Positions 1-64,000 of a stretch of 64,000 nucleotides of DNA are shown piece after piece. Source of the stretch: Flavobacteriales bacterium (lineage in GTDB: Bacteria > Bacteroidota > Bacteroidia > Flavobacteriales_F > PHOS-HE28); the NCBI GenBank assembly GCA_044226515.1, contig JBGAGX010000003.1, forward strand, positions 136,721-200,720, in the 5' to 3' direction. A model generated the notes under the pieces. That model was not told the DNA's origin and searched no databases. It worked only from the letters and a program-made list of their open reading frames with translations. Made by a program: the position numbers and the translations under genes. Numbering within the stretch: the first letter of the stretch is position 1; each line of letters starts with the position of its first letter.

Positions 1-54
1 GGCCTCCTGCGTCGCCCGACACCCGCTTCTCCTCCCGTTACAGCCCTGCGCGGC

Positions 55-471
55 ATGCGTACCAAGACCACGATCCAGGTCCGATTCAACGACATCGACA
101 TGGCGCACCATGTGCACAACTCGGTGTACCTGTCCTACTTCGAGCTCGCGCGGATGGACTTCCTGCGGCAGTTCATCGAGAAGGAGCACGACTGGCGGAA
201 ACACGGCCTGATCCTGGCCCGCAACGAGGTGGACTACCGGCAACCGGTGCACCTGAGCGACCCTGTGGAGGTGGAGACCTGGTGCAGCAACGTGGGCAAC
301 AAGAGCTTCGACCTGAGCTACGCGCTCTTCGTGAAGAAGGCCGACGGTCGCAAGCTCTGCACCCAGGGCCGCAGCGTGATGGTGTGCTTCGATTACGAGG
401 CCGGCGGCAGCATCGCCGTGCCCGATGCCTGGCGGCGGGCCCTGGCCCGCCTCATGGAGAACGACGCCTGA
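55..471 (+). CDS. Acyl-CoA thioesterase (YbgC/4HBT hotdog family)
   Basis: N-terminal VRFNDIDMAHHVHNSVYLSYFELAR matches the 4HBT-family D-x-D...HV-N motif; 138 aa. Confidence 0.85.
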   Translation: MRTKTTIQVRFNDIDMAHHVHNSVYLSYFELARMDFLRQFIEKEHDWRKHGLILARNEVDYRQPVHLSDPVEVETWCSNVGNKSFDLSYALFVKKADGRKLCTQGRSVMVCFDYEAGGSIAVPDAWRRALARLMENDA

Positions 472-476
472 CCACC

Positions 477-1376
477 ATGCGGGCCATCACCCTCACCCCT
501 TCCAACGAGCACCTCGCCGAGAGCGAGCTCGTGATCAATCCGGATGGATCGGTGTACCACCTGGCCATCAGGCCGGAGCACCTGGCCGGGACCGTGCTCC
601 TGGTGGGCGACCCCGGGCGCGTGGACCAGGTCAGCGCCCACTTCGACACGGTCGAGCACCGGTCCCGGAACCGGGAGTTCATCGTGCACACCGGTACCTG
701 GAACGGGCACCGCATCACCGTGCTCTCCACGGGGATCGGCACCGACAACATCGACATCGTGCTGAGCGAGCTGGACGCCCTGGTGAACATCGACCTGGCC
801 CAACGCCGGCCCAAGGAACAGCACACCGCCCTCCGTCTGGTTCGGCTGGGCACCTGCGGTGCCCTGCAGCCCGATATCCCGGTGAACGAGCTGGTGGTCT
901 CGGCCTACGGCGTAGGCCTCGACAACGTGCTGCACTATTACGCCAACGAGCAGGACGACGCCGAACTGCGCCTTTTGCAGGAACTGCTCGCGCAAACGGA
1001 ATGGCCGGACATCCTGCCCGTTCCTTACGTCGGCACCGGCGACAAGGGGCTGGTGGAGCTGCTCGGCAACGGGCAGCACGTGGGCATCACGGTCACGGCC
1101 GGTGGATTCTATGGCCCGCAAGGCCGGCAGCTCCGGGCGGTGCCCAGCGTGGGCGGGCTTAACGAGCGGTTCAGCGCCTTCCGGCACGGCGACCTCCGGA
1201 TCACCAACTACGAGATGGAGACCAGCGCGCTTTACGGCCTCGCGGGGCTCCTGGGCCATCGACCTTGCACGGTGTGCGCGGTGGTGGCCAACCGCTCGCG
1301 CAACGAGTACAGCGAGGACCACCACGCCACGGTGGAGCGCATGATCGCGATGGTGCTGGAGCGCCTGCTGGCCTGA
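477..1376 (+). CDS. Nucleoside (uridine/purine) phosphorylase family protein
   Basis: INPDGSVYHL, LVGDPGRV, STGIGTDN, RLGTCG and NYEMETS motifs; start moved to ATG 477, just after the upstream stop. Confidence 0.88.
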   Translation: MRAITLTPSNEHLAESELVINPDGSVYHLAIRPEHLAGTVLLVGDPGRVDQVSAHFDTVEHRSRNREFIVHTGTWNGHRITVLSTGIGTDNIDIVLSELDALVNIDLAQRRPKEQHTALRLVRLGTCGALQPDIPVNELVVSAYGVGLDNVLHYYANEQDDAELRLLQELLAQTEWPDILPVPYVGTGDKGLVELLGNGQHVGITVTAGGFYGPQGRQLRAVPSVGGLNERFSAFRHGDLRITNYEMETSALYGLAGLLGHRPCTVCAVVANRSRNEYSEDHHATVERMIAMVLERLLA

Positions 1377-1487
1377 GCCGTTCCGCCACCATCAACAGCG
1401 GGCTGGTGGAAAGAACGCGCCACCCCGGCGTGCGCCGAACGGGTGCGCTTCGACCTTAGCCATGCGCCCCCAGCCTGCGCCCCGGTG

Positions 1488-2360
1488 ATGAGCGAGAACG
1501 AGATCCGTGCCCTGATCAACCTGATCGACGATCCCGATGAAGGCATCTACCAGCAGGTGCGCGAACGGCTGATCGCCATCGGCGTACCGGTGGTGCCCGT
1601 ACTGGAACGCGCCTGGGAGACCGACGAGCTCGGCGATCTTTACCGCAACCGCATCGAGGACCTGCTCCACACCATCCATGTGGAGGACGTGCACACCCGG
1701 CTGAAGGCCTGGCATGCCGGCGGCGGCGAGGACCTGTTGGAGGGCGCCCTGCTGGTGTGCCGCTACCGCTATCCCGACCTGGACGAGCATCGTTTCCGCT
1801 CCAGGCTCTCCTCCATCCGGCAGGACATCTGGCTGGAGCTGAACGACAGCCTCACGGCCTTCGAGAAGGTGCGGGTGTTCAACCACATCTTCTTCCAGGT
1901 GCATGGGTTCAGGGGGAACAAGAAGAACTACCACGCCCCGCAGAACTCGTACATCAACGAGGTGATGGATTCGCGCACGGGCAATCCGCTGTCGCTCTCC
2001 ATCCTCTACCAGGTGCTGGCCGAGGAGCTGGGCCTGCCGCTCCGCGGGGTGAACCTGCCGAACCACTTCGTGCTCGCCTACCTCGATGAGGACAGCCTGG
2101 GGGCCGCTGAGGGCAGGCAGAACGTGCTTTTCTATGTGAACGCCTTCAGCCAGGGTGACATCCTGGGGCGGAACGAGATCGATGACTTCCTGCGGAAGCT
2201 CGACATCGATGCCCGCGAATCGTTCTACCAGCCCTGCTCCAACATCGACATTGTGCGTCGCCAGTTGAACAATCTGGTGCACAGCTACGAACGTTCCGGC
2301 GATCCGGAACGCGCTTCGGAGCTCAAGCGGCTCCGCGGTCTCCTGGGCGATCCGGAATAG
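1488..2360 (+). CDS. Transglutaminase-like/SirB1 family protein
   Basis: GF.GNKKNYHAPQNSYINEVM..RTGNPLSLSILY and GVNLPNHF motifs typical of SirB1/Transglut_core2. Confidence 0.8.
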   Translation: MSENEIRALINLIDDPDEGIYQQVRERLIAIGVPVVPVLERAWETDELGDLYRNRIEDLLHTIHVEDVHTRLKAWHAGGGEDLLEGALLVCRYRYPDLDEHRFRSRLSSIRQDIWLELNDSLTAFEKVRVFNHIFFQVHGFRGNKKNYHAPQNSYINEVMDSRTGNPLSLSILYQVLAEELGLPLRGVNLPNHFVLAYLDEDSLGAAEGRQNVLFYVNAFSQGDILGRNEIDDFLRKLDIDARESFYQPCSNIDIVRRQLNNLVHSYERSGDPERASELKRLRGLLGDPE

Positions 2361-2460
2361 GCACTGGTCGGTTCCAAGCCGGTCCTGGTCACCGGGTGTG
2401 GTGCGGATCGTTGGAGCCGATAACTTTAGGACCCGCTCCAAACCATACAACCCTAACACG

Positions 2461-4173
2461 ATGAAAAAACTATACGCTACGCTGACGGCCATCCTGGCCA
2501 TGGCCACCGTGCAGGCCCAGGTGGTCTTCTCCGTGGAGGCGCCGTCGGCACTGCAAGGCAACTACGCTTTCACCTATCCCGCCCAAGGATCGGGCTGGGG
2601 CTGCCCGGACCTGTTGATCCCGGCCAATGCCGTGCTGGACACGGCGGTCTTCGCCTTCGATGACACCGCCGCCGATTCCCTGGCCTGCGACACGGTGGTG
2701 AACGTGGCCCAGGTGACCGGAAAGATCGCGGTCGTGTACCGTGGCTCCTGCAACTTCAGCCTGAAAGCGCTGATGTGCCAGAACGCCGGTGCCGTGGCCG
2801 TGGTGATCATCAACAACATCCCCGGCCCGCCCGTGGGCATGGGCGCCGGCACCTATGGCGCCGATGTCACCATCCCCGTGGCCATGATCTCCGATGCGGA
2901 CGGTGCGCTCCTGCGACCCGAGATCGAGGCTGGGAACGTGGTGATCTTCCTGGGCAACAAGCAGGGCCTGTACGACGAGGACCTCGGTTTCTACAAGCCG
3001 GACATCCAGATGGCGAAGTCCACCGGCCGCCCGAAGTTGGTGAGCAACGATGGCACCGAGTTCTCGGTACGTCCGGCCTGCTGGGTGCATAACTACGGGA
3101 ACAATGACCAGACCGGTGTGAGCGTGACCGCCACGATCTCGCAGAACGGCACCGCCCTGTACACCGAGACGGCCACGGCCGTGGACATCATCTCCGGTGA
3201 CAGCTCCTTCTTCACCATGCCGGAGTTCACACCGGGCAGCTGGGACGGTTACTACACCTTGGACTACCAGATCAACATGGGTGCGACCGATGAGTATCCG
3301 GGGGACAACGCCTTCTCCTCGGCGTTCGTGGTCGATTCCGTGCTCGCGTACGGTGTGGTCGATGAAGTGACCGGGCTGCCGACGCCGGGACCCCACTACC
3401 GTCCGAGCACCTCCACCACCAGCTTCACCAGCTGCCTGAGCTTCATGGACGCCAACGCCAGCCGCATGGCCGCCATGGGCCTTTACACCTCCGCGGTGGC
3501 CGCCACCGGCGGAACCCTCGAAGGGGAGTACCTGGAGACCACTGCCTACCAGTGGGACGACGTCTTCACCGGGATCAGCGATGCCAACTTCGGCTTCAAC
3601 AGCCTTACCCCGGTGGGCAGCGGCGAGTACACCTACAATGCCGACCTCCCCAACGAGCGCATCTACATCCCCTTCTTCGACCCGGTGATGCTGCAGGACA
3701 ACACGCGCTACCTGTTCTGTGTGACCACGTACAGCACCACGGTGTACCTGGGTTATGACGACACGTACGACTACGACGAGAACATCACCTACGACGACCA
3801 GCCGGTGAGCCCGATCAGCAACGACGGCACCTGGTACGGCCTCGGCTTCGGCACGGACGTGACCTCCGCCGTGGGCGTGCTGATGGGCAACTTCGACGTG
3901 AGCGTGAACGAGACGGCCGCCATGCAGACCGTGAACGCCTACCCGAACCCCGCAACCGACCGCGTGTGGCTTGACGTGGCCGGCATGAGCGGCACCGGCA
4001 CGCTGATCGTGCGCGACGCGATGGGTCGCGAGGTGAGCGCCCAGCGCCTGCAACTGGGTACCGACCGCAAGGTGGACATGAGCGTGGGCGACCTGTCCAA
4101 CGGCGCCTACCTCTTCGAACTGCGCGATGCCGCCGGCAAGGTGCGCAGCTTCCGCGTGGTGGTGGCCCGCTGA
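2461..4173 (+). CDS. Secreted PA-domain protein with T9SS type A C-terminal sorting domain
   Basis: Signal peptide MKKLYATL...AQAQ; PA domain GKIAVVYRGSCNFSLKALMCQNAGAVAVVIINN; C-terminal AYPNPATD...LSNGAYLFEL. Confidence 0.8.
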   Translation: MKKLYATLTAILAMATVQAQVVFSVEAPSALQGNYAFTYPAQGSGWGCPDLLIPANAVLDTAVFAFDDTAADSLACDTVVNVAQVTGKIAVVYRGSCNFSLKALMCQNAGAVAVVIINNIPGPPVGMGAGTYGADVTIPVAMISDADGALLRPEIEAGNVVIFLGNKQGLYDEDLGFYKPDIQMAKSTGRPKLVSNDGTEFSVRPACWVHNYGNNDQTGVSVTATISQNGTALYTETATAVDIISGDSSFFTMPEFTPGSWDGYYTLDYQINMGATDEYPGDNAFSSAFVVDSVLAYGVVDEVTGLPTPGPHYRPSTSTTSFTSCLSFMDANASRMAAMGLYTSAVAATGGTLEGEYLETTAYQWDDVFTGISDANFGFNSLTPVGSGEYTYNADLPNERIYIPFFDPVMLQDNTRYLFCVTTYSTTVYLGYDDTYDYDENITYDDQPVSPISNDGTWYGLGFGTDVTSAVGVLMGNFDVSVNETAAMQTVNAYPNPATDRVWLDVAGMSGTGTLIVRDAMGREVSAQRLQLGTDRKVDMSVGDLSNGAYLFELRDAAGKVRSFRVVVAR

Positions 4174-4192
4174 ACGGACCCCCGAACGAATG

Positions 4193-4226
4193 ACGAAGGC
4201 CCTCCGCACCTGCGGGGGGCCTTCGT
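4193..4226. terminator. Hairpin between convergent genes (bidirectional terminator candidate)
   Basis: ACGAAGGCCCTCCGCA-CC-TGCGGGGGGCCTTCGT, a 16-bp stem with one G-U pair. Confidence 0.7.
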
Positions 4227-4229
4227 GCT

Positions 4230-4826
4230 TCAGCGCCGGAAGATGAGCTGGATGGTGGAGGCGATGATCCGCAGGTCGAGCCAGAAGCTGCGCTCCCGCA
4301 CGTACCGCAGGTCGAGCGCGATCTTCGCCGGCATCACCTCCTCGATGTAGGTGCGCTCCGGATCGGTGGAACGCGCGAGCAGCTCGTTCTCGTCCACGTA
4401 GTCCATGCTGGCCATGCCCGTGATGCCGGGGCGAACGCTCAGGACCTGGCGCTGCTCGGGCGTGTACAGCGCCACGTAGCGCGGCACCTCCGGGCGGGGG
4501 CCTACGATGCTCATGTCGCCCACGAGCACGTTCACCAGCTGCGGCAGTTCATCAAGCTTGGTCTTCCGCAGGAAATAGCCCACCGAGGTGATCCGTGGAT
4601 CCCGGCCGCCGATGGTGAGCTGACCCTTGGCCTCGCTATCGGGGCGCATGCTCCGGAACTTCAGCAGCCTGAACGCACGTCCGTTCCGCCCCACCCGCAC
4701 CTGCCGGAAGAAGGCCCCACCCGGCGAAGTGAGCGCCACGGCCAGGGCGAAGACCAGCAGGACGGGCAGCAGCACCGCCAGGGCCACCAGGGCGAACACC
4801 AGGTCGAAGGCGCGCTTGATCAGCAT
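4230..4826 (-). CDS. Bacterial sugar transferase (polyprenyl-phosphate glycosylphosphotransferase)
   Basis: KRAFDL, FRLLKFRSM, LRKTKLDELPQLVNVLVGDMSIVGPRPE motifs. Confidence 0.92.
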   Translation of the reverse strand: MLIKRAFDLVFALVALAVLLPVLLVFALAVALTSPGGAFFRQVRVGRNGRAFRLLKFRSMRPDSEAKGQLTIGGRDPRITSVGYFLRKTKLDELPQLVNVLVGDMSIVGPRPEVPRYVALYTPEQRQVLSVRPGITGMASMDYVDENELLARSTDPERTYIEEVMPAKIALDLRYVRERSFWLDLRIIASTIQLIFRR

Positions 4827-4829
4827 GGT

Positions 4830-6035
4830 TCAGCCGAGCACCTCGGCGACGGCCTCGTTGACGGCTCGCACCACCGTGTCGACCTGCGCGTCGGTGAGGT
4901 CGTAGTACACCGGCAGGCTGATCTCGCGGCTGTAGTGCCGGTAGGCGTTCGGAAAGTCGGCGATGCGGTAGCCCAGTTCGCGGTACACGGTGAGCATGGG
5001 CATGGGGATGAAATGCACGTTCACGCTCACCTCGCGGCGGGCGATCGCGGCGATGACGGCATCGCGCTGCGCCTCGGAGGCCTCGTTGAGGCGGAGCATG
5101 TACAGGTGGTATGAACCTTCACGTTCCGCATCGGCGAAGAGCGGCACCTGGTACCGGCGATCGTTCCCGAACGCCGCGTTGTAGCGCTCGCAGATCGCCT
5201 TGCGCCGCGGCAGGGTCTCGCTGTCGTACCGATCGAGCTCCACCAGGCCGATGGCCGCCTGCAGATCGGTCATGTTGCACTTCCATCCGGCCATGGTCAC
5301 ATCGTAACGCCAGGCGCCGGCCTGCATCTTGCTCAGGGCGTCCTTGCTCTGCCCGTGCAGGCTCATCACGTTGAAGTGCCGGTAGAGCGCCGCGTTGTCG
5401 AAGGGGGCGGGCAGGTTAAGCGCCAGCGCACCGCCTTCGGCGGTGGTCAGGTTCTTCACCGCGTGAAAGCTGAAGCCGGTGATGTCGGCGATGGCCCCCA
5501 CCCTTCGGCCGCCGATACGGGCCCCGAAGGAATGGGCCGCATCGCTCAGCACCAGCATCCGGCCGAGCTGCTGCTGCACGTCGCCCTCGGGATGGAAGTG
5601 CGCACGCATCTCATGGGCGAGCTGCATGGCCCCGGGCTGGTCCGCCGGCAACCCTCCGATGTCCACCGGCATGATGCACTTGGTGGCCGGGGTCACCAGC
5701 TTCCGGGCGGCCTCGAGGTCCATGGTGAGGTCGTCCTTCACGTCCACCATCACGGGCCTCGCGCCCACGTGGAGCACGATGTTGGCCGTGGCGCAGTAGG
5801 TGTAGGCGGGCACCAGCACCTCGTCGCCAGGCCCGATGCCGAACCAGCGCAGCACCAGCTCGCAGGCATTGGTCCACGCGTTCAGCGCGATCACCTGCTC
5901 CACACCGCAGTACGCGGCGAGGCGCTTCTCGAACTCCTTGGTGCGGGGCCCGGTGGTGATCCAGCCTGAACGAAGCGCGGCGGTGACCTCGGCGATCGTG
6001 CGCTCGTCGATGCGGGGCGGGCTGAAGGGGATCAT
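4830..6035 (-). CDS. DegT/DnrJ/EryC1/StrS PLP aminotransferase
   Basis: MIPFSPPRI, SGWITTGP, SDAAHSFGA, FSFHAVKNLTTAEGG (PLP lysine). Confidence 0.92.
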   Translation of the reverse strand: MIPFSPPRIDERTIAEVTAALRSGWITTGPRTKEFEKRLAAYCGVEQVIALNAWTNACELVLRWFGIGPGDEVLVPAYTYCATANIVLHVGARPVMVDVKDDLTMDLEAARKLVTPATKCIMPVDIGGLPADQPGAMQLAHEMRAHFHPEGDVQQQLGRMLVLSDAAHSFGARIGGRRVGAIADITGFSFHAVKNLTTAEGGALALNLPAPFDNAALYRHFNVMSLHGQSKDALSKMQAGAWRYDVTMAGWKCNMTDLQAAIGLVELDRYDSETLPRRKAICERYNAAFGNDRRYQVPLFADAEREGSYHLYMLRLNEASEAQRDAVIAAIARREVSVNVHFIPMPMLTVYRELGYRIADFPNAYRHYSREISLPVYYDLTDAQVDTVVRAVNEAVAEVLG

Positions 6036-6046
6036 GGGCGGCGAAA

Positions 6047-9000
6047 TTAGCCCCGCCCCGCCCGCCGCTGGAGCACCTGCTGCAGGTCGCTCCACAGGGC
6101 ACGGCTGATCACTGCGCGATCGAAGTGCTCCCGGACGTACCGCGCGCCGTTCTCACCGTGCCGCGCGCGCAATGCGGGGTCGGCGATGTACCGCCGCACG
6201 GCCAAGGCCAGCGCACTGGGGTCCTCGGGCTCGAAGTACAGCCCGCAATCACCCTCCCGGATGAAGAGGTCGCGCGCCTCGCCGTCCACACCCAGCAGCA
6301 GTGGCCTTCCAAGGGCGAGGGCCTCGAAGATCTTGCTGGGGATGGCCCCCTTGAAGAGGTCGTTGCGGCGCAGGGGTACCACCACGGCGTCGCTCTCCTG
6401 CACCAGGCCCAGCACGCGGGCACGGGGCATGCGTTCCAGAAAGCGGACGTTGCGCAGCCCCTTGTCGTTCACCATGGCCTGCAGCCCGGCCTTCACCGGT
6501 CCTTCGCCCACGAGCAGGAAGAGGACGTTGGTATCGACCAGTTGCTCCGCGGCCTGTGCGATCGTCCCAAGCCCCTGCGCGTGGCCGATGATGCCTGCAT
6601 AGGTGCACACCACCGCCTCCCGGGGGATGCCCAGCGCTTCGCGCATGCCCGGCGTGGCGGGTACCTTGGCGATCGCCGGCAGGTCGACACCGTTGGGGAC
6701 CCAGCGCACCTGCTTGCCGGGCATCCGCCGCGCGATGTCGTTCACGATGCCCTTCGTCTGCCCGGTGATGAGGGCGCTGCGACGGTAGCAGCTCTCCTCC
6801 AACACGGTGCTGGCCGCGATCAAGGCGCGGTTCCGCACAAGACCCAGCTGCACCGCACTTTCCGGCCACAGGTCGCTCACGTTGAAGATGAGCGCGGCGC
6901 CTTTCGCCCGTGCCAGTCCCATGGCCGTGATACCGAGGAAAAGCGGCGGGGACTCCACCAGCAGCAGGTCCGACCGGCGTAGCTCGCACAGCCCCACCCA
7001 CAAGGCCGAGAACACGAAGGAGAAGTAGTTGGAGAGCCGGGCCAGCAATCCCTTGCCCGTGCTCGCGTGCAGCCAGGCACGACGCACCTCAAGCCCGTCC
7101 ATCCGCTCGCAACGGTACACGGCACCCCGGTAGCCCTCATGCACCACCATCTCGGGGTAGTTGGGCATTCCGGTGAGCACGGTCACCTCCACCCCTTGGG
7201 CGGCCAGGGCTGTGGCGATGGCGTGCAGGCGGTTCTGCGGCGCACCGGTCTCGGGCGGGAAATACTGCGTGAGCAGCACCAGGCGGGGTGCGACGTTCGC
7301 ATCCCGTGGGCCACGCAAGGCGAGCAGCAGCCCCACCACGGCAAGGAACACCACGCCGGCCTGCACCTCCAGCATCGACTCAACGCTCCAGTTGAGGAGC
7401 AGCAAGGCGATGAAGAGGGCACCCACCGTGTCCCGTTCCCGCAGCGAGACGAGCATGGGCAGGAGCAGCAGCATGGCGATCAACACGCCGCCCAGCACGC
7501 CGAGCGTGAGCGGTGTCTGCAGCAACTGGCTGTGCGCGTTCAGGCGGCGGGCCAGCGGTTCCTCATACCCTTTGGCGGCGTAGCGATCCACCAGTTCGTT
7601 CTTCACGTCCCCGGTACCCGTGCCCAGCAGCCAGTGCTCCCGCAACAGTTCGCCGGCCGCCTGCCAGGTGAGCTGCCGCACCTCGCTGCTGCCGGTGGCG
7701 TTGGGTGCCGGCGGCCCGTTGCGTTGAACCGCGATGAGCTGATCGACCTTCTCGCGCATGAAGGGCGAGACCTGTACGGACATCGCGAAGACGGAGATCC
7801 CGACAAGGCCGGCCAGCAGCATGACCCTGCGCTGCGGCGTACGCCAGCGCACCACCAGCAGCACGAGGTAGAGGAGCACGAGGGCGCCCCACCCTGCCTT
7901 GGAACCGCTGAAGAGGATGCCCACCACGAGCAGGAAGGGTGTGGCGAGGCGGTAACCGCGATCACCCGGACGGTGCTCGCGCAGCAGCACCACCGCGAGG
8001 GCCAGGCACAGGTGCATCGCGTAATAGCTCGGGTGCATGAACAAGCTGAACCGCGATGCGATCCAATGGCCCGACCAGAAACCAGGGCCGCCCGGCAGCA
8101 CGTCGGCGACCGTGCGCACACCCGCCACCACAAGGCAGACCACCGTCGCCAGCACCGCACCACCCACGAAGGCGCTCAGCAGGGTGCGCCCGCCCACGCG
8201 TGAGCGATCGGGCACCACCCACAGGACCAGTGGCACCAGCCCCATGGAAGCCTTGATGCCCAGGTCGAACCAGGCGTAGCCCATGTCCGTGCTCCAGAGC
8301 AGTCCCAGCAGGTAGAGCGCATAGAGCGCGAGGGACCAAAGCAGCACGCTGCCAGGCGCGGGAGAGCTCCGGGGGCCTTTCGCCGGGGCGTGGTGAACGA
8401 CCAAGGCGATACCCGCGGCCACGAGCAAGGCAGGCACCGCGGCGGTCCATAGCGACATGCCAAGCGCCAGCAGTGCCAGGAGGGTGCCGGCCCAAGGCCC
8501 ATGTGCCGCGAACAGGCTGCGCCCCGGCTGCGTCCCTTCCTCCTCCGCGGCCCCGCGGGTGAGCGCTCGGCTCCGTTCGCCCGGCCGGCCACGCAGCATC
8601 ACCAAGTGGACCACACCCTTGAGGTAACCGATGCCGTAGGCCACATGCAACGTGAGAAAGGCCACGAACACCCCCCCCACATCACGCGGCCGCGCCGCCG
8701 CCATCATGGACGAGATGAGCGCCACCACCAGGTACAGGCCGAAGCCGGCGAGCCAGGCGAGGCGCAGCGCCGGTCGTGCAAGAGCGAGCGGGGCTGCGAT
8801 CAGGAACAAGGTCCACAGAGCGGGCACCACCTGCCTCCACGTGGTCACCACCCGGTGCTTGCGGTTCACGTACACCTTCCAGTAGCCGTACTGGTCGTAC
8901 TGCCTGAAGAGCCGGGAAAGGCTGGAGCGCACGTAGTACTGGGAACGGATGGTCGGATCGAGCACGATGCGCAGGCCGGCGCGGGTCACCCGGTAGTTGA

Positions 9001-9607
9001 ACTCATCGTCCTGGTTGCGCACCAGCTCCTCATCGAAATACCCCACCGCGTCGAAGACCTCCTTCCGGTAGGCTCCGAACGCGACGGTGTCCACAGGACC
9101 CGCCTTTCGTCCGGTGCGGAAATGGGCGTTGCCCACGCCGAAGGGATGGCCCATGGCCGCGCCGATCCGCCGGGCCATCGCATTGTCGTAGACGTTCTCG
9201 ATGATGCCTCCGGCACAGCCCGCGGTACGGTCGGCGGCAAGCACCTCCACATTGCGGCGCACCATGTCGGGGGCCACGGTGGAATGTGCACCAAGGATGA
9301 TGGCCACGTCGTAGCCTCCCATCCGCAGGCCGATGTTCAAGGCGTGCGGCGTGGTGCGGTGCGGGTTGTCGACGAGGGCGATCCACGGGTGCTTCGCCGA
9401 GAAGGACGCCACCACGTCGCGTGTGCCATCGTCGCTCATGCCATCGCACACGCGCACGGCGATGCGCTCCTTGGGCATGTCGGAATCGACAAGGCTCTCC
9501 AGGCAACGACCGATGTGGTCGCGTTCATTGCGGCAGGGAATGACGACCACCACGCGCGGCTCGGCGGGAAGGGGAGGCAGTTCGCGCAGCGCAGCCGTAC
9601 GGTTCAT
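6047..9607 (-). CDS. Fused GT2 glycosyltransferase / O-antigen ligase-like membrane domain / GT4 glycosyltransferase
   Basis: One uninterrupted frame. GT2: VVIPCRNE, DGMSDDGT, RNQDDE. Wzy_C-like: WLLGTGTGD, NAHSQLLQ. GT4: LLTQYFPPETGAPQNR, IPSKIFEA. ATG 9607 overlaps the upstream TGA (ATGA). Confidence 0.8.
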   Translation of the reverse strand: MNRTAALRELPPLPAEPRVVVVIPCRNERDHIGRCLESLVDSDMPKERIAVRVCDGMSDDGTRDVVASFSAKHPWIALVDNPHRTTPHALNIGLRMGGYDVAIILGAHSTVAPDMVRRNVEVLAADRTAGCAGGIIENVYDNAMARRIGAAMGHPFGVGNAHFRTGRKAGPVDTVAFGAYRKEVFDAVGYFDEELVRNQDDEFNYRVTRAGLRIVLDPTIRSQYYVRSSLSRLFRQYDQYGYWKVYVNRKHRVVTTWRQVVPALWTLFLIAAPLALARPALRLAWLAGFGLYLVVALISSMMAAARPRDVGGVFVAFLTLHVAYGIGYLKGVVHLVMLRGRPGERSRALTRGAAEEEGTQPGRSLFAAHGPWAGTLLALLALGMSLWTAAVPALLVAAGIALVVHHAPAKGPRSSPAPGSVLLWSLALYALYLLGLLWSTDMGYAWFDLGIKASMGLVPLVLWVVPDRSRVGGRTLLSAFVGGAVLATVVCLVVAGVRTVADVLPGGPGFWSGHWIASRFSLFMHPSYYAMHLCLALAVVLLREHRPGDRGYRLATPFLLVVGILFSGSKAGWGALVLLYLVLLVVRWRTPQRRVMLLAGLVGISVFAMSVQVSPFMREKVDQLIAVQRNGPPAPNATGSSEVRQLTWQAAGELLREHWLLGTGTGDVKNELVDRYAAKGYEEPLARRLNAHSQLLQTPLTLGVLGGVLIAMLLLLPMLVSLRERDTVGALFIALLLLNWSVESMLEVQAGVVFLAVVGLLLALRGPRDANVAPRLVLLTQYFPPETGAPQNRLHAIATALAAQGVEVTVLTGMPNYPEMVVHEGYRGAVYRCERMDGLEVRRAWLHASTGKGLLARLSNYFSFVFSALWVGLCELRRSDLLLVESPPLFLGITAMGLARAKGAALIFNVSDLWPESAVQLGLVRNRALIAASTVLEESCYRRSALITGQTKGIVNDIARRMPGKQVRWVPNGVDLPAIAKVPATPGMREALGIPREAVVCTYAGIIGHAQGLGTIAQAAEQLVDTNVLFLLVGEGPVKAGLQAMVNDKGLRNVRFLERMPRARVLGLVQESDAVVVPLRRNDLFKGAIPSKIFEALALGRPLLLGVDGEARDLFIREGDCGLYFEPEDPSALALAVRRYIADPALRARHGENGARYVREHFDRAVISRALWSDLQQVLQRRAGRG

Positions 9608-11031
9608 GTCGCCTCGGTGTTCCTCCAACGGGCGAACAGGATGGCCGCCCCAACGAGCACCATGGGGATGAGGAAGCCCTCCAGCAGCAGGGTCCGGTAC
9701 GCCTCCGGACCGTTCCGCAGCACCTGGGGCAGGAAGGCCACGAAGAGGAAGGGCAACATCACCAGCGCACCACGGCCCTTCCTGCCGCCTTGGGCCACGC
9801 GCAGGGTCCACCCCCACACCAACCCGAGCAACAGTCCGCCGAGCAAGGGCCCGATCAAACCGAAGTTGAGGTACCACGCGGCGGCATGGTGGATCGTATA
9901 ACCCTGCCCCGGGGTCAGCCGCGCGCCTTCGGCGTACACGTCGTACGCGTTCTTCGGGCGGGGCGCGCCCAGCGCCGCCGGCACCGCGCTCGAGGCCAGG
10001 TAGCGGAAGCTCACGAACGGTTCGGGCCGCACGTTCATCCGCAGGATCCCATAGAGGGAGAAATGCGCGGCGAAGAGCTCGTTGTTCAGCACGGCGCCGC
10101 CCACACGCCGCAGGGTCCCTTCAGGGTGACGCGGCACGTGCGCGATGGCCGGTAGCCGGAACGGTCCTTCGTCCTTCACCTCCTCCTTCTTCAAGGTGCG
10201 CAGCTCGTTCACCGTGAAGCCGCGCAGCTGGCCGCCCACCAGGAGGGCCACGCCCAGGGTGATCCACAATGGAAGGCCACGCCGCAGGGCACCGGCACCG
10301 AGCACGGACCATAGGAAGAGCACCGCCGCGATGGCCATGGTGAGCAGGGAATGCCGGTCGCCGATCACCGACAGGTAGAGGCATAGCAGGCCCACCATGA
10401 TGGGAAAGCCCCATCGGGTCCAGCTCACCCTGCCACGGAAGGGTCCGGAACCTGCGTTCGATGCGATCACCACCACCTGGCCGAAGAGCAGGCAGAACGA
10501 AGCGATGCCGTTCGCCACGTTGTGCAATGTGCCCCAGCGGCCGGGCGTGGCCCGCAGCACTTGGTAGAACGAACGGCCCGTGGCCACCGCATCGTTCAGT
10601 TGCGGCCACACGAGCACGGCGGACGCCACCATGGCCAACGCTCCGAGCACGAGCAATGCCCGCAGGTCGATGCGCACGGGAGCGGGCCGCGTGGTGCGGT
10701 CCAGCTTGCGCGTGCTTCCATCGAGCGCCAGCAGCACCGCCAGCAGGAAAACACCGTAGAGCGCGAGCGCCTTCACATAGTCCCCGTCCAGCTCGAACGG
10801 GAACATCTTCTCCATGAGGTAGTAGTACGCCAACCCGATGCGATGGCCATGGAAGCCCGTGGCCGCATCACCGATGAAGAACCAGGCACCGGCCAATGTC
10901 CACACGTACAGGATGACGGCCCCGACGAGCACGCCGGGATCGACCGTGCGCCGATGGACGCGCCGCACCGCCCATCCGAACGCCAGCGTGATGGTAAGGA
11001 GCAGGAGATATCCGCTGACGACGGGGCTCAT
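9604..11031 (-). CDS. Multi-TM O-antigen polymerase (Wzy)-like protein
   Basis: Many hydrophobic segments, GDRH and YLNFGLIG motifs, position inside a glycan locus; ATGA coupling at both ends. Confidence 0.6.
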   Translation of the reverse strand: MSPVVSGYLLLLTITLAFGWAVRRVHRRTVDPGVLVGAVILYVWTLAGAWFFIGDAATGFHGHRIGLAYYYLMEKMFPFELDGDYVKALALYGVFLLAVLLALDGSTRKLDRTTRPAPVRIDLRALLVLGALAMVASAVLVWPQLNDAVATGRSFYQVLRATPGRWGTLHNVANGIASFCLLFGQVVVIASNAGSGPFRGRVSWTRWGFPIMVGLLCLYLSVIGDRHSLLTMAIAAVLFLWSVLGAGALRRGLPLWITLGVALLVGGQLRGFTVNELRTLKKEEVKDEGPFRLPAIAHVPRHPEGTLRRVGGAVLNNELFAAHFSLYGILRMNVRPEPFVSFRYLASSAVPAALGAPRPKNAYDVYAEGARLTPGQGYTIHHAAAWYLNFGLIGPLLGGLLLGLVWGWTLRVAQGGRKGRGALVMLPFLFVAFLPQVLRNGPEAYRTLLLEGFLIPMVLVGAAILFARWRNTEAT

Positions 11032-13286
11032 GCGTGGATCATCAAGCTGCGGAGATGATCGACCAGGGCCTTGTTCGTCGCGGCGGCATCGCAGCCGTTC
11101 GCGGCGAGCAGCTCCCTGCCATTGCTGCGCCGCCCGTCGCGCAGCGTGGCGAGCAGGGCATCGGCCAGCGCGCGGGCATCCTGCGCCACCACGGCCCCGG
11201 GGAGGACGCCCCGCAGGCGATGGGCCGTATCGCCCACGTCGTTGCACACCACCGGAAGGCCACAGGCCATGGCCTCCTTCACCATGCCGGGGCTGCCCTC
11301 CGAATCACTGCAAAGGAGCAGGGCATCCGCCGCGTTCATCAGCAGCGGCATGCGGTCGTGCGGGATGCCGCCCTGGAGCACCTCGAGCCGCGCATCGGGA
11401 AGCTCACGCCGCACCAGCTCCATCGCCTGCTCGGCCAGGTCGAGCCGCTTCACCGCCGGATTGTTCCCGTTGAAGAGGATCACGCGCCCTTCGGCCGGCC
11501 AGCCCAGTTGCGCGCGGCATTCGTGCTTCGGCATGGGCGTGAAATGCCGTGCGTCCACACCGGCCGGGATCACCCTGGCGTCGCTGGTGCGCCACCAGAG
11601 CTGATCGCGCAGGCCTTCGCTCACGCACACGATACCACCGGCGAAAAAGGCCGCGGCCTGCGAGAACATGCGGCCGATCAGGTCCCGCCACCGGCCATCG
11701 GCGGGGGTGCGGTTAAGGTCGGAGCCCAGGAAGTACACCACCACGGGGATGGAGCTGGAAAGCACGGTGAAGAGGCCCGAGACCGATCCGTAGTAGGCCA
11801 GCACCACGTCCGGTCGGTCGCTCTTCAGGCGGGCCTTCATGCGGCGACGCGAAGCCCAGAGGCGGGCGATCGACGACCGGCTCTCCAGGTGGAAGTAGGT
11901 GACGGTGGCCCCATGGTCGCGCGCGAAGGCATCGGTCTGCTTGTAGGCGAAGGGATAGGCGCCGCTGCCTTCCGGGGCCGGGATCACCACCAGCACCCGG
12001 ATGTCGCCGGCCTTCCGTTCGGAAAGGCGGAGCAGCTCGGCGTCCACGAACCGCACATCGCGCCAGGTGGCCAGACCCAGGTAGCTGAGCGCCGCCACCA
12101 GCACCCAGGCCACGAAGCTCACCGGGGTGGGCACCGCGAAGTGCACCAGGCTGCCGGCCATGAGGATGAGGAAGGCGTAGGTGAGGTTCAACCCGTTGCG
12201 CGGCGTGTGGTAGAACGCGTCGAGCACGCTGCGCAGCCCAACGAACAGGCCGAAGGGCAGCGCGCCCAGGAACACGATGCGGCTCATGGTCACGTAGTCC
12301 GCGTAGGTCTCGCCGAGGTAGAGGTGCAGCAGGGGGTCGGCGAGCAGCTCGAACAGCAGGGTCATGCCGGCGCTGGCGAGCAAAGTGAGCCGCATGATCG
12401 TGCCGATGCGGCGGCTGAGCCCGGCATGATCGCCCGAAGCGAGCTGGGAAGCGCTCGCGGGCAAGAGCACCAGGGCGAGCGGCGAGAACACGGCCGCCGC
12501 GAGGTTCAACAGCGTGGTGCCGAAGCCGATCTCGCCGCTGGCCGAGAGCCCGTGGGTGCGGGCCACCACGTAAACCGGTATGGTGAGCAGCGCCCCGAAG
12601 GCGAGGTCGCCGGGCACACGGGGCACCCCATAGCGGAGCAGTTCACCGCGTTCACGCCGGGCGCTGCCCACCGCGGGCTGCAGCAGTGCGGGGGCCAGGG
12701 CGAGGAGCGCGAGGACCAGCCAGCTGAACCCCGTGGCCCAACAGATGAGCACGAGGTCATCGAGCAGCAGGAAGGACACGCACGGGGAAACGGCCAGCAC
12801 CAGCACCTGCACCGCGTTCGCCCGCACAAGATGGCGCTGACCGCGAAGGAACGCGTAGCCCAGTCCGTACAGCGAAACGGTGGCCGTCATCAGCGCAAGG
12901 GGCGGGATGAGGGCGTGCTGCTCGGCGGAGCCGAACACGAGCCACGAAAGTTGCTCCGGGAAGAGAAGGCCGATGGCCACGGTGGCCGCGGAGAGCGGGA
13001 GCACCCAGCCCAGGGCGGCCACCAGGTAGCGGCGCTGCTCCTCGGGCCGGCTCTTCATGGCCACGAAGCGGGTGATCCCCACCACCGCGCCCATCAGCAG
13101 CAGCGGATAGATGAAGGACACCGTGCGGCGCACCACCACATATTGGTCGAGCGCGTCGCGGCCATCCTGCGCGGCGAGGCGATAGGCCAGCACCATGCCC
13201 ACCATGGCAAGGCCCTCGGCGGCGTAGGTGAGCAGGCTGTCTCGTCCATCGCTCGAGCGGAGCATGGACAGGATCCGTTGCAGCAT
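11028..13286 (-). CDS. Fused Wzx/MATE-like flippase and GT4 glycosyltransferase
   Basis: About 410 aa of ~12 TM helices, then a soluble GT-B domain with SDSEGSPGMVKEAMACGLPVV (E-x7-E). Confidence 0.75.
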   Translation of the reverse strand: MLQRILSMLRSSDGRDSLLTYAAEGLAMVGMVLAYRLAAQDGRDALDQYVVVRRTVSFIYPLLLMGAVVGITRFVAMKSRPEEQRRYLVAALGWVLPLSAATVAIGLLFPEQLSWLVFGSAEQHALIPPLALMTATVSLYGLGYAFLRGQRHLVRANAVQVLVLAVSPCVSFLLLDDLVLICWATGFSWLVLALLALAPALLQPAVGSARRERGELLRYGVPRVPGDLAFGALLTIPVYVVARTHGLSASGEIGFGTTLLNLAAAVFSPLALVLLPASASQLASGDHAGLSRRIGTIMRLTLLASAGMTLLFELLADPLLHLYLGETYADYVTMSRIVFLGALPFGLFVGLRSVLDAFYHTPRNGLNLTYAFLILMAGSLVHFAVPTPVSFVAWVLVAALSYLGLATWRDVRFVDAELLRLSERKAGDIRVLVVIPAPEGSGAYPFAYKQTDAFARDHGATVTYFHLESRSSIARLWASRRRMKARLKSDRPDVVLAYYGSVSGLFTVLSSSIPVVVYFLGSDLNRTPADGRWRDLIGRMFSQAAAFFAGGIVCVSEGLRDQLWWRTSDARVIPAGVDARHFTPMPKHECRAQLGWPAEGRVILFNGNNPAVKRLDLAEQAMELVRRELPDARLEVLQGGIPHDRMPLLMNAADALLLCSDSEGSPGMVKEAMACGLPVVCNDVGDTAHRLRGVLPGAVVAQDARALADALLATLRDGRRSNGRELLAANGCDAAATNKALVDHLRSLMIHA

Positions 13287-13417
13287 GAGCGGTCGAAAAT
13301 AGCGGAACGGCAGCGGACACCCCGGGCGGCCTTCATCCGGCCCACCGACCGCTCATCCCCTTCCCGCCCAGCCCTTCGGCCGCACCCGTCTATCTTCACA
13401 CCGCACAACGCGAGAAC

Positions 13418-13861
13418 ATGGAATTCTTCCAGTGGTATTGGTGGGCCGGCGCGGCCCTGGTGCTCATGATCGCCGAGATCTTCGTGCCCGGCTTCTTTCT
13501 GCTGTGCCTGGGCATCGGGTGCGTGGGCGGTAGCCTTGCCGCAGCGCTGGGCCTCGGTGCCAGCGCCCAGCTCATCGCCTTCTCGGCCTTTTCCCTCGTG
13601 GCCTTCTTCACCATCCGGCCGCTGCTCATGAAACGCATGTGGAACGGTCCCGATGTGAAGACCAACGTGGACGCCCTCGTGGGCCAGCGTGGCCGCGTGA
13701 CCCAGGATTTCGAACCGGGCCTGCGCCTGGGCCGTGTGAGCGCCGCCGGCGACGACTGGCGCGCGGAGTGCACCAGCGACCGCCTGCTGCGCGTGGGCGA
13801 CCTGGTGGAGGTTGTGCGCGTGGACAGCAACACCCTCATCGTACGCCCCATCGACGCCTGA
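13418..13861 (+). CDS. NfeD family protein
   Basis: N-terminal TMs (AEIFVPGFFLL) plus OB fold (LVGQRGRV, GRV..AGDDWRA); adjacent to an SPFH gene. Confidence 0.88.
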   Translation: MEFFQWYWWAGAALVLMIAEIFVPGFFLLCLGIGCVGGSLAAALGLGASAQLIAFSAFSLVAFFTIRPLLMKRMWNGPDVKTNVDALVGQRGRVTQDFEPGLRLGRVSAAGDDWRAECTSDRLLRVGDLVEVVRVDSNTLIVRPIDA

Positions 13862-13900
13862 AGCCGTCTTCCTTCCGAACCAACACCCCGATCACCAACC

Positions 13901-14899
13901 ATGAGCGCCGGAACCATCGTCCTCCTGTTATTCGCCCTGTTCATCGTCTTCATCGTGGCCAAGGGCCTTCGCATCGTGCAGCAGAGCGAGTCCATGGTGA
14001 TCGAACGCCTGGGCAAGTACCACAAGACCCTCACCGCGGGCATCAACGTCATCATCCCCATCGTGGACAAGCCCCGCGAGATCGTGTTCCGCTTCACGCG
14101 CGACCTGCCCGATGGCAACAAGTACGTGCAGTTCGTGAAGAAGGAGCGCATCGACCTGCGCGAGACCGTGTACGACTTCCCCCGCCAGAACGTGATCACC
14201 AAGGACAACGTGATGACCGAGATCAACGCGCTGCTCTACTTCCAGGTGATGGACCCCGTGAAGGCCATGTACGAGATCGAGAACCTGCCCCTGGCCATCG
14301 AGAAGCTCACGCAGACCACGCTCCGCAACGTGATCGGCGAGCTCGACCTGGACGAGTGCCTCACCAGCCGCGACACCATCAACATGAAGCTGCGCACCAT
14401 CCTGGACGAGGCCAGCAACAAGTGGGGCGTGAAGGTGAACCGCGTGGAGCTGCAGGACATCAACCCGCCGCGCGACATCCGCGAGGCCATGGAGAAGCAG
14501 ATGCGTGCCGAGCGCGACCGCCGGGCCCAGATCATCGACGCCGAGGGCAGCAAGCGCGCCGCCGTGCTGCAGGCCGAAGGCATCCAGCAGTCGCAGATCA
14601 CCACGGCCGAAGGCCAGAAGCAGAGCCAGATCCTGGAGGCCGAGGGCGATGCCCAAAGCCGCATCCGCCGCGCCCAGGGCGAGGCCGAGGCCATCCGCCT
14701 GGTGACCGACGCGATCAAGGGCGCCAAAGCCGACCCCACCAACTACCTCATCGCCATGAAGTACCTGGAAACGCTGAAGGAGATGACCAGCGGCCAGAAC
14801 AACAAGGTGATCTACATGCCCTACGAGGCCACCGGCGTGCTCAGCAGCGTGGGCGGCATCAAGGAGATGCTCGAGGCCAACAAGGCCGCCAAAGGCTGA
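13901..14899 (+). CDS. SPFH/Band 7 (stomatin/paraslipin-like) protein
   Basis: VIERLGKY, QNVITKDN, TTLRNVIGELDLD, WGVKVNRVELQDI, MEKQMRAER. Confidence 0.92.
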   Translation: MSAGTIVLLLFALFIVFIVAKGLRIVQQSESMVIERLGKYHKTLTAGINVIIPIVDKPREIVFRFTRDLPDGNKYVQFVKKERIDLRETVYDFPRQNVITKDNVMTEINALLYFQVMDPVKAMYEIENLPLAIEKLTQTTLRNVIGELDLDECLTSRDTINMKLRTILDEASNKWGVKVNRVELQDINPPRDIREAMEKQMRAERDRRAQIIDAEGSKRAAVLQAEGIQQSQITTAEGQKQSQILEAEGDAQSRIRRAQGEAEAIRLVTDAIKGAKADPTNYLIAMKYLETLKEMTSGQNNKVIYMPYEATGVLSSVGGIKEMLEANKAAKG

Positions 14900-14918
14900 T
14901 CTCGAACGAACGACAAGG

Positions 14919-14951
14919 AGCCCCGCTGATGGTGACATCGGCGGGGCTTTT
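14919..14951 (+). terminator. Rho-independent terminator
   Basis: AGCCCCGCTGAT-GGTGAC-ATCGGCGGGGCT followed by TTT. Confidence 0.75.
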
Positions 14952-14978
14952 ACTTGCGCCCCGGGCTATCTTCACGCC

Positions 14979-15281
14979 ATGCCCGCCTACTCCACCCTTT
15001 CGGAAGCCGTGAACGACCTGCAGCGCCGTGGGTACACCGACGACCTGGCGTTGGGCGGTCATTGCTTGGTGTGCGATGCGCGGGGCATCAACCTCGACCC
15101 GCATGAGTTCGAGATCGATGAGTTCCACCGGTTCGAGGGGAACAGCGACCCGGAGGACCAGAGCATCGTGTACGCCATCAGTTCCAGGGACGGGCGCTTC
15201 AAGGGCATCCTGGTGAACGCGTACGGTGTCGACGCCGCCCCGATGACCCAGGCCTTGGTGGCCAAGCTGGCCACGCACTGA
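14979..15281 (+). CDS. Conserved small Bacteroidota protein
   Basis: TLSEAVNDLQRRGY...HRFEGNSDPEDQSIVYAI...GILVNAYG is a recognisable conserved hypothetical family. Confidence 0.7.
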   Translation: MPAYSTLSEAVNDLQRRGYTDDLALGGHCLVCDARGINLDPHEFEIDEFHRFEGNSDPEDQSIVYAISSRDGRFKGILVNAYGVDAAPMTQALVAKLATH

Positions 15282-15332
15282 ACGGCCGTCGTTCCGCGTT
15301 CCACATCCACGGGGCCACCTGCACCCCGCACC

Positions 15333-15872
15333 ATGATCCCCCTCTCCTGCCGCTTGCTCTTCGCGGCATTCCTGACCGCCGGTGCCCCTTTCATCGGCCG
15401 CGCATCGCTCCAGCACCAGCTCACCCTGGCCGATGTCCACGACAGCCTGCTGCACGCCGAGATCGCCGCGCTCGGGGCCTATCCCGAGCTCGAGGGTGCG
15501 CTGCCCGATGTGCGGCTGACCGAGGTGCCGCTACGCGCCTGCTCCGGCTCGCAGGCCGTGCTGGAAGGTGCCGATGTGCACGTGGAGCTGCGCCGGTCCG
15601 AGACGCAAGACCTTCAGCTCGCCGTAGTGGTGGACGACTCGCTGCTGGCGATCCCCGATGCAAGCGTGAGCGGCCTGCGGGCGGACCGGTTCTGCGACTG
15701 GGATGATGACCTGCAGCGCATCCTGCCCTATTGCAGCGCCGCGCGCTCCACCGACGGCTCACGGGTGTATGTGCACATGCTCGCCGGCGAGGGTCGCAAG
15801 CATCGCCTCCTGACGTGGGTCTTCGAAGAGGGCCGATACCTCTTTCGCGTGGACGAGGAGGCCGTGCTGTGA
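15333..15872 (+). CDS. Hypothetical, possibly exported protein
   Basis: ORF fills the gap between neighbours and has a hydrophobic N-terminus; no family recognised. Confidence 0.45.
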   Translation: MIPLSCRLLFAAFLTAGAPFIGRASLQHQLTLADVHDSLLHAEIAALGAYPELEGALPDVRLTEVPLRACSGSQAVLEGADVHVELRRSETQDLQLAVVVDDSLLAIPDASVSGLRADRFCDWDDDLQRILPYCSAARSTDGSRVYVHMLAGEGRKHRLLTWVFEEGRYLFRVDEEAVL

Positions 15873-16106
15873 ATTCACCTACCTTTGCGGCCGTCCGCTG
15901 ATAAGTGGACGTGCCCCGAGCGCCCAGCTCTCCGTATCGGCCGAAGCCGATGTCCGAATTGTCCAGGCGCCATCTTCCAGCGGATCATTGGACGCCGGAC
16001 CGGATCGAAGGGGCGATCAGAACACCTGAACAAGGTGTGCGCAGGGACAATGGCCTGTGCATGCCGAACCTACACCCGCATCGCCCGGGACCCGGCGACC
16101 TGTACC

Positions 16107-17692
16107 ATGGAACGGACCACGTTCAACGACCTGGGGCTCATCGAGCCCATCCTGAAGGCCCTTCACGAAGAAGGTTACACCCACCCCACCCCCATCCAGG
16201 CGCAGGCCATCCCGCACCTGGTGAAGGGCCGCGACCTGCTGGGCTGCGCGCAGACCGGAACCGGCAAGACCGCCGCCTTCGCCATCCCCATCCTGCAGGA
16301 GCTGCACGAGCGCGGCATCGGTGCGCAGGGCGGCAAGCGCCCCATCAAGGTGCTCATCCTCACCCCCACCCGCGAGCTCGCCATCCAGATCGGCGAGAGC
16401 TTCGCCGCCTATGGCCGCCACCTGAAGCTGAAGCACACCGTGATCTTCGGCGGCGTGGGCCAGAAGCCCCAGACCGACGCGCTGCAGCGCGGGGTGGACA
16501 CCGTGATCGCCACCCCCGGCCGCCTGCTCGACCTCATGGGCCAGGGCTACGTGCACCTCAACGACCTCGACGTCTTCGTGCTCGATGAGGCCGACCGCAT
16601 GCTCGACATGGGCTTCATCCACGACGTGAAGAAGGTGATCGCCAAGCTGCCCCGGAAGCGGCAGACGCTCTTCTTCAGCGCCACCATGCCGCCCGAGATC
16701 GCCAAGCTCGCGAACAGCATCCTCACCGACCCCATCAAGGTGGAGGTGGCGCCCGTGAGCAGCACCGCCGAGACGATCGACCAGCACCTGTTCTTCGTGG
16801 ACCGCACGGACAAGAACAAGCTGCTGCTGCACCTGCTGCAGGGCGATGCCATCCGGGAGGCGCTCATCTTCACCCGCACCAAGCACGGCGCCAACAAGGT
16901 GGCCAAGGTGCTCACCCAGGCCGGCTTCGCGGCCGAGGCCATCCACGGCAACAAGAGCCAGACGGCCCGCCAGAACGCCCTGAAGAACTTCAAGGACGGG
17001 AAGCTGCGCGCGCTCGTGGCCACCGACATCGCCGCGCGCGGCATCGACATCGACGGCCTCACCCACGTGATCAACTTCGACATCCCGAACATCCCCGAGA
17101 CCTACGTGCACCGCATCGGTCGCACGGGCCGTGCCGGAGCTTCGGGCAAGGCGCTGAGCTTCTGCGATCACGAGGAGAAGGCCTTCCTGCGCGACATCAC
17201 GCGGCTCATCAAGCGCGATATCCCGGTCGTTGCCGAACACCCGTACGTGATGGTGGGCGGACCGAAGAAGGCCGAGCCCGAGGTGCGCGAACCCCGCCAG
17301 CCGCGCGGTCCGGGCCGTGGGCAACGCCCCGCCCGGGATGGTCAGCGCGGCGATCGTCCGCAAGGCCAGCAACGCCGTGAAGGTCGCCCGCAGCAAGGCG
17401 ACCGCAAGCCCCAACAGCAGCGCAACGACCGCCAACCCCGCCGCGATGAGCGCCCCCGCCAGGAAGGCCAACGCCGCAACGATGGACGCCCGCAGCAAGG
17501 ACAGCGTGGCCCCCGCCCCAGCACGGCCAGCGAAACGACCGCCCGCAGGAGCGGCGCGAACAGCCGGCGAAGCCCGACTACGACAAGCTCACCCGCGAGC
17601 TCTTCGCCGAGGAGCAACGCGACGAGCAACGGAAGGGCAAGGGCCCGGACAAGAAGGAAGGCGGCGGCATCCTGCGCTGGTTCAAGCGCTGA
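16107..17692 (+). CDS. DEAD-box RNA helicase (RhlE-like), with an apparent 1-nt frameshift at ~17517-17519 in the C-terminal tail
   Basis: Q motif, [38 protein letters not shown]. The R/Q/G-rich tail continues in the -1 frame to ...[10 protein letters not shown] (TGA 17690-17692). Confidence 0.88.
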
Positions 17693-17736
17693 TCGCCGAT
17701 CACCACGACGCGGAGCAGGGTGCCTACCTTGGCATC

Positions 17737-19050
17737 ATGCTCCGCGTTCTCTTTCCCGCCCTGGTCTGCTGGACCCTTGCCGTTCAGGCCCAGTCCCCGA
17801 TCATCGGCCCCATGCCCGGCCATGTGGACATGCTGGGCGCTTCGATATGGCTGCAATGCACCGGTCCCTGCCGTGCCCAGTTGGAGTATTGGGTGAAGGA
17901 GAGGCCCGACAGCCTACTGCGGACCGACGTGCTCAGCAGCGAGGCGGCCAAGGCGCACGCCCTGGAATTCGTGGTTGACCGGGTGGTGCCCGGTCGCATC
18001 TATGGCTACCGGGTGCTCCTTGACGGCAAGGTGGTGGACGTGGGCGAACCGCTCTGGTTCCATACACAGCCGCTGTGGAAGTTCCGCGGCGACCCGCCCG
18101 ATATCACCGTGGCCGCGGGCAGCTGCACCTACGTGAACGAGCCCGCCTACGACCGGCCGGGCAAGCCCTACGGTGGTGAGTACGGCATCTTCAACAGCAT
18201 CGCCGATGCGAAGCCCGACCTCATGCTCTGGTTGGGCGACAACGTGTACCTGCGCGAGCCTGATTGGGGGACCTGGCCGGGGTACCTGCACCGCTACACC
18301 CACACCCGCGCCCTGCCCGAACTGCAGCACCTGCTGCGCAGCACGCAGCACTATGCCATCTGGGACGACCACGACTTCGGCCCCAACGATTGCGACGGCA
18401 GCTGGATCAACGCCGGGCTGAGCCACGAGGCCTTCGACCTGTTCTGGGCCAACCCCACGCACGGCTTCCCCGGCGTGGGTGGCAACGGCACCGCCTTCAG
18501 CTACGGGGACGTGGACTTCTTCCTGATGGACAACAGGAGTTTCCGCGTACCGCCCGACGTGGTGACCTTGGAACCGGCCTACCTCGGAAAAGCGCAGCTC
18601 GATCGCCTGATCCAGATGTTGAAGTACAGCGATGCGACCTTCAAGGTGGTGTGCGTGGGCGGCCAGGTGCTCAACACGGCCGCCGTGTTCGAGAACTACG
18701 CCACCTTCCCCAAGGAGCGCCAGGAACTGCTGGACCGCATCGACAAGGAAGGCATCACGGGCGTGGTGTTCCTCACCGGCGACCGCCACCATGCCGTGCT
18801 GAGCAAGCTGGAACTGCCCGGCGGGAACGTGGTGTACGACCTCACCACCTCGCCCCTCACCTCCAGCGTGCACGCCCCCAAGGAGGTCAACGACCTCGCC
18901 GTACCGGGCACCGTGGTGGAGCAACGCAACTTCGCCACGCTGCGGTTCCACGGCCCGAAACAGGCCCGCGTGCTCAGCATGGCCCTGCATGATGCCTCCG
19001 GGAAGGTCCTCTGGTCGCAGGACATCCCGGCCCCGACACCGGCGAAATAG
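17737..19050 (+). CDS. phoD: Alkaline phosphatase D family protein
   Basis: Signal peptide; [35 protein letters not shown] motifs. Confidence 0.85.
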
Positions 19051-19051
19051 G

Positions 19052-19504
19052 TCAACCGCGGAGGCCGTCCAAGGCCTTGTTCACTACGCGTGCGTCCGCC
19101 TCGCTCAGCCGGGCGTGCACCTCGCTCCAATGGGCGCGCATCGCATCGTTCACCTGCTCCAGCAGTTCCAGGCCCTTGGCGGTGATGCGGATGTAGACCA
19201 CGCGCCGGTCCTCCTCACAGCGCTCGCGCTCCACGAGGCCCTTCGCGAGCAACTTGTCGCTGAGACGGGTGGCGTTCGGGGCGCGGTCGATCATGCGCGC
19301 CTTCACGGTGTGCATGTTCACCTTCTCACCCTTGGCGCCGCGCAGGATGCGCAGGATGTTGTACTGCTGGATGCTGATGCCGTACGGGGCGAGCAGCAGC
19401 GTCTGTCCGTTGCGGAACCAGTTCGCGGTGAACAGGATGTTCAGCACCGCCTTCTGCTGTTCGCTCTCGAAGCTGCTGACGAGCTCCTCTCCGATGGTGG
19501 CCAC
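19052..19504 (-). CDS. MarR family transcriptional regulator
   Basis: QQYNILRILRG, TRLSDKLLAKGLVER, DRRVVYIRITAKG; GTG start. Confidence 0.9.
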   Translation of the reverse strand: MATIGEELVSSFESEQQKAVLNILFTANWFRNGQTLLLAPYGISIQQYNILRILRGAKGEKVNMHTVKARMIDRAPNATRLSDKLLAKGLVERERCEEDRRVVYIRITAKGLELLEQVNDAMRAHWSEVHARLSEADARVVNKALDGLRG

Positions 19505-19595
19505 GGCGCGAAATTAGGCGCGCACCGTTCACCACGGGCCAGGGTGGGGTCCGGGGCCCAGCCCCGCTTATTTTCGCGGCCCATCCATCTCCGCC

Positions 19596-20273
19596 ATGCG
19601 CCGCATCGCCGCTCCACTTCTCGCCTTCGGTCTCCTCGCGCTGGGCTGCACGGGCCCGTCCAACCCAACCACCGACCGGCCTGCACAGGGTTCGGGCTCC
19701 AGCGGGTCAGGGGCGACGGCCGCCGCGCCCGATTGGCACGCCACGGACAGCCTCTTCGCCGTGATGGGCGGCGTGCAGGGGCGCGTGGTGGCCGACCTTT
19801 TCGCAGGGGATGGGTATTACACCCTGAAACTGCTGGAGGCGGGCGCCAAGGTCGTGGCCATCGACACCGACCCGGCCGCCCTTCAGGCCTTGGAGGCGAA
19901 GGCGAAGGAGAAGGGGTACGGGCCTGACAAGCTGATCGTGCGCACCACCACCGAAGGCAACCCCGGCCTGTTGGTGGGCGAAGTGGACCGGGCCTTGTGC
20001 ACCAAGCCCTTCCTGACCATCCAGGACCGCGTCCCGTTCTTCTCCGCAGTGAAGGCCGGATTGGCCCCGAAAGGCCAGCTGATCATCGTGGATTTCCTCC
20101 AGGAGCAGACCCCCATGGGGCCGCCCATGGACCTGCGCGTGCCTTTGGAACAGGTGATGGACGAACTGGAACCCTGCGGCTTCACCGACATCGGCGGTTA
20201 CTCCAAGAAACTCCCCTACCGCTTCATCATCCAGGCCATGGAATTCGACCCGGGGCCGATGGACGGGCAGTGA
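19596..20273 (+). CDS. Lipoprotein with class I SAM-dependent methyltransferase fold
   Basis: Lipobox-like LALGC; motif I VVADLFAGDGYY; VVAIDTD. Confidence 0.7.
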   Translation: MRRIAAPLLAFGLLALGCTGPSNPTTDRPAQGSGSSGSGATAAAPDWHATDSLFAVMGGVQGRVVADLFAGDGYYTLKLLEAGAKVVAIDTDPAALQALEAKAKEKGYGPDKLIVRTTTEGNPGLLVGEVDRALCTKPFLTIQDRVPFFSAVKAGLAPKGQLIIVDFLQEQTPMGPPMDLRVPLEQVMDELEPCGFTDIGGYSKKLPYRFIIQAMEFDPGPMDGQ

Positions 20274-20696
20274 TCAGGCCTGTATGGCCTGGGCGTTCCG
20301 CTTTTCAAGCTCCTGCGGCGTGGGGGCCACACCGCGATAGCCGAAGAACAGGTTGGCCCAGACGATCTTGCTGAGGGCATAGAGCAGGGGGCCCATCACC
20401 AGCAGGCCTATCGTGATCGTGAGGAATTGCGCCAGGATGGAGGCTGCAGGCCAGAGCACGGCGATGGCCACGTACAAGGTGACGCTCCAAGCCACGGCCA
20501 ACGCGTAGGCCGCGTACATGGCCCCGTAGAAGAACCCCGGCTCGATGCTGTACCGCCGGTGGCACACGTTGCACTCCTTGTGCAGGTCACCCGCATGCTT
20601 CAGGTCGTATGGATGCGACACGAAGAACTCACCTTCGTGGCAGTACGGGCACCTGAAGTTGAGGATGCTGTACAGGCGGGTATGCTTCCATTCCAT
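20274..20696 (-). CDS. DUF983 family membrane protein
   Basis: CPYCHEG...CNVC...EPGFFYGAMY followed by two TM helices. Confidence 0.8.
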   Translation of the reverse strand: MEWKHTRLYSILNFRCPYCHEGEFFVSHPYDLKHAGDLHKECNVCHRRYSIEPGFFYGAMYAAYALAVAWSVTLYVAIAVLWPAASILAQFLTITIGLLVMGPLLYALSKIVWANLFFGYRGVAPTPQELEKRNAQAIQA

Positions 20697-20755
20697 GACG
20701 CAAAGGTGGAACAGGGATGAAGCGGCCTACGTGACCGCCGTCACGTGAACGGAAA

Positions 20756-20777
20756 AGGGGCCCCGAAAGGCCCCTCT
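20756..20777 (-). terminator. Terminator after OmpA gene
   Basis: AGGGGCC-ccgaaa-GGCCCCT stem, with a T-run on the minus strand. Confidence 0.6.
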
Positions 20778-20796
20778 CCATGATGTTGAAACACGC

Positions 20797-22164
20797 TTAC
20801 TCCATGTAGTTCACCTTGAACTCCACCCGGCGGTTCTTCGCACGGCCGGCGGCCGTGTTGTTGTCCGCAACAGGCACGGTCTCCCCGAAGCCCTGCGAGC
20901 TGATCCGGTTGCCGGCGATACCCTTGTCCTCCAGGTACTTCTCCACGGCGGCCGCACGCTCCTGCGAGAGCTTCAGGTTCGCCGCATCATCGCCCTGGCT
21001 ATCGGTGTGGCCGTTCACCTCCAGGTTGTAGCTGGGGTTCTCGTTCATCACGGTGACCACCTGGTCGAGGATGGGGAAGCTCACCTTCTTGATCGTGCTC
21101 TTTCCCGTTTCGAACTGAATGCCGGTGAGCGCGCGTTCGAAGAGCTTCTTCGTCTTCTCGCTCACCTCCGGACACCCGCGCATGCTGGCCACCCCCGGCA
21201 CCTTGGGGCACTTGTCCAGGTTGTCGGTGATCCCGTCCCCATCGCTGTCTGGGCACCCTTGCTTGTCGGCGGGTCCGGCCAGTTGGGGGCAGGCGTCCAT
21301 CTTGTCCGTCACACCATCGCCGTCGGCGTCCGGGCAGCCGCCCAGGTTGGCAAGCCCCTTGTCCTGCGGGCACTTGTCCTCCTTGTCGATCACACCGTCA
21401 CCATCGGTATCGGGCTCCGGATGGATGGTGAGGCTCACCCCGTCCACGTAGTAGTAGGCATATTGATTGTCAGCCCCTTCGATGGCCTTGGTGTGTTCCA
21501 TGCCGGCCGCCGGAAAAGCGCCGATCACGATGACACGCTCGGTGCCATCGGCCACGAACGAACCCTTGACCTCGATCCAGTTCTGCTTGTCGTTCACCAC
21601 GCCCTTCGATACCACCTGGGCCTTCTCATCAATGAAGTGGCGGTGCAGGTAATGCAAGGGTGCGGGAGAGCAGTACGCACCGATGCCCGAGACGGCCCGG
21701 TCGCTTCCCGAGGAGAGGCGCACCTTGATGACGATGTCATACTCCTGCCCGGCCGTGAGCGCGGCGCTCAGCTCATGCTGCATGTACTCACTGTAGCTCT
21801 GCGACGAGGGCTGTAGAGGATCCTCGCGACCATCAAGAACGCGGCCCCAGTTCGGTCGAAGGTCCTCCTTGAAGGCCATGAACCCCGCGAAATACTTGCC
21901 TTCGGCGGCGGCGGCGTTCGTTCCCACCCCATTGGCAGGGATCCCCACGGTGTTGGCGCAGGCCGCGTCGGTGAAAATGTCGCACGAACCGGCGTTCGCG
22001 TTGCTCCAGCCCGTGGCCCGCTCCAGCTGGTCCCAGGTGGTGACGGTCCTGGAGTGGTCCTCGAACCCCGGATTGGTCACCAGGTTCGGACCGGCGGTCT
22101 GCGCCGACAGCCCCAGCCCGCTCAGCAGGCCCATGGCGATCGGCAAGGTGTGAAAGTGCTTCAT
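20797..22164 (-). CDS. OmpA family protein with N-terminal CBM-like domain and thrombospondin type 3 repeats
   Basis: Signal peptide; DTDGDGVIDKEDKCP / DADGDGVTDKMDACP / DSDGDGITDNLDKCP repeats; GHTDSQG...LSQERA, NRRVEF. Confidence 0.9.
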   Translation of the reverse strand: MKHFHTLPIAMGLLSGLGLSAQTAGPNLVTNPGFEDHSRTVTTWDQLERATGWSNANAGSCDIFTDAACANTVGIPANGVGTNAAAAEGKYFAGFMAFKEDLRPNWGRVLDGREDPLQPSSQSYSEYMQHELSAALTAGQEYDIVIKVRLSSGSDRAVSGIGAYCSPAPLHYLHRHFIDEKAQVVSKGVVNDKQNWIEVKGSFVADGTERVIVIGAFPAAGMEHTKAIEGADNQYAYYYVDGVSLTIHPEPDTDGDGVIDKEDKCPQDKGLANLGGCPDADGDGVTDKMDACPQLAGPADKQGCPDSDGDGITDNLDKCPKVPGVASMRGCPEVSEKTKKLFERALTGIQFETGKSTIKKVSFPILDQVVTVMNENPSYNLEVNGHTDSQGDDAANLKLSQERAAAVEKYLEDKGIAGNRISSQGFGETVPVADNNTAAGRAKNRRVEFKVNYME

Positions 22165-22299
22165 GGTAGGTTGGTTGGTAAGGATCACGGCTCGGATGGC
22201 TCACATCCGGACCTAAAGAAAACGATCCGTCCCCTATCCTACCCCAGAACGAGCAAGAACAGATACCGATGCCCTGGCGATCCACGCAGGCACCGTGGT

Positions 22300-23037
22300 T
22301 CACTCTTCGGGTGGAGCGACCTTGAGGGCGATGTTGTCGACGTAGTAATAGGCGTACTGGTTGTCGTAGCCTTCCACCATCTTCTTCGAGTCCCACCCCA
22401 CGTAAGGATACACCCCCACGATGAAGTAGCGCTCACCCCCATCAGCGACGAAGGTGCCTTGGATCCGCACCCACTTCCCCCGCTCGGCCAGGATGTCCTC
22501 GGTGGCCACCTGGGCCTTCTCCTCCAGGAAGCGCCTGTGTTCGTAGCGGAGCGGCACCGGAGAGCAATAGGCACCGATGCTGGAAACGGCGCGGTCGCTG
22601 TTCGCGGCCAGCATCACATCCATGCTGATGCGGTAGGTGCGATCGGCCTTGAGCGGCTCGCTCAGTTCGATCATCATGTACTCCGAGTAGGCGCTCCATC
22701 CCTTCGTGAAGGGGTCTTCGGCACCGCCGTCCCAATTGCGACGCATGTCGTCCTTCCAGGCGAAGAACCCGGCGCACCGCTGTCCGTGGGTCGGCTTCAC
22801 CGTGCCGTACTCGTTCACCGGCAGCCCCACCGTCTTCACCGTGGCCGTGCTATCGAACACCTCGGACAGCCCGATCGTCACGTTCTTCCACCCCTCGGCG
22901 AGGGAGAGCTGATCGAACGTGTACGGTGTCTTGGTGACCTGCTCGAAGCTGCCGTTCCGGACGTAGTTCCATGTGGTGTCCTGGGCGAAGGCCGGGGCTG
23001 CGAGCGCGAGAAGGATGGCGAAAGGGATGGATCGCAT
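22300..23037 (-). CDS. Secreted stand-alone paralogue of the OmpA N-terminal domain
   Basis: Shares N.V.N.SFE, YSEYM..ELS, SDRAVS.IGAY and NQYAYYYVD blocks with the neighbouring OmpA protein. Confidence 0.75.
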   Translation of the reverse strand: MRSIPFAILLALAAPAFAQDTTWNYVRNGSFEQVTKTPYTFDQLSLAEGWKNVTIGLSEVFDSTATVKTVGLPVNEYGTVKPTHGQRCAGFFAWKDDMRRNWDGGAEDPFTKGWSAYSEYMMIELSEPLKADRTYRISMDVMLAANSDRAVSSIGAYCSPVPLRYEHRRFLEEKAQVATEDILAERGKWVRIQGTFVADGGERYFIVGVYPYVGWDSKKMVEGYDNQYAYYYVDNIALKVAPPEE

Positions 23038-23116
23038 GGGCTTGACTATGGCGCGCAAGGTACCACGCGCTGGTGGTTCGGTGCCGCCCGCGGGACAAGC
23101 CCCGTGCCACACGCGC

Positions 23117-23782
23117 TCAGCGCTTCAACTTCGACGCGAAGGCCTTGCGGAACTTGTCCATCTTGGGTCGGATCACGTACTGGCAATACCCCTGCTCGGG
23201 GTTCTCCGCGTAGTAGTTCTGGTGATAGTCCTCCGCCGGATAGAAGGTCGGCAACGGCGAGATCTCCGTTACGATCGGGGCTTGGAAGGCCCCGCTGCGA
23301 TCGAGCTCGGCCTTGTAGTGCTCGGCCTTGGCCCGCTGTTCCTCGTTGTGGTAGAAGATCACCGAGCGGTACTGCGTGCCCACATCGGCGCCTTGCCTGT
23401 TCAGGGTGGTGGGATCGTGCGTCTGCCAGAACACCTCCAGCAGCTCATCGAAGGTGACCACCTTGGGGTCGAACACGATGCGCGCCACCTCGGCATGCCC
23501 TGTGGTACCGGTGCAGACGAGCTTGTAGGAGGGATCCGCCACGTGACCACCGGCATAGCCCGAGGTCACGGAGACAACGCCTTTCATCTCACTGAACACC
23601 GCCTCCACGCACCAGAAGCAACCGGCGCCGAAGGTGGCGGTGTCAAGGGCGGAGACTTCCTGAGGGGGCGATCCTGTGGACATGGTAACGGGGGTTTCGG
23701 ACGGGGTGCTGCCCGTGCAGGCCTGCAGGGCCGAGGCCAGGAACAGGACCAGCGGGGTCGTGTGCGATCGGGGGATGAACAT
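23117..23782 (-). CDS. msrA: Peptide methionine sulfoxide reductase A with lipoprotein-like signal
   Basis: GAGCFWC active site, [22 protein letters not shown]; N-terminal ALQAC. Confidence 0.92.
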
Positions 23783-23857
23783 GTAGTTCCACAACGCACG
23801 GGTCGTCGGTTCGTTCGAGGGCCTGTGTTGTAATTTGTTAAGGCCAGGACCAACAGC

Positions 23858-23884
23858 AAGGCCCCGGAACCATTCCGGGGCCTT
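23858..23884 (-). terminator. Hairpin downstream of tRNA-Gly
   Basis: AAGGCCCCGGAA-CCA-TTCCGGGGCCTT, a perfect 12-bp stem. Confidence 0.65.
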
Positions 23885-23886
23885 TG

Positions 23887-23959
23887 AGCGGGAAACGGGA
23901 CTCGAACCCGCGACCCTCAGCTTGGGAAGCTGATGCTCTACCAACTGAGCTACTCCCGC
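23887..23959 (-). tRNA. tRNA-Gly(CCC)
   Basis: GCGGGAGTAGCTCAGTTGGTAGAGC...TCAGC-TTCCCAA-GCTGA...GGTTCGAGTCCC; CCA not encoded. Confidence 0.95.
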
Positions 23960-24096
23960 TTTTCAAGGGGCGAATGTAATCCGGAGCGATCGATCGACGG
24001 GGATCCCCCCGGTAGCGGCTTAACCTAACTTTGACCGTCGCTTAACCACCACCACTTCAACCCCGAATTGCTTTGCAGCCGAAGATCGAGGAAATC

Positions 24097-24783
24097 ATGG
24101 CCGGCGGTGCTGTACAGAAGGTGTTGCTCGTGGATGACGAACCGGACATCCTAGAGCTGCTCCGGTATAACCTGGAGCGCGAAGGGCTGAAGGTGCTGGT
24201 GGCGAGCAACGGCAAGGATGCGGTGAAGATGGCGAAGGCCGAGCGCCCCGATCTCATCGTGCTGGACATCATGATGCCGGGCATGGACGGTGTGGAGGTG
24301 TGCACCACCTTGCGCAACCTGCCCGAGTTCAAGCACACGCTCATCACGTTCCTGACCGCGCGGGGCGAGGACTACAGCCAGATCGCGGGCTTTGATGCCG
24401 GTGCCGATGACTACATCACCAAGCCGGTGCGTCCCAAGGTGTTCGTAAGCAAGGTGAAGGCCCTGTTGAAGCGTTCCACCGGCGAACGGGTCGAAGGCCA
24501 GGTGCTCGAGGCGAACGGCATCAAGGTGGACCTGGAACGGGTATTGGTCTACAAGGGCAAGGAAGAGCTTCAGCTTCCCAAGAAGGAGTTCGAACTGCTC
24601 GTCCTCCTCATGAGCAAGCCCGGCAAGGTGTTCAAGCGCGACGAGATCTATTCGCACATCTGGGGCAGCGACCTTTTCGTGGGCGAGCGCACCATCGATG
24701 TGCATATCCGCAAGCTGCGCGAGAAGATCGGCGAGGACCGTATCCGCACCGTGAAAGGCATCGGCTACAAGTTCGACGCCTAG
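24097..24783 (+). CDS. OmpR/PhoB-family response regulator (PhoP-like)
   Basis: VLLVDDE, PDLIVLDIMMP, ADDYITKP, winged helix ERTIDVHIRKLREK...TVKGIGY. Confidence 0.9.
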   Translation: MAGGAVQKVLLVDDEPDILELLRYNLEREGLKVLVASNGKDAVKMAKAERPDLIVLDIMMPGMDGVEVCTTLRNLPEFKHTLITFLTARGEDYSQIAGFDAGADDYITKPVRPKVFVSKVKALLKRSTGERVEGQVLEANGIKVDLERVLVYKGKEELQLPKKEFELLVLLMSKPGKVFKRDEIYSHIWGSDLFVGERTIDVHIRKLREKIGEDRIRTVKGIGYKFDA

Positions 24784-24845
24784 GTCGCCCGCTCGAACAA
24801 CTCTTCTATATTTGCGGCCCTTGCAGCGATGCAAGGCCCACCGTT

Positions 24846-24923
<78 letters not shown>

Positions 24924-24927
24924 GACC

Positions 24928-24960
24928 AAGCCCTGGTGACGAAGTCACCGGGGCTTTTTC
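24928..24960 (+). terminator. Terminator after tRNA-Pro
   Basis: AAGCCCTGGTGAC-GAA-GTCACCGGGCTT followed by TTT. Confidence 0.75.
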
Positions 24961-25078
24961 ATGCCCGACCGAGCCAAGCGGAGCTTGAGCGAGGGTGGGC
25001 GTGAAAAAGCTCGACGATGCGCAGCAGCGTCCAGGGCTCTGGTATGAGGCCTCCCAAAAACGGAAGGACCGACCGCAG

Positions 25079-25109
25079 GGAGGTCGATCCTCTCACCCCG
25101 ACCGGACCA
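25079..25109 (+). repeat. Degenerate copy of the tRNA-Pro 3' end
   Basis: ATCCTCTCACCCCGACC is identical at 24906-24922 and 25087-25103. Confidence 0.8.
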
Positions 25110-25264
25110 TGTCGGACCATGCCCGACCAAGCCCTCCCGCCCCTACCCGTACCGTTCCTTCACCCGGACACCACCGTTCGTCAGCTGGTTCCCACCGTCC
25201 GTCCGATCCGCCCCAGGCACAGGCATCCATTGGAGGCGGCACCGCGTCTATCCTCTGGAACGCC

Positions 25265-25456
25265 ATGTCACGCGCCTACAAAATAGCCTTGATCCTCAAG
25301 AGCCGGAACAGCCTGCCGGTGTACAAGGACCTGAGCAAGTTGAGCGACCGTGAGCTGGACGAGCAGGTGAACGCCATCGTACGGCGTATGCGGGTGAACG
25401 AGTCGAACGTGATCGCCCGGATGGTCCTGCGTCAGCCCACGTTCAGCATGAACTGA
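25265..25456 (+). CDS. Small hypothetical protein (63 aa)
   Basis: ATG-started ORF with plausible codon usage in an intergenic gap. Confidence 0.45.
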   Translation: MSRAYKIALILKSRNSLPVYKDLSKLSDRELDEQVNAIVRRMRVNESNVIARMVLRQPTFSMN

Positions 25457-25563
25457 GCAGCGACCTTTCCGACGGCATCCACCGCCTCTTGTTGGTGACA
25501 CCCGAACGACCTGGCACCGTCTTCGGGCGAGGCGGATATATTTGCCGCATCATCCGAACGACC

Positions 25564-25689
25564 ATGGCTGAGCATCATCACGAAGGGCACTTTCCCGAGG
25601 AAGCGGAACAGAACGAGATCGGCGGTCCTGTCGTCCTGGCCCTGATGTGCTTTGCGGCGGTCATCCTGCTGATCTGGGCGGGCTGCTGA
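25564..25689 (+). CDS. Small membrane protein (41 aa) with His/Glu-rich N-terminus
   Basis: MAEHHHEGHFPEE plus a single TM; exact TATATTTG box at 25537-25544. Confidence 0.55.
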   Translation: MAEHHHEGHFPEEAEQNEIGGPVVLALMCFAAVILLIWAGC

Positions 25690-25695
25690 GCCGTC

Positions 25696-26100
25696 TCAGT
25701 CGCTCTTCACATCCCCGGACCTTTCCAGGTATTCGTCACGCCGCACGAGCGTGAACCAGTTCTCATTGAGCTCGAGGTAGCCGTGTTCGAAACAGAACAC
25801 GTAGGTATTACCGGCCTTGGTGCGATACGTGTTGGTGTGGTACAGGAAGTTGTATCCCCGCTCCACCAGCTTGTCCCGGTGCACCTTCTTGGTCCCCTCA
25901 GGACCGTCGTTCAGTTCGCTCAGTACGCGCCGGTTCCGCTTCAGGATGTTCACCACGTTGCGCACATAGTTGATGGGCGCATTGTTCGCGTGATAATGGT
26001 AGATGTTGCGGCAGGCGTCCGAACAGAATTTCTTGTCGGTTCGCCCTTTGATCGGCTCCCCGCATTCAAGGCAGAGCTTCTCGGCGACGGCTACAGGCAT
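25696..26100 (-). CDS. Zn-ribbon domain protein (DUF2116-like)
   Basis: CLECGEPIKGRTDKKFCSDACRN; YCFEYGY-like FCFEHGYL. Confidence 0.75.
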   Translation of the reverse strand: MPVAVAEKLCLECGEPIKGRTDKKFCSDACRNIYHYHANNAPINYVRNVVNILKRNRRVLSELNDGPEGTKKVHRDKLVERGYNFLYHTNTYRTKAGNTYVFCFEHGYLELNENWFTLVRRDEYLERSGDVKSD

Positions 26101-26217
26101 GGGTGCGGTCGGAATGAGCTTTCACGCCCAAGGTAGGGAAAGACCTTTTTCTGTTGCACCCGGGCGGTCCCGTACCGAACTTGGAACATCACGGCCTGAC
26201 GGCTTGTTCGACGATCG

Positions 26218-27306
26218 ATGCCTCCCTTGCTCTCCTTCACCCCGCACGGCATCTGGTGCGCGCAGGCCGATGTGTACATCGACCCCTGGCGTCCGGTGGA
26301 CCGCGCCATCATCACCCATGCGCACAGCGACCACGCCCGACGCGGCAGCCGAAGCTACTTGGCATCCCCCGTGACCAAGGCCCTGATGCACGCGCGGCTG
26401 GGGGATGACCTGCGCATCGATACCCTGCAGCCTGGGCAGAGCGGAACCATCAACGGGGTGAAGTTCTCGCTCCATCCGGCCGGCCACATCCCTGGCAGCA
26501 TGCAAGTGCGCGTGGAACACCAAGGCGAAGTGTGGGTGGCCACTGGCGACCACAAGCGTCACGCTGATGGCATCAGCGACGCCTTCGAGCCGGTTCGCTG
26601 CCACACGCTCATCACCGAATGCACTTTCGGGCTGCCCATCTACCGCTGGAAGGAGCCGAAGGAGGTGTTCGCCGAGATCAACGGGTGGTGGCGGGGCAAT
26701 GCGGATAAGGGGGTGTGCTCGGTGATCAGCGCATACAGCTTGGGCAAGGCCCAGCGCGTGATGACCGGCGTGGACCGGAGCATCGGCCCCATCCTGGTGC
26801 ACGGCGCCGTGGCCAACATGAACTCGGTGCTGCTGGACTGCGGGCTGGAGCTGCCGCCGTGGGAGCACATCACGAAGGACACACCAAAGGAGCGCTTCCG
26901 CAACGCGCTCGTGATCACGCCGGGCTCGGCCTTGGACACTCCGTGGACCAACCGCATGAAGCCCTTCAGCACGGCCATGGCGAGCGGCTGGATGCAACTG
27001 CGCGGCTGGCGACGGCGCAGCAGCATCGAACGCGGCTTCGTGCTGAGCGACCACGCCGACTGGGACGCGCTGCTGCTGGCCGTGAAGGAGAGCGGCGCCG
27101 AACGCGTGATCGCCACCCACGGGTACACGGACCTGTTCAGCCAGTACCTGCGGAGCGTCGGGTACGACGCGACCGCGGAATCGACCGAGTTCGCAGGTGA
27201 AGGAGGTTCCGAACAGGTCGCCGACGTACCCGATGGCACCCGTAGCGTCGACCCGGTCATCCCGGCCTTGAGCCGGGAGGGTCGACCCGAAACGCCAACG
27301 CCATGA
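26218..27306 (+). CDS. Ligase-associated DNA damage response exonuclease (metallo-beta-lactamase/beta-CASP)
   Basis: YIDPWRPV, ITHAHSDHA, AGHIPGS, ITECTFGLP, SDHADW. Confidence 0.92.
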   Translation: MPPLLSFTPHGIWCAQADVYIDPWRPVDRAIITHAHSDHARRGSRSYLASPVTKALMHARLGDDLRIDTLQPGQSGTINGVKFSLHPAGHIPGSMQVRVEHQGEVWVATGDHKRHADGISDAFEPVRCHTLITECTFGLPIYRWKEPKEVFAEINGWWRGNADKGVCSVISAYSLGKAQRVMTGVDRSIGPILVHGAVANMNSVLLDCGLELPPWEHITKDTPKERFRNALVITPGSALDTPWTNRMKPFSTAMASGWMQLRGWRRRSSIERGFVLSDHADWDALLLAVKESGAERVIATHGYTDLFSQYLRSVGYDATAESTEFAGEGGSEQVADVPDGTRSVDPVIPALSREGRPETPTP

Positions 27307-28913
27307 ACCGGGAGGCCGCGTTGTTCGATGCACTGGATTCCACCACGGCCACCAGCGCCAAGGTGGAGGCGCTTGCCTCGTATTTCCGCGAAGCGGACGA
27401 TGCCGACAAGCTATGGGTGATCGCGCTGCTCAGCGGGCGACGACCGAAACGCCCGGTGACCAGCACCAAGCTGCGCCAATGGGCCGCGCAGGTCAGCGGC
27501 ATCCCCGACTGGCTCTTCGAGGCCAGCTACCACGTGGTGGGCGACTTCGCCGAGACCGTGACGCACATCGCGAAGCTCGAAGGGCCCGTGATGAAGAGCC
27601 TGACGGATTGGGTGCGGTACGTGGAGGCACTGAAGGACCTGCCCGAGGAGGAGAAGGCCGTCCGCGTGAAAGCTGCGTGGGCCGGGATGGAAGGCATGGA
27701 GCTCTTCGTGTTCAACAAGATCATCACCGGCGGCTTCCGCATCGGGGTGAGCCAGAAGGTGATGGTGAAGGGTCTGAGCAAGGCCACCGGCGTTGACGAG
27801 GACACCCTTGCGCACCGGCTAATGGGCGACTGGAGCCCGCACAGCACCACCTTCCACGACCTGGTGCTCGGTGCCAACGAAGGCGACGACCACAGCCGAC
27901 CCTATCCCTTCTACCTGGCCTACGGCATCGAGGGACCCGAGGGGATGGCCGCCGGGGCCGGGCTGGAGGACCTGCTGCCCCTGGGCGACCCGCGCGAATG
28001 GCAGGCCGAGCACAAGTGGGACGGGATACGTGGGCAGCTGATCGTGCGCGGCGGAAAGCCTTACGTGTGGAGCCGCGGCGAGGAATTGGTGACGGACAAG
28101 TACCCGGAGCTCGAGGCGTTGGGCAGGGCCCTGCCATCCGGCACCGTGCTCGATGGCGAGATCCTTGCGTGGAAGGACCGTGCGCCCCTCCCCTTCGCCG
28201 AGCTGCAGAAGCGCATCGGGCGCAAGAGCGTGGGGAAGAAGCTGCTGGCCGATGTGCCCGTGGTCTTCATGGCCTACGACCTGATGGAGCATGCGGGCGA
28301 GGACATCCGCCAGCGGCCGCTCAGCGAACGGCGTGCGCTGCTGGAGGAGATCGTCTCCACGGCCGCACATCCGGTGCTCACCCTCTCGCCCACCCTGTCC
28401 TTCACTTCGTGGGAGGAGGTCGTGGCCCATCGTGAACAGGCCCGCACAGCGAGCATCGAGGGACTGATGTTGAAGCGGCTCACCAGTGCGTATGAGGTGG
28501 GCCGTCGCCGCGGTGATTGGTGGAAGTGGAAGGTGGATCCGCTGAGCATCGACGCGGTGCTCACCTTCAGCATGCAGGGCCACGGCCGCCGCGCCGACCT
28601 CTACACCGACCACACCTTCGGGCTGTGGCATGAAGGACAGCTGGTCACCTTTGCCAAGGCCTACAGTGGCCTCACCGATGCGGAGATGCTGGAGGTGGAC
28701 GCCTTCGTGAAGAAGAACACGGTGGAGCGCTTCGGTCCGGTTCGACAAGTCGTTCCCGAACTGGTGTTCGAGGTCGCGTTCGAGGGCATCAGCGCCAGCA
28801 CGCGGCATAAGAGCGGCGTGGCGGTGCGTTTTCCGCGCATCGCGCGGTGGCGCAGGGACAAGAAGGCCGAGGAGGCGAACACGCTCGACGACCTGAAAGC
28901 GATGATCAGATGA
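27303..28913 (+). CDS. ATP-dependent DNA ligase
   Basis: Adenylation motif EHKWDGIRGQ, LDGE, EGLMLK, WWKWK, FPRIARWR.DK. Confidence 0.95.
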   Translation: MNREAALFDALDSTTATSAKVEALASYFREADDADKLWVIALLSGRRPKRPVTSTKLRQWAAQVSGIPDWLFEASYHVVGDFAETVTHIAKLEGPVMKSLTDWVRYVEALKDLPEEEKAVRVKAAWAGMEGMELFVFNKIITGGFRIGVSQKVMVKGLSKATGVDEDTLAHRLMGDWSPHSTTFHDLVLGANEGDDHSRPYPFYLAYGIEGPEGMAAGAGLEDLLPLGDPREWQAEHKWDGIRGQLIVRGGKPYVWSRGEELVTDKYPELEALGRALPSGTVLDGEILAWKDRAPLPFAELQKRIGRKSVGKKLLADVPVVFMAYDLMEHAGEDIRQRPLSERRALLEEIVSTAAHPVLTLSPTLSFTSWEEVVAHREQARTASIEGLMLKRLTSAYEVGRRRGDWWKWKVDPLSIDAVLTFSMQGHGRRADLYTDHTFGLWHEGQLVTFAKAYSGLTDAEMLEVDAFVKKNTVERFGPVRQVVPELVFEVAFEGISASTRHKSGVAVRFPRIARWRRDKKAEEANTLDDLKAMIR

Positions 28914-28934
28914 TCAGACGATCAGACGATCAGA
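28903..28934 (+). repeat. Tandem 8-mer (YGATCAGA) x4 at the ligase/helicase junction
   Basis: TGATCAGA TGATCAGA CGATCAGA CGATCAGA read directly. Confidence 0.9.
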
Positions 28935-31468
28935 TAATGGCTGGCTCGGCGCCGCTCGATGCGTGGTTCATCGCCCAAGGCTGGAGCCCGCAGCCCTTCC
29001 AGCGGGAGGTGTGGGCCCACATGGCTGAAGGGCGCAGTGGCTTGCTGAACGCACCCACCGGCACCGGCAAGACCTATGCGGTCTGGGGTGGTGTGGTGAA
29101 TCACGCGCTTGTCACTCCGGCCATGAGCCGAAGACGCGTAAAGGCTGACCCCGCGATGCCGGGGCCTTCGACAGGCTCAGGCGCCCGGCACGACGATCCC
29201 AAAGGACTGCGCGCCATCTGGATCACGCCCCTGCGCGCGCTGGCCGGCGAGATCGCGGAGAGCGCACAACGCATGTGTGATGGCGTGGGCCTGGACTGGA
29301 AGGTGGGCGTACGCACGGGCGACACCAGCACCAAGGAGCGCGCGGCGCAGAAAAAGGCGCTGCCCCAGCTGCTCGTCACCACACCCGAAAGCCTGCACGT
29401 GCTGCTGGCCACCAAAGGTTACGCGGAGCTTTTCAAGCACCTCGACTGGTTCATCGCCGACGAGTGGCACGAGCTGTTGGGCAGCAAGCGCGGCGTGCAG
29501 GTGGAGCTGGCCCTGAGCCGCCTGAAGGCCTTGCGCCCGCAGCTGGGCATCTGGGGCATCAGCGCGACGATCGGGAACCTGGAGGAGGCGCGGGATGTGC
29601 TGATGGGCGTGCAAGCGTCAAGTCGCAAGGGTCAAGTGTCAAATGACAAGCGATCAGCTGTTCCGCCGGTGCTTGTGCGCAGCACCATCAAGAAACCCAT
29701 TGAGGTCCGCAGCATCATCCCCGAAGAAGTGGAGCGCTACCCCTGGGCCGGGCACCTGGGCCTGAAGCTGGCGCATCGCCTGCTGCCGATCATCGAGCAG
29801 AGCACCAGCACGCTGATCTTCACCAACACCCGCGCGCAGAGCGAGATCTGGTACCATCATCTGCTCGACATCGCGCCGGAGCTGGCGGGCACGATCGCCC
29901 TGCACCACGGCAGTCTGGACCGCGACGTGCGCGAATGGGTGGAGAAGGCGCTGGACGAAGGGCGGCTGAAGGCCGTGGTGTGCACCAGCAGCCTGGACCT
30001 GGGCGTTGACTTCCGTCCGGTGGAGACCGTGGTGCAGGTGGGCGGACCCAAGGGCGTGGCGCGCTTCGTGCAACGCGCCGGGCGCAGCGGGCACCGCCCG
30101 GATGCCGTGAGCCGCATCTGGTTCCTGCCCACGCACGCGCTGGAGCTGGTGGAGGCCTCCGCACTGCGCCAGGCCGCCGAGGAAGGGAGCATCGAGGCGC
30201 GCCAGCCGTTGTTCCGCTGCTTCGATGTGCTGGCGCAATACCTGGTGACCCTGGCCGTGAGCGACGGCTTCTACCCCGCCGCGCTCTACGACGAAGTGCG
30301 ATCGACCTGGTGCTTCCAGGACATCACGCCCGAGGAATGGGACTGGCTGCTCACCTTCATCACCACGGGAGGAAAGAGCCTCACGGCCTACGAGGAGTTC
30401 CGCAAGGCCGTGGTGGATGAGGACGGCATGGTCCGCGTACACGACCGCCGCATCGCGCTGCGCCACAAGCTCAGCATCGGCACCATCGTGGGCAGCGAGA
30501 GCTACGCGGTGAAGTTGATCGGCGGCGGGCGTATCGGCACGGTGGAGGAATGGTTCATCAACCAGCTGAAGCCCGGCGACGTGTTCTGGTTCGCGGGGCG
30601 CAGCCTGGAATTCGTGCGTGTGCAGGGGCTGGTGGCGCAGGTGCGCAAGAGCCGCGAGCAGAAGGGCAAGATCCCCAGCTGGCAGGGCGGCCGCATGCCC
30701 CTGAGCAGCTACATGGCCAAGGTGCTGCGCGCGCAGCTCACCGATCCCGGAAGCAACGTGGAGATGGCCGCCGTGCAGCCCATCCTGGAGCGCCAGCGCG
30801 AAACGAGCATCGTACCCAGCGAGGACGAGCTGCTGATCGAGCGCTTCGAGAGCCGCGAGGGGCACCACGTGGTGATCTACCCCTTCGAGGGGCGTTTGGT
30901 GCACGAGGCCATGGGCTCGCTCCTCGCCTTCCGCATGAGCCTGCTGAAGCCCATCACCTTCAGCATCGCCATGAACGACTACGGCTTCGAGCTGCTCAGC
31001 GACCAGCCCATCCCCATCGAGGAGGCGCTGGACAACGACCTGTTCAGTCCGCAGGACCTGCTGAGCGACCTGCAGCGCAGCCTCAACGCCACCGAAATGG
31101 CCAAGCGCAAGTTCCGCGACATCGCCAGCATCGCGGGGCTCGTGTTCAAGGGCATGCCCGGGCGTCCGCTGAAGGAGCGCCACATGCGCGCCAACAGCGG
31201 CCTCTTCTTCGATGTGTTCCGCGAGCACGAGCCCGACCACCTGCTGCTGCGCCAGGCCTACGACGAGGCTTTCGATGTGCAGATGGAACTGCCGCGCATG
31301 CGCGAAGCCTTGGAGCGCATCCAGCGCCAGCGCATCGTGCTGAAGGACCCGGGCCGGTTCACGCCCTTCGCCTTCCCCATCCTCGTGGACCGCCTGCGCG
31401 AGAAGCTCACCAGCGAGCAGTTGGAAGATAGGATCCGGAAGATGACGGAGCGGTTGGAGAAGGCGTGA
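28910..31468 (+). CDS. Ligase-associated DEXH-box (Lhr-like) helicase
   Basis: APTGTGKT, TPESL, DEWHEL, SAT, HHGSL, QRAGRSGH; start at ATG 28910 (ATGA overlap) or ATG 28937. Confidence 0.92.
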   Translation: MIRRSDDQIMAGSAPLDAWFIAQGWSPQPFQREVWAHMAEGRSGLLNAPTGTGKTYAVWGGVVNHALVTPAMSRRRVKADPAMPGPSTGSGARHDDPKGLRAIWITPLRALAGEIAESAQRMCDGVGLDWKVGVRTGDTSTKERAAQKKALPQLLVTTPESLHVLLATKGYAELFKHLDWFIADEWHELLGSKRGVQVELALSRLKALRPQLGIWGISATIGNLEEARDVLMGVQASSRKGQVSNDKRSAVPPVLVRSTIKKPIEVRSIIPEEVERYPWAGHLGLKLAHRLLPIIEQSTSTLIFTNTRAQSEIWYHHLLDIAPELAGTIALHHGSLDRDVREWVEKALDEGRLKAVVCTSSLDLGVDFRPVETVVQVGGPKGVARFVQRAGRSGHRPDAVSRIWFLPTHALELVEASALRQAAEEGSIEARQPLFRCFDVLAQYLVTLAVSDGFYPAALYDEVRSTWCFQDITPEEWDWLLTFITTGGKSLTAYEEFRKAVVDEDGMVRVHDRRIALRHKLSIGTIVGSESYAVKLIGGGRIGTVEEWFINQLKPGDVFWFAGRSLEFVRVQGLVAQVRKSREQKGKIPSWQGGRMPLSSYMAKVLRAQLTDPGSNVEMAAVQPILERQRETSIVPSEDELLIERFESREGHHVVIYPFEGRLVHEAMGSLLAFRMSLLKPITFSIAMNDYGFELLSDQPIPIEEALDNDLFSPQDLLSDLQRSLNATEMAKRKFRDIASIAGLVFKGMPGRPLKERHMRANSGLFFDVFREHEPDHLLLRQAYDEAFDVQMELPRMREALERIQRQRIVLKDPGRFTPFAFPILVDRLREKLTSEQLEDRIRKMTERLEKA

Positions 31469-31493
31469 ACGTCCCCTCGGGGCCGCTTCGCTG

Positions 31494-31530
31494 GTTTTGA
31501 GTTTTCTAAAGTTGTACTTTAGGATTCTCA
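31494..31530. repeat. 37-bp dyad-symmetric element, copy 1
   Basis: GTTTTGAGTTTTCTAAAGTTGTACTTTAGGATTCTCA; core CTAAAGT-TGT-ACTTTAG. Confidence 0.9.
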
Positions 31531-31533
31531 AAC

Positions 31534-32706
31534 ATGCGCTACACCGACCGCGACCTTGGGAACGTCCTGTTGAAGGCCTCCCGCTCCTTCCCCGCCGTGG
31601 TGCTCACGGGTCCGCGCCGCGCGGGCAAGACCGTGCTGCTGCGGAAGCTCTTTCCCAAGGCCTCATATACCCTGCTGGAGGACCCCGACGTGATCGCCCG
31701 CATGCGCGCCGACCCGCAGGGCTTCCTCGATGAGCTGAAGCTGCCCGCGATCCTCGACGAGGTGCAGAACGTGCCCGAGCTCTTCTCCTACGTACGCTCC
31801 CGCATCGACCAAAACCCACGGCGCACGGGTCAGTGGTTCCTCACCGGCTCGCAGGAGGCCGCGCTCATGGGCGGTGTCACCGAATCGATGGCGGGGCGCG
31901 CGGCCGTGCTGCAGCTGTACCCCTTGTCCATCACGGAATCGCCGCGCGTGGGCCTGCTGCACGGCGGCTACCCCGAGGCCATAGCGCGGCCCAAGGGTGC
32001 GGGGCTGTGGTTCAGCAGCTACGTGCAGACCTACCTGGAGCGTGATGTGCGCGCCGTGACCAACGTGCGCGATCTGGCCACCTTCCGGCGCTTCATGGCC
32101 CTACTGGCCACCCGGCACGGGCAGGTGCTCAACCGCACCGAGCTGGCCGCTCCGTTGGGCGTGAGCGTGCCCACCATCAACCAGTGGCTGGGCGTGCTGG
32201 AGACCACCCAGCAGCTGCTCATCGTGCCGCCCTTCTACGAGAACCTGGGCAAGCGCCTCATCAAGTCGCCCAAGGTGTACTACGCCGACAGCGGGCTGGC
32301 CTGCCACCTGCTGGGCATCACCACGGCGGACGAGCTGGAGCGCTCGCCCTTCCTGGGCGCCCTGTGGGAGGGCTTCGTGGCCGCCGAGCTCATCAAGCGG
32401 CAGGTGAACAGCGGCCAGCGCCGCGCGCTCTACCACTTCCGCGACCAGCAGGGGCTGGAGGTGGACTTCCTGGTGCCCACGCCCAACGGCGGGGTGGACA
32501 TGATCGAGTGCAAGGCCTCGCGCACACCCGTGCCCGGCATGGCCGCCGCATTGGCACAGCTCACCAAGGCCTTCGAAGAAAAGCGCAGGCTCGCCCGCCC
32601 CGCACGTTGCTTCATCCTGCACCGGAAGGGCGACCGGCGAACGCCGGAAAGCCTTGCCCATGGCGTGAAAGCGATGGAGCTGGCGGCGTGGTTGGAGCGG
32701 GCTTAA
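31534..32706 (+). CDS. AAA+ ATPase with DUF4143 domain
   Basis: Walker A GPRRAGKT, ILDEVQ, LTGSQ, GGYPE, YLERDV, KSPKVYYADSGL, EVDF..IECK. Confidence 0.9.
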   Translation: MRYTDRDLGNVLLKASRSFPAVVLTGPRRAGKTVLLRKLFPKASYTLLEDPDVIARMRADPQGFLDELKLPAILDEVQNVPELFSYVRSRIDQNPRRTGQWFLTGSQEAALMGGVTESMAGRAAVLQLYPLSITESPRVGLLHGGYPEAIARPKGAGLWFSSYVQTYLERDVRAVTNVRDLATFRRFMALLATRHGQVLNRTELAAPLGVSVPTINQWLGVLETTQQLLIVPPFYENLGKRLIKSPKVYYADSGLACHLLGITTADELERSPFLGALWEGFVAAELIKRQVNSGQRRALYHFRDQQGLEVDFLVPTPNGGVDMIECKASRTPVPGMAAALAQLTKAFEEKRRLARPARCFILHRKGDRRTPESLAHGVKAMELAAWLERA

Positions 32707-32717
32707 GACTCTGGGCT

Positions 32718-32754
32718 GTTTTGAGGTTTTTAAAGTTGTACTTTAGGAATCTCA
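32718..32754. repeat. 37-bp dyad-symmetric element, copy 2
   Basis: GTTTTGAGGTTTTTAAAGTTGTACTTTAGGAATCTCA, 34/37 identical to copy 1. Confidence 0.9.
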
Positions 32755-32795
32755 TGAACGGGCACGCCCGCCATCGTACTTCCACGCGGCCCTTT

Positions 32796-33051
32796 CCGGT
32801 CACTTGTGAAGCATCGGCCACTGCGCCATCCGCCGTACGCCGGACCACCCACCCCTTGGAGCAAGGCACCCACCTTCGCTACATTCAGGCCCTGTTGGGG
32901 CACGCCAGCAGTAAGATACCTTCGCCAAGGCTACGGAGAACAAAGAGAGAGCTACACCCACGTGTCCGCCATAGCTTCAGCGACGGCGGATGTGAGCACC
33001 CGCTACCTGCAAGGCATCGTGAACCCCATGGACAACTTGGACACACCTTGA
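32796..33051 (+). pseudogene. C-terminal remnant of a tyrosine recombinase (integron-integrase-like tail)
   Basis: Fragments across two frames: PVT..LRH..YA..TH.LEQGT.LRYIQALLGHASSK..YTHVS..TRYLQGIVNPMDNL*; interrupted by palindromic inserts. Confidence 0.8.
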
Positions 33052-33182
33052 CGACATCTTCGTCAAAACCTTCGTAAAACCAACCCCAATTGACCGATAG
33101 CACGAAGATCCTCCACAGCCGATACTTCCGGCGATAAACGAAGATCTTCGTATACCCAACGTTAGCTGCAAGCTCACAAACT

Positions 33183-33641
33183 ATGACTAGAAAAGTTATT
33201 ATGAAAGTAACTTTTGCCGTACTCTCTTGTTTCTTATTAACCAGCTGTTACTTTGGCGCAAATGAATCAGGAGGAGAAATAGTAAACAATGTTTACAGCG
33301 CTAGATGGGATGATGACTCCTGGATTTCCTATAGCAAAAATGGCGATGGTATTTGGGATCCGGAAAACGTTATAGTTCGTCATCAAGTTTTTGCAATTGG
33401 GGACTATGATGACTTTATTATCGCAAAACAGCATCCCTGCAAAAACAAACAACCTCACACCATTGACTTTGACGATTTAAAGCCTGACAAAGACATTACT
33501 ATTTATGTAATCATAGATACAAGAAACGACAGCTACATAGTGCATCGTTATCAAAATGAAAATGATTTCAATGAAGCAAAATCGCAATTTGGGATTCCTG
33601 TTAATTTGACTTACAAGTTTTACGCTAAAGAAATTGATTAA
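33183..33641 (+). CDS. AT-rich lipoprotein (DUF3997-like), putative gene cassette ORF
   Basis: Lipobox LTSC; IGDYDDFIIAKQHP motif; strongly AT-rich relative to the flanks. Confidence 0.75.
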   Translation: MTRKVIMKVTFAVLSCFLLTSCYFGANESGGEIVNNVYSARWDDDSWISYSKNGDGIWDPENVIVRHQVFAIGDYDDFIIAKQHPCKNKQPHTIDFDDLKPDKDITIYVIIDTRNDSYIVHRYQNENDFNEAKSQFGIPVNLTYKFYAKEID

Positions 33642-33648
33642 CACCAGC

Positions 33649-33708
33649 AGCTAACAAAGTGTATAGTGCATCCCCTGCGGGATACGCACCATACACAGAA
33701 CGTTGAAC
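33649..33708 (+). mobile_element. attC-like (59-be-like) recombination site
   Basis: AGCTAAC, then the GTGTATAGTGC / GCACCATACAC inverted pair, central ATCCC-CTGC-GGGAT, then GTTGAAC; 60 bp. Confidence 0.75.
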
Positions 33709-33867
33709 GCAATCGCTCGCAGGGCCTCGCGCCGGCGTTCAACACTTGAATGACCACCGCCTGTAGGGAGCACGCGCCGCCCGCTCAGCCCCCCAAGGAT
33801 CGCCGAACCCCGTCCCTGCCGTTCGCCGCTGACCCCGCATCTTCGGGCTGCACCGATCGCCATCCGC

Positions 33868-35166
33868 ATGCGTCCCCCCGCCCTGCTGACCGCCCTCAGC
33901 CTCTGCATCAACGTCCACGCCCAAGGCCCCGACCTGGTGGGCTACTGGCACAACTGGAACGACGGCAACGTGCCCTATCTGGAGCTTAGCCAGGTGGACC
34001 CGCGCTACACGGTGATCGAGGTGAGCTTCGCCGTACCTGCGGCGGGCAGCACGTCCGACATGGTGTTCGCCCCGGCCGAGACCGCGCCCGCCACCTTCAT
34101 CGCCGATGTGGCCGCACTGCAGGCCCAGGGGAAGAAGGTCCTGATCAGCATCGGCGGTGCCAACGCCACGGTGCATTTGGACAGCGATGCCGAGCGCGAC
34201 CAGTTCGTGAGCAGCATGCTGGGCATCCTCGACACTTACGGCTTCGACGGCATCGACATCGACCTGGAGGGCGCGTCGGTGGCCATCAGCGGCGGCACCA
34301 TCGCCAACCCCACCGATGCCCGCATCACCCGCCTGATCGACGCGGTGAACAGCATCGCCGACCAGTACGAGGCCGCGAACGGCGTGCCGATGATGCTGAC
34401 CATGGCCCCGGAGACCGCCTACGTACAGGGCGGCATGAGCGCGTACGGCGGCATCTGGGGCGCGTACCTGCCGGTCATCGATGCACTGCGGAACCGGCTG
34501 GACATCCTGCAGGTGCAGTTGTACAACAGCGGCAGCCTATACGGCATCGACGGTGGCATCTACACCCAGGGCACGGCCGACTTCATCGTGAGCCAGACCG
34601 AGGCACTGCTGCAGGGCTTCACCACGGGCGGCGGCTTCTTCGCGCCGCTGCCGCCGGAGAAGGTGGCCATCGGCCTGCCCGCCTGTCCGCTCGCGGCCGG
34701 TGGCGGCTACGTTTCGCCTGCCGTGCTGGGGCAGGCCGTGGACTACCTGCGCGGCGCGGGTCCGCAGCCGGGCAGCTACCAACGTGTGGCCACCTACCCC
34801 ACCCTGCGCGGGTTGATGACCTGGAGCATCAATTGGGACGCGGTGAGCACCTGCGCCGCGGCCGACGAGTACGCCCAGGCCTATGCGGACATCTTCGGCA
34901 TTTCGACCGCGGTGGCGGAACCGTCCGATGCGGGCGTCCTCATCGGGCCCGTTCCGGTGGCGACGGGTGAACCGCTGTCCATCCGCGGGCTGCGGCCGGG
35001 CGATGCCGTACGGCTGCTCGATGCCACGGGTCGCCTGGTGCTCGAGACCGGAGCGCGTTCCGCCGTTCAGGACCTGAGGATCGACCAAGCCCCGGGCCTG
35101 TGCACCGTGAGCGTGCTGCGGGCCGGCACGGTGGTGCATGTGCAGCGCGTGGTGGTGATGCCTTGA
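33868..35166 (+). CDS. Secreted GH18 chitinase with probable degenerate T9SS CTD
   Basis: LVGYWHNW, KKVLISIGGA, catalytic FDGIDIDLE, QLYNSG, GLMTWSINWD. Confidence 0.88.
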   Translation: MRPPALLTALSLCINVHAQGPDLVGYWHNWNDGNVPYLELSQVDPRYTVIEVSFAVPAAGSTSDMVFAPAETAPATFIADVAALQAQGKKVLISIGGANATVHLDSDAERDQFVSSMLGILDTYGFDGIDIDLEGASVAISGGTIANPTDARITRLIDAVNSIADQYEAANGVPMMLTMAPETAYVQGGMSAYGGIWGAYLPVIDALRNRLDILQVQLYNSGSLYGIDGGIYTQGTADFIVSQTEALLQGFTTGGGFFAPLPPEKVAIGLPACPLAAGGGYVSPAVLGQAVDYLRGAGPQPGSYQRVATYPTLRGLMTWSINWDAVSTCAAADEYAQAYADIFGISTAVAEPSDAGVLIGPVPVATGEPLSIRGLRPGDAVRLLDATGRLVLETGARSAVQDLRIDQAPGLCTVSVLRAGTVVHVQRVVVMP

Positions 35167-35212
35167 GCCGTGGCACTTGCCTGCCATGGTCGGCCCGCGC
35201 TACCTTGGGCTC

Positions 35213-35896
35213 ATGCTCACGGCGGAGATCGACCTTGCGGGTGAACGGATGGTGCTGAGCCCCTACCGTGCGCTGTATTGGCCACGCATGCGCTGGCTCT
35301 TGCTGAGCGACGCCCACCTGGGCAAGGCGGCGCACTTCCGCAAGGCCGGCCTTCCGCTCCCCGACGTGCACGACGACCAGCTGCTGGACCGGCTCGGCTG
35401 GCTGATCCGGGAGTACGGTGCGGACCGGGTGGTGGTGCTCGGCGACCTGTTCCACAGCGCCTACAACAGCAGCTGGGACCTCTTTCAGCTCTGGCTGGAG
35501 CGGGTGCCCTGCGAGGTGCACCTGGTGCTGGGCAACCACGACGTGCTCGCCGACCGGCGTTACCTGGAGGCGGGACTGAAGCTCCACGACGAGGTGCTGC
35601 TGGAGGGCCCCTTCGCGCTCACCCACGAGCCCCGCCTCGTTCCCGGGCACTATACCCTGGCCGGCCACCTGCACCCCGGTGTGCACCTGGAGGGCCTGGG
35701 GCGCCAGCACCTGCGGCTGCCCTGCTTCTGGTTCGGGGCTGAACGGGGCGTGGTGCCGGCCTTCGGCACCGCCACCGGCCTGCATGTGGTGGAGCCGGCC
35801 CCGCTCGACCGCTGCTTCGCCGTGACCGAGCGCAGCGTGATCGACGTGAGCGGGCTGCAGGGCGCCCGCCGGGCCCAACGGGGCCGCACCTCCTGA
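35213..35896 (+). CDS. pdeM: Ligase-associated DNA damage response metallophosphoesterase/endonuclease
   Basis: LLSDAHLGKA, VLGDLFH, LGNHD, THEP, AGHLHP, PAFG. Confidence 0.85.
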   Translation: MLTAEIDLAGERMVLSPYRALYWPRMRWLLLSDAHLGKAAHFRKAGLPLPDVHDDQLLDRLGWLIREYGADRVVVLGDLFHSAYNSSWDLFQLWLERVPCEVHLVLGNHDVLADRRYLEAGLKLHDEVLLEGPFALTHEPRLVPGHYTLAGHLHPGVHLEGLGRQHLRLPCFWFGAERGVVPAFGTATGLHVVEPAPLDRCFAVTERSVIDVSGLQGARRAQRGRTS

Positions 35897-35957
35897 CATC
35901 CGGAAAAGCGGAAGCCCCCGCCAAGGCAGGGGCTCCCAACGCTGGTAAGGGCTACGC

Positions 35958-36215
35958 TTACTTGCCGGTGTGGCGGGCGTAGCGCTTGTTGAACTTGTCC
36001 ACGCGACCGGCGGTGTCGATCAGCATCATCTTGCCGGTGTAGAACGGGTGCGAGGTGTTGCTGATGTCCAGCTTGATGAGCGGGTACTCATTGCCGTCCT
36101 CCCACTTCACGGAGTCCTTCGTGTTGGCGCAGCTCTTGCCCAGGAACATGTGCTCATTGCTCATGTCCTTGAAGACCACGGTGCGGTAGTTCTCGGGGTG
36201 GATGCCCTTTTTCAT
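35958..36215 (-). CDS. rpmE2: 50S ribosomal protein L31 type B
   Basis: [38 protein letters not shown]. Confidence 0.95.
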
Positions 36216-36332
36216 GACGAAGCGATTTCGGGCCGCGAATATAGCACCTTTCTTCGAGACCCGATCCCTTCCCGGGCAATGATCCGGCGATCACCTGCGT
36301 ATCCTAGGCCGGAACCGCCATCTTTGCAGGCC

Positions 36333-37829
36333 TTGCGCCCCCTTACCCTCCTACTCTCCGTCGCGGTGCTGGCCGCCCTGTTCGCCTCGGGGTGCCGCAA
36401 GGACCTGGAGTTCACCGGCGATGCGGTGAGCCTCGACTTCAGCCGCGACACCGTGATGTTCGACACGGTCTTCACCACGGTGGGCACCACCACCAAGTAC
36501 CTGGTGGTGCGGAACCCGGCGAAGAACGCCGTGAAGGTCGACATCGCCCTGGAGGGCGGCTCCCCCTCCCCCTTCCGCATCAACGTGGACGGGGCCAGCG
36601 GGCTGAGCTTCGACGATGTGGAGATCCTGGGCGAGGACAGCATCTTCATCTTCGTGGAGGCCACCCTGGGGCCGGGCGGGGTGAACACCCCCTTCATCAT
36701 CGAGGACCACATCCTCTTCAACACCAACGGCAGCCAGCAGCAGGTGCTGCTCACCGCCTGGGGACAGGACGCCCACTTCTACCGGCCGGACCATTTCATC
36801 CAGGGGCTTCCCGCCTACAGCATCATCGCCGGTGAGGACGACAACGGCAACACCATCTGCGAGACCGTCACCTGGCCCAACGACAAGCCCTACGTGATCT
36901 ATGGGTATGCGGTGGTGGATTCGTGCAGCACCCTGCTCATCGACCCCGGGGTACGGGTGTATGTGCACGGTGGCGGCGGCCTTTGGGTCTACCGGTTCGG
37001 GCGTATCCAGGCCCTGGGCACGCCCGATGACCGGATCACCTTCCAAGGCGACCGGCTGGAGCCCGCGTACCAGGACGTGCCCGGGCAGTGGGAACGCATC
37101 TGGATCAACGACGGCGCCAACGGCGAGGACAACGTGTTCCGGAACGTCGACATCCGCAATGCGCTGGTGGGCATCCAATGCGAGAACTTCCCCGGCTACC
37201 CGAACGCCGCCACCAGCGAGGCGAAGCTCATCCTGGACAAGGTGAGCATCCGCGACTGTTCCGCCGCGGGGATCCTGAGCCGCAACTACCGCGTCACCTG
37301 CACCAACAGCCTCATCGCCGACTGCGGCCAGTACAACGTGGCCCTGACCGGTGGCGGGCAGTACGACTTCAACTTCACCACCATCGCCAACTACTGGAGC
37401 GTGGGCGGCAGCGTGCGCAACACGCCGGCCTTCATCATGACCAACACCTACGAGGACCTGGTGAACAATGTGCTGCAGGTGCGCGAGATCTTCACCAGCA
37501 CCTTCCGCAACACCATCATCGAGGGCTACAACACCAATGAGTTCGAGATCGATCTCGATGCCGGCAACGCGGCCGATTACACCTTCAACTACTGCATGGT
37601 GCGCACCGACCAGAGCACCAGCGACCTTGCGCACTTCCCCGACCCCATGCACTTGTGGCGGAACCAATCGCCCGGATTCGTCAACACCTCCGACGGGGAT
37701 TACCACCTGGGCAGCCTCAACGCCTTCGCGGTGGACAAGGGCCTGGCGGGCACGGGCGTGTTCGAGGACCTGGACAACATGCCGCGGGACCCCTCGCCCG
37801 ACCTGGGCTGCTACGAGTTCGTGCCGTAG
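36333..37829 (+). CDS. Lipoprotein with Ig-like N-terminus and probable beta-helix region
   Basis: Lipobox ASGC; FSRDTVMFDTVFT; Asn-rich repeats; TTG start inferred. Confidence 0.65.
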   Translation: MRPLTLLLSVAVLAALFASGCRKDLEFTGDAVSLDFSRDTVMFDTVFTTVGTTTKYLVVRNPAKNAVKVDIALEGGSPSPFRINVDGASGLSFDDVEILGEDSIFIFVEATLGPGGVNTPFIIEDHILFNTNGSQQQVLLTAWGQDAHFYRPDHFIQGLPAYSIIAGEDDNGNTICETVTWPNDKPYVIYGYAVVDSCSTLLIDPGVRVYVHGGGGLWVYRFGRIQALGTPDDRITFQGDRLEPAYQDVPGQWERIWINDGANGEDNVFRNVDIRNALVGIQCENFPGYPNAATSEAKLILDKVSIRDCSAAGILSRNYRVTCTNSLIADCGQYNVALTGGGQYDFNFTTIANYWSVGGSVRNTPAFIMTNTYEDLVNNVLQVREIFTSTFRNTIIEGYNTNEFEIDLDAGNAADYTFNYCMVRTDQSTSDLAHFPDPMHLWRNQSPGFVNTSDGDYHLGSLNAFAVDKGLAGTGVFEDLDNMPRDPSPDLGCYEFVP

Positions 37830-37832
37830 GCG

Positions 37833-38924
37833 TCAGCGCAGGTCGAGCAGGAAGCGCAGGGTGTCCACTCCGTCCGCGTACTCACCCGGACCGGGGCGCT
37901 GGGCCTGGCCGAAGGGCAGGTGCCCGTGGCCCACGATGCATTGGACGTGATCGGCCTGTCCGGCCAGTGCGGATTCCACCGCAGCCCGGTCATCGTACCG
38001 CTCGTAGTACACCGCCGAAACCGGGCTGGCCAGGGCCGTGTCCTCCTTCAGCAGGGCGAACCCGTTCTCCAGGAAGGGTGCGCGGTCCAGCATCCAGAGG
38101 GCCCGGTGGTACTCGTAGTTGTTCGCGTACTTCTTGTGGTGCACGATGTCCTTCCACGGGAAGATCGCCCCGAAAAGGCGATCGAGGTCGAAGTCGCGCG
38201 GCACGTACAGCTTGCTCACGTTGCGGCAGCCCAGGCCGAAGTAGCGGAAGATGTCCTCGCCAAGGGCGGCCAGCTCCTCCGCTGTCTCCATGCCGTCCAG
38301 TACGGCCACGCTCACCCGACCCTTGCGGACGATGCGCGGCAGGTGGCCGAAGTAGTGCTCGAAGTAGCGCGCGGTGTTGGTGGAGCCGGTGGCGATGAGG
38401 GCGTCGATGCCGGTGAGCTTGTCGGTGGAGACCACGGCCTGCTGGGCGATGCCGGGTGCGAAATGCTCCAGGATGCCGATGGCCGCCGGGATGAGCTCCG
38501 GGTCATCGCTGCTGCACTTGATCCGCGCCCGGTGCCCGCTGAGCACCACGCAGAGCACATCGTGGAAGCCGACCAGGGGGATGTTGCCCGCGAGGATCAG
38601 GCCCACGGTGCGCGGCGTGCGCGGTGCATCGAGGTCGGCATAGGCGGTGAGCCAGTCGTGCAGCGCCTTCTCCTCCAGCAGGTGTGCGAGCCCCCCGAGG
38701 GCATGCCGCACGTTCTCCTCCGTGGCCCAGCCGTTGCGCAGGTGGGCCCGCCGTACCAGGTCGTCGAAGGCGGTGTACTCCGCCTCGGCAAGCCCGCACC
38801 CATGGCCCGGCCAGGGCGCCCCGCCGGCGAACAGGCGGAACAGCCCGCCCAGTTGCACGAAGGCGGCCACGCGCTGCGCCAGGGGCGGCACGGCACGAAC
38901 ATCACGGGCATCAGCTGTGTTCAC
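37833..38924 (-). CDS. Acyl-CoA reductase (LuxC-like)
   Basis: ILAGNIPLVGFHD, ATGSTNT, YFGLGCRNVSK (catalytic Cys), NNYEY. Confidence 0.85.
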   Translation of the reverse strand: MNTADARDVRAVPPLAQRVAAFVQLGGLFRLFAGGAPWPGHGCGLAEAEYTAFDDLVRRAHLRNGWATEENVRHALGGLAHLLEEKALHDWLTAYADLDAPRTPRTVGLILAGNIPLVGFHDVLCVVLSGHRARIKCSSDDPELIPAAIGILEHFAPGIAQQAVVSTDKLTGIDALIATGSTNTARYFEHYFGHLPRIVRKGRVSVAVLDGMETAEELAALGEDIFRYFGLGCRNVSKLYVPRDFDLDRLFGAIFPWKDIVHHKKYANNYEYHRALWMLDRAPFLENGFALLKEDTALASPVSAVYYERYDDRAAVESALAGQADHVQCIVGHGHLPFGQAQRPGPGEYADGVDTLRFLLDLR

Positions 38925-38961
38925 GGTCTATATTCGCGGCGCGAAAATAGCCCCTGCTGCC

Positions 38962-39309
38962 ATGGCCATCATGATCACCGACGAGTGCATCAACTGCGGT
39001 GCCTGCGAGCCCGAGTGCCCCAACAACGCCATCTACGAAGGTGGTGCGGAGTGGCGGCTGAGCGACGGCACCGCCCTGCACGGGCAGCAGACCACCCCGA
39101 TGGGCACGGTGCTCGACGCCGATTCCGCCCAGCAGCCCAAGGCCATGGACGTGTACTACATCGTCACCGACAAGTGCACCGAATGCACCGGCTTCCACGA
39201 CGAGCCCCAATGCGCGGCCGTATGCCCGGTTGACTGCTGCGTGGACGACCCCGACCATCGCGAAAGCAAGGAGCAGCTCCTGGCGAAGAAGGAGTTCATG
39301 CACCTCTAG
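38962..39309 (+). CDS. 4Fe-4S dicluster ferredoxin (YfhL-like)
   Basis: CINCGACEPECP and CTECTGFHDEPQCAAVCPVDCC. Confidence 0.92.
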   Translation: MAIMITDECINCGACEPECPNNAIYEGGAEWRLSDGTALHGQQTTPMGTVLDADSAQQPKAMDVYYIVTDKCTECTGFHDEPQCAAVCPVDCCVDDPDHRESKEQLLAKKEFMHL

Positions 39310-39432
39310 TATGGAGTGACGAGTCGCGAGTGGCGGGTGAAATGACCTGCTGTCATCCACGCGCCACTCGACACTCAAGACCCGCCACTCCATCACGTAC
39401 TTTCGGCACGATAGCTGTCGTTGGCCAGTCGC

Positions 39433-40266
39433 ATGCGCACATCCGCGATCCTCGTCGGTCTCACCTTGTGCTCCCTCTGCGCGGCGCAGAACGCGCATGA
39501 GCGTGTGAACGCCCACCTCGCCGCGCTGATGAAGGCCTCTGCCGATCCTGTGCGGGACAGCCTCAGCCTGGTGCTGAAGCGTGAGCTGCGCACGATCCTG
39601 GAGGCGGACGATGCCTTCACGGCCGACCTGAGCGACCTGCGCATCAGCCGGGTGGACGCGCCCGATGGTCACTTCCGCCTGATCACCTGGAACATCCCGT
39701 ACACCGACGGGCACCATGGCTATGAAGGCCTGCTGCTGGTGCGCGACAAGCGTCGACGGGTGCTCTATGAACTGCGGGACATGACCCCGCGCATCGGTTC
39801 CCCGACAACCGTGGAGCTCTCGCCGGAGAACTGGTACGGTGCGCTGTACTACGAGGTGGTCCCCACCACCAGCGGGGGCAAGCAGTACTACACGCTGCTC
39901 GGCTGGAAAGGCTACAGCACCGTGGAGACCCGGAAGGTGATCGAGGTGCTCAGCTTCAAGGGTGGTGTGCCCCGCTTCGGCGCGCCGCTGTTCGGTGAAG
40001 GCCGATCGAAGCGCCAGCGCGAGGTGTTCGGGTATTCGTTCCAGGCCTCCATGAGCTTGAAGTGGGACGCCCGTGGCAGCCGCATCGTGCTCGATCACCT
40101 AAGCCCTTCCCGCGACGACCTGGCCGGGCAGGCCGCCTTCCTCGGTCCTGACCTGAGCTACGACGCCTATGTGTGGGACAAGGGGCATTGGGTCTTCCAG
40201 CGCGACGTGGACGCCCGCGACCTGGACCTCAGCAAGCCCTGGAACGCGCCGCCGAAGGGCCGTTGA
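39433..40266 (+). CDS. Conserved exported hypothetical protein
   Basis: Signal peptide; WYGALYY, YYTLLGW and IVLDHL blocks of a Bacteroidota family. Confidence 0.65.
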   Translation: MRTSAILVGLTLCSLCAAQNAHERVNAHLAALMKASADPVRDSLSLVLKRELRTILEADDAFTADLSDLRISRVDAPDGHFRLITWNIPYTDGHHGYEGLLLVRDKRRRVLYELRDMTPRIGSPTTVELSPENWYGALYYEVVPTTSGGKQYYTLLGWKGYSTVETRKVIEVLSFKGGVPRFGAPLFGEGRSKRQREVFGYSFQASMSLKWDARGSRIVLDHLSPSRDDLAGQAAFLGPDLSYDAYVWDKGHWVFQRDVDARDLDLSKPWNAPPKGR

Positions 40267-40300
40267 CGAACGGGGAGCCTGGAGCCGCTACCTTGTGCGC

Positions 40301-40819
40301 ATGGCGAACGGTGTGGCCCCCTGGTCCCAACGCGAACTGGCTTTCGGTCGCCCGACCGAGGAGATGCCCGTGCTGCTGGAACGCCTCCTGGGCACCTCGA
40401 ACCGGTTGACGGGCCTGCTGCGCGGCGTGCCGCCCGAGCGCATCCAGCTGCGGGTGAGCGGCAAGTGGAGCGTGCTTGAGCACCTGGGCCACCTGCTGGT
40501 GATGCAGGAGCGCATGCGTGTGCGGGTCGAGGACTGGCGGTGCCTCAGTGAGCGCCTCACCCCCATCGACCTGTCGGACCAGGGCCCGTACGTGGAGTCG
40601 ACCCGGTATCGGGCGCTCGGCGACGTGCTCGAGGAGTTCCGCCTGAACCGCAACGACCTGGTGCGCCACATCGCCGCGCTTCCCGCCGCTGCGCTGCGCC
40701 ACTACGCCCTGCATCCCTGCCTGGAGCGCCGCATGCGCCCGATGGACATGTGCCTCTTCCTGGCCGAGCACGACGACCACCACCTGGCCACCATCCGCGG
40801 GCTGGTGCAGGCCGATTGA
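40301..40819 (+). CDS. DinB family protein
   Basis: KWSVLEHLGHL and FLAEHDDHHL His triad. Confidence 0.85.
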   Translation: MANGVAPWSQRELAFGRPTEEMPVLLERLLGTSNRLTGLLRGVPPERIQLRVSGKWSVLEHLGHLLVMQERMRVRVEDWRCLSERLTPIDLSDQGPYVESTRYRALGDVLEEFRLNRNDLVRHIAALPAAALRHYALHPCLERRMRPMDMCLFLAEHDDHHLATIRGLVQAD

Positions 40820-40920
40820 GCGCTGGTGGTTTCCACCGCGCTCCCTTCATATCCCGCGGAAGTCCTCCCCATGCCGTGGGCCTGCCTTCTACCTTTGCGG
40901 CCACTTCAACGCACCCAGCC

Positions 40921-42012
40921 ATGACCACGGCCACCCTGAACAAGGTCCACAACTACAGCGCCGGCCCCTGCATCCTGCCCCGCGAGGTCTTCGAACAGGC
41001 CGCCCAGGCGGTGCTCGACTTCGAGGGCAGCGGCCTCAGCATCCTGGAGATCAGCCACCGCAGCAAGCCCTTCGAGGCCGTGATGGCCAAGGCGCAGGCC
41101 TTGGTGAAGGAGCTGCTCGGTGCGCCCGACCACTACCAGGTGGTGTTCCTGGGCGGCGGGGCCAGCCTCGGCTTCCACATGGTGCCGATGAACTACATGA
41201 AGGTGGGCGGCAGGAGCGCCTACGTGAACACCGGCGAATGGGCCACGCGCGCCATCAAGGAGAGCAAGCTGATCGGCGACACCGTGGTGGTGGCCAGCAG
41301 CGAGGACCGGAACTTCAGCTACATCCCCAAGGGCTTCGAGGTCCCGGTCGATGCCGACTACTTCCACTTCACCAGCAACAACACCATCTTCGGCACGCAG
41401 TACAAGCAGATGCCCCGGAGCGCGGCGCCGCTGATCTGCGACATGAGCAGCGACATCTTCAGCCGGCCGGTGAACGTGGCCGACTTCGCGCTCATCTACG
41501 GTGGCGCGCAGAAGAACATGGGCCCCGCGGGCGCCACGGTGTACCTGTTCGACCCCGAGCGCCTCGGCCACACGGGACGCAAGCTCAGCCCCATGCTCGA
41601 CCTGAAGAACCACGGCGCCAAGGAGAGCATGTACAACACCCCGCCGGTGTACGCCGTGTACGTGAGCATGCTCACCCTGGAGTGGATGAAGCGCATGGGC
41701 GGCGTGGCCGCGATGGAGCAGCGCAACGCCGCGAAGGCGAAGCTGCTCTACGACGCCATCGACCGGTTGAGCCCGGTGTTCAAGGGCACCACCGCGGTGG
41801 AGGACCGCAGCGTGATGAACGCCACCTTCGTGCTCGGGGACCCCGCGCAGGAGCCCGCGTTCGACGCCCTGTGGAAGGAAGCCGGCATCAGCGGCATCCG
41901 CGGCCACCGCAGCGTGGGCGGCTACCGCGCCAGCATGTACAACGCGCTCCCGATCGAGAGCGTCCAGGCCCTGGTGGACGTGATGGAGCATTTCGCGAAG
42001 AAGAACGGCTGA
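40921..42012 (+). CDS. serC: Phosphoserine aminotransferase
   Basis: NYSAGP, LEISHRS, GGGASLGF, CDMSSD, YGGAQKNMGPAG, GHRSVGGYRASMYNA. Confidence 0.95.
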   Translation: MTTATLNKVHNYSAGPCILPREVFEQAAQAVLDFEGSGLSILEISHRSKPFEAVMAKAQALVKELLGAPDHYQVVFLGGGASLGFHMVPMNYMKVGGRSAYVNTGEWATRAIKESKLIGDTVVVASSEDRNFSYIPKGFEVPVDADYFHFTSNNTIFGTQYKQMPRSAAPLICDMSSDIFSRPVNVADFALIYGGAQKNMGPAGATVYLFDPERLGHTGRKLSPMLDLKNHGAKESMYNTPPVYAVYVSMLTLEWMKRMGGVAAMEQRNAAKAKLLYDAIDRLSPVFKGTTAVEDRSVMNATFVLGDPAQEPAFDALWKEAGISGIRGHRSVGGYRASMYNALPIESVQALVDVMEHFAKKNG

Positions 42013-42036
42013 CACCTGAACAACGGACCAAGGACC

Positions 42037-43008
42037 ATGCGGATCCACGCGAACGATGGCATCGACGCCGCAGCGAAGGCGCGGCTCACGGAGGAGGGAT
42101 TCACCGTCACCACCGACCATGTACCCCAGGACCGGCTGCATGACTTCCTGAACGCGGAGAAGGTGGATGTGCTGCTCGTGCGCAGCGCCACCAAGGTGCG
42201 CAAGGACCTGCTCGACGCCTGCCCCGGGCTGAAGCTCATCGGGCGTGGCGGTGTGGGACTGGACAACATCGATGTGGCCCATGCCCAGGCCAGGGGCATC
42301 CCCGTGGTCAACACACCGGCCTCCTCCTCCATCTCGGTGGCGGAGCTGGTGATGAGCCACCTGTTCGGTCTCCTGCGCAACCTGCACGAGAGCAACCGCC
42401 ACATGCCGATCGACGGCCGAACGAAGTTCAAGGAGCTGAAGAAGGCCTACGAGAAAGGCAGCGAGGTGCGCGGCAAGACCCTCGGCATCATCGGCTTCGG
42501 CCGCATCGGCCAGTGGACGGCCCGCTATGCGCTGGGCTGCGGCATGCGCGTGATCTACGTGGACAACCGCGCCACGGCCGAGGCCATCGAGCTGGAGATC
42601 GGCGGGCAGACGGTGCGGGTGGGCGTGAAGATGGTGACCCTGGACGAGCTGCTCGAGCAGGCCGACGCGATCAGCCTGCATGTGCCGGCCCAGAAGGACG
42701 GCAGCCCGGTGCTCGGCGCGGGCGAACTGGCCCGGGTGAAGCCCGGTGTGGTGATCGTGAACACCGCGCGCGGCGGCAGCGTGGACGAGGACGCGCTCCT
42801 TGCCGCCTTGAAGGAGGGCCGCGTGAAGGGGGCCGCGCTCGACGTGTTCACCAACGAGCCCGAGCCGCGCGAGGACCTGCTGCGCGAGCCGAAGCTGAGC
42901 CTGAGCCCGCACATCGGCGCGGCCACCGCCGAGGCCCAGGGCCGGGTGGGCGCCGAGCTCGCCGACCTCATCATCAACTGGCGCGACAGCGTACAGGTGA
43001 GCTCCTGA
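42037..43008 (+). CDS. serA: D-3-phosphoglycerate / D-2-hydroxyacid dehydrogenase
   Basis: RGGVGLDNID, GIIGFGRIG, NTARGG, DVFTNEP, PHIGAAT; context after serC. Confidence 0.8.
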   Translation: MRIHANDGIDAAAKARLTEEGFTVTTDHVPQDRLHDFLNAEKVDVLLVRSATKVRKDLLDACPGLKLIGRGGVGLDNIDVAHAQARGIPVVNTPASSSISVAELVMSHLFGLLRNLHESNRHMPIDGRTKFKELKKAYEKGSEVRGKTLGIIGFGRIGQWTARYALGCGMRVIYVDNRATAEAIELEIGGQTVRVGVKMVTLDELLEQADAISLHVPAQKDGSPVLGAGELARVKPGVVIVNTARGGSVDEDALLAALKEGRVKGAALDVFTNEPEPREDLLREPKLSLSPHIGAATAEAQGRVGAELADLIINWRDSVQVSS

Positions 43009-43012
43009 GGCC

Positions 43013-44230
43013 ATGATCCTGCTGCGTCCGTTCCGCGCCTGGCGACCGCCCCCCGGCAAGGCCCATCGCGTGGGCAGCCGCAGCTATGTCTCCTACACCC
43101 ACGAGCAGCTGCGCGGCAAGCTCGACGGCAACCCATACACCTTCCTGCATGTGATCCACCCCGACGGGTGGGGTGATGCGCACCTGCCGCGCCACGAGCG
43201 CCATACGCGGGTGCGGGTGAAGTTCCGCGCCTTCTGCGACCTCGGCTACCTGGAGCGCGACCAGCAGCCGCACCTCTACGTGTACGAGCAGACCAACCGC
43301 GGCGTGGCCTCCCTCGGCATCATCGCCGGGGTGAGCGTGGCCGACTACCGCGCGGGCCTCATCAAGAAGCACGAGCAGACGCTCACCAACCGCGAGAACC
43401 TGTTCAAGGAGTACCTGCGTGCCACCGGCATGAACGCCGAACCCGTGCTGCTGGCCGCACCGGACGATGGGCGGATGGAGCTGCTGCTGCGGCCGGTGAC
43501 CGCCGAGGTGCCCGACAGCGAGTTCACCACCAGCGATGGCGTTCGGCACCGGTTCTGGGCCGTGCGCGACAGGGCCTGGACCGATTCGATGCAGGACCTC
43601 TTCTCCACCTATCCCGCGCTCTACATCGCCGACGGCCACCACCGCCTGGCCAGCAGCGCGCGCCTGGCCGAGGCCACCGGCGCCACGGACGTGGACCCGA
43701 AGGCCTGGTGCCTGGCCTACATCCTGCCGCACACGCACCTGCACATCTTCAACTTCGACCGGGCGGTGACCACGCTGAACGGACTGAGCCCGGAAGGCTT
43801 CATCGATGCGCTGCGCAAGGTGGGCCGCGTGGAGCGTGTCGAGGGGCCCGGCACCACGCACGGCGTGGTGTGCGTGCGCACCACCCTCGGCTGGCACGCC
43901 CTGCACCTGCCCGCCCCTCCCGCCTCGGCCACACCCGCGGAACAGCTCGATCCCGCCCGCCTGAGCGAGCTCGTGCTCGGCCCGATCCTGGGCATCCGCG
44001 ACCTGCGCACCGACCCGCACATCCGCTTCATCCCCGGTACGCACGGCATCACCGAACTGGAACAGCTCGTGGACAGCGGCGCCATGCAGGCCGCCTTCCA
44101 CCTGCAACCGGTGGACTTCGAGGAGCTGAAGGCCGTGGCCGACACCGGTGGCACCATGCCGCCCAAGAGCACCTACATCGAGCCGAAGATGCGCAGCGGC
44201 CTGGTGGTGTACTCCCTCGAGGAAGTGTGA
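43013..44230 (+). CDS. DUF1015 family protein
   Basis: IKKHEQT, LYIADGHHR.AS, MPPKSTYIEPKMRSGL. Confidence 0.88.
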   Translation: MILLRPFRAWRPPPGKAHRVGSRSYVSYTHEQLRGKLDGNPYTFLHVIHPDGWGDAHLPRHERHTRVRVKFRAFCDLGYLERDQQPHLYVYEQTNRGVASLGIIAGVSVADYRAGLIKKHEQTLTNRENLFKEYLRATGMNAEPVLLAAPDDGRMELLLRPVTAEVPDSEFTTSDGVRHRFWAVRDRAWTDSMQDLFSTYPALYIADGHHRLASSARLAEATGATDVDPKAWCLAYILPHTHLHIFNFDRAVTTLNGLSPEGFIDALRKVGRVERVEGPGTTHGVVCVRTTLGWHALHLPAPPASATPAEQLDPARLSELVLGPILGIRDLRTDPHIRFIPGTHGITELEQLVDSGAMQAAFHLQPVDFEELKAVADTGGTMPPKSTYIEPKMRSGLVVYSLEEV

Positions 44231-44241
44231 ACATCACCTCG

Positions 44242-44913
44242 ATGGCCGCGCGAACCCTTGCCGAACGCTACACGGCCGTCAAGGCCGGCCTGCCCGCCGC
44301 GGTCACCCTGGTGGCCGTGAGCAAGACGCGCAGCGTGGCCGAGATCCAAGCCCTGTACGACCTGGGGCAGCGCCACTTCGGCGAGAACTACCCCCAGGAG
44401 CTGCGCGAGAAGGCGCCCCTACTGCCGGCGGACATCCATTGGCACTTCATCGGGCATCTGCAGCGCAGCAACGTGAAGCACGTGGTGCCCGTGGTGCACC
44501 TGATCCACGGGGTGGAGGACCTTCGGCTGGTGGAGGAGGTGGAGAAACGGGCAGCGGCCATCGGAGGCACGGTCGACATCCTCTTGCAGGTCCACATCGC
44601 GCAGGAGGAGACCAAGCATGGCCTCTCGCCGGCGGAACTGCTTACCGCGGTGACCACCTGGCCCTGGAAGGACCTGCAGCATGTGCGCGTGCGGGGGCTC
44701 ATGGGCATGGCCACCAACACCGACGACCGGGACCAGGTGCGGGGCGAGTTCGCCGGGCTCAAGCGCCTGTTCGATGCGGTGCGCGCCATGAACGTCCTTC
44801 CCACCGGACAGTTCGATGTGCTGAGCATGGGCATGAGCGGCGACGCCGACCTGGCCATCGCCGGGGGCAGCACCCTGGTGCGCATCGGCACCGCCATTTT
44901 CGGCGAACGCTGA
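44242..44913 (+). CDS. yggS: PLP homeostasis protein YggS/PLPBP
   Basis: LVAVSKT, FGENYPQE, WHFIGHLQ, LSMGMSGD, VRIGTAIFG. Confidence 0.93.
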   Translation: MAARTLAERYTAVKAGLPAAVTLVAVSKTRSVAEIQALYDLGQRHFGENYPQELREKAPLLPADIHWHFIGHLQRSNVKHVVPVVHLIHGVEDLRLVEEVEKRAAAIGGTVDILLQVHIAQEETKHGLSPAELLTAVTTWPWKDLQHVRVRGLMGMATNTDDRDQVRGEFAGLKRLFDAVRAMNVLPTGQFDVLSMGMSGDADLAIAGGSTLVRIGTAIFGER

Positions 44914-44985
44914 CCGGCCCGGCGGGCAACCCTGTGGCGCGGTAGCGTCTTATCCCCGTAACTTGGTGGAGCCCTGTCCCTTCGG

Positions 44986-45993
44986 ATGTCCCTTCGCACC
45001 CTCCTGCTCACCCTGGCGGCCCTTCCGCTTCCCCTGCTCGCCCAGCGGAACCTGGAGATCGGCCTGGCCACGGGCGTGACCCAGTACTACGGCGACCTGG
45101 GCAACTGGGACAGCCCGATCCAGTGGAACAGCATCCGCCCCGGCGTATGCCTCACGGTGCGCGACTTCCTCAACAACCCGCGCGGGTACGTCACCCGTTC
45201 GCTCACCGTGGAGGGCCGATTCAGCTGGCACCGTCTCGGCTACAACGAGGTGGAGCCTACGGGCGGCATGAGCGGCACGGAGCTCAAGAACTTCAAGCGC
45301 GGGCTCAACTTCCGCACGGACCTCTACGGCCTCAGCGCGCATGTGGTGCTCAACGCCTACCGCGAGCCCTTCAAGCCGCTCTTCCAGCAACGCTTCTTCC
45401 TCTACTTCTACACCGGCATCGGCGTGTTCTACGGCCGTCCGAAGGGCGACCTTTTCCGCGGTGACCAGAGCCTTGACAACCGCTACTACTTCTGGGACGA
45501 CGGCACCATCCGCGATGCACCCCGCGAAGCAGGCTACGGCAATGTGATCGAACAGGACGGCAAGTACGAGACCGACCTGTACAGCTGGGTGGTGGAAGGC
45601 GTTCCGAACCGGGAAGGCACCGTGGTGGACCGGCCGAGCCCCTGGCATGTGGGCATCCCCTTCGGCATGGGCATCCGCTACATGGTGACCAAGAAGCTGA
45701 GCGTGGGCGCGGAGTTCGCCTATTACACCTTCGCCACCGACTACCTCGACAATGTGAGCCAGCGGTACGTGACCTACAACGAGCTCGGCGTGGTGTACTC
45801 GGGCGACAGCGCCTCGCAATACCTGGCACGCTACATCAGCGATCCCACGGGTTGGGGCACCGATGGCACCATCGGCACGGTGACCAGCCGCCGCGGCAAT
45901 CCCGGCATGCCCGACTACTTCAGCTATTTCTGCTTCGAGGTGAGCTATAAGTTCCGCCGCAAGCCGAACCGGCGGTTGTACATGAAGTTCTGA
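44986..45993 (+). CDS. Outer-membrane beta-barrel-like protein (DUF6089-like)
   Basis: Signal peptide; G...YYGDL, IPFGMGIRY, TDYLD.VS, RGNP..PDYFSY motifs. Confidence 0.6.
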   Translation: MSLRTLLLTLAALPLPLLAQRNLEIGLATGVTQYYGDLGNWDSPIQWNSIRPGVCLTVRDFLNNPRGYVTRSLTVEGRFSWHRLGYNEVEPTGGMSGTELKNFKRGLNFRTDLYGLSAHVVLNAYREPFKPLFQQRFFLYFYTGIGVFYGRPKGDLFRGDQSLDNRYYFWDDGTIRDAPREAGYGNVIEQDGKYETDLYSWVVEGVPNREGTVVDRPSPWHVGIPFGMGIRYMVTKKLSVGAEFAYYTFATDYLDNVSQRYVTYNELGVVYSGDSASQYLARYISDPTGWGTDGTIGTVTSRRGNPGMPDYFSYFCFEVSYKFRRKPNRRLYMKF

Positions 45994-46082
45994 CCGTCGG
46001 AGGAACGCAGAGGCGCCGAGCCGCGGAGGGCGCGGAGCGGGATGGTCGCGAAGGAGTGGGCGTTCGGCTACTTTTGCCGCTC

Positions 46083-46613
46083 ATGTCCTCCACCAAGAAA
46101 AGCGGCCTGGACAAGGCCTTCGAGTCGTTGCTGCACGCCGATGACGCGCAACTCTTACGCGCCCTGGCCACCGTGGACCAGCAGGGCGATGCCCGCGCGA
46201 TCATGCCCCTGCTGCACGCGCTGGCCCGCAGCACCGACCACAAGGTGCAGCAGCGCATCACCGACATGCTCTACCAGATCAAGGTGAAGGACGCCGTGCC
46301 CGAGCTGATGAAGGCGCTGGAGGAACCGGCCCTGCGCCCCGTGCGCCGCACCATCCTCGCCACCTTCTGGAACGCCGGGCTCGATGTACGCGACCAGGTG
46401 GAACAGCTGGTGGCCGTGGCCGTGGAGGGCGATGCCGAGGAGTGCTTCGAGTGCCTCACCGTGCTCGAGCACAACGAGTTCCTCAACGACAAGGGCGTGC
46501 TGGCGGGGATCAAGCGCCTGAAGACCGCCATCGCCGGCAACACCGACGAGTACAAGGGCGCCATGCTCGGCACCCTGCTGGTGGAGCTGCAGGCGCGGGT
46601 GGGGAAGGAATAG
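46083..46613 (+). CDS. HEAT-repeat-like helical protein
   Basis: Amphipathic helical repeats (RAIMPLLHAL, AVPELMKAL). Confidence 0.6.
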   Translation: MSSTKKSGLDKAFESLLHADDAQLLRALATVDQQGDARAIMPLLHALARSTDHKVQQRITDMLYQIKVKDAVPELMKALEEPALRPVRRTILATFWNAGLDVRDQVEQLVAVAVEGDAEECFECLTVLEHNEFLNDKGVLAGIKRLKTAIAGNTDEYKGAMLGTLLVELQARVGKE

Positions 46614-46615
46614 CC

Positions 46616-47575
46616 CTACCCCTTCAAGTACCCCTCCACCGCCCGCTGGATCCGGCCGGTGATGTCGGTGGTATCGGCCGGCACGAAGGTCTGCCCCGTG
46701 ATCTTCTCGTACAGCTCGATGTAGCGCTCGCTCACGGTGCGGACGAAGTCATCGTCCATGTGCGGCACCTGCTGGCCCTCCTTGCCCATGAAGCCGTTGG
46801 CCATGAGCCATTCGCGCACGAACTCCTTGCTGAGCTGCTTCTGCGCCTCGCCCCGCTCCTGCCGTTCGGCATAGCCCTCCAGGTGGAAATAGCGTGAGCT
46901 GTCGGGCGTGTGGATCTCGTCGATCACGATGATCCCGCCATTGCGGCGGCCGAACTCGTACTTGGTGTCCACCAGGATGAGGCCGCGTTCCCGGGCGATG
47001 CGCGTGCCCTCGGCGAAGAGCGTAAGGGCGTACTGCTTCATGGTGTCCCACTCCGCCGGGGTGCAAAGGCCGCGCTGCAGGATCTCGTTGGGCGTGATGT
47101 CCTCGTCGTGCCCCTCGTCGGCCTTGGTGCTGGGCGTGATGATGGGCTCGGGGAAGCGGTCGTTCTCGCGCAGGCGATCGGGCATGGCCGCCCCGCAGAG
47201 CACGCGGTGACCGGCCTTGTACTGGCGCCAGGCGTGGCCGCTGAGGTAGCCGCGCACCACCATCTCCACCTTCACGGGGTCGCAGGCGTGGCCCACGATC
47301 ACCTGGGGGTCGGGCATGGCGATGGTCCAGTTGGGCACCTTGGCCGCGGTGGCCTGCAGCATGTGCCAGCTCACCTGGCTCAGCACCTGGCCCTTGTGGG
47401 GGATGCCGCGCGGCAGGATCACGTCGAAGGCGCTGATGCGGTCGCTGGCCACCATCACCATGCGGCCGTCGGCCAGGGTGTACACGTCGCGCACCTTGCC
47501 GTGGTACACCTTGGTGACGCCGGGCAGCTTCAGTTCGGAGCGCGTGAGCGTGGCGGGAAGGGTCATGGGGGTCAT
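46616..47575 (-). CDS. purC: SAICAR synthetase
   Basis: [52 protein letters not shown]. Confidence 0.95.
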
Positions 47576-48543
47576 GGGGCGGGGGATACCGGTGCTTCCG
47601 GCGCAGGCGGGTCGAACTCCTTGAAGGCGGTGAGCACGCGCGTCACCAGCTCGTGGCGGATCACGTCCTTCTCATCGAGCTCGATGATGCTGATGCCGTC
47701 CACGCCGCGCAGCTTCTGCACGGTGGGCACCAGGCCGCTGCGCTGCCGGTCGGGCAGGTCCACCTGGGTCACATCGCCGGTGATCACGAACTTGGCGTTG
47801 CGGCCCATGCGGGTGAGGAACATCTTCAGCTGGGGCAGCGTGGCGTTCTGGGCCTCGTCGAGGATCACGAAGGCGTGGTCGAGTGTGCGGCCGCGCATGA
47901 AGGCGAGCGGGGCGATCTGGATCACGCCGTTCTCCAGGTGCTCGGCCAGCCGCTGCGCGGGGATCATGTCCTTGAGCGCGTCGTAGAGCGGCTGCAGGTA
48001 GGGGTCGAGCTTCTCGCGCAGGTCGCCGGGCAGGAAGCCTAGGCTCTCCCCCGCCTCCACGGCCGGACGCGTGAGGATGATGCGCCGCACCTGTCGGTCG
48101 CGCAGGGCCTTCACGGCCAGTGCGACGGCGGTGTAGGTCTTGCCGGTGCCGGCCGGACCGATGGCGAAGACCATGTCGTGCGTGGCCACCGCCTCCACCA
48201 GGCGCTGCTGGTTGCGGGTGCGGGCCTTCACGCGCAGGCCGGCGTTGCCGTGCACGAGCACGTCGCCCTCCTCGGGTGCCTCGCCGGGGTTGCCCTGCCC
48301 CATGATGTCGTCGAGCACCTTGCGCGGCAGGTCGTTGTACCGGGCCACGTGCTGCACGAGCTGCTCGAAACGCTCGGCGAACACCGCGATGTCCTCCTCG
48401 GTACCGATCACCTTGAGCACATCGCCGCGGGCGATGAGGCTGAGCTTGGGATACAGGTTGCGGATGATCCGCAGGTTCTGGTCGTTCGCGCCGAGCACCT
48501 CCACGGGGTCCACGTCGCTGATCGGGATCGAGTGTTCGCTCAC
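47572..48543 (-). CDS. phoH: PhoH family ATPase
   Basis: [45 protein letters not shown]; GTG start inferred. Confidence 0.92.
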
Positions 48544-48646
48544 GCCGCTGGGTCTCGAATTATGAACGCGCCGGTGTTGATCGACAGTGTGCGTTCCGGC
48601 AGGCCGAAGGTAGGGCGAACGGTTTTCTTCGCTGTCCCTACCGCGC

Positions 48647-49474
48647 ATGAACATCGTCACCCTCACCACGGACATGGGCCTGAAGGACCATTACGTGGCC
48701 GTGGTGAAAGGCGCCCTGTACAGCCAGGTGCCCGATGTGCGGATCGTGGACATCAGCCACAGCATCACGCCGTTCGACAACGCGCAGACCGCCTTCGTGC
48801 TGCGCCACGCCTACCCGGAATTCCCCCGGGGCACGGTGCACCTGATCGGCGTGAACCCAGAGGCCACCGGCAACACCCCCCACCTGGTGGTGCGCCACGA
48901 CGGTCACTACTTCATCGGTGCCGACAACGGCATCTTCCCGCTCCTCTTCGACGGCCGGCCGCATGAGGCCTTCGAGCTAACGATGAAGCTGGAGGAGGAC
49001 CACGCCACCTTCCCGCTGAAGAACGTGTTCGTTCGGGCCGCCGCTTTCCTGCTGCAGGGCGGCACACCCGAAGTGATCGGCCGCAAGACCGTGAACATCC
49101 GCGAGATGATGGGCTTCCGGCCGGCGGCCGACAACCTGAGCATCCGCGGCCAGGTGATCTACGTGGACTCCTACGGCAACGTGGTCACCAACATCGTGCG
49201 CGGACAGTTCAACGAGCTGGTGAAGGGGCAGCCCTTCCGCATCACCTTCGGCCGCTCGGCGCACGATATCGTGTCGGTGAGCCGCCAGTACGCCGATGTG
49301 CCGCAGGGCGAACGGCTGGCCTTCTTCGGCAGCAGCGGCCACCTGACCATCGCCGTGAACAAGGGCGTGGAGGGCATGGGCGGCGGCGCCTCGGGCCTTC
49401 TGGGCCTGCATGTGAACGACCCGGTGCGCGTGGAGCTCGTGCTCACCGCCCGGCCTGTCGCCGTTCCCGCATGA
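48647..49474 (+). CDS. SAM hydroxide adenosyltransferase family (DUF62)
   Basis: TLTTDMG..DHYV..VKG, DISH, FIGADNG, YVDSYGNVVTN. Confidence 0.85.
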   Translation: MNIVTLTTDMGLKDHYVAVVKGALYSQVPDVRIVDISHSITPFDNAQTAFVLRHAYPEFPRGTVHLIGVNPEATGNTPHLVVRHDGHYFIGADNGIFPLLFDGRPHEAFELTMKLEEDHATFPLKNVFVRAAAFLLQGGTPEVIGRKTVNIREMMGFRPAADNLSIRGQVIYVDSYGNVVTNIVRGQFNELVKGQPFRITFGRSAHDIVSVSRQYADVPQGERLAFFGSSGHLTIAVNKGVEGMGGGASGLLGLHVNDPVRVELVLTARPVAVPA

Positions 49475-49776
49475 TGGTGCGCATCGTCCGCATGACCTTC
49501 CGGCCGGAGGAGGTGCCCGTATTCCAGGCGCTATTCGAGGGCTGGAGGCACCGGATCATCGCCTTTCCCGGTTGCAGGCACCTGCAATTGTTGCACGATC
49601 GGCAGGATCCACGGGTGTTCATGACGTACAGCGTGTGGCGTTCGTCGAACGACCTGGAGGCGTACCGCAACAGCGAGGTCTTCGCTTCCGTATGGCCTGT
49701 GGTAAAGCGTATGTTCGCCGAACCTGCCGAGGCCTGGAGCCTGGACCGCGACCACATGTTGGACGCGGCCGGGTGA
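49471..49776 (+). CDS. Antibiotic biosynthesis monooxygenase (ABM) family protein
   Basis: IVRMTF, FPGC.HL.L, FMTYS.W...LEAYR.SE.F. Confidence 0.8.
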   Translation: MMVRIVRMTFRPEEVPVFQALFEGWRHRIIAFPGCRHLQLLHDRQDPRVFMTYSVWRSSNDLEAYRNSEVFASVWPVVKRMFAEPAEAWSLDRDHMLDAAG

Positions 49777-49806
49777 TCGGTCCGGTGCTTGCACCCTGCC
49801 ACGCCC

Positions 49807-50679
49807 ATGAGGACCCTGCTCCCCCTGCTCCCGTTCGTGCTCCCCATCGCCCTCCTGGCCCAAGGCGGCGCCGAGGCCGAGTTGGCCCTGGCCCGCGACT
49901 TCCTGGCCCAGGACCGGAGCGATAGCGCCCTGGTGCACGCCGACCGCGCCATCGGCATCGACCCGCAGCTGGCGAAGGCCTGGAAGACCCGTGGCGATGC
50001 GCACCAACGCCGCAAGGAGATGCCCGAGGCGCTCGCCGACTACAACAAGGCCGAGGACCTCGACCCCAACGACCCACGGCTGTACGTGAGCCGCAGCGCC
50101 CTCCGCATCAGCGAGGGGAACCTGAAGGGGGCGCTGCGCGACTGCGAAAAGGCACTGGCCCTCGACCCCAAGGATGCCGATGCGTGGTACAACAGCGCCT
50201 GCGCCAAGTACATGGGGCAGGACACCGATGGGGCCTTGAAGGACGCCGACCGCGCGGTGAAGCTCAGGAAGGACCACGCCGACGCCCTCTTCCTGCGCGG
50301 CGTGGCCAAGGGCGAGCTCTTCCAGGAGGAGGACGGGCTGGGCGACATGGAAGAGGCCCTGCGGCTGAAACCCGCCATCCCCGGCGCCCTGATGAGCTCG
50401 GCCGTTCTGCTGTACGAAACGAAGCGCTACGCGGAAGCGATCGAGCGCTTCTCCCAGGTGATCGAGCAGGACCTGGAAGGAAAGGCCGAGGCCTACTACT
50501 ACCGAGGCGACTGCCAGTACCAGCTGGAGAACAAGGACCTCGCCTGCGCCGATTGGAAAGTGAGCGCCAAGCTTGGGGACAAGGACGCCGGCTTCATCGT
50601 GAAGAACTACTGCAACACCAACGCCACGAAGATCCCCAAGAAGCCGTCGAAGAAGCACAAGACCACGATCGAGTTCTGA
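49807..50679 (+). CDS. Exported tetratricopeptide-repeat protein
   Basis: Signal peptide; several TPR units (AWKTRGDA..ALADYNKA..LDP). Confidence 0.85.
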   Translation: MRTLLPLLPFVLPIALLAQGGAEAELALARDFLAQDRSDSALVHADRAIGIDPQLAKAWKTRGDAHQRRKEMPEALADYNKAEDLDPNDPRLYVSRSALRISEGNLKGALRDCEKALALDPKDADAWYNSACAKYMGQDTDGALKDADRAVKLRKDHADALFLRGVAKGELFQEEDGLGDMEEALRLKPAIPGALMSSAVLLYETKRYAEAIERFSQVIEQDLEGKAEAYYYRGDCQYQLENKDLACADWKVSAKLGDKDAGFIVKNYCNTNATKIPKKPSKKHKTTIEF

Positions 50680-50809
50680 GCACCTGGGGTGGGAGCAGCG
50701 GTTAGAAGGTGGAGCGGTGCAAGGGTGGAGCGGTGCGTCGACCGCGGTTGATATCCCTTGAGCACCGGCGCTTCCGCGGTTACAGGTCCGGTTATCTTGG
50801 CGCCCCGAA

Positions 50810-51535
50810 ATGCGCGCCCTCATCGCGAAAGAGGTCCGGGGCTTCCTGGGCAGCCTGATCGGCCACATCGTCATCGTGGTCTTCCTGCTGATCACGGGCC
50901 TGTTCCTGTGGGTGTTCCCCGACAACATCCTCGACCTGGGTTACGCCGACCTGGCCCCCCTGTTCGGCATCGCCCCGTGGGTCTTCCTGTTCCTGGTGCC
51001 CGCGGTCACCATGCGCAGCTTCAGCGAGGAGAAGCGCACCGGCACCCTGGAGCTCCTGCTCACCCGCCCCCTCACCGAGCTGCAGCTGGTGCTCGCCAAG
51101 TACGCCGCCAGCCTGGTGCTGGTGGTGGTGGCGCTGATCCCCACACTGGTGTACTACTGGAGCGTGAAGCAACTGGCCGTGCCGGTGGGCAATGTGGACA
51201 GCGGTGGCACCTGGGGATCCTACCTGGGCCTGCTCTTCCTGGCGGGCTGCTTCACGGGCATCGGCCTTTTCGCCTCGGCCATCACCGAGAGCCAGATCGT
51301 GGCCTTCCTCATCGCCGTGTTCCTCTGCTTCGTGCTGTACCAGGGCTTCGGGCTGGTGGCCAGCTTCGACCTGCTGGGCGCGCTGGAAGGGCCGATCAAG
51401 GCCGTGGGCATGGAGGACCACTACCGCAGCATGAGCCGCGGGGTGATCGACCTGCGCGATGTGGCCTATTTCCTGGGCGTGACCGCGGTGTTCGTGCTGC
51501 TCACGCGAACGGTGCTCCAAAGCCGGAAGTGGTGA
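50810..51535 (+). CDS. gldF: Gliding motility ABC transporter permease
   Basis: KEVRGFLGS, PAVTMRSFSEEKRTGTLELLLTRP, SRGVIDLRD. Confidence 0.9.
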   Translation: MRALIAKEVRGFLGSLIGHIVIVVFLLITGLFLWVFPDNILDLGYADLAPLFGIAPWVFLFLVPAVTMRSFSEEKRTGTLELLLTRPLTELQLVLAKYAASLVLVVVALIPTLVYYWSVKQLAVPVGNVDSGGTWGSYLGLLFLAGCFTGIGLFASAITESQIVAFLIAVFLCFVLYQGFGLVASFDLLGALEGPIKAVGMEDHYRSMSRGVIDLRDVAYFLGVTAVFVLLTRTVLQSRKW

Positions 51536-51536
51536 G

Positions 51537-53273
51537 ATGAGGAAGGGACGCTCCAACCGCGGCAAGGACCTGCTCGACCTCCTCGTGGGGCTGGGCATCG
51601 TGGCACTGGTGCTCTTCATCACCTCGTTCGTCCGCCTACGCGCCGACCTCACCAGCGAGCAGCGCTACACCCTCACCCCCGCCACCAAGGAGCTGGTGGG
51701 CAAGCTGGATGATGTGGTCTTCGTGAAGGTGTACCTGCACGGCGAGCTGCCGGCCGACCTCAAGCGCCTGGAGCAGGCCACCCGCGAGCTGCTCGACGAG
51801 ATGCGCGTGCTGAACCCCGACCTGCTGCAATACGCGTTCGTGGACCCCAGCGCCAGCCCCGACGAGAAGACGCGCACCGAGGTGTACCGCGCGCTCACCG
51901 AGCAAGGGCTGCAGTACAGCAGCATCCGCGTGAAGGAGAAGGGCGGCCAGCGCGAGCTCATCGTGTTCCCCGGTGCGGTGCTGAGCTACAAGGGCAAGGC
52001 CCTCCCCCTGCAACTGCTGAAGACCCAGCTGCGGCAGCCCGATGCGGACATGGTGAACCGCTCCATCAACAACCTGGAGTACGAGCTCAGCAGCGCCATC
52101 CGGCAGGTCACCAGCACCTTCAAGCCCCGCATCGCCTTCCTGGAGGGTCACGGCGAACTGGCACCGCCCCTGGTGCAGGACATCGCGAACGTGCTGGGCG
52201 AACAGTACACCGTGAGCCGTGTGCGCATCGACGACCGCATCGACGCGCTGAGCGACAAGGTGGAAGGCGGTCGCTACCGCGCCAACCGCTATGAGGCCCT
52301 CATCATCGCCAGGCCCGACAGCGCCTTCAGCGACCGCGACCTCTACGTGATCGACCAGTTCGTGATGAACGGCGGCAAGGTGCTCTGGTGCGTGGACGCC
52401 ATGAACGCCCACCTGGACAGCCTCCGCGAGAAGCAGTTCAGCATCGCCACCCCGTACGACCTGCGGTTGGACGACCTGCTCTTCGCCTACGGGGTGCGCA
52501 TCAACACCGACCTGGTGCTCGACCAGCAGTGCGCGCCCATCGAGCTCTACACCACGCCCTACGGAAATCAGCGCAAGCTGGAGCGCTTCCCCTTCCCCTA
52601 CGAGCCCATCGTGATCCCGCGCAGCGCCCACCCCATCGTCAACAACATCGACCCGGTGCACCTGCGCTTCCCCAGCAGCATCGACACCATCGGCACCGAC
52701 AGCGCCCGCAAGACCATCCTGCTCACCAGCTCGCCCTACACCTGGGTGCTGAAGAACCCCGCCCGCATCAGCCTGGGCATCGTGGACAACCCGCCGCCCT
52801 TCGAGCGCAGCAGGACCCCCGACCTGCCGCTGGCCGTGCTCAGCGAAGGCCGCTACCGCAGCGCCTTCGCCGACAAGCTGCCCGAGCCCTTCGTGGCCGA
52901 CCCGCAGGTGGCCTACCGCGCGTGGAGCCGCACCACCGCCATGGTGGTGGTGAGCGACGGCGACGCCATCGCCAACCGGGTGGACCCGCAGAAGGGCATG
53001 TACTACCCGCTCGGCTTCGACCGCTACGCCGGCACCAAGGTGTACGGCAACCGCGAGCTCTTCGTGAACGCCCTCAACTACCTGCTCGACGACCAGGGCC
53101 TCATCAGCATCCGCTCGCGGGCCATCACCCTGCGCACGCTCGATACCGCCAGGGTGGAGGACGAGCGCACACGCTGGCAGGCCATCAACCTGGTGATCCC
53201 GGTGCTGCTGAGCCTGGCCGCGGGCCTGGCCTTCCACCTCCTCCGCCGTCGTCGCTACGCCACCGCCGCATGA
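51537..53273 (+). CDS. gldG: Gliding motility ABC transporter substrate-binding component
   Basis: DLTSEQRYTL, NNLEYEL, FLEGHGE, DQFVMNGGK, LLDDQGLISIRSR; follows gldF. Confidence 0.9.
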   Translation: MRKGRSNRGKDLLDLLVGLGIVALVLFITSFVRLRADLTSEQRYTLTPATKELVGKLDDVVFVKVYLHGELPADLKRLEQATRELLDEMRVLNPDLLQYAFVDPSASPDEKTRTEVYRALTEQGLQYSSIRVKEKGGQRELIVFPGAVLSYKGKALPLQLLKTQLRQPDADMVNRSINNLEYELSSAIRQVTSTFKPRIAFLEGHGELAPPLVQDIANVLGEQYTVSRVRIDDRIDALSDKVEGGRYRANRYEALIIARPDSAFSDRDLYVIDQFVMNGGKVLWCVDAMNAHLDSLREKQFSIATPYDLRLDDLLFAYGVRINTDLVLDQQCAPIELYTTPYGNQRKLERFPFPYEPIVIPRSAHPIVNNIDPVHLRFPSSIDTIGTDSARKTILLTSSPYTWVLKNPARISLGIVDNPPPFERSRTPDLPLAVLSEGRYRSAFADKLPEPFVADPQVAYRAWSRTTAMVVVSDGDAIANRVDPQKGMYYPLGFDRYAGTKVYGNRELFVNALNYLLDDQGLISIRSRAITLRTLDTARVEDERTRWQAINLVIPVLLSLAAGLAFHLLRRRRYATAA

Positions 53274-54283
53274 AACGCCTGATCCCCCTCCTGCTCCTGC
53301 TGGCCCTGGGCCTGGTGGCCTGGTGGCTGTGGCGCGGCAACACCGGCAGCACCCTTGCCGGTCCGCTCACCGACTTCCGCGTGGCCGACACCAGCGCGGT
53401 GGACCGCATCTTCATCGCCGACATGCAGGGCCGCACGGTGGACCTGAAGCGCACCGGCCCCGGCACCTGGACCGTGAACGGGCTGCCCGCCAACCCGAAG
53501 AACGTGCAGCTGTTGCTGAAGACCTTCCTGCGGGCGGAGGTGCGTAGTCCGGTGCCCAAGGCCGCCGAGGCCAACGTGCTGAAGGTGATGAGCAGCACGG
53601 CCCGGAAGGTGGAGATCTACACCGGCAACGCGGTGCCCGCCAAGATCTGGTACGTGGGACACGCCACGCAGGACCACTACGGCACGTACATGCTGCTGGA
53701 GGTGCCCGGCGAGGGCAAGAGCAGCGTGCCCTTCGTGATGGGCATGAGCGGCTTCACCGGCTTCCTGAGCACCCGTTTCCACACCACGCTCGACGACTGG
53801 CGGAGCACCGTGGTCCTCGACAACCCCGACCTCACGCGCATCCGCAAGGTGTCGCTCACCACCCCTACCCGTCCCGCCGAAGGCTGGACCGTGACCTACA
53901 GCGGCGGCAACGACCTGAAGCTCTTCACGCACGACAACGTGCAGGTGGCCCTGGACAGCGGGGCGGTGAAGGACCTCTTCCGCGAGCTGCGCGACCAGCA
54001 CTTCGAGATGTTCGAACGGCAGATCGGCAAGGCCCAGCGCGACTCGGTGCTGGCGAGCCCGCCCGCGGCGGTGCTGGCGATCACCACGGACGATGGCAGC
54101 ACGCGCCGGATCCCCTTCTGGGGCAAGACACCGTACAAGAACGAGCGCGACCTGGAGGGCAACCTGTTGACCGTGGACACCTCGCGCGAGTGGGCCCTTC
54201 TCGACGACACCTGCCTGGTGGTGGTGCAGCGCCACCTCTTCGATCGCATCACCCTGCCCATCCCCTACCTGATGGCGCGCTGA
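53270..54283 (+). CDS. DUF4340-like membrane-anchored protein
   Basis: N-terminal TM; DF.VADT..VDRIFI; typical position after gldG. Confidence 0.6.
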   Translation: MKRLIPLLLLLALGLVAWWLWRGNTGSTLAGPLTDFRVADTSAVDRIFIADMQGRTVDLKRTGPGTWTVNGLPANPKNVQLLLKTFLRAEVRSPVPKAAEANVLKVMSSTARKVEIYTGNAVPAKIWYVGHATQDHYGTYMLLEVPGEGKSSVPFVMGMSGFTGFLSTRFHTTLDDWRSTVVLDNPDLTRIRKVSLTTPTRPAEGWTVTYSGGNDLKLFTHDNVQVALDSGAVKDLFRELRDQHFEMFERQIGKAQRDSVLASPPAAVLAITTDDGSTRRIPFWGKTPYKNERDLEGNLLTVDTSREWALLDDTCLVVVQRHLFDRITLPIPYLMAR

Positions 54284-54356
54284 GGGTGCGGCCGGCCGTG
54301 TTGAAAAGGGCGTTCCCGTGTTGATAAGTGGCCCGGAACGCCCCTGAGGGCCCCGC

Positions 54357-54364
54357 TATCTTTG
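54357..54364 (+). promoter_or_regulatory. Bacteroidota sigma-A -7 box upstream of dnaN
   Basis: TATCTTTG is an exact match to TAnnTTTG. Confidence 0.65.
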
Positions 54365-54435
54365 GGCGCGCCGGAAAACGCCCTGGCGACGAGACTGAGA
54401 TGGAAACGGTAGCAACCAAGGATAAGACCGCAACG

Positions 54436-55557
54436 ATGAAGTTCATTGTGTCCAGCACGGCCCTGTTGAAGCAGCTGCAAACGCTCCAGGGGGTGCTCGC
54501 CAGCAGCAACACCCTCCCCATCCTCGACAACTTCCTGTTCGAGATCGACGGCAAGCAGCTCACCGTGACGGCCAGCGATCTGGAGACCACCATCACCGCC
54601 ACCATGCCGGTGGAGGCCAAGGACAAGGGCAGCGTGGCCATTCCGGCCCGCCTGCTGCTCGACACCCTGAAGGCCTTCCCCGAGCAGCCGCTCACCTTCA
54701 GCATCGACGGCAAGCACCACGGTGTGGAGCTGATCAGCGACCAGGGCAAGTACAAGATGACCGGCTTCAACGGCTCGGAGTTCCCCAAGAGCCCCGTGCT
54801 GGAGAACCCCAGCACCTTCGCCCTGCCCGGCGGCACGCTGGCCACCGCCATCAACAAGAGCATCTTCGCCACCGGCAACGACGACCTGCGCCCCGTGATG
54901 AGCGGGATCTTCTTCGAGCTCGGCGAGGACAGCGTGAACTTCGTGGCCACGGACGCCCACAAGCTCGTGCGCTACAAGCGCACCGACGTGAAGGCCGACC
55001 GCCCGGCCAGCTTCATCGTGCCCAAGAAGCCGCTGAACCTGTTGAAGAACAGCCTGGGCAGCAGCAACGCCGAGGTGAGCGTGGCCTACAACGAGAACAA
55101 CGCCTCCTTCACCTTCGACAACACCGTGCTGGTGTGCCGCCTCATCGATGGCAAGTACCCCAACTACGAGGCGGTCATCCCCAAGAAGAACCCCAACAAG
55201 CTCACCATCGACCGCCAGTCGTTCCTGAGCTCCATCCGCCGCGTGGCCATCTTCTCCAACAAGACCACGCACCAGGTGCGGCTCACCATCAACGGCAGCC
55301 AGCTCACGGTTAGCGCCGAGGACCTGGACTTCAGCAACGAGGCGAGCGAGAAACTCACCTGCACCTACGAGGGCGAGGACATGACGATCGGCTTCAACAG
55401 CCGCTTCCTCATGGACATGCTGAACAACCTGGCCTGTGAGCACGTGGTGCTGGAGATGAGCGCCCCCAACCGCGCCGGCATCCTGCTGCCCGGTGAGGCC
55501 GGGGAAGTGGGTGAGGACATCCTGATGCTGGTGATGCCGGTGATGCTCAACAACTGA
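54436..55557 (+). CDS. dnaN: DNA polymerase III beta sliding clamp
   Basis: MKFIVSS, LPILDNFLF, ASDLE, RPVMSG, ATDAHKL, DGKYPNYE, IGFNSRFL, MLVMPVM. Confidence 0.96.
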   Translation: MKFIVSSTALLKQLQTLQGVLASSNTLPILDNFLFEIDGKQLTVTASDLETTITATMPVEAKDKGSVAIPARLLLDTLKAFPEQPLTFSIDGKHHGVELISDQGKYKMTGFNGSEFPKSPVLENPSTFALPGGTLATAINKSIFATGNDDLRPVMSGIFFELGEDSVNFVATDAHKLVRYKRTDVKADRPASFIVPKKPLNLLKNSLGSSNAEVSVAYNENNASFTFDNTVLVCRLIDGKYPNYEAVIPKKNPNKLTIDRQSFLSSIRRVAIFSNKTTHQVRLTINGSQLTVSAEDLDFSNEASEKLTCTYEGEDMTIGFNSRFLMDMLNNLACEHVVLEMSAPNRAGILLPGEAGEVGEDILMLVMPVMLNN

Positions 55558-55562
55558 GCGGT

Positions 55563-55976
55563 ATGAAACTCCCCCTCTTCGCCCTGGCCCTCGGCCTGAT
55601 GCTGACGGCGGGCAAATGCTCCGACAGGTCGGGCGCCATGGACGTGATCGGCACCAAGTGGATGCTCAAGGACATCGCCGGTCAGGCGGTGCAGATGCCC
55701 GCAGGCATGGACATGCCCTGGCTGCAGATGGCCGCGGACAAGTCCCTCTCGGGTTTCGGTGGCTGCAACAACATCATGGGCAAGGTCGAACTGGACGGCT
55801 CCAGCATCGGCTTCCCCGGCGTGGCCAGCACGAAGAAGTTCTGCGAGGCCACCCAGAAGACCGAGGATGCGTTCATGGGCGCCCTGCGGGAGGCCCGGAC
55901 CTTCAAGATCCAGGACGGTCTGTTGAAGCTGATGAACGGTGACAAGGAACTGGCCAGCTTCACCAAGGGCAGCTGA
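55563..55976 (+). CDS. META domain (HslJ-like) lipoprotein
   Basis: GTKWML..I.G, SGFGGCNNIMG, STKKFC. Confidence 0.85.
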   Translation: MKLPLFALALGLMLTAGKCSDRSGAMDVIGTKWMLKDIAGQAVQMPAGMDMPWLQMAADKSLSGFGGCNNIMGKVELDGSSIGFPGVASTKKFCEATQKTEDAFMGALREARTFKIQDGLLKLMNGDKELASFTKGS

Positions 55977-56001
55977 ACCGCCGCTCGATCGATCAAGAAT
56001 G

Positions 56002-56028
56002 AAGCCTCCCCACCCGGGAGGCTTTCTT
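56002..56028 (+). terminator. Terminator after META gene
   Basis: AAGCCTCCC-CACCC-GGGAGGCTT followed by TCTT. Confidence 0.6.
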
Positions 56029-56220
56029 CATTCCAGCCCTTCCATAGGTCAATTCGATCATTCAAGCGATCTGATTCATATAGCTGTCTAACAGCCTATT
56101 AATGAATTCGAATTATAGCACAAACATCTTCGGGAGCACACGAAAGGAACACGGCCGGACGTGCCGATGCGGGACCGATCTTTGGCGCGCTGGCGGTCCA
56201 ACACCCCTGGCAGATCGAGC

Positions 56221-57402
56221 ATGACCGAGAAGATGACCGTTGGCGTGATCGGCGCCGGCACCATGGGCAGTGGCATCGCGCAGGTGGCGGCCCAGGCCGG
56301 GCACCCCACCCTGTTGTTCGACACCCGGGCCGAGGCCGTGGAGAAGGCGATCGCCGGCCTGAAGCGCACCCTGGACAAGCTCGCGGAGAAAGGCAAGCTC
56401 ACCCCCGAGGTGGCGGCACGTACCGCCGCCCGCATCACCCCGGCCACCGACCTGAAGGCCCTCGCCGGGTGCGGCCTGGTGATCGAGGCCATCGTGGAGG
56501 ACCTTGGCGTGAAGCGCAAGGTGTTCGGCGAGCTGGATGCCCTGCTCTCCCCCGACGCGGTGCTCGCCAGCAACACCAGCAGCCTCAGCATCACCGCCAT
56601 CGCCGCTGGCTGCACGCGCCCCGGCCGTGTGGTGGGCCTGCACTTCTTCAACCCGGCCCCCCTGATGCCCCTGGTGGAGGTGGTGCCCGGTGTGGCCACC
56701 GACCCGCGTGTGACCGACGCCGCCCGCGAGCTGATGACCGATTGGGGCAAGGTGGCCGTGACCTGCAAGGACACCCCCGGCTTCATCGTGAACCGGGTGG
56801 CCCGTCCCTTCTACGGCGAGAGCATCCGGATCTTCGAGGAAGGCGTGGCGGACATGGCCACCATCGACCATGCCCTGCGCACGGCGGGCGGTTTCCGCAT
56901 GGGTCCCTTCGAGCTCATGGACCTCATCGGCAACGACATCAACTTCACCGTGACGCGCACCGTGTGGGAGAGCTTCTTCTACGATCCGCGGTACAAGCCG
57001 AGCTTCACCCAGCAGCGCGTGGTGGAGGCCGGCTGGTTCGGGCGCAAGACCGGCCGCGGGTACTACGCCTACGATGCGGAAGGCCGACCGACCGGCACGG
57101 GCGCCCCTTCCACCGACGCCCGGCTCGCCGAGCGCATCGTGGAACGCGTGCTCGCCATGCTCATCAACGAGGCCGCCGACGCGCTCTTCCTGCAGGTCGC
57201 CTCGGCCACCGACATCGACCTGGCCATGACCAAGGGCGTGAACTACCCGAAGGGTCTGCTCGCCTGGGCGGATGAGAAGGGGGCCGCGCATTGGCTGGCC
57301 GTGCTCGAAGGCCTCCAGGCCGAGTACGGGGATGATCGCTACCGCCCAAGTCCCCTGCTGCGCCGCCTGACGCGGGCCGGTGGGCGCCTCCTTACGGCTT
57401 GA
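56221..57402 (+). CDS. paaH: 3-hydroxyacyl-CoA dehydrogenase (PaaH-like)
   Basis: GVIGAGTMGSGIA, IEAIVE, SNTSS, GLHFFNP, PGFIVNR, MGPFELMDLIG. Confidence 0.8.
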   Translation: MTEKMTVGVIGAGTMGSGIAQVAAQAGHPTLLFDTRAEAVEKAIAGLKRTLDKLAEKGKLTPEVAARTAARITPATDLKALAGCGLVIEAIVEDLGVKRKVFGELDALLSPDAVLASNTSSLSITAIAAGCTRPGRVVGLHFFNPAPLMPLVEVVPGVATDPRVTDAARELMTDWGKVAVTCKDTPGFIVNRVARPFYGESIRIFEEGVADMATIDHALRTAGGFRMGPFELMDLIGNDINFTVTRTVWESFFYDPRYKPSFTQQRVVEAGWFGRKTGRGYYAYDAEGRPTGTGAPSTDARLAERIVERVLAMLINEAADALFLQVASATDIDLAMTKGVNYPKGLLAWADEKGAAHWLAVLEGLQAEYGDDRYRPSPLLRRLTRAGGRLLTA

Positions 57403-57509
57403 ACCGATCGTCCATCGCCATGTTCCCCTGTTCCGCTGGATATTATTTTCCATGGAACTGTTTTTCTTGTTTGCTTTGCGCCCCGAAACCAACCTCACCC
57501 TCAACGAAC

Positions 57510-58151
57510 ATGAAGACCGAACTGACCATCGTGGCCCTTGGCGCCACGCTGCTCGTGGCCTGCGGCCCGAGCGAGGCCGAACAGCAAGCCGCGCGCGAGA
57601 AGGCCATCCAGGACAGCATCGCCGCCGCCGCCTCGGCCGAAAAGACCTACATGGTGGATGCTTCCGCCAGCACGCTCACCTGGAAGGGTGTGATGCTGGG
57701 CGTGAAGAGCCACTTCGGCACCGTGGGCCTGCAGAGCGGCACGATCGTGGCGAAGGGTCCCCTGCTCGCCGGTGGTGAATTCGTGGTGGACCTCAAGGCC
57801 ATCGCGCCGCTGGACAGCACCTACAACAAGGACTACACGAAGGACAAGCTGATCGGCCACCTGCAAAGCGCCGACTTCTTCGCCGTGGACAGCTTCCCCA
57901 CCGCTTCGCTGAAGATCACCGGCGTGGAGGGCAACACCGCCACCGCCGACCTCACCGTGCGCGGCAAGACCAACAGCGAGAAGGTGACCGACATCGTGCT
58001 CACCCCGAACGCCGACGGCACCCTCAGCGCCACCGGCAAGCTGGTGTTCAACCGCCAGAAGTACGGCCTGGTGTGGAGCAGCGGTTCCAAGGATGCCGTG
58101 CTCAGCGACGACATCGAAGTGGACGTGAAGCTCATGGGCCGGGCCCAGTGA
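57510..58151 (+). CDS. YceI family lipoprotein
   Basis: Lipobox LVAC; S.LTWKG, GHLQSADFFAVD.FPTA, DLTVRGKT. Confidence 0.85.
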   Translation: MKTELTIVALGATLLVACGPSEAEQQAAREKAIQDSIAAAASAEKTYMVDASASTLTWKGVMLGVKSHFGTVGLQSGTIVAKGPLLAGGEFVVDLKAIAPLDSTYNKDYTKDKLIGHLQSADFFAVDSFPTASLKITGVEGNTATADLTVRGKTNSEKVTDIVLTPNADGTLSATGKLVFNRQKYGLVWSSGSKDAVLSDDIEVDVKLMGRAQ

Positions 58152-58170
58152 AGCGCTTTCGGTGAAAGCA

Positions 58171-58207
58171 GGAAGGCGCTGCCCGAAAGGGTGGCGCCTT
58201 CCGCTTT
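58171..58207. terminator. Hairpin between convergent genes
   Basis: GGAAGGCGC-TGCCC-GAAA-GGGTG-GCGCCTTCC, followed by TTTT. Confidence 0.7.
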
Positions 58208-58208
58208 T

Positions 58209-58871
58209 CTACCCCTTGCCGAGCAGGAATTCGTTCATGGGCCGCATGGCGTGGTAGTGCTCCAGCACGATGTCGGCGAGCTTCGGGTCGGTGACCAACT
58301 TCGCGGGCAGTTCGTGGCCGTAGTAGAACTGCTTGTTGTAGATCACCGGTTCCTTGGCGGCGGCGGCCTTCAGCTCCGCGGGGATCACCTTGTTGCGATC
58401 CCCCTGCATGGCACCGAAGAGCCGCACGAAATCGGGCGCCTCGTGGAGCTTGCGGAAGCGCTTCAGGTCGCCGGCGATGCGCTCGCGGATGCGCTGCACC
58501 TCGTCACGCTCGGGCATGTAGCGGCCTCCGTAGATGGCCACATGCTCCGGCCCGAGCTGGAAGTAGATCCCCGGAACGCCATGGTCCTTGCGCCCTTCAG
58601 GTGACACCAGGGCCGCGCAGTGCAGCTTGTACGGGGTCTTGTCGGTGCTGAAGCGGATGTCGCGGTTGATGCGGAAGATCGCGTCCTTGGGCTCGATGTG
58701 CACCCGCTTGTCCGCCACATGCACCCGGCGGATGATCTCCAGCACGAAGGCGTGGAACGGCTGCTTCACGCTCGTTTCGTAGCGCTTGCGGTTGGCATCG
58801 AACCATTCCTTGTGGTTGTGCTTCGCGAGGTCCTTGAAGAAGCGGTTGAAGTCGTCGGTGAACCAGGCCAT
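58209..58871 (-). CDS. DUF2461 family protein
   Basis: KEWFDANRKRYE, IFRINRDIRFS.DKTPYK. Confidence 0.88.
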   Translation of the reverse strand: MAWFTDDFNRFFKDLAKHNHKEWFDANRKRYETSVKQPFHAFVLEIIRRVHVADKRVHIEPKDAIFRINRDIRFSTDKTPYKLHCAALVSPEGRKDHGVPGIYFQLGPEHVAIYGGRYMPERDEVQRIRERIAGDLKRFRKLHEAPDFVRLFGAMQGDRNKVIPAELKAAAAKEPVIYNKQFYYGHELPAKLVTDPKLADIVLEHYHAMRPMNEFLLGKG

Positions 58872-58953
58872 GGGTGCTTACATTCGGGTTCCTTCCGCGC
58901 AAGTTGGCATGCGAACGCGCTCGTTGAACACCGCACCTGAACTTTTCGGACCG

Positions 58954-59427
58954 ATGTACGTGGCCTCCGTTCCCAGCCCCATCGGCAAGGTGTACATCGA
59001 GTGCGACGGCGAGCGCATCACGCGGGTCTCGTTCGACGCGCTGGGCCGCGGGCACGGTGGCCGTGCACCGAAGATGCTGAAGGAGGCCCAGGAACAGCTG
59101 AAGGCCTACTTCGCGGGCCGCCGGAGGAAGTTCGACCTGCCCTTGTACCAGGTGGGCTCGGCCTACCGGAAGGCCGTGTGGGACCAGCTCAGCGGCGTGG
59201 CGTACGGCAAGGCCATCACCTACGAGCAGCTCGCGGCCACCGTGGGGGGCAACGCCCGGTCGGCCGGTACGGCCTGCGGCGACAACCCGCTGCTGATCCT
59301 GGTGCCGTGCCACCGCGTGGTGGGCAAGAACGGCCTGCTGAGCGGTTATGCCGGCGGCATCTGGCGCAAGAAGTGGCTGTTGGAGCACGAAGGGGTGCTG
59401 GCCAAGGAGCTCTTCGCCGGGGCGTGA
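58954..59427 (+). CDS. ogt: Methylated-DNA-protein-cysteine methyltransferase
   Basis: PCHRV active site, GYAGG.WRK.WLL.HE. Confidence 0.92.
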   Translation: MYVASVPSPIGKVYIECDGERITRVSFDALGRGHGGRAPKMLKEAQEQLKAYFAGRRRKFDLPLYQVGSAYRKAVWDQLSGVAYGKAITYEQLAATVGGNARSAGTACGDNPLLILVPCHRVVGKNGLLSGYAGGIWRKKWLLEHEGVLAKELFAGA

Positions 59428-59449
59428 GGCTCCCCTACCTTCGCCGCCC

Positions 59450-59890
59450 ATGAGCCCACAGCAACTGGCCGAAAAGGTCGTGGCCCGCATGTACGACCAT
59501 GACCCCTTCAGCATCTGGCTGGGGATCGAGCGGGTGCTTGTGCTTCCCGGCCTGTGCCAGTTGCGCATGACCGTGCGCGAGGAGATGCTGAACGGCTTCG
59601 CCATCGCCCACGGCGGCATCACCTATTCCCTCGCCGACAGCTGCCTGGCCTTCGCCTCCAACGCCCATGGCATCCAATGCGTGAGCGTGGAGACCTCCAT
59701 CAGCCACACGCGCCCCGTGAAGGCCGGTGACGTGCTCACCGCCACCAGCGAGGAGAAGAGCCTGAGCCGGAGCATCGGCATCTACTACATCACCATCAAC
59801 GACGCGCACGGCAAGCAGGTGGCCCTCTTCAAGGGCACGGTGTACCGCACCGGCAAGCCCTGGTTCCCCGAAGCGCCATCGAACCCCTGA
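59450..59890 (+). CDS. paaI: PaaI/PaaD hotdog thioesterase
   Basis: MYDHDPFS.WLG, NGFAIAHGGITYSLAD..LAFASN, ALFKGTVYR. Confidence 0.85.
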   Translation: MSPQQLAEKVVARMYDHDPFSIWLGIERVLVLPGLCQLRMTVREEMLNGFAIAHGGITYSLADSCLAFASNAHGIQCVSVETSISHTRPVKAGDVLTATSEEKSLSRSIGIYYITINDAHGKQVALFKGTVYRTGKPWFPEAPSNP

Positions 59891-59891
59891 G

Positions 59892-61097
<1,206 letters not shown>

Positions 61098-61174
61098 TCG
61101 GCGCGGTCCTTGGAACGGCCGATCCCCTGACGACCTCTATTTTCACGTCCCCTTCGCGGAACCTTCACACCACC

Positions 61175-62788
61175 ATGCACCTCCGGAACCTCACCCGAAC
61201 CCTGCTCATCCCCACCGCACTCGCCGTTGCCCTGCCCACCCTCGCCCAGGAGAGCAAGGTGCGCGTGAAGGTGGTGGAGGAAGCCGAGAACAAAGCCGGC
61301 AAGGAGCTGGGCGTCACCAAGATCGTGAAGGGTGATGCCGGTTCGGTGGTGGTGCTGCGCACCAAGGGCGGCAAAGCGGCGCTGGGCGGGCTCAGCCAGG
61401 TGCAGACCGACTGGTCGTTGTGGGCCTATGCCGCGGAGACCATGGCCCCGATCAAGAACGACAAGCCCAAGATCGTGTGGGGCGAAGGTCCGGTGACGCT
61501 GGAGACCATCGAGCACTTCAACAAGCAGTTCCGCCTCATCGCCAGCAAGCCCGACCCGGAGCGCAACGTGCTGCTGATCCTGCAGCAGGCGCTGAGCCCC
61601 CGCAGCTTGACCGGTAAGGGCGCCCAGCTCATCACCGAGATCCGCTACGACCGGCTCGGCAAGGGACCGGAGTACTTCCAGGCCAACGTCCACGTGGGCT
61701 TCAACACGCTCGTGAACGCCGACAGCACCAAGCTGCTGCTGCAGCTCACGCCCAACACCACCACCCGCAGCGCGGGCTGCCCGGTGTACGCCATGGTGCT
61801 CGACAAGGACCTCAAGCCCCTGTGGAACTGGACCCTGCAGACCGATGCCGCCGCCCGTGAGGTGCGGATCCTCGACACCCAGGTGGACAAGGCCGGGGCG
61901 GTGTGGTACCTGATCAAGAACGTGTCCGACCCTGCCCCCAAGACCAAGGGTGAGCTGGGGTATTCGCTCGCGCTCTACAAGCTCGACAGTGCCGGCCAGC
62001 GCGTGGTGCCCATCGACCTGCCCGGCGCCGACCAGGCCATCGACGCCACCTTCGCGCTCAAGGGGAACGGCGACGTGATCGTGGCCGGTGCCTATGGCAC
62101 CAACGAGTTCAACCGCAACGAGACCGTGGGCCTGTACTTCAATACGCTCTCGGGCAACGAGCTGAAGTGGGGGAACTGGAAGACCAACGAGCTGGTGAAG
62201 CAGGAGGTGATGGTGAAGACCCGCAAGGAGGAGCGCCTGCAGAACGACATCGTGATCGACCGGGTGGTGCCCAAACGCGACGGAGGGGCCTACCTGGTGG
62301 CCCGTGGCAGCGCGCTGGTCACCGTGATGGTGAGCGACCTGAGCGGAGCGAAGAAGCCCAAGACCAGCTGGGACGATTGGGACCTGCACGTGATGGAGCT
62401 GGGCCCCGCCGGCGACCTGAAGTGGTACCGCCAGATCGACCGCAGCATGTCGTACGAGAACGACAGGCCGGGCCGCCTGATCACCACCGGGTTCGACGAT
62501 CAGCTCTTCATCTTCCTGAACGACGACCTGGGCAACTCCGAGAAGCGCAAGGCCAAGGAGGAGCTTGCCACCATCACCGGCTGCAAGGACGCCATCCTGT
62601 TCGAGTTCAAGCCCGACGGCACGGAGAAAGCGCGCGCGGTGCTCACCGAAGGCCCGGGAGGATGCCTGCACCCCTCCTCCATCTGGCGCCTTGGTGCCGG
62701 CACCATCGCCACCTTGGGGGCCGGCGGCTTCGACGGCGACGGCGCCGTTCCGGTGCTCATTCAGCTCAGCAAGGACGCCCGGAAGTAA
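61175..62788 (+). CDS. Exported hypothetical protein (beta-rich)
   Basis: Signal peptide ...PTLAQ; long ORF with host-like codon usage; no family recognised. Confidence 0.65.
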   Translation: MHLRNLTRTLLIPTALAVALPTLAQESKVRVKVVEEAENKAGKELGVTKIVKGDAGSVVVLRTKGGKAALGGLSQVQTDWSLWAYAAETMAPIKNDKPKIVWGEGPVTLETIEHFNKQFRLIASKPDPERNVLLILQQALSPRSLTGKGAQLITEIRYDRLGKGPEYFQANVHVGFNTLVNADSTKLLLQLTPNTTTRSAGCPVYAMVLDKDLKPLWNWTLQTDAAAREVRILDTQVDKAGAVWYLIKNVSDPAPKTKGELGYSLALYKLDSAGQRVVPIDLPGADQAIDATFALKGNGDVIVAGAYGTNEFNRNETVGLYFNTLSGNELKWGNWKTNELVKQEVMVKTRKEERLQNDIVIDRVVPKRDGGAYLVARGSALVTVMVSDLSGAKKPKTSWDDWDLHVMELGPAGDLKWYRQIDRSMSYENDRPGRLITTGFDDQLFIFLNDDLGNSEKRKAKEELATITGCKDAILFEFKPDGTEKARAVLTEGPGGCLHPSSIWRLGAGTIATLGAGGFDGDGAVPVLIQLSKDARK

Positions 62789-62813
62789 ACTTGCGCCCTC
62801 AGACGGACCGACC

Positions 62814-63419
62814 ATGCTCCCCCAGGAACAGATCAACACCTTCATCGCCGAACAGGACGAGTGGAAGCGCCGCATCCTTGTGCGGTTGCGCCAGCTCATC
62901 CACCAGGCCGACCCCAACATCGAGGAGACCTGGCGCTGGGACAAGCCCCACTTCGACCACAACGGCATCATGGTGGGCATGGGCGCCTTCAAGGAGTTCG
63001 TGAGCGTGTGGTTCCACAAGGGCGGGCTCATCAAGGACCCGAAGAAGCTCTTCGAGCCGCAGGCCAAGGGCGACGAAAAGGGCATGCGGGCCTACAAGAT
63101 CCGTGAGGGCGAGGGCATCAACGAGGCCGCCTTCTCCGACCTGGTGAAGAAGGCCATCGCCCTGAACGCCAAGGGCACCAAGGTGACCGATGCGCGTGGC
63201 CCGCGCAAGGCGCTGGTGGTGCCGGAGGAGCTTGAATCGGTGCTGCGCAAGGACCCCACCGCGTGGGCGAACTGGGAGGCCTTCACATACGGCCACAAGA
63301 AGGAGTACGCCGAGTGGGTGGCCGATGCCAAGCGCGAGGAGACCCGCAAGCGGCGCATCGCACAGGCCCTGGAGATGATCCGCGAGGGCAAGGGGCAGAG
63401 CGAACGCACCAAGGCTTAA
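62814..63419 (+). CDS. YdeI/OmpD-associated family protein (DUF1801 + OmdA)
   Basis: IEETWRWDKP, WFHKG, KKEYAEWVADAKREETRKRR. Confidence 0.85.
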   Translation: MLPQEQINTFIAEQDEWKRRILVRLRQLIHQADPNIEETWRWDKPHFDHNGIMVGMGAFKEFVSVWFHKGGLIKDPKKLFEPQAKGDEKGMRAYKIREGEGINEAAFSDLVKKAIALNAKGTKVTDARGPRKALVVPEELESVLRKDPTAWANWEAFTYGHKKEYAEWVADAKREETRKRRIAQALEMIREGKGQSERTKA

Positions 63420-63485
63420 CAGTTCTTCACACCGCGCACCGGCGCCCCGGGTGCGGGTCCGGTACCTTCGGCGAAGCCATCGGCC

Positions 63486-64000
63486 ATGGAGATCCGCATC
63501 GAGGACCTGACCAAGCGCTACGGTGCACAGACCGCCGTGGACGCGATCAGCTTCACCGTGCGCGCCGGCGAGGTGCTCGGTTTCCTGGGCCCGAACGGGG
63601 CCGGCAAGACCACCACCATGAAGCTGATCTGCGGGCTCACCGCCGCGGATGGCGGGCGCATCACCGTGGGAGGCCGCGATGTGGAGCGCGAGCCCGAGGC
63701 CGTGCGCCGGATGATCGGTTATCTGCCCGAAAGCAACCCCCTGTACGAGGACATGCCCGTGCTCGACCTGCTGCGCTTCACGGCCCGTATCCAGGGCGTT
63801 CCCGCCGACCGCATCAACGACCGCCTCTCCGCCATGGTGGAGGCCTGCGGCCTCGAACGCGAGAAGCACAAGCGCGTGGGTGAGCTCAGCAAGGGCTACC
63901 GCCAGCGCGTGGGGCTCGCCCAGGCCATGGTGCACGACCCCGAGGTGCTCATCCTCGACGAGCCCACCACCGGCCTCGACCCCAACCAGATCGTGGAGAT
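63486..64000 (+). CDS. ABC transporter ATP-binding protein, GldA-like (truncated by window end)
   Basis: GFLGPNGAGKTTTMK, GYLPESNPLY, LSKGYRQRVGLAQA, LILDEPTTGLDPNQI. Confidence 0.85.
   Translation, partial: MEIRIEDLTKRYGAQTAVDAISFTVRAGEVLGFLGPNGAGKTTTMKLICGLTAADGGRITVGGRDVEREPEAVRRMIGYLPESNPLYEDMPVLDLLRFTARIQGVPADRINDRLSAMVEACGLEREKHKRVGELSKGYRQRVGLAQAMVHDPEVLILDEPTTGLDPNQIVE

Follow-up and report, generated by a model that had tools for sequence, protein, structure and literature searches.

The fused gene and its operon

The window, a 64,000-nucleotide stretch of a contig from a high-GC uncultured Flavobacteriales bacterium, carries a compact five-gene operon of the Wzx/Wzy type, which encodes, in order, a Wzx-GT4 protein, a polytopic membrane protein, the three-domain fusion that is the subject of this work, a DegT-type aminotransferase and a phosphoglycosyl transferase (Table 1). 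Dozens of Bacteroidota loci show the same five genes in syntenic order. Full-length homologues of the Wzx-GT4 protein occupy the same position in seven loci (L002, L006, L024, L049, L052, L074 and L088). The 475-aa product of the second gene yielded neither a sequence match in the PDB nor a match to any solved fold, despite a confident model; the O-antigen polymerase profile PF14296 (O-ag_pol_Wzy) matched its homologues faintly, in 4 of 15 cases and far below significance. The DegT gene is 70-89% identical in most Flavobacteriales-type loci and about 51-60% identical in more distant Bacteroidota; its true start probably lies a little downstream of the listed GTG.

The fusion is encoded on the minus strand by a single ORF without stops. 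The open frame itself extends from 9877 to 6047, and the start was assigned to the ATG at 9607 because this ATG overlaps the stop codon of the upstream gene as ATGA, and because 5' of 9607 the codon-position GC pattern shifts to follow the reading frame of that upstream gene. Local DNA is 68% GC, and stop-free frames are frequent in it, with many shadow ORFs. The fused frame stands apart from these because its GC3 stays at 0.78-0.96 throughout (residues 11-1151), with neither a dip nor a change of frame where the domains join, and because the GT2, Wzy_C and GT4 domains all lie in this one frame, each with Pfam matches exceeding the gathering cut-offs. A preliminary description of this DNA had reported one stop-free frame joining two glycosyltransferase folds around a ligase/polymerase domain, without stating the strand, and the ORF, Pfam and GC3 data bear this out. 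The ORF is open under translation table 11; thus, neither an alternative genetic code nor read-through is needed.

Table 1. Features of the fused gene and of its operon (window coordinates; all features lie on the minus strand)
Feature	Coordinates	Strand	Description
Whole fused ORF	6047..9607	-	1186 aa + stop; ATG at 9607 overlaps the upstream stop as ATGA
GT2 (GT-A) catalytic domain	8852..9559	-	residues 17-252; PF00535/PF13641; predicted cytoplasmic
GT2 membrane anchor	8597..8839	-	hydrophobic helices 257-277 and 279-303, amphipathic helix 307-337; from AF2/DSSP, hydropathy and charge counts
Linker 1	8516..8596	-	residues 338-364; Arg-rich; pLDDT <50 at 348-362
GGG codon, Gly352	8552..8554	-	directly after conserved LTR; position of the GT2 stop in unfused relatives
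Central Wzy_C/WaaL-type domain	7313..8515	-	residues 365-765; PF04932; 12 predicted TM helices, both ends cytoplasmic
Large predicted periplasmic loop, TM9-TM10	7529..7768	-	residues 614-693; invariant R644, GTGTGD (662-667), R688, H692 (LNAHSQ)
Linker 2	7283..7312	-	residues 766-775, GPRDANVAPR; pLDDT <50 at 767-772; contains CCCC run
CTG codon, Leu776	7280..7282	-	in-frame Met here in fused relative L001
WcaI-like GT4 (GT-B) domain	6050..7282	-	residues 776-1186; PF00534/PF13439; predicted cytoplasmic
Junction-spanning peptides			e.g. GAAEEEGTQPGR, DANVAPR
Operon gene 1	11028..13286	-	752 aa; Wzx-like flippase (N-terminal) fused to GT4 (C-terminal)
Operon gene 2	9604..11031	-	conserved 475-aa polytopic membrane protein, no family; candidate polymerase
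Operon gene 4	4830..6095	-	DegT/PseC-type sugar aminotransferase; listed GTG start overlaps the end of the fusion
Operon gene 5	4230..4826	-	198-aa polyprenyl-phosphate phosphoglycosyl transferase (Bac_transf), initiating enzyme

Domain content and predicted topology

The N-terminal domain belongs to GT2, as indicated by matches to Glycos_transf_2 (PF00535, residues 21-187, 57.1 bits) and Glyco_tranf_2_3 (PF13641, residues 17-252, 52.1 bits), both above the cut-offs, and by its GT-A fold, with strands and helices alternating in the AF2 model. Its best match among PDB sequences is the membrane-anchored GT2 6YV7 (E 8.5e-11). Inspection by eye places a stretch conserved in the clade, ILGAH(S/A), at the usual DXD position; DGMSDDGT and NQDDEFN motifs are also found. 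The amphipathic helix of the membrane anchor is inferred to be interfacial, and the even number of membrane crossings after the GT2 domain hinges on its being counted so.

The central domain is a member of the Wzy_C family (PF04932, residues 557-710, 57.7 bits versus a cut-off of 31.7 bits) and was also recovered by a whole-genome family search; the genome contains six Wzy_C-family paralogues. Since a Foldseek search with the full-length model returned only GT4 structures and none for the central domain, the latter was compared with the PDB by sequence profile. The only solved structures matched were the ligase WaaL (7TPG, E 1.7e-13) and an oligosaccharyltransferase (9RMK, E 4.3e-7). Twelve helices were assigned by AF2/DSSP; K+R counts are 1, 9, 2, 2, 2, 2 and 1 in the predicted cytoplasmic loops and 1, 0, 0, 1, 0 and 0 in the short outer loops. 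The positive-inside pattern and the AF2/DSSP helices thus predict a WaaL-type topology, with cytoplasmic termini and a large periplasmic loop between TM9 and TM10. Within this loop, R644 and H692 are invariant in both alignments (A1 and A2), and in the profile consensus they fall opposite the stretches VRLKIW and AHND in WaaL 7TPG, whose Arg and His we take to be the WaaL catalytic residues.

The C-terminal domain matched Glyco_transf_4 (PF13439, residues 793-976, 33.5 bits) and Glycos_transf_1 (PF00534, residues 989-1155, 64.9 bits) above the cut-offs, and its fold resembles MshA, BshA, PglA and WaaG (Foldseek E 1e-15 to 1e-10, target TM-score 0.7-0.8), which makes it a retaining GT4 of the GT-B type. 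The best family match is WcaI, the colanic acid GT4, but the score (NCBIfam NF007640, 199.4 bits) is below the curated cut-off of 276, and the domain is therefore called WcaI-like rather than a member of that family.

The AF2 model of the whole protein has a pLDDT of 83, with low confidence at the two linkers only; its pTM of 0.55 makes the relative placement of the domains unreliable. Both glycosyltransferase domains are predicted to be cytoplasmic from the AF2 helices and the charge pattern, as the preliminary description had anticipated.

Origin of the two junctions

Both linkers quoted earlier were located in the protein: RGRPGERSRALTRGAAEEEGTQPG spans residues 339-362 (about 8591-8520), and RGPRDANVAPR spans residues 765-775 (7315-7283). 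Thirteen GT2-Wzy_C proteins align across linker 1. The codon that follows the conserved LTR is GGN (Gly) in 7 of 7 fused GT2-Wzy_C genes and TGA or TAG in all four unfused relatives in which LTR could be located (L006, L009, L010 and L088); in L009 and L010, the unfused Wzy_C gene continues in the frame of the GT2 gene. Comparison of fused and unfused genes shows that junction 1 arose by a stop-to-Gly substitution after LTR, which turned an in-frame spacer into a linker. Linker 1 is, judged from these alignments, the old C-terminus of the GT2 protein (LTR) plus the old intergenic spacer.

At junction 2, unfused GT4 genes start with a Met two codons away from the position of Leu776, which is followed by a GTG codon (Val777). 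The closest relative (P0003, locus L001; 71% identity, from a separate NCBI assembly) has the same in-frame Wzy_C-GT4 joint with a linker of equal length, encoded by different nucleotides without a C run. An in-frame joint of this kind is present in at least four further lineages (L004, L021, L023 and P0035), and one Wzy_C-GT4 protein (P0020) represents 16 sequences on 28 contigs. In unfused relatives, the two genes overlap by ATGA, with Wzy_C one frame off. By the same kind of comparison, junction 2 is shown to have arisen by a frame change that abolished the ATGA stop/start overlap.

Distribution and history of the fusions

No second GT2-Wzy_C-GT4 protein was found in 5.8 billion clustered proteins or among the best 150 matches from 1.84 billion representatives, and no second gene of this kind was present in 160 fetched loci. 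A search of metagenomes for a second, nearly identical copy returned no ORF with two or more of the domains, the best identity being 65%. The three-part architecture was thus seen in one assembly only, and the full-length homologues sought following the preliminary description did not emerge; relatives share single joints. Several candidates were rejected on inspection. In L051, L070 and L087, where tblastn matches cover residues 10-1178, the domains are encoded by separate genes or by a permuted GT4-GT2 gene plus Wzy_C, while P0080 (1159 aa) and P0065 (993 aa) are Wzy_C-GT4 proteins with an unassigned N-terminal extension that is not GT2.

Pairwise fusions (GT2-Wzy_C, Wzy_C-GT4 and GT4-GT2) are common among the relatives, and the fused state spans a deep divergence (39-71% identity) and many lineages. 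The earlier statement that the three parts are normally separate genes is true of some relatives, namely G004 and apparently L051 (where the third gene was matched by tblastn only), but not of the clade as a whole, in which each of the two junctions recurs in fused form. Only the three-part combination is unique; each joint already occurs in relatives. On a tree of central domains, the window sequence is sister to L001 (support 100/100) and lies inside the fused GT2-Wzy_C genes L002 and L008 (99/92), and the Wzy_C-GT4 state changed at least three times. Because the window sequence is nested among GT2-Wzy_C genes, the tree suggests that the GT4 joint was added to a gene in which GT2 and Wzy_C had already been fused, junction 2 being the later of the two.

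Proposed function and alternative explanations

We conclude that the ORF from 9607 to 6047 is, with good probability, one genuine gene, whose product would be an inner-membrane enzyme with three functions in a pathway of the Wzx/Wzy type that makes a lipid-linked glycan. The predicted chain would run from a cytoplasmic GT2 domain through two TM helices and an interfacial helix, an Arg-rich cytoplasmic linker, the 12-helix domain and a 10-residue cytoplasmic linker to GT4, with the conserved Arg/His loop of the central domain facing the periplasm. In the proposed pathway, the small phosphoglycosyl transferase would prime undecaprenyl phosphate, the first sugar probably being an amino sugar whose synthesis involves the DegT aminotransferase; the GT2 and GT4 domains of the fusion and the flippase-fused GT4 would lengthen the unit at the cytoplasmic face; the Wzx part would flip it; and the central domain would transfer the Und-PP-linked glycan at the periplasmic face. 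The fusion would tie together catalysts that serve one pathway on the two faces of the membrane, cytoplasmic and periplasmic, in a complex of fixed 1:1:1 stoichiometry, and there are hints that the pathway steps act as one physical complex. The membrane-tethered assembly line put forward earlier is only partly supported: since the central domain would act periplasmically, after flipping, the three activities are not consecutive on one membrane face.

It is very unlikely that the three-part form is an assembly artefact and that its parts are spread over two or three genes in the true genome. Such an artefact could be due to a 1-nt error in the CCCC run (7288-7291) or to a strain-chimeric path through the near-identical Wzy_C sequences of co-occurring GT2-Wzy_C and Wzy_C-GT4 strains. 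Relatives do carry both two-domain gene types, and the three-part form is known from a single MAG. In addition, the out-of-frame ATG (MRTSHP) to which the preliminary description had drawn attention is indeed present just upstream of the run (about 7310-7288), and one C more would give MRTSHPRLVLLTQYFPPE..., a plausible 418-aa GT4. However, the same C, added in silico, leaves Wzy_C out of frame for 50 codons and creates a GT4 overlap of ~165 nt, versus 4 nt in unfused relatives, and is less parsimonious than the joint shared with L001, which is in frame, has an equal linker and differs in nucleotides, with no C run. GC3 is undisturbed, and junction 1 needs a base substitution rather than an indel, its Gly codon being common to six other fused genes; the contig is 205.8 kb long, and the genome is scored as 98.5% complete and 0.24% contaminated. 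Across each junction, the alignment with fused homologues from independent assemblies is free of gaps, and the three-domain fusion is very probably genuine rather than the product of a 1-nt error. A second explanation accepts the DNA but has GT4, and perhaps other parts, made separately by internal initiation or linker cleavage and functioning as if unfused. We consider it unlikely. L001 keeps an in-frame ATG at junction 2, the window gene has a GTG one codon 3' of the corresponding position, at residue 777, where separate initiation of GT4 is possible, and both linkers are predicted to be disordered. In the window copy, however, CTG replaces the Met of L001, so no in-frame ATG is left at the junction; no stop codon ends the upstream parts, and translation would still yield a full-length product even given internal starts; and retention of the fused state at 39-71% identity in many lineages, together with at least three state changes on the tree, argues that the covalent link is tolerated or favoured.

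The genuine fusion being preferred, the role of its central domain has to be considered. Polymerisation is our moderately favoured assignment, ligation to the lipid A-core is a credible but less probable one, and transfer to protein is improbable. The domain clusters with Wzx, the initiating phosphoglycosyl transferase and glycosyltransferases, and, by inspection, its clades broadly covary with the type of the neighbouring glycosyltransferase, both being traits of the Wzy polymerase class, the activity itself being a prediction. The domain could, somewhat less probably, be a WaaL-type ligase or a protein O-oligosaccharyltransferase, with the 475-aa neighbour as the true Wzy, in which case the protein would be a ligase of the WadA kind that carries two glycosyltransferase domains in the cytoplasm. 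The solved structures matched, with aligned invariant Arg and His, point in this direction, as do the faint PF14296 matches of the neighbour's homologues, synteny across many Bacteroidota, as for a core glycan pathway, and Brucella WadA as a precedent for a glycosyltransferase joined to a ligase (PMC9938171). On the other hand, the PF14296 matches are insignificant and the neighbour's confident model fits no solved fold. Nor does a ligase readily account for six Wzy_C-family genes in the genome, one ligase being, to judge from known systems, typically enough for a cell, or for the strong divergence of the central domain, which is 29-68% identical within one genus and forms clades that broadly follow the type of the neighbouring glycosyltransferase (by inspection, no formal test). 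Divergence that tracks glycosyltransferase type is usual for repeat-unit-specific polymerases. The family assignment fits a polymerase as well, as Wzy_C is also reported in some bona fide Wzy polymerases (PMC4815439).

Significance and comparison with known systems

Cross-membrane fusions are, as the three-domain protein and its two-domain relatives illustrate, widespread in Flavobacteriales, undergo repeated state changes and can stack into a trifunctional protein of 1186 aa; the sequences record how the junctions came about, one by a stop-to-Gly substitution and the other by loss of an ATGA overlap. Such genes should not be "corrected" to separate genes during annotation. As a single chain provided by nature, the protein is a suitable construct for cryo-EM and for tests of coupling between cytoplasmic synthesis and periplasmic transfer. 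To our knowledge, the physical complex of glycosyltransferases, Wzx and Wzy that has long been proposed has never been isolated. Because the joining of glycosyltransferases to Wzy_C recurs, and because another glycosyltransferase is fused to Wzx in the same operon, one may speculate, with considerable doubt, that the whole Wzx/Wzy pathway of this clade is an obligatory two-polypeptide trans-membrane machine, in which polymerisation or ligation at the periplasmic face would be mechanically or allosterically coupled to synthesis of the repeat unit at the cytoplasmic face. If so, among natural Rosetta-stone forms of that complex, and of the feedback from periplasmic O units to synthesis that has been proposed (Hong and Reeves 2015, PMC4863624), the three-domain protein would be the most complete.

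The nearest relatives are the two-domain proteins of Flavobacteriales/Bacteroidota MAGs, which are homologous at 39-71% identity and share the operon slot and the junction sequences: GT2-Wzy_C of ~760 aa (P0004, P0007), Wzy_C-GT4 of ~790-830 aa (P0003, P0019, P0020) and GT4-GT2 of ~756-774 aa (P0005). None has all three domains, and they are annotated just as "glycosyltransferase", "GT2 family" or "O-antigen ligase". The central domain, by prediction, resembles WaaL of Cupriavidus metallidurans (7TPG) in its 12 TM helices, cytoplasmic ends, large periplasmic loop after TM9 and aligned invariant Arg and His. WaaL and the Wzy_C-family polymerases and oligosaccharyltransferases are stand-alone proteins, whereas the central domain of the fusion is flanked by two glycosyltransferase domains and contains the invariant GTGTGD motif, which is specific to its clade.

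Brucella WadA, a bifunctional glycosyltransferase/O-antigen ligase (Servais et al., Nat Commun 2023, PMC9938171), was the only characterised analogue to emerge from the literature on fusions of Wzy and glycosyltransferases. According to its authors, WadA forms an original class that has few homologues, and its ligase domain is only distantly related to classical ligases (PMC9938171). The fusion is like WadA in that a cytoplasmic glycosyltransferase is covalently joined to a membrane domain of a ligase type that would act in the periplasm, as judged from architecture and predicted topology. The likeness is one of architecture. The central domain of the fusion, in contrast to the distant relationship described for the ligase domain of WadA, is a clear Wzy_C member. 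WadA has two domains, with the glycosyltransferase at the N-terminus; the fusion adds a second glycosyltransferase, of the GT-B fold, at the C-terminus.

A single reading frame joins three domains

The gene had been described preliminarily as a single ORF joining a GT2 glycosyltransferase, a Wzy_C membrane domain and a GT4 glycosyltransferase, and this was borne out: all three domains exceeded the Pfam gathering cut-offs in the same frame, and GC3 remained at 0.78-0.96 over residues 11-1151 in one frame, neither dipping nor changing frame across the two junctions. The uniformity of GC3 is informative because shadow frames without stops are common in the 68% GC DNA of the window. The gene is contained in an open frame extending from 9877 to 6047 on the minus strand, and the codon-position GC profile placed the start of the coding frame at the ATG at 9607. 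Upstream (5') of 9607, the high-GC codon position is that of the preceding gene's frame (9604..11247), whose stop overlaps the fusion ATG as ATGA. Both linkers cited earlier were found in the sequence, as were the out-of-frame ATG and the CCCC run.

Coordinates of the operon genes, the domains of the fusion protein and a neighbouring gene
Feature	Position	Strand	Remarks
Gene 1, Wzx-like flippase-GT4 fusion, 752 aa	11028-13286	minus	weak MatE/WzxE matches at residues ~29-340; GT4 at residues ~430-720
Gene 2, 475-aa polytopic membrane protein	9604-11031	minus	conserved
Gene 3, three-domain fusion	6047-9607	minus	Pfam
GT2 domain of gene 3	residues 17-252	minus	Pfam
Wzy_C domain of gene 3	residues 557-710	minus	Pfam
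GT4 domain of gene 3	residues 793-1162	minus	Pfam
Gene 4, DegT/PseC-type aminotransferase		minus	
Gene 5, small Bac_transf phosphoglycosyl transferase		minus	
PA-domain protein with Por_Secre_tail	2398-4173	plus	type IX secretion sorting signal

An AlphaFold2 model of the fusion, built with a 19-sequence alignment, had a mean pLDDT of 83.4 and a pTM of 0.55; pLDDT fell below 50 in linkers 348-362 and 767-772, the first four residues, and three GT4 loops of 3-4 residues. In the predicted secondary structure, strands and helices alternate in a GT-A-type pattern over residues 19-226, followed by hydrophobic helices at 257-277 and 279-303 and an amphipathic helix at 307-337. The central domain has twelve predicted helices, with an 80-residue helical loop past the ninth, while residues 775-1186 display Rossmann-type alternation, with a GT-B fold according to Foldseek. 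With GT2 placed inside, the numbers of K+R in short loops were 1, 9, 2, 2, 2, 2 and 1 on the inside versus 1, 0, 0, 1, 0 and 0 on the outside. Since these charges obey the positive-inside rule and the chain finishes inside ahead of GT4, the prediction is that both glycosyltransferases lie in the cytoplasm and the conserved loop in the periplasm, provided that helix 307-337 does not cross the membrane. This predicted topology agrees with the cytoplasmic placement expected in the preliminary description.

Both junctions recur in related genes

The authenticity of the fusion was judged by comparison with relatives. Thirteen GT2-Wzy_C proteins aligned without gaps to the window protein through the GT2/Wzy_C joint (junction 1), and five Wzy_C-GT4 proteins did so through the Wzy_C/GT4 joint (junction 2). 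The GT2 module is terminated by a conserved '...LTR'. Immediately after it, seven out of seven fused genes, including that of the window (GGG at 8552-8554), have a Gly codon (GGG, GGC or GGA), but the four unfused relatives in which the motif was found (loci L006, L009, L010 and L088) have TGA or TAG. In two of these four, L009 and L010, a short spacer leads on to a Wzy_C gene that is in frame with GT2. By codon comparison, this difference identifies junction 1 as a stop-to-Gly substitution common to the window gene and six other fused genes, and not as a private error. At junction 2, the unfused Wzy_C genes (L011, L030, L031, L032 and L045) lie one frame off GT4, with an ATGA stop/start overlap, while in the fused genes (L001, L004, L021, L023 and the window) Wzy_C and GT4 share one frame.

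It had been cautioned that a 1-nt error near the CCCC run could have created the second joint. That part of the concern stood insofar as one extra C, added in silico, yields a plausible GT4 start (MRTSHPRLVLLTQ...). The same C, however, would make Wzy_C run 50 codons out of frame and overlap GT4 by ~165 nt, compared to 4 nt in real unfused relatives. An assembly artefact (an indel or a strain chimera) behind the single ORF is also at odds with the closest relative, L001 (71% identity), which comes from a separate NCBI assembly and has an in-frame joint whose linker is just as long but differs in its nucleotides and lacks a C run, and with the recurrence of the junction 1 Gly codon in six other fused genes. 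L001 keeps an in-frame Met beside junction 2; the window has CTG there. We consider an artefact very improbable, and hold with high confidence that the three-domain ORF is real. Peptides expected from the fused product include GAAEEEGTQPGR, DANVAPR and LVLLTQYFPPETGAPQNR.

In a maximum likelihood tree of the central domain (87 sequences), the window was sister to L001, a Wzy_C-GT4 fusion (support 100/100), and L002 and L008, in which GT2 is fused to Wzy_C, enclosed this pair (99/92). The remaining Wzy_C-GT4 fusions, L021/L023 and L004, grouped elsewhere in the tree with genes that are not fused. To account for the distribution of the Wzy_C-GT4 state, at least three changes are needed on the tree, which could be gains or losses. 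The simplest reading of the tree is that junction 2 was added onto a gene that already bore junction 1, and, tentatively, that L001 subsequently lost GT2. Its Wzy_C starts ~100 nt past the stop of the preceding gene. The loss is tentative, and the absence of GT2 slightly uncertain, because the L001 contig (GCA_020438055.1) contains an N run at ~940-990, inside the N-terminal part of the Wzy_C-GT4 gene, whose protein record is partial.

The three-part combination is unique so far

When 5.8 billion protein clusters were searched by word index, all three domains occurred together only in the window's own protein. Two-domain relatives were many: GT2-Wzy_C proteins of ~760 aa reached 57% identity and Wzy_C-GT4 proteins of 772-828 aa reached 71%, and GT4-GT2 proteins of ~756-774 aa were also present. 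A second GT2-Wzy_C-GT4 protein was found neither among the 150 best HMMER matches listed from 1.84 billion representatives, nor in 80 loci classified ORF by ORF from one genome per species (185,579 species), in a six-frame search of 40 relatives (24 from the same genus), or in 80 loci from a JGI metagenome scan. Two long HMMER matches considered as three-domain forms, P0080 and P0065, were rejected: both are Wzy_C-GT4 proteins with an unassigned N-terminal extension. Full-length homologues of the kind that the preliminary description proposed to look for turned up in none of these searches, but each joint was present in two-domain relatives. The pairwise fusions are already in databases, uncharacterised; the combination of all three has to date no second example.

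The operon slot is highly variable within the genus. Many loci have GT4 then Wzy_C, or GT2 then Wzy_C; other arrangements are Wzy_C then GT4 (genome G017), GT4, GT2 and Wzy_C as three separate genes in that order (G004), GT2-Wzy_C fused (G016), and GT4-GT2 fused, then Wzy_C (L006 and L070). The last of these is a permuted protein of ~756-774 aa (L006:3648-5972; L070:2365-4602) with Wzy_C separate downstream. Proteins P0005, P0017 and P0021-P0033 are of the same GT4-GT2 type. This arrangement rotates the order of the window gene's three modules.

The operon and the role of the central domain

The fusion belongs to a five-gene operon running from 13286 to 4230. Full-length homologues of the Wzx-GT4 protein occupy the same position in seven loci (L002, L006, L024, L049, L052, L074 and L088); this fusion is therefore conserved. 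Together, the Wzx-GT4 and three-domain fusions place three glycosyltransferases, a flippase and a periplasmic transferase on two polypeptides. Across Bacteroidota, dozens of loci have the DegT and phosphoglycosyl transferase genes after the GT/Wzy_C genes, their products being 70-89% identical in most loci of Flavobacteriales type and ~51-60% identical in those further removed; many of these loci also encode the Wzx-GT4 protein at full length. Immediately downstream of the operon is the PA-domain gene, a neighbour also present in L006, which fits a Bacteroidota origin of the window. Some MAG contigs with the Bacteroidota-type locus are titled Bifidobacterium breve (L080), Chitinophaga pinensis (L065/L067) and Chryseobacterium gleum (L032). 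In the tree, the L080 Wzy_C adjoins 'Bacteroidota bacterium' MAGs, and these records are probably mislabelled or mis-binned.

Foldseek matched the GT4 domain to MshA, BshA, PglA and WaaG, and its top NCBIfam family was WcaI (199 bits, under the cut-off of 276); the nearest solved relative of the GT2 domain is the membrane GT2 6YV7. A profile of the central domain (24 sequences) matched, among all PDB sequences, only WaaL 7TPG (E 1.7e-13) and the oligosaccharyltransferase 9RMK (E 4.3e-7), and the positions of R644 and H692, invariant in the predicted periplasmic loop, align with the WaaL 'VRL' and 'AHN' stretches.

The central domain could be either a polymerase or a ligase or oligosaccharyltransferase. 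The conserved WaaL-type Arg and His favour the latter, as do faint PF14296 (O-ag_pol_Wzy) matches in 4 of 15 homologues of the 475-aa neighbour. This neighbour matched no Pfam or NCBIfam family and no PDB entry by fold or sequence; its AF2 model was confident, with a pLDDT of 85 and a pTM of 0.87, and it may represent a divergent polymerase family, possibly the real polymerase of the pathway. Pointing to a polymerase are the six Wzy_C paralogues in the genome, the strong divergence of the central domain within the genus, its clades, which by inspection broadly track the type of neighbouring glycosyltransferase, and the operon itself, a classic Wzx/phosphoglycosyl transferase/GT set. The five further Wzy_C-family genes lie outside the window, on contigs C1, C10, C23, C38 and C45, and suggest several lipid-linked glycan pathways. 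As the full best explanation, the gene likely encodes a single trifunctional polypeptide within a Wzx/Wzy-type pathway.

Comparison with known systems

The three-domain fusion is of use as a naturally occurring construct and illustrates clearly how fusions of this kind arise and are stacked, but it introduces no new principle. Hong and Reeves proposed that periplasmic O units feed back, through WaaL, on O-unit synthesis in the cytoplasm (PMC4863624); covalent GT/Wzy_C fusions would be the type of physical link that this model requires. Among characterised proteins, the nearest analogue is Brucella WadA, in which a cytoplasmic glycosyltransferase and the membrane domain of an O-antigen ligase form one protein (PMC9938171). 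The likeness is one of architecture; unlike WadA, the window protein appears to carry a second glycosyltransferase, of another fold, added at the opposite end.

What the first reader, a model, noticed from the sequence alone, without database searches (positions are those of the whole stretch)
31494..32754. AAA/DUF4143 ATPase precisely bracketed by two 37-bp dyad-symmetric direct repeats
Seen: AT-rich copies 34/37 identical and 1224 bp apart, each with the core TAAAGT-TGT-ACTTTA inside outer TGAG...CTCA. Copy 1 ends 3 nt before the ATPase ATG. Copy 2 starts 11 nt after its stop and overlaps an ATG leading into the recombinase remnant. Inference: (a) recombination sites defining a one-gene excisable module (two inverted arms around a short spacer is the tyrosine-recombinase site layout), or (b) a duplicated operator/promoter bound by the ATPase. 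DUF4143 ATPases are poorly characterised, and this one ends in a D-(D/E)xK-like EVDF..IECK motif, compatible with a defence or selfish role.
Basis: partly seen in the sequence, partly recalled or inferred. Interest (0 to 1): 0.75.

Follow-up and report, generated by a model that had tools for sequence, protein, structure and literature searches.

The report
Palindrome-bracketed single-gene ATPase-nuclease cassette
A lone gene for an ATPase-nuclease (an untested candidate anti-phage gene) sits between two copies of its own palindromic promoter element, and a close relative keeps exactly one hybrid copy where the gene is missing, so the repeats mark a self-contained gene cassette that can be cleanly lost and perhaps gained.

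Summary
Two 37-nt dyad repeats (31494-31530 and 32718-32754, 34/37 identical) bracket one AAA_14+DUF4143 gene. They are the only copies in this Flavobacteriales-type genome.

The repeat is the gene's own cis element. In relatives 55-94% identical, from more than ten phyla, the same dyad (TTGAG-N5-TAAAGT-N3-ACTTTA-N5-CTCAA) lies directly before the start codon. It reads as TTGA(G/C)N, 17 nt, TANNNT, 6-8 nt, then ATG, which is a sigma-70-type promoter for a leaderless mRNA. Its dyad symmetry is kept by compensatory changes.

A second copy after the stop codon recurs in three species of this genus and in at least 12 metagenome loci, in direct or inverted orientation.

One relative (L197) shares lhr-dyad-ATPase-dyad, and its homology to the window stops at the outer edge of copy 2. 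A closer relative (L201) has lhr, one dyad, then the GH18 gene.

No recombinase accompanies these cassettes, and the tyrosine-recombinase remnant next to copy 2 is a later, unrelated insertion.

Verdict: a self-contained gain/loss cassette of the PDC-S01 family bounded by its duplicated promoter-operator. The enzyme that moves it is unknown. I found no paper describing this.

The parts
31494..31530 (+). Dyad repeat copy 1, the promoter-operator-like element directly upstream of the ATPase gene. Arms TTGAGTTTTCTAAAGT / ACTTTAGGATTCTCAA around the spacer TGT.
   Evidence: The same element in the same register is found in 56 aligned relatives. G000 and L197 agree at 34/37 positions here, while the adjacent non-coding spacer agrees at only 10/26.
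31497..31502 (+). -35-like hexamer TTGAGT.
   Evidence: Position read. The family-wide pattern TTGA[CG]N-17 nt-TANNNT-6..8 nt-start codon occurs in 48 of 74 distinct upstream regions, against 3 of 3700 shuffles. The window's own hexamers score only 8/12 and the consensus scan tool does not call them.
31520..31525 (+). -10-like hexamer TAGGAT, 17 nt after the -35-like hexamer and 8 nt before the ATG. This placement implies a leaderless or near-leaderless mRNA.
   Evidence: The transcription start is inferred, not measured.
31534..32706 (+). 390-aa protein made of an AAA+ ATPase, a winged helix and a PD-(D/E)xK nuclease (Pfam AAA_14 + DUF4143; PADLOC PDC-S01). The Walker A motif is GPRRAGKT. The nuclease-motif codons are D311 at 32464-32466, E325 at 32506-32508 and K327 at 32512-32514.
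   Evidence: Pfam, PADLOC PDC-S01 at 7e-99, invariant residues. The AlphaFold model has pLDDT 88 and shows a winged helix at about residues 180-260. Fold matches include 2qen, MalT, Card1, RFC and Orc1/Cdc6.
32718..32754 (+). Dyad repeat copy 2, the downstream boundary of the cassette. Its -10-like hexamer is degraded to TAGGAA. As sense-strand RNA it folds into a 21-bp hairpin.
   Evidence: Folding energy is -22.7 kcal/mol on the sense strand against -7.2 on the antisense strand. Homology to L197 ends at 32755. G000 and L197 agree at 33/37 positions here, while the spacer between the stop codon and the repeat agrees at 2/11.
32790..33051 (+). Context only, not part of the cassette: a frameshifted C-terminal remnant of a tyrosine recombinase. 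It belongs to a later insertion of about 1 kb (about 32760-33790) that also carries the AT-rich DUF3997 gene.
   Evidence: It is absent from L197 and L201, which share the lhr-dyad junction. Its last roughly 40 nt are shared with G018.

Best explanation
The stretch 31494-32754 is a self-contained single-gene accessory cassette of the PDC-S01 / COG1373 family (AAA+ ATPase, winged helix, PD-(D/E)xK nuclease).

The 37-nt dyad is the cassette's own cis element. The upstream copy is a compact sigma-70-type promoter (TTGAGT, 17 nt, TAGGAT). It is placed so that transcription starts at or next to the ATG, giving a leaderless mRNA that needs no ribosome-binding site and could be expressed in many hosts.

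The dyad is symmetric beyond what a promoter needs. It therefore also acts either as a binding site, most likely for a dimer or oligomer of the cassette's own winged-helix protein (autoregulation), or as a hairpin or cruciform-forming element.

The downstream copy is a duplicate of this element and forms the 3' boundary. It has lost the -10 consensus but keeps the dyad. It probably serves as a second binding site and/or a 3' hairpin that insulates the gene.

Because the two copies are direct repeats, recombination between them removes the gene precisely and leaves one hybrid dyad. The reverse reaction, a circle carrying one dyad entering a solo dyad, would install the gene.

Shown: the anatomy, the family-wide link between dyad and gene, conservation of both copies, the one-repeat allele, and the breaks in homology at the repeat edges. 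Inferred: promoter activity, protein binding, the function of copy 2, and the enzyme behind recombination, which may be host homologous recombination or the cassette's own nuclease.
For: 1. The repeat is unique to this locus in the genome.

2. The same dyad precedes homologues that are 55-94% identical, in Binatia, Nitrospira, Acidobacteriota, Verrucomicrobiota, Planctomycetota, Kiritimatiellota, Elusimicrobia, Gemmatimonadota and others. It usually ends 1-3 nt before the start codon.

3. The pattern TTGA[CG]N-17-TANNNT-6..8-start occurs in 48 of 74 distinct upstream regions, against 3 of 3700 shuffles. The spacer is 17 nt in 47 of the 48.

4. A scan of metagenomes with the dyad pattern alone returned 80 contigs. 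About 55 of them have an ATPase homologue directly adjacent to the dyad.

5. The dyad-ATPase-dyad arrangement is found in G000, G012 and G046 of this genus, in L031, L044 and L104, and in at least 12 distinct metagenome loci.

6. Between G000 and L197, the lhr gene is 89.0% identical and the ATPase gene 90.0% identical. Both dyads are conserved (34/37 and 33/37), while the flanking non-coding spacers are scrambled (10/26 and 2/11).

7. Homology to L197 ends at 32755. Homology to L227, L182, L220, L217 and L175 begins at 31489-31497.

8. L201 is 94% identical to the window in lhr. It has lhr, the same spacer, one dyad and then GH18. That dyad's left arm matches copy 1 at 16/16 positions (copy 2: 14/16). 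Its right arm plus the next 5 nt matches copy 2 at 19/20 (copy 1: 14/20).

9. Dyad symmetry is maintained by double changes: 55 cells changed on both sides against 28 +/- 3.7 in shuffles, with 0 of 500 shuffles reaching the observed value.

10. Downstream copies are better palindromes than upstream copies (mean fold energy -16.0 against -11.4 kcal/mol). This fits a promoter constraint acting only on the upstream copy.

11. The predicted structure has a winged helix between the ATPase and the nuclease.

12. Direct repeats of at least 20 nt flank 16 of 80 family genes, against 1 of 112 neighbouring ORFs (Fisher p = 3.5e-6).
Against: - The window's own hexamers score only 8/12 and the consensus scan does not call them.
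- The host is a Flavobacteriales-type bacterium (taken from earlier scan notes). Its main sigma factor prefers TTTG/TAnnTTTG, so promoter use in this host is uncertain.
- In a sample chosen by protein similarity, only about 8% of close homologues carry the downstream copy (3 of 37). Copy 2 is therefore not essential to the gene.
- No covariation was found between the variable dyad positions and the winged-helix recognition helix. The G/C switch at dyad positions 15/21 arose several times with an unchanged helix. This favours base-pairing or mutational symmetrisation over co-evolving protein specificity.
- The one-repeat allele comes from a single metagenome contig. Plain deletion between direct repeats would produce it, so it does not prove an active excision or integration cycle.
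Confidence: 0.6

Rival explanations
1. The ATPase-nuclease is itself the mobilising enzyme of an autonomous one-gene element. It recognises its palindromes, perhaps as extruded cruciforms or hairpins, and cuts there. This drives excision to a circle and insertion at solo dyads or at the 3' ends of genes.
For: - No recombinase or transposase lies next to 20 dyad-ATPase-dyad loci, and the neighbours examined are housekeeping genes.
- The family is spread across phyla at 60-72% identity and occurs on 307 plasmids.
- 20% of family genes are flanked by direct repeats, against 1% of their neighbours.
- The flanking repeats that are not palindromes are duplicated 3' ends of the upstream gene or of a tRNA.
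- The unit boundaries coincide with the dyads.
- The nuclease motif is invariant.
- Dyad symmetry is maintained as if base-pairing matters.
- L220 has perfect 35/35 inverted terminal copies.
Against: - There is no biochemical precedent for this family, and no solved structure was found by sequence search.
- Most family members have only the upstream dyad.
- Patchy distribution and precise loss can be explained by host recombination and transfer on other vehicles.
- The family is listed as a phage-defence candidate, and defence genes generally show high turnover.
Confidence: 0.15
2. The dyads are core sites for a tyrosine (or other site-specific) recombinase acting in trans. This is the first reader's reading (a) in its strict sense, with the adjacent recombinase remnant as what is left of that enzyme, in an integron-like arrangement.
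For: - The geometry fits: inverted arms of 13-16 nt around a spacer of 3-7 nt.
- The hybrid one-repeat allele looks like an attB or a recombination product.
- A recombinase remnant begins 35 nt after copy 2.
- Earlier first-reader notes in this scan, not followed up, propose an integron-like cassette just downstream.
Against: - The remnant is missing from L197 and L201, which share this exact locus, and from G012 and G046.
- A crude motif scan found no recombinase in 20 such loci. That scan had no positive control in the data.
- The downstream copy is direct in some loci and inverted in others, and lies from -4 to +182 nt from the stop codon.
- The upstream copy keeps a fixed register with the start codon and carries promoter hexamers, which a pure recombination site would not need.
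- The boundaries carry no GTTRRRY-type integron core.
Confidence: 0.08
3. Copy 2 is a functionless by-product. It would be the leftover promoter of a lost tandem second gene, or a local duplication. The one-repeat allele would then be an ordinary deletion between direct repeats, and only the upstream copy would have a role.
For: - The downstream copy is present in only a minority of homologues.
- L049, L052 and L215 instead have a second copy further upstream.
- Many solo dyads sit next to truncated ATPase starts, as in L160, L180 and L192, which shows messy decay.
- The -10-like hexamer of copy 2 is degraded.
Against: - Copy 2 is as conserved as copy 1 between G000 and L197, while the spacers around it are scrambled.
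- Downstream copies recur in several unrelated lineages and in both orientations.
- They are better palindromes than the upstream copies.
- Both copies in G012 share the derived arm GGGAAT.
- No trace of a second ATPase gene follows copy 2 in G000, L197, G012 or G046.
Confidence: 0.15

Closest known systems
PADLOC PDC-S01 / COG1373 'ATP-binding protein' (Pfam AAA_14 + DUF4143)
   Same: The protein matches the family models end to end. It has the ATPase, winged-helix and PD-(D/E)xK nuclease layout.
   Different: The family has no tested function. The only statement I found in the paper library lists DUF4143 as a PD-(D/E)XK family of unknown function (PMC3424549). I found no paper describing the conserved palindromic promoter or the bracketing repeats.
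[quoted passage not shown]
   Same: - The units are small defence-type genes without a mobility gene.
- They are flanked by repeats of at least 30 bp far more often than average genes.
- The related genome without the insert holds a single copy of the repeat.
- The repeats often overlap the 3' end of a neighbouring gene or a tRNA.

All of these features are seen in this family.
   Different: In this window the repeated sequence is not anonymous target DNA. It is the gene's own promoter dyad, which travels with the gene across phyla. In some loci the two copies are inverted.
Integron gene cassettes with attC sites
   Same: A single ORF is bounded by imperfect palindromes. The cassettes behave as gain/loss units, and a solo site is found where the cassette is absent.
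   Different: There is no integron integrase at these loci. The boundaries lack the R'/R'' core sequence GTTRRRY. The palindrome is upstream of the gene and carries a promoter, whereas integron cassettes are mostly promoterless with attC downstream. There are no arrays.
Autorepressed genes with a dyad operator overlapping the promoter (for example toxin-antitoxin and controller-protein operators of restriction-modification systems)
   Same: A dyad covers the -35 and -10 regions and the transcription start. The gene product has a winged helix.
   Different: Binding has not been tested. The operator is duplicated downstream of the gene. Its symmetry is maintained without matching changes in the recognition helix.
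REP/BIME palindromes with their RAYT transposase
   Same: A gene is flanked by palindromic repeats.
   Different: Only two copies exist in the genome and there is no HUH/Y1 transposase.

Membership tests
PDC-S01 / COG1373 (AAA_14 + DUF4143) | N-terminal AAA_14 P-loop ATPase domain | tested here: met
   PF13173 at 1.7e-23, residues 20-135. Walker A GPRRAGKT is invariant.
PDC-S01 / COG1373 (AAA_14 + DUF4143) | C-terminal DUF4143 domain with a PD-(D/E)xK motif | tested here: met
   PF13635 at 2.6e-47 over the full model. D311, E325 and K327 are invariant. PADLOC PDLC04790 hits at 7e-99.
PDC-S01 / COG1373 (AAA_14 + DUF4143) | Anti-phage activity | not testable with these tools
   The family is only a 'phage defence candidate'. 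No experimental paper was found.
Insertion with long target duplication (Furuta 2010) | Direct repeats of at least 30 bp flank the unit, and the repeat is unique in the genome | tested here: met
   A 37-nt repeat, 34/37 identical, with only two copies in the genome.
Insertion with long target duplication (Furuta 2010) | A related genome without the insert holds one copy of the repeat at the same site | tested here: met
   L201 has lhr, the same spacer, one hybrid dyad and then GH18.
Insertion with long target duplication (Furuta 2010) | The repeated sequence is target DNA that was duplicated on insertion | tested here: inconclusive
   Here the repeat is the gene's own promoter dyad, found with homologues in other phyla. 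In other family loci the repeats are duplicated 3' ends of the neighbouring gene.
Integron gene cassette | attC with GTTRRRY / RYYYAAC core sites at the cassette boundaries | tested here: not met
   The boundaries read GTTTTGAG...CTCA, with no such core.
Integron gene cassette | An integron integrase with attI at the head of the array | tested here: not met
   Only a frameshifted C-terminal remnant is present. It is absent from L197, L201, G012, G046 and the metagenome loci.
Tyrosine-recombinase core site (lox/dif-like) | Two inverted arms around a 6-8 bp asymmetric spacer, used in a defined orientation | tested here: inconclusive
   The arms are present. The spacer is 3 nt, or 7 nt in another reading. 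Downstream copies occur in both orientations.
Tyrosine-recombinase core site (lox/dif-like) | A cognate recombinase linked to the sites | tested here: not met
   No recombinase motif was found in 20 loci (crude regex). The neighbours examined are housekeeping genes.
Autoregulatory dyad operator | A dyad overlapping the core promoter of the regulator's own gene | tested here: met
   The dyad spans the -35-like and -10-like hexamers and the start region in 48 of 74 relatives.
Autoregulatory dyad operator | Sequence-specific binding by the gene product | not testable with these tools
   A winged helix is predicted. No covariation between the helix and the variable dyad positions was seen.
REP/RAYT | Many genomic copies of the palindrome and a Y1 (HUH) transposase | tested here: not met
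   Two copies only. The enclosed gene is an AAA+ ATPase-nuclease.

The most novel reading that the evidence does not exclude
PDC-S01 ATPase-nucleases with their palindromic promoter would be a previously unrecognised class of autonomous one-gene mobile elements. The AAA+/winged-helix/PD-(D/E)xK protein would bind its own dyad, possibly as an extruded cruciform, and cut there. This would catalyse precise excision and re-insertion at solo dyads or at gene 3' ends. The leaderless consensus promoter would let the gene be expressed in any phylum it reaches.
Probability: 0.13. Interest if true: 0.85.

Novelty: new variant of a known kind. Interest (0 to 1): 0.6.

Why it matters
AAA_14-DUF4143 (COG1373, PDC-S01) proteins are among the most common uncharacterised 'ATP-binding proteins' in bacterial and archaeal genomes. 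They are listed as phage-defence candidates, yet nothing is known about how they are controlled or how they spread.

This locus, together with its relatives, gives a concrete and testable picture with four parts:
- a portable promoter-operator dyad that drives a leaderless mRNA;
- a second dyad that closes the unit;
- a natural one-repeat allele;
- a family-wide excess of flanking repeats without any mobility gene.

If the protein acts on its own dyads, this would define a new minimal mobile element and give the family's nuclease its first known DNA target. If it does not, the locus is still a clear example of how single defence-type genes are gained and lost at hot spots. It extends to a new gene family what was described for restriction-modification genes.

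Tried and rejected
- **Genome-wide repeat (REP/MITE).** Rejected: only two copies in the assembly.
- **Solo dyads in 40 relatives.** One solo copy was found in G023. It lies at the variable site after the ABC-F gene where G012 and G046 carry the cassette, next to a PhyH-like gene. It is not a precise empty site.
- **Empty site after lhr in genus genomes.** G018, G017 and G020 have no dyad there. Each has different DNA after lhr, so they gave no precise junction. The precise one-repeat allele came from the metagenome scan instead (L201).
- **Target duplication at the G012 insertion compared with G004.** None was found beyond the dyads.
- **Extension of the repeat into the lhr and ATPase 3' ends (19/25 match).** Judged to be chance. 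It is of the same quality as many other GC-rich matches, and the ATPase C-terminus is native to the family.
- **Homology between the recombinase remnant and the metagenome loci.** None.
- **Concerted evolution of the two copies.** Weak overall: within-genome identity is no higher than between-genome identity. The exception is the derived arm GGGAAT shared by both copies in G012.
- **RNA-level selection on copy 2.** Sense-strand folding is better than antisense by at least 4 kcal/mol in 8 of 16 loci and never clearly worse. These loci represent only about 5 independent lineages, so the result is suggestive only.
- **Covariation between the dyad and the winged-helix recognition helix.** No signal.
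- **Solved structures by sequence search.** No hit.
- **Exact-protein look-up for other contexts.** Nothing on record.
- **Literature on DUF4143 and COG1373.** Only catalogue mentions.
Full report
**1. The observation**

- The two 37-nt copies lie at 31494-31530 and 32718-32754. They are 34/37 identical and 1224 nt apart.
- Each copy is a dyad: TTGAG-N5-TAAAGT, then TGT, then ACTTTA-N5-CTCA.
- Copy 1 ends 3 nt before the ATG of a 390-aa ORF (31534-32706). Copy 2 begins 11 nt after that ORF's stop codon.
- The last base of copy 2 starts an ATG whose frame runs into a frameshifted C-terminal remnant of a tyrosine recombinase.
- The core 15-mer occurs twice in the window against 0 expected from shuffles. 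The 18-mer, allowing up to 3 mismatches, occurs nowhere else in the 3.77-Mb assembly.
- The ORF matches AAA_14 and DUF4143 and the PADLOC model PDC-S01 at 7e-99.
- The motif E-V-D311 ... E325-C-K327 is invariant among homologues that are 35-72% identical.

**2. Genomic setting**

The cassette lies between the genes of a ligase-associated repair cluster: the ATP-dependent ligase (27303-28913), Lhr (28847-31468) and a PdeM-like phosphoesterase (35177-35896).

In five genomes of the genus, lhr is followed directly by the phosphoesterase gene, so that is the ancestral arrangement (L119, L123-L126). In the clade nearest to this genome, the site after lhr is a hot spot:
- G020 has lhr followed by GH18.
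- G018 has lhr, a small membrane-protein gene, then the tail of the recombinase remnant.
- G017 has lhr followed by a convergent beta-propeller gene.

**3. The dyad belongs to the gene**

Homologues found by protein similarity in one genome per species are 56-72% identical. They are scattered over at least ten phyla, which indicates frequent horizontal transfer. Almost all of this subgroup carry the same dyad ending 1-3 nt before the start codon.

In 74 distinct upstream regions, 48 fit TTGA[CG]N, 17 nt, TANNNT, 6-8 nt, start codon. Shuffled controls fit in 3 of 3700 cases. The spacer is exactly 17 nt in 47 of the 48. This is the layout of a sigma-70 promoter whose transcript begins at the start codon. 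No ribosome-binding site has room to fit.

More distant homologues (about 40% identical) carry other private palindromes at the same place, for example CTTGCAATNNTGCATT-N3-AATGCANNATTGCAAG.

The converse also holds. A metagenome scan with the dyad pattern alone returned 80 contigs, and about 55 of them have an ATPase homologue directly adjacent to the dyad.

The window's own hexamers (TTGAGT and TAGGAT) are weaker, at 8/12, and the generic scan does not call them. Earlier notes in this scan describe the host as Flavobacteriales, and its promoter consensus differs. Activity in this host is therefore an inference.

**4. The dyad is more than a promoter**

The conserved blocks TAAAGT (inside the promoter spacer) and CTCA (at the transcription start) are not needed by a sigma-70 promoter. 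They are the mirror images of ACTTTA and TTGAG.

On 56 aligned upstream copies:
- 84.6% of arm positions pair, against 79.6% in shuffles (0 of 500 shuffles reach the observed value).
- 55 cells show a change on both sides, against 28 +/- 3.7 expected.
- Sliding the partner columns by 1-3 positions gives only 26-50% pairing.

Pairs 5-31, 6-30, 8-28, 10-26 and 15-21 switch on both sides. The G-C to C-G switch at 15/21 occurs in sequences that are no closer to each other than to the rest, and their winged-helix recognition helix is unchanged. The symmetry itself is therefore being preserved. Three mechanisms could do this: a symmetric binder that tolerates those positions, hairpin or cruciform formation, or mutational correction of quasi-palindromes. 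I cannot separate these three.

The predicted structure (pLDDT 88) has an AAA+ core, a lid, a winged helix at about residues 180-260 and a C-terminal nuclease fold. The nearest solved folds are an archaeal Walker ATPase (2qen), MalT, Card1/Cdn1, RFC, Orc1/Cdc6 and RuvB. The protein can plausibly bind DNA in a sequence-specific way.

**5. The second copy**

The dyad-ATPase-dyad arrangement is not peculiar to this genome. It occurs in:
- G012 and G046 of the same genus, at a different site next to the 3' end of an ABC-F gene;
- L031, L044 and L104;
- at least 12 distinct metagenome loci.

The downstream copy lies from -4 to +182 nt from the stop codon. It is direct in some loci (this window, L197, L227) and inverted in others (L220 is a perfect 35/35 inverted copy; L182).

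In the sample chosen by protein similarity, only 3 of 37 close homologues have a downstream copy. Its frequency is therefore roughly one in ten. The higher share in the metagenome sample is inflated because that sample was selected by the dyad.

Downstream copies are better palindromes than upstream copies (mean -16.0 against -11.4 kcal/mol). As sense-strand RNA they fold at least as well as on the antisense strand, and better by at least 4 kcal/mol in 8 of 16 loci. These loci represent only about five independent lineages.

Between this genome and L197, lhr is 89.0% identical and the ATPase gene 90.0%. Both dyads are conserved (34/37 and 33/37), while the spacers beside them are scrambled (10/26 and 2/11). 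Copy 2 has therefore been kept by selection, or kept uniform by repeated correction against copy 1, since those lineages split.

**6. The repeats are the cassette boundaries, and a one-repeat allele exists**

L197 is collinear with window 30663-32755 and diverges immediately after copy 2 into an unrelated membrane-protein gene. Cassettes in other contexts (L227 at 81% nucleotide identity, L182, L220, L217, L175) start to align at 31489-31497.

L201 is an activated-sludge contig that is 94% identical to the window in lhr. It has lhr, the same 26-nt spacer, one dyad, and then the region upstream of GH18 followed by GH18 at 89% identity. That single dyad is a hybrid:
- Its left arm matches copy 1 at 16/16 positions and copy 2 at 14/16.
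- Its right arm plus the next 5 nt (CTCATGAAC) matches copy 2 at 19/20 and copy 1 at 14/20.

On lhr, L201 is closer to this genome than L197 is (94.0% against 89.0%; L197 to L201 is 88.1%). The cassette in L197 is as diverged as lhr. The simplest history is that the common ancestor had lhr-dyad-ATPase-dyad and the L201 lineage lost the gene by recombination between the two dyads.

An assembly artefact is unlikely. The shared exact stretch is shorter than the usual final k-mer, and L201 continues into DNA that follows copy 2 in neither G000 nor L197. Still, it is one contig.

**7. The recombinase remnant**

The segment of about 32760-33790 holds the recombinase remnant and the AT-rich DUF3997 gene. 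It is absent from L197 and L201 and partly shared with G018. It is therefore a later insertion beside copy 2 and not part of the cassette.

A crude motif scan found no tyrosine-recombinase signature in 20 dyad-ATPase-dyad loci. That scan had no positive control in the data. The neighbours examined in five such loci are housekeeping genes: NDK, succinyl-CoA ligase, DUF4153 and LssY_C.

**8. Family-wide signature of gene-sized insertions**

Direct repeats of at least 20 nt lie within 250 nt on both sides of 16 of 80 family genes, against 1 of 112 neighbouring ORFs (p = 3.5e-6).

Where the repeat is not the dyad, it is the duplicated 3' end of the upstream gene including its stop codon (L030 67/70, L033 37/40, L068 52/55, L108 26/29) or of a tRNA (L094 36/38).

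This matches the 'insertion with long target duplication' and the excess of flanking repeats reported for restriction-modification genes (PMC2853133).

**9. Comparison with what is known, and verdict**

The protein is a clear member of PDC-S01 / COG1373, a family with no tested function.

The cassette behaviour resembles repeat-flanked restriction-modification units and, superficially, integron cassettes. It fails the defining tests for integrons, for recombinase core sites with a linked enzyme, and for REP/RAYT elements.

What is new relative to the literature I could search:
- a conserved leaderless promoter dyad that travels with this gene family;
- the duplication of that dyad as the 3' boundary;
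- a natural hybrid one-repeat allele.

Earlier unpublished notes of this scan report the same pattern in other genomes. I reached the pattern independently before reading them. I used them only as pointers to PADLOC and to the restriction-modification literature.

I rate the finding as a new variant of a known kind, of moderate to high interest. The mechanism of movement is open: host recombination, or the cassette's own nuclease.

Noticed in passing
L117 (G020:C50) about 2080-2170, the 3' end of lhr: In G020, the last roughly 30 nt of lhr (AAGATGAC.GAGC..TGGA..AGG) are present twice, about 40 nt apart. This extends the Lhr reading frame. It looks like the scar of an earlier insertion with target duplication at the same hot spot.
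   Followed up: partly
window 31469-35176, compared with L119 and L123-L126: The ancestral arrangement in the genus has lhr directly followed by the PdeM-like phosphoesterase gene. In this clade the junction has accumulated GH18, the ATPase cassette, a recombinase remnant and an AT-rich gene. Every close relative has different content here, so this is an insertion hot spot inside a DNA-repair operon.
   Followed up: partly
window 33151-33665: The AT-rich DUF3997 lipoprotein gene (38% GC in a 67% GC genome; 33183-33641) is bracketed by inverted 19-mers, TATACCCAACGTTAGCTGC and GCAGCTAACAAAGTGTATA, and follows the recombinase remnant. Other first-reader notes in this scan suggest an integron-like cassette. 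I did not test that.
   Followed up: no
L025 (G023:C182) 1-900 and L147 (G023:C10): In G023, the ABC-F gene's last 137 nt are present twice at 86% identity, flanking an insert of about 830 bp that encodes a protein I read by eye as PIN-domain-like (no family search was run). This is another small cassette with a long duplication of a gene's 3' end. A solo ATPase-type dyad lies about 1 kb further on, beside a PhyH-like gene.
   Followed up: partly
L220 6014-7441: The two dyads flanking the ATPase gene are perfect inverted copies of each other (35/35), like terminal inverted repeats. In this window and in L197 and L227 the two copies are direct.
   Followed up: partly
L094 about 2800-4376: A homologue about 42% identical, with its own palindrome, is flanked by a 36/38 duplication of a tRNA 3' end. 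There is no integrase in the roughly 1.5-kb unit.
   Followed up: no
L160, L180, L192 (metagenome contigs): Solo dyads are followed by only the first 4-30 codons of the ATPase gene (MRYP..., MRYVHRELEGP..., MRHVD...). The gene is therefore also lost by imprecise deletions that spare the promoter dyad.
   Followed up: partly
L168 166-970: Two dyads about 770 nt apart enclose no ATPase gene, only a short ORF of a different kind. The dyads may bracket other cargo, or this may be a decayed cassette.
   Followed up: no
window 32755-32759 and L201: The pentamer TGAAC follows both copy 2 in this window and the solo dyad in L201. An earlier unchecked note on this genome reports a TGAAC duplication around another single-gene islet. 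This may be coincidence.
   Followed up: no

Follow-up and report, generated by a model that had tools for sequence, protein, structure and literature searches.

A probable gene cassette at the attachment site of an integron-like platform in a Flavobacteriales genome

Introduction

Is a short, AT-rich gene that lies behind the broken end of a tyrosine recombinase gene in a Flavobacteriales genome a gene cassette of the integron type, and what kind of recombinase platform would have captured it? The question concerns a stretch of 64,000 nucleotides (referred to here as the window) in which the original prediction, made from the letters of the sequence, had placed an integron-type cassette belonging to a Bacteroidota system. 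Integron recombination is thought to depend on an IntI-specific domain that reads extrahelical bases of the folded attC site, and the I2 insertion is regarded as the innovation that set integron integrases apart. Surveys of integrons require an IntI-specific additional domain around patch III for a protein to count as an integrase (bioRxiv 10.1101/2022.02.06.479319), and the Bacteroidetes are represented in IntegronFinder surveys only by In0 elements and one complete integron, from Salinibacter (PMC9024848). In the searchable literature, the coverage of which is incomplete, no integron-like system of Bacteroidia with a recombinase lacking the IntI domain was found to be described. The evidence presented below argues that positions 33161-33701 of the window are a gene cassette that entered the attachment site of an integron-like platform by site-specific recombination, a reading that is given a probability of about 0.85.

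Boundaries of the cassette

The cassette is described by the following features:

33161-33701, + strand: gene cassette, delimited by the empty sites at loci L025 and L032 and by base composition
33161-33169, + strand: 5' end of the cassette, GTTAGCTGC, the exact reverse complement of 33647-33655
33183-33641, + strand: cargo gene encoding a DUF3997 family lipoprotein of 152 amino acids (Pfam PF13162)

The inserted unit is 541 bp long (33162-33702 under the G/TT convention, in which the slash marks the point of exchange) and has a GC content of about 38% amid DNA of about 67% GC. A composition scan gave GC fractions of 0.35-0.40 across approximately 33100-33700 and of 0.65-0.72 on either side, and the open reading frame at 33183-33641 was the sole long one found, in agreement with the prediction of a single, abruptly AT-rich ORF in GC-rich DNA. 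The sequences GTTAGCTGC (33161-33169) and GCAGCTAAC (33647-33655) are reverse complements at 9 of 9 nucleotides. The ATG of the cassette gene lies 22 nt past the G of GTT and its TAA stop codon (33639-33641) lies 5 nt ahead of GCAGCTAAC, and thus the core site, both spacings and the perfect complement were all located where they had been predicted. The insertion point is the sequence AAC/GTT, which ends an attI-like region 3' of the truncated tyrosine recombinase gene. Imperfect inverted repeats of 19 nt are present at 33151-33169 and 33647-33665.

The attachment site in empty and filled platforms

Two conserved segments border the insertion:

33049-33160, + strand: attI-like left arm, non-coding, conserved in nine loci of the genus up to AAC/GTT
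33702-33768, + strand: conserved right flank, or right arm of attI, seen at 12 loci with differing surroundings

In the left arm, the stop codon of the recombinase coincides with a hairpin (TGACG..CGTCA), ACGAAGATC occurs twice (33102-33110 and 33138-33146) and the end reads ..ACCCAAC. The right flank starts with an imperfect palindrome, GTTGAAC..GTTCAAC (33702-33743), which is followed by AATGACCACCGCC (33749-33761); covariation in the hairpin of the right flank is weak and involves 3 pairs. At the 12 loci, the right flank occurs either after the last cassette or, at empty sites, straight after the left arm.

In a homology search of 40 relatives with the 1.16-kb region as query, genomes of the same genus shared three pieces with the window, namely a recombinase motif, a left segment and the right flank. 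The shared left segment consists of the 3' end of the recombinase gene plus about 110 nt of non-coding DNA and terminates exactly at 33163 (GTT), and the shared right flank begins at approximately 33696-33702 (GTTGAAC). Nine aligned left junctions are conserved to AAC/GTT, with unrelated DNA beyond. In two genomes (G020:C37, locus L025, and G007:C17, locus L032) the site is empty and the flanks are joined directly, with ..CATACCCAAC followed at once by GTTGACCGCC... The distance from flank to flank varies from 0 to 5.6 kb across loci, the filled platforms holding 0.5-5.6 kb of AT-rich DNA. The two empty platforms have no cassette, the window and loci L023, L026, L030 and L033 have one each, L024 has two and L027 has four. 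The closest relative at the chromosomal locus of the window is G018:C159 (94% identity in the helicase gene and 96% in the attI arm), the contig of which terminates at GTT. The boundaries of insertion are precise, and the same AAC/GTT junction is common to every cassette at every locus. An attI next to a recombinase gene and an array content that varies from 0 to 4 cassettes is the arrangement of an integron platform, and the exact insertion seen between empty and filled sites in genomes of the same genus upholds the earlier claim that the cassette is mobile DNA.

Complementarity of cassette ends

In each unit, the initial GTT is followed by 7 nt that read as the reverse complement of the box before its own hairpin. 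Examples of such pairs of 5' end and box are GTTAGGTGCA/TGCACCTAAC, GTTATAGCCA/TGGCTATAAC, GTTGTAGCAC/GTGCTACAAC, GTTGGTGGTA/TACCACCAAC and GTTAGCGGTA/TACCGCTAAC. Across 18 cassettes, an average of 6.6 of the 7 variable positions matched the cognate box compared with 3.2 of 7 for non-cognate boxes (permutation p<=5e-5), and the pair in the window matches at 9 of 9 nt. Complementarity of cognate ends is predicted by recombination of a circular cassette at G/TT, with R' complementary to the R'' of the same cassette, and the pattern that arises from such recombination is a hallmark of integron cassettes. In the window, GTTAGCTGC would be the R' half-site that was carried in the circular form of the cassette, where it would be complementary to the cassette's own R'' box.

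The attC-like hairpin and its family

The cargo gene is followed by the presumed recombination site of the cassette:

33646-33708, - strand: attC-like site, identified from its fold, from a leave-out covariance model and from a near-identical hairpin behind Arr in locus L034

The site comprises an R'' box, GCAGCTAAC (33647-33655), a 3-nt spacer, an imperfect hairpin (33659-33696), a 5-nt spacer (AGAAC) and an R' box, GTTGAAC (33702-33708). Directly 3' of the cargo gene, as had been predicted, positions 33649-33708 form an imperfect palindrome of 60 bp. This is the layout of an integron attC, with aGCTAAC at 33649-33655, a stem at 33659-33696 and GTTGAAC at 33702-33708, and members of the family are 60-135 nt long. 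As single-stranded DNA, the + strand folds with -12.0 kcal/mol (z -3.1) and the - strand with -13.8 kcal/mol (z -3.45), a value equaled by 0 of 200 shuffled sequences. The - strand is the better folder and is presumed to be the strand that recombines.

A covariance model was constructed from the bottom strand of 20 sites at eleven loci in ten genomes, with the variable loop trimmed and with the site of the window and its near-twin excluded. In the alignment of the 20 sites, the AAC, G, T and GTT positions are invariant and the stem measures 15 bp. Two-sided changes occur at 13 pairs of the stem, and 95.6% of the stem positions are paired compared with 35-45% when the partner is slid by 1-3 columns, although the pairing percentage and part of the covariation are partly built in because the seeds were chosen by a hairpin scan. 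Signals that are independent of the choice of seeds are the conserved unpaired positions, the location of the sites next to homologous recombinases and the rule of end complementarity. With the leave-out model, nothing in the 64-kb window matched significantly apart from 33646-33708 on the - strand (25 bits, E=2e-4), and the next-best match had an E value of about 1. The scan with an attC covariance model that had been proposed as a check was carried out with this model of the family itself, and it recovered the site; under default filters, some of its seeds escape the model. In an Rfam search of the window, the only matches were two tRNAs, and nothing of the attC type was matched. Early scans for the pattern GTT-7N..7N'-AAC plus a hairpin were too noisy (423 matches compared with 209 in shuffled sequence), as was a revised version (1274 compared with 793), and these were replaced by stricter seeds and the covariance model.

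The sites form a family of which the hairpin of the window is an atypical, short member, scoring 25 bits compared with 39-55 for most. Its sole bulge, a 2-nt GT in the 5' half of the bottom strand, is absent from most family members, which are free of bulges. One position of the stem is G.U in 19 of the 20 sites, where the top strand would have a C.A mismatch, and position 11 of the R box, which extends to about 12 bp in the family, is a bottom-strand G.T wobble in 13 of 18 cassettes. Both features indicate that the bottom strand is the folding strand, as it is in integrons.

It could be argued that the hairpin is a mere terminator of an acquired gene, which would account for a stable hairpin straight after a stop codon, or that the unit is a small transposon having GTTAGCTGC and GCAGCTAAC as terminal inverted repeats. 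The transposon finds some support in the imperfect 19-nt repeats noted above and in the occurrence of AACGTT at both junctions, which resembles a short target duplication. The empty-site comparison, however, shows that the inserted DNA extends 46 nt past the right repeat and ends exactly after the hairpin. One AAC/GTT junction serves every cassette at every locus, and the sequence of the inverted repeats varies from cassette to cassette yet is always self-complementary, and none of this is the pattern of a transposon or MITE. The terminator is countered by the absence of a T-run after the hairpin, and both are countered by the conservation of a hairpin family that is common to different genes. 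Either form of this explanation is highly improbable, and the reading of the hairpin as the attC-like site of a captured cassette is retained.

Cassette genes and their exchange

The protein encoded by the cassette scored 30.8 bits (E=3.9e-7) against Pfam DUF3997 (PF13162), above the gathering threshold of 25, and its N-terminus is a lipoprotein-type signal ending in LTSC; it is therefore the DUF3997-like lipoprotein that had been predicted as cargo. Of 30 homologues, the best is 90% identical and comes from Saonia flava, where it carries the NCBI name DUF3997. An AlphaFold model of the protein (pLDDT 70) had no match to a PDB fold at E<=0.001 in Foldseek. The near relative in Saonia flava and the 38% GC of the cassette point to its import from a low-GC cassette pool.

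The short hairpin type of the window recurs in genome G019 (locus L034) with 96% identity over 47 nt, where it is located 3' of a different gene encoding a rifampin ADP-ribosyltransferase (Pfam Arr-ms, E=2e-45). The Arr cassette has R boxes of its own, GTTAGCGGG/CCCGCTAAC. Whether the same attC family stands beside other ORFs had been set beforehand as the test on which the cassette reading depended, and the Arr cassette provides such a case. A related copy of the hairpin is found in megaplasmid p1 (about 465 kb) of the cultured strain Flammeovirga kamogawensis YS10. A search for the same ORF in other arrays had likewise been proposed, and a DUF3997 homologue with 49% identity in G074 (locus L081) is a cassette with a different attC-like site of 125 nt. 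This 125-nt site is identical in one cassette of L027 and nearly identical in a cassette with DUF5343 and HEPN_Swt1 genes on contig C45 of the window's own genome. The three cassettes with the 125-nt site differ in length (824 bp, 1377 bp and the one with the DUF3997 homologue), and two of them have identified cargo, which differs. The neighborhoods of two further DUF3997 homologues (69% and 50% identical) contained no sites of the window's type. One type of attC is associated with different genes and one gene family with different attCs, as in a cassette pool, and cargo is exchanged among cassettes. Hosts of very different GC content may be spanned by the pool, with cassettes of 38% GC residing in genomes of 67% GC.

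The adjacent recombinase

The segment upstream of the left arm contains the remains of a recombinase gene:

32797-33051, + strand: C-terminal remnant of a tyrosine recombinase, identified by three-frame translation, tblastn and DNA homology

The remnant corresponds to the last 80 or so codons of the gene and includes box II (LLGH), the catalytic YTHV and an SPxD-like tail (..NPMDNL). It reads ..LRYIQALLGHASSK.. and ..YTHV..GIVNPMDNLDTP* in two reading frames, which are split by a 37-nt replacement and a 33-nt palindromic insert. Residues 314-392 of an intact relative (P0001) align with the remnant in tblastn with 41% identity, and the DNA is homologous to the 3' ends of the recombinase genes of relatives. 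A tyrosine recombinase remnant had been predicted immediately upstream of the cassette, and it is present there in a frameshifted and N-terminally truncated form. Approximately 310 N-terminal codons are missing, and in their place is a gene for an AAA/DUF4143 ATPase flanked by a pair of 37-nt dyad repeats that are found nowhere else in the genome. The window's genome was found to contain no IntI and no intact recombinase of the family, only two Xer-like genes (contigs C36 and C14), and a strict script scan detected a second, equally decayed platform on contig C45. Given the broken stub and the lack of an intact paralogue in the genome, the cassette is most likely stranded, and the window copy is a decayed, single-cassette fossil that is probably no longer mobile by itself.

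The properties of the recombinase family are known from intact members elsewhere. The intact orthologue (P0001, L023:4098-5273, 392 amino acids) has the integron integrase model TIGR02249 as its best NCBIfam match, with 222.7 bits against a cut-off of 265, and scores 215.8 bits with the XerA model. Its best PDB relative is VchIntIA (E=1.8e-44), to which it aligns in two pieces that skip residues 200-245 of IntI4. In an alignment, the IntI-specific insertion of about 41-46 residues was missing from all 29 family members and from host Xer proteins, whereas all 11 canonical IntI proteins from other classes of the same phylum have it. The family recombinase therefore lacks the IntI-specific domain by which integrons are defined and, strictly speaking, does not count as an integron integrase. 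At its N-terminus it has a further domain of about 80 residues (~10-82, with pLDDT ~90 in the structure model) and then a disordered linker, the two together amounting to about 115 residues. In a tree made by a quick method with only two host Xer proteins as outgroups, the family and IntI were separated from Xer (SH-aLRT 99) and formed a polytomy with respect to each other. Family recombinases were found in genomes labelled Flavobacteriales, Chitinophagales, Sphingobacteriales and Bacteroidales, and locus L076 from Chitinophagales has chained cassettes of the same kind. As judged from its sequence, the recombinase belongs to a Bacteroidia-wide lineage that is nearest to the integron integrases.

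The unit might alternatively be a canonical integron cassette with a standard attC, acted on by an IntI-type integrase that has since decayed here or is encoded elsewhere. Such an origin would suit the R''-L''..L'-R' layout, its GTTRRRY-like and RYYYAAC-like boxes and the G/TT crossover, and the tail of the remnant recombinase resembles that of IntI. IntI genes are also common in other classes of the phylum, scoring over the cut-off in 114 of 401 sampled genomes, nearly all of them outside the window's class; at one such locus (L097), with an IntI above the TIGR02249 cut-off, intI, attI and the cassettes are co-oriented in the same order as here. Evidence against such a cassette comes from intact orthologues of the remnant, which have no IntI insertion and score below the TIGR02249 cut-off, from the genome of the window, which has no IntI, and from the sites, which differ in the position of their bulges. 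The bottom strand of the aadA1 attC, a sequence present with at least 99% identity in 1962 plasmid records (100% for those at the top of the list), has T and G bulges in its 3' half, as do the attCs of L097. These bulges are absent from the sites of the family, and the model of the family gives canonical attCs only about 15 bits (E ~0.13). The proposal to fold the bottom strand in search of extrahelical bases was thus borne out in part: the strand folds stably and has a GT bulge, but the canonical T and G on the R''/L'' side are missing from the window site and from the family. The absence of the extrahelical feature read by the extra domain of IntI fits a recombinase without that domain. A canonical integron is accordingly very unlikely here, and the platform is instead regarded as integron-like.

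Catalysis by host enzymes has also to be considered, in which case XerC/D-like resolvases would move the cassettes as they do dif modules or IMEX and the adjacent recombinase would be a bystander or a helper. The adjacent recombinase has an Xer-like architecture in which the I2 insertion is absent, many platforms of the genus kept attI and cassettes after loss of the recombinase, and the genome of the window has intact Xer-like genes. The sites, however, are hairpins of 60-135 nt with cassette-specific R boxes and a 110-nt attI arm rather than dif-like sites of about 28 bp composed of two 11-bp arms and a 6-bp spacer. In addition, attI always abuts the 3' end of the same recombinase family in genomes labelled Flavobacteriales and Chitinophagales, and loss of the recombinase fits the decay of sedentary platforms. 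Movement by host Xer enzymes is considered very unlikely. For the preferred reading, in which a dedicated recombinase captures the cassettes, the link between recombinase and cassette is drawn from adjacency, and the host XerC/D-like enzymes encoded on contigs C36 and C14 would also be candidate catalysts.

Proposed mechanism and significance

The proposed platform would consist, in order, of a tyrosine recombinase gene, an attI-like site past its stop codon, 0-4 co-oriented cassettes and a conserved terminal palindrome. Each cassette would comprise one or two genes and an attC-like hairpin of 60-135 nt framed by ..YAAC (R'') and GTT.. (R'). In the circular form of the cassette, the bottom strand of the hairpin would fold and the R box would be built from both cassette ends, after which the recombinase would exchange strands between G and TT with the AAC/GTT of attI. 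After exchange at G/TT, the inserted cassette would begin with the R' half that it brought with it (TTAGCTGC..), and the attI half, GTTGAAC, would lie past the hairpin. In choosing the strand, the recombinase may rely on its extra N-terminal domain and on the conserved spacer, single-stranded and located on the other side of the hairpin. From the arrangement of these parts we infer folding as a single strand, the identity of the catalyst and expression of the cargo by read-through.

The element appears from its sequence features to be integron-like in every respect that can be seen in DNA, and to depart from integrons in the IntI domain and in the geometry of extrahelical bases. The original prediction of an integron-type cassette of a Bacteroidota system holds in that the element works like an integron, and has to be amended in that the recombinase falls outside the IntI family as defined. 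It is more likely than not that Bacteroidia own a widespread lineage of integron-type platforms, missed by surveys, in which a recombinase without I2 acts on hairpins and draws on a shared cassette pool that includes Arr. The IntI profile used in surveys requires the insertion, such that these recombinases would not be called and integron-type platforms would be under-reported in Bacteroidia. If this is true, the family would be a large, natural one that does the work of integrons without the IntI domain or extrahelical bases, and structure-specific recombination would have a second solution. It would bear on the origin of integron integrases from Xer-like ancestors, and Bacteroidota from wastewater, soil and sea would become the source of a cassette pool, antibiotic-resistance cargo included, that surveys have yet to cover. 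The window supplies a clean case of empty and filled sites together with a picture of platform decay, and its site, at 62 bp among the shortest in the family, would be handy for assays.

Comparison with known systems

Integrons in which intI is transcribed towards attI and the cassettes (inverted-integrase integrons) are known from Treponema and Chlorobium. Sedentary chromosomal integrons of this type share with the platform described here the order of recombinase, attI after the stop codon and co-oriented cassettes, as well as cassettes of one or two genes that have an imperfect palindrome framed by ..AAC and GTT.. and a G/TT crossover. In both, each cassette begins with a sequence complementary to its own inverse core, the bottom strand folds better, and types of site are common to unrelated cargo such as the resistance gene Arr. 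The two differ in that the insertion of the I2 helix region is missing from the recombinase of the present platform, which falls short of the IntI cut-off and is extended by a further domain at its N-terminus. The sites differ as well: the R''/L'' side is without the conserved extrahelical T and G, and the R'/L' side, on the 5' side of the bottom strand, has instead a conserved spacer of 5-6 nt, reading G[G/T]TTT on that strand, compared with 1-3 nt on the other side. A conserved terminal palindrome, moreover, closes every platform of the present kind.

In class 1 integrons, the integrase gene is oriented differently towards the cassettes than it is here. The aadA1 cassette of class 1 integrons resembles the cassette of the window in the length of its site (60 bp compared with 62 bp in the window), in its layout and in its single, promoterless-looking gene 22 nt past GTT. 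The bulges of the two sites, however, are on opposite halves of the bottom strand, and the integrase lineages differ. Xer-dependent modules, such as the dif modules of Acinetobacter plasmids and IMEX, are small gene modules bounded by recombination sites, and they share with the present platform this modular structure and an Xer-like recombinase architecture without the I2 insertion. The modules of the Xer systems are bounded by inverted dif-like sites of 28 bp, whereas those described here have long, folded hairpins with cassette-specific R boxes and are organized in unidirectional arrays at one attachment site that adjoins a dedicated recombinase.

End module and a second platform in the same genome

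The integron-like platform in the window closes with a module composed of a GTTGAAC..GTTCAAC palindrome and AATGACCACCGC (33702-33768). The same module closes every platform, both in the window and at 12 related platforms, irrespective of the downstream genes. Possible roles of the module are those of an attI right arm, of a terminator or of a binding site. Another contig of this genome, C45, carries a second platform:

C45, last ~4 kb, minus strand: second decayed platform

The recombinase tail of the C45 platform is of a second subtype and its attI is of a type of its own. Its 1.37-kb cassette codes for a DUF5343 protein and for a Swt1-like HEPN protein and is accompanied by an attC-like site of 125 nt, and the terminal palindrome is the same as elsewhere.

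Recombinase region of the window

The recombinase region has these features:

31497-31533 and 32721-32757: dyad-symmetric repeat pair, ~37 nt each, core TAAAGTTGTACTTTA
32963-32995: palindromic in-frame insert of 33 nt (TCCGCC..GGCGGA..) in the recombinase remnant, 3' of the catalytic YTHV

The two repeats, which have no further copy in the genome, bracket a gene for an AAA/DUF4143 ATPase (31534-32706), and this unit occupies the expected place of the N-terminal two-thirds of the recombinase. The closest relative has different DNA at that position. A palindromic insert of the same kind as that in the remnant is present in the recombinase at another locus, L033.

Related hairpins and cassettes in other genomes

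The short attC-like hairpin type of the window, and a homologue of its DUF3997 gene, were found at other loci:

L034 (G019:C1), ~5345-5900, minus strand: Arr-ms (rifampin ADP-ribosyltransferase) cassette with the short hairpin type
L094 (Flammeovirga kamogawensis YS10 plasmid p1, NZ_CP076130.1), ~465.4 kb: short hairpin type, 78% identity
L078 (Logan SRR23272275 contig), 800-12000: DUF3997 gene, 69% identical, in a series of ~15 co-oriented genes

The recombinase gene adjoining the Arr-ms cassette carries an internal deletion. YS10, a cultured strain, has the hairpin 3' of a two-ORF unit within a series of co-oriented small hypothetical genes, and no recombinase lies in the 9 kb upstream. Genes in the L078 series have unrelated functions (acetyltransferase, methyltransferase, desaturases, MIP, cupin, beta-lactamase and EthD). 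The modelled attC-like site type is absent from 800-12000 of this contig, and the series may therefore be an array with a different site type.

Comparison with a canonical integron

Another class of the phylum has a canonical integron:

L097 (G262:C1), 9334-13072: IntI integron, IntI above the TIGR02249 cut-off

Downstream of IntI lie attI and then a 375-aa ORF cassette, which occurs twice and has canonical attCs of 60 nt; IntI, attI and the cassettes are co-oriented. This gene order is identical to that of the platforms whose recombinase is without the IntI-specific insertion.
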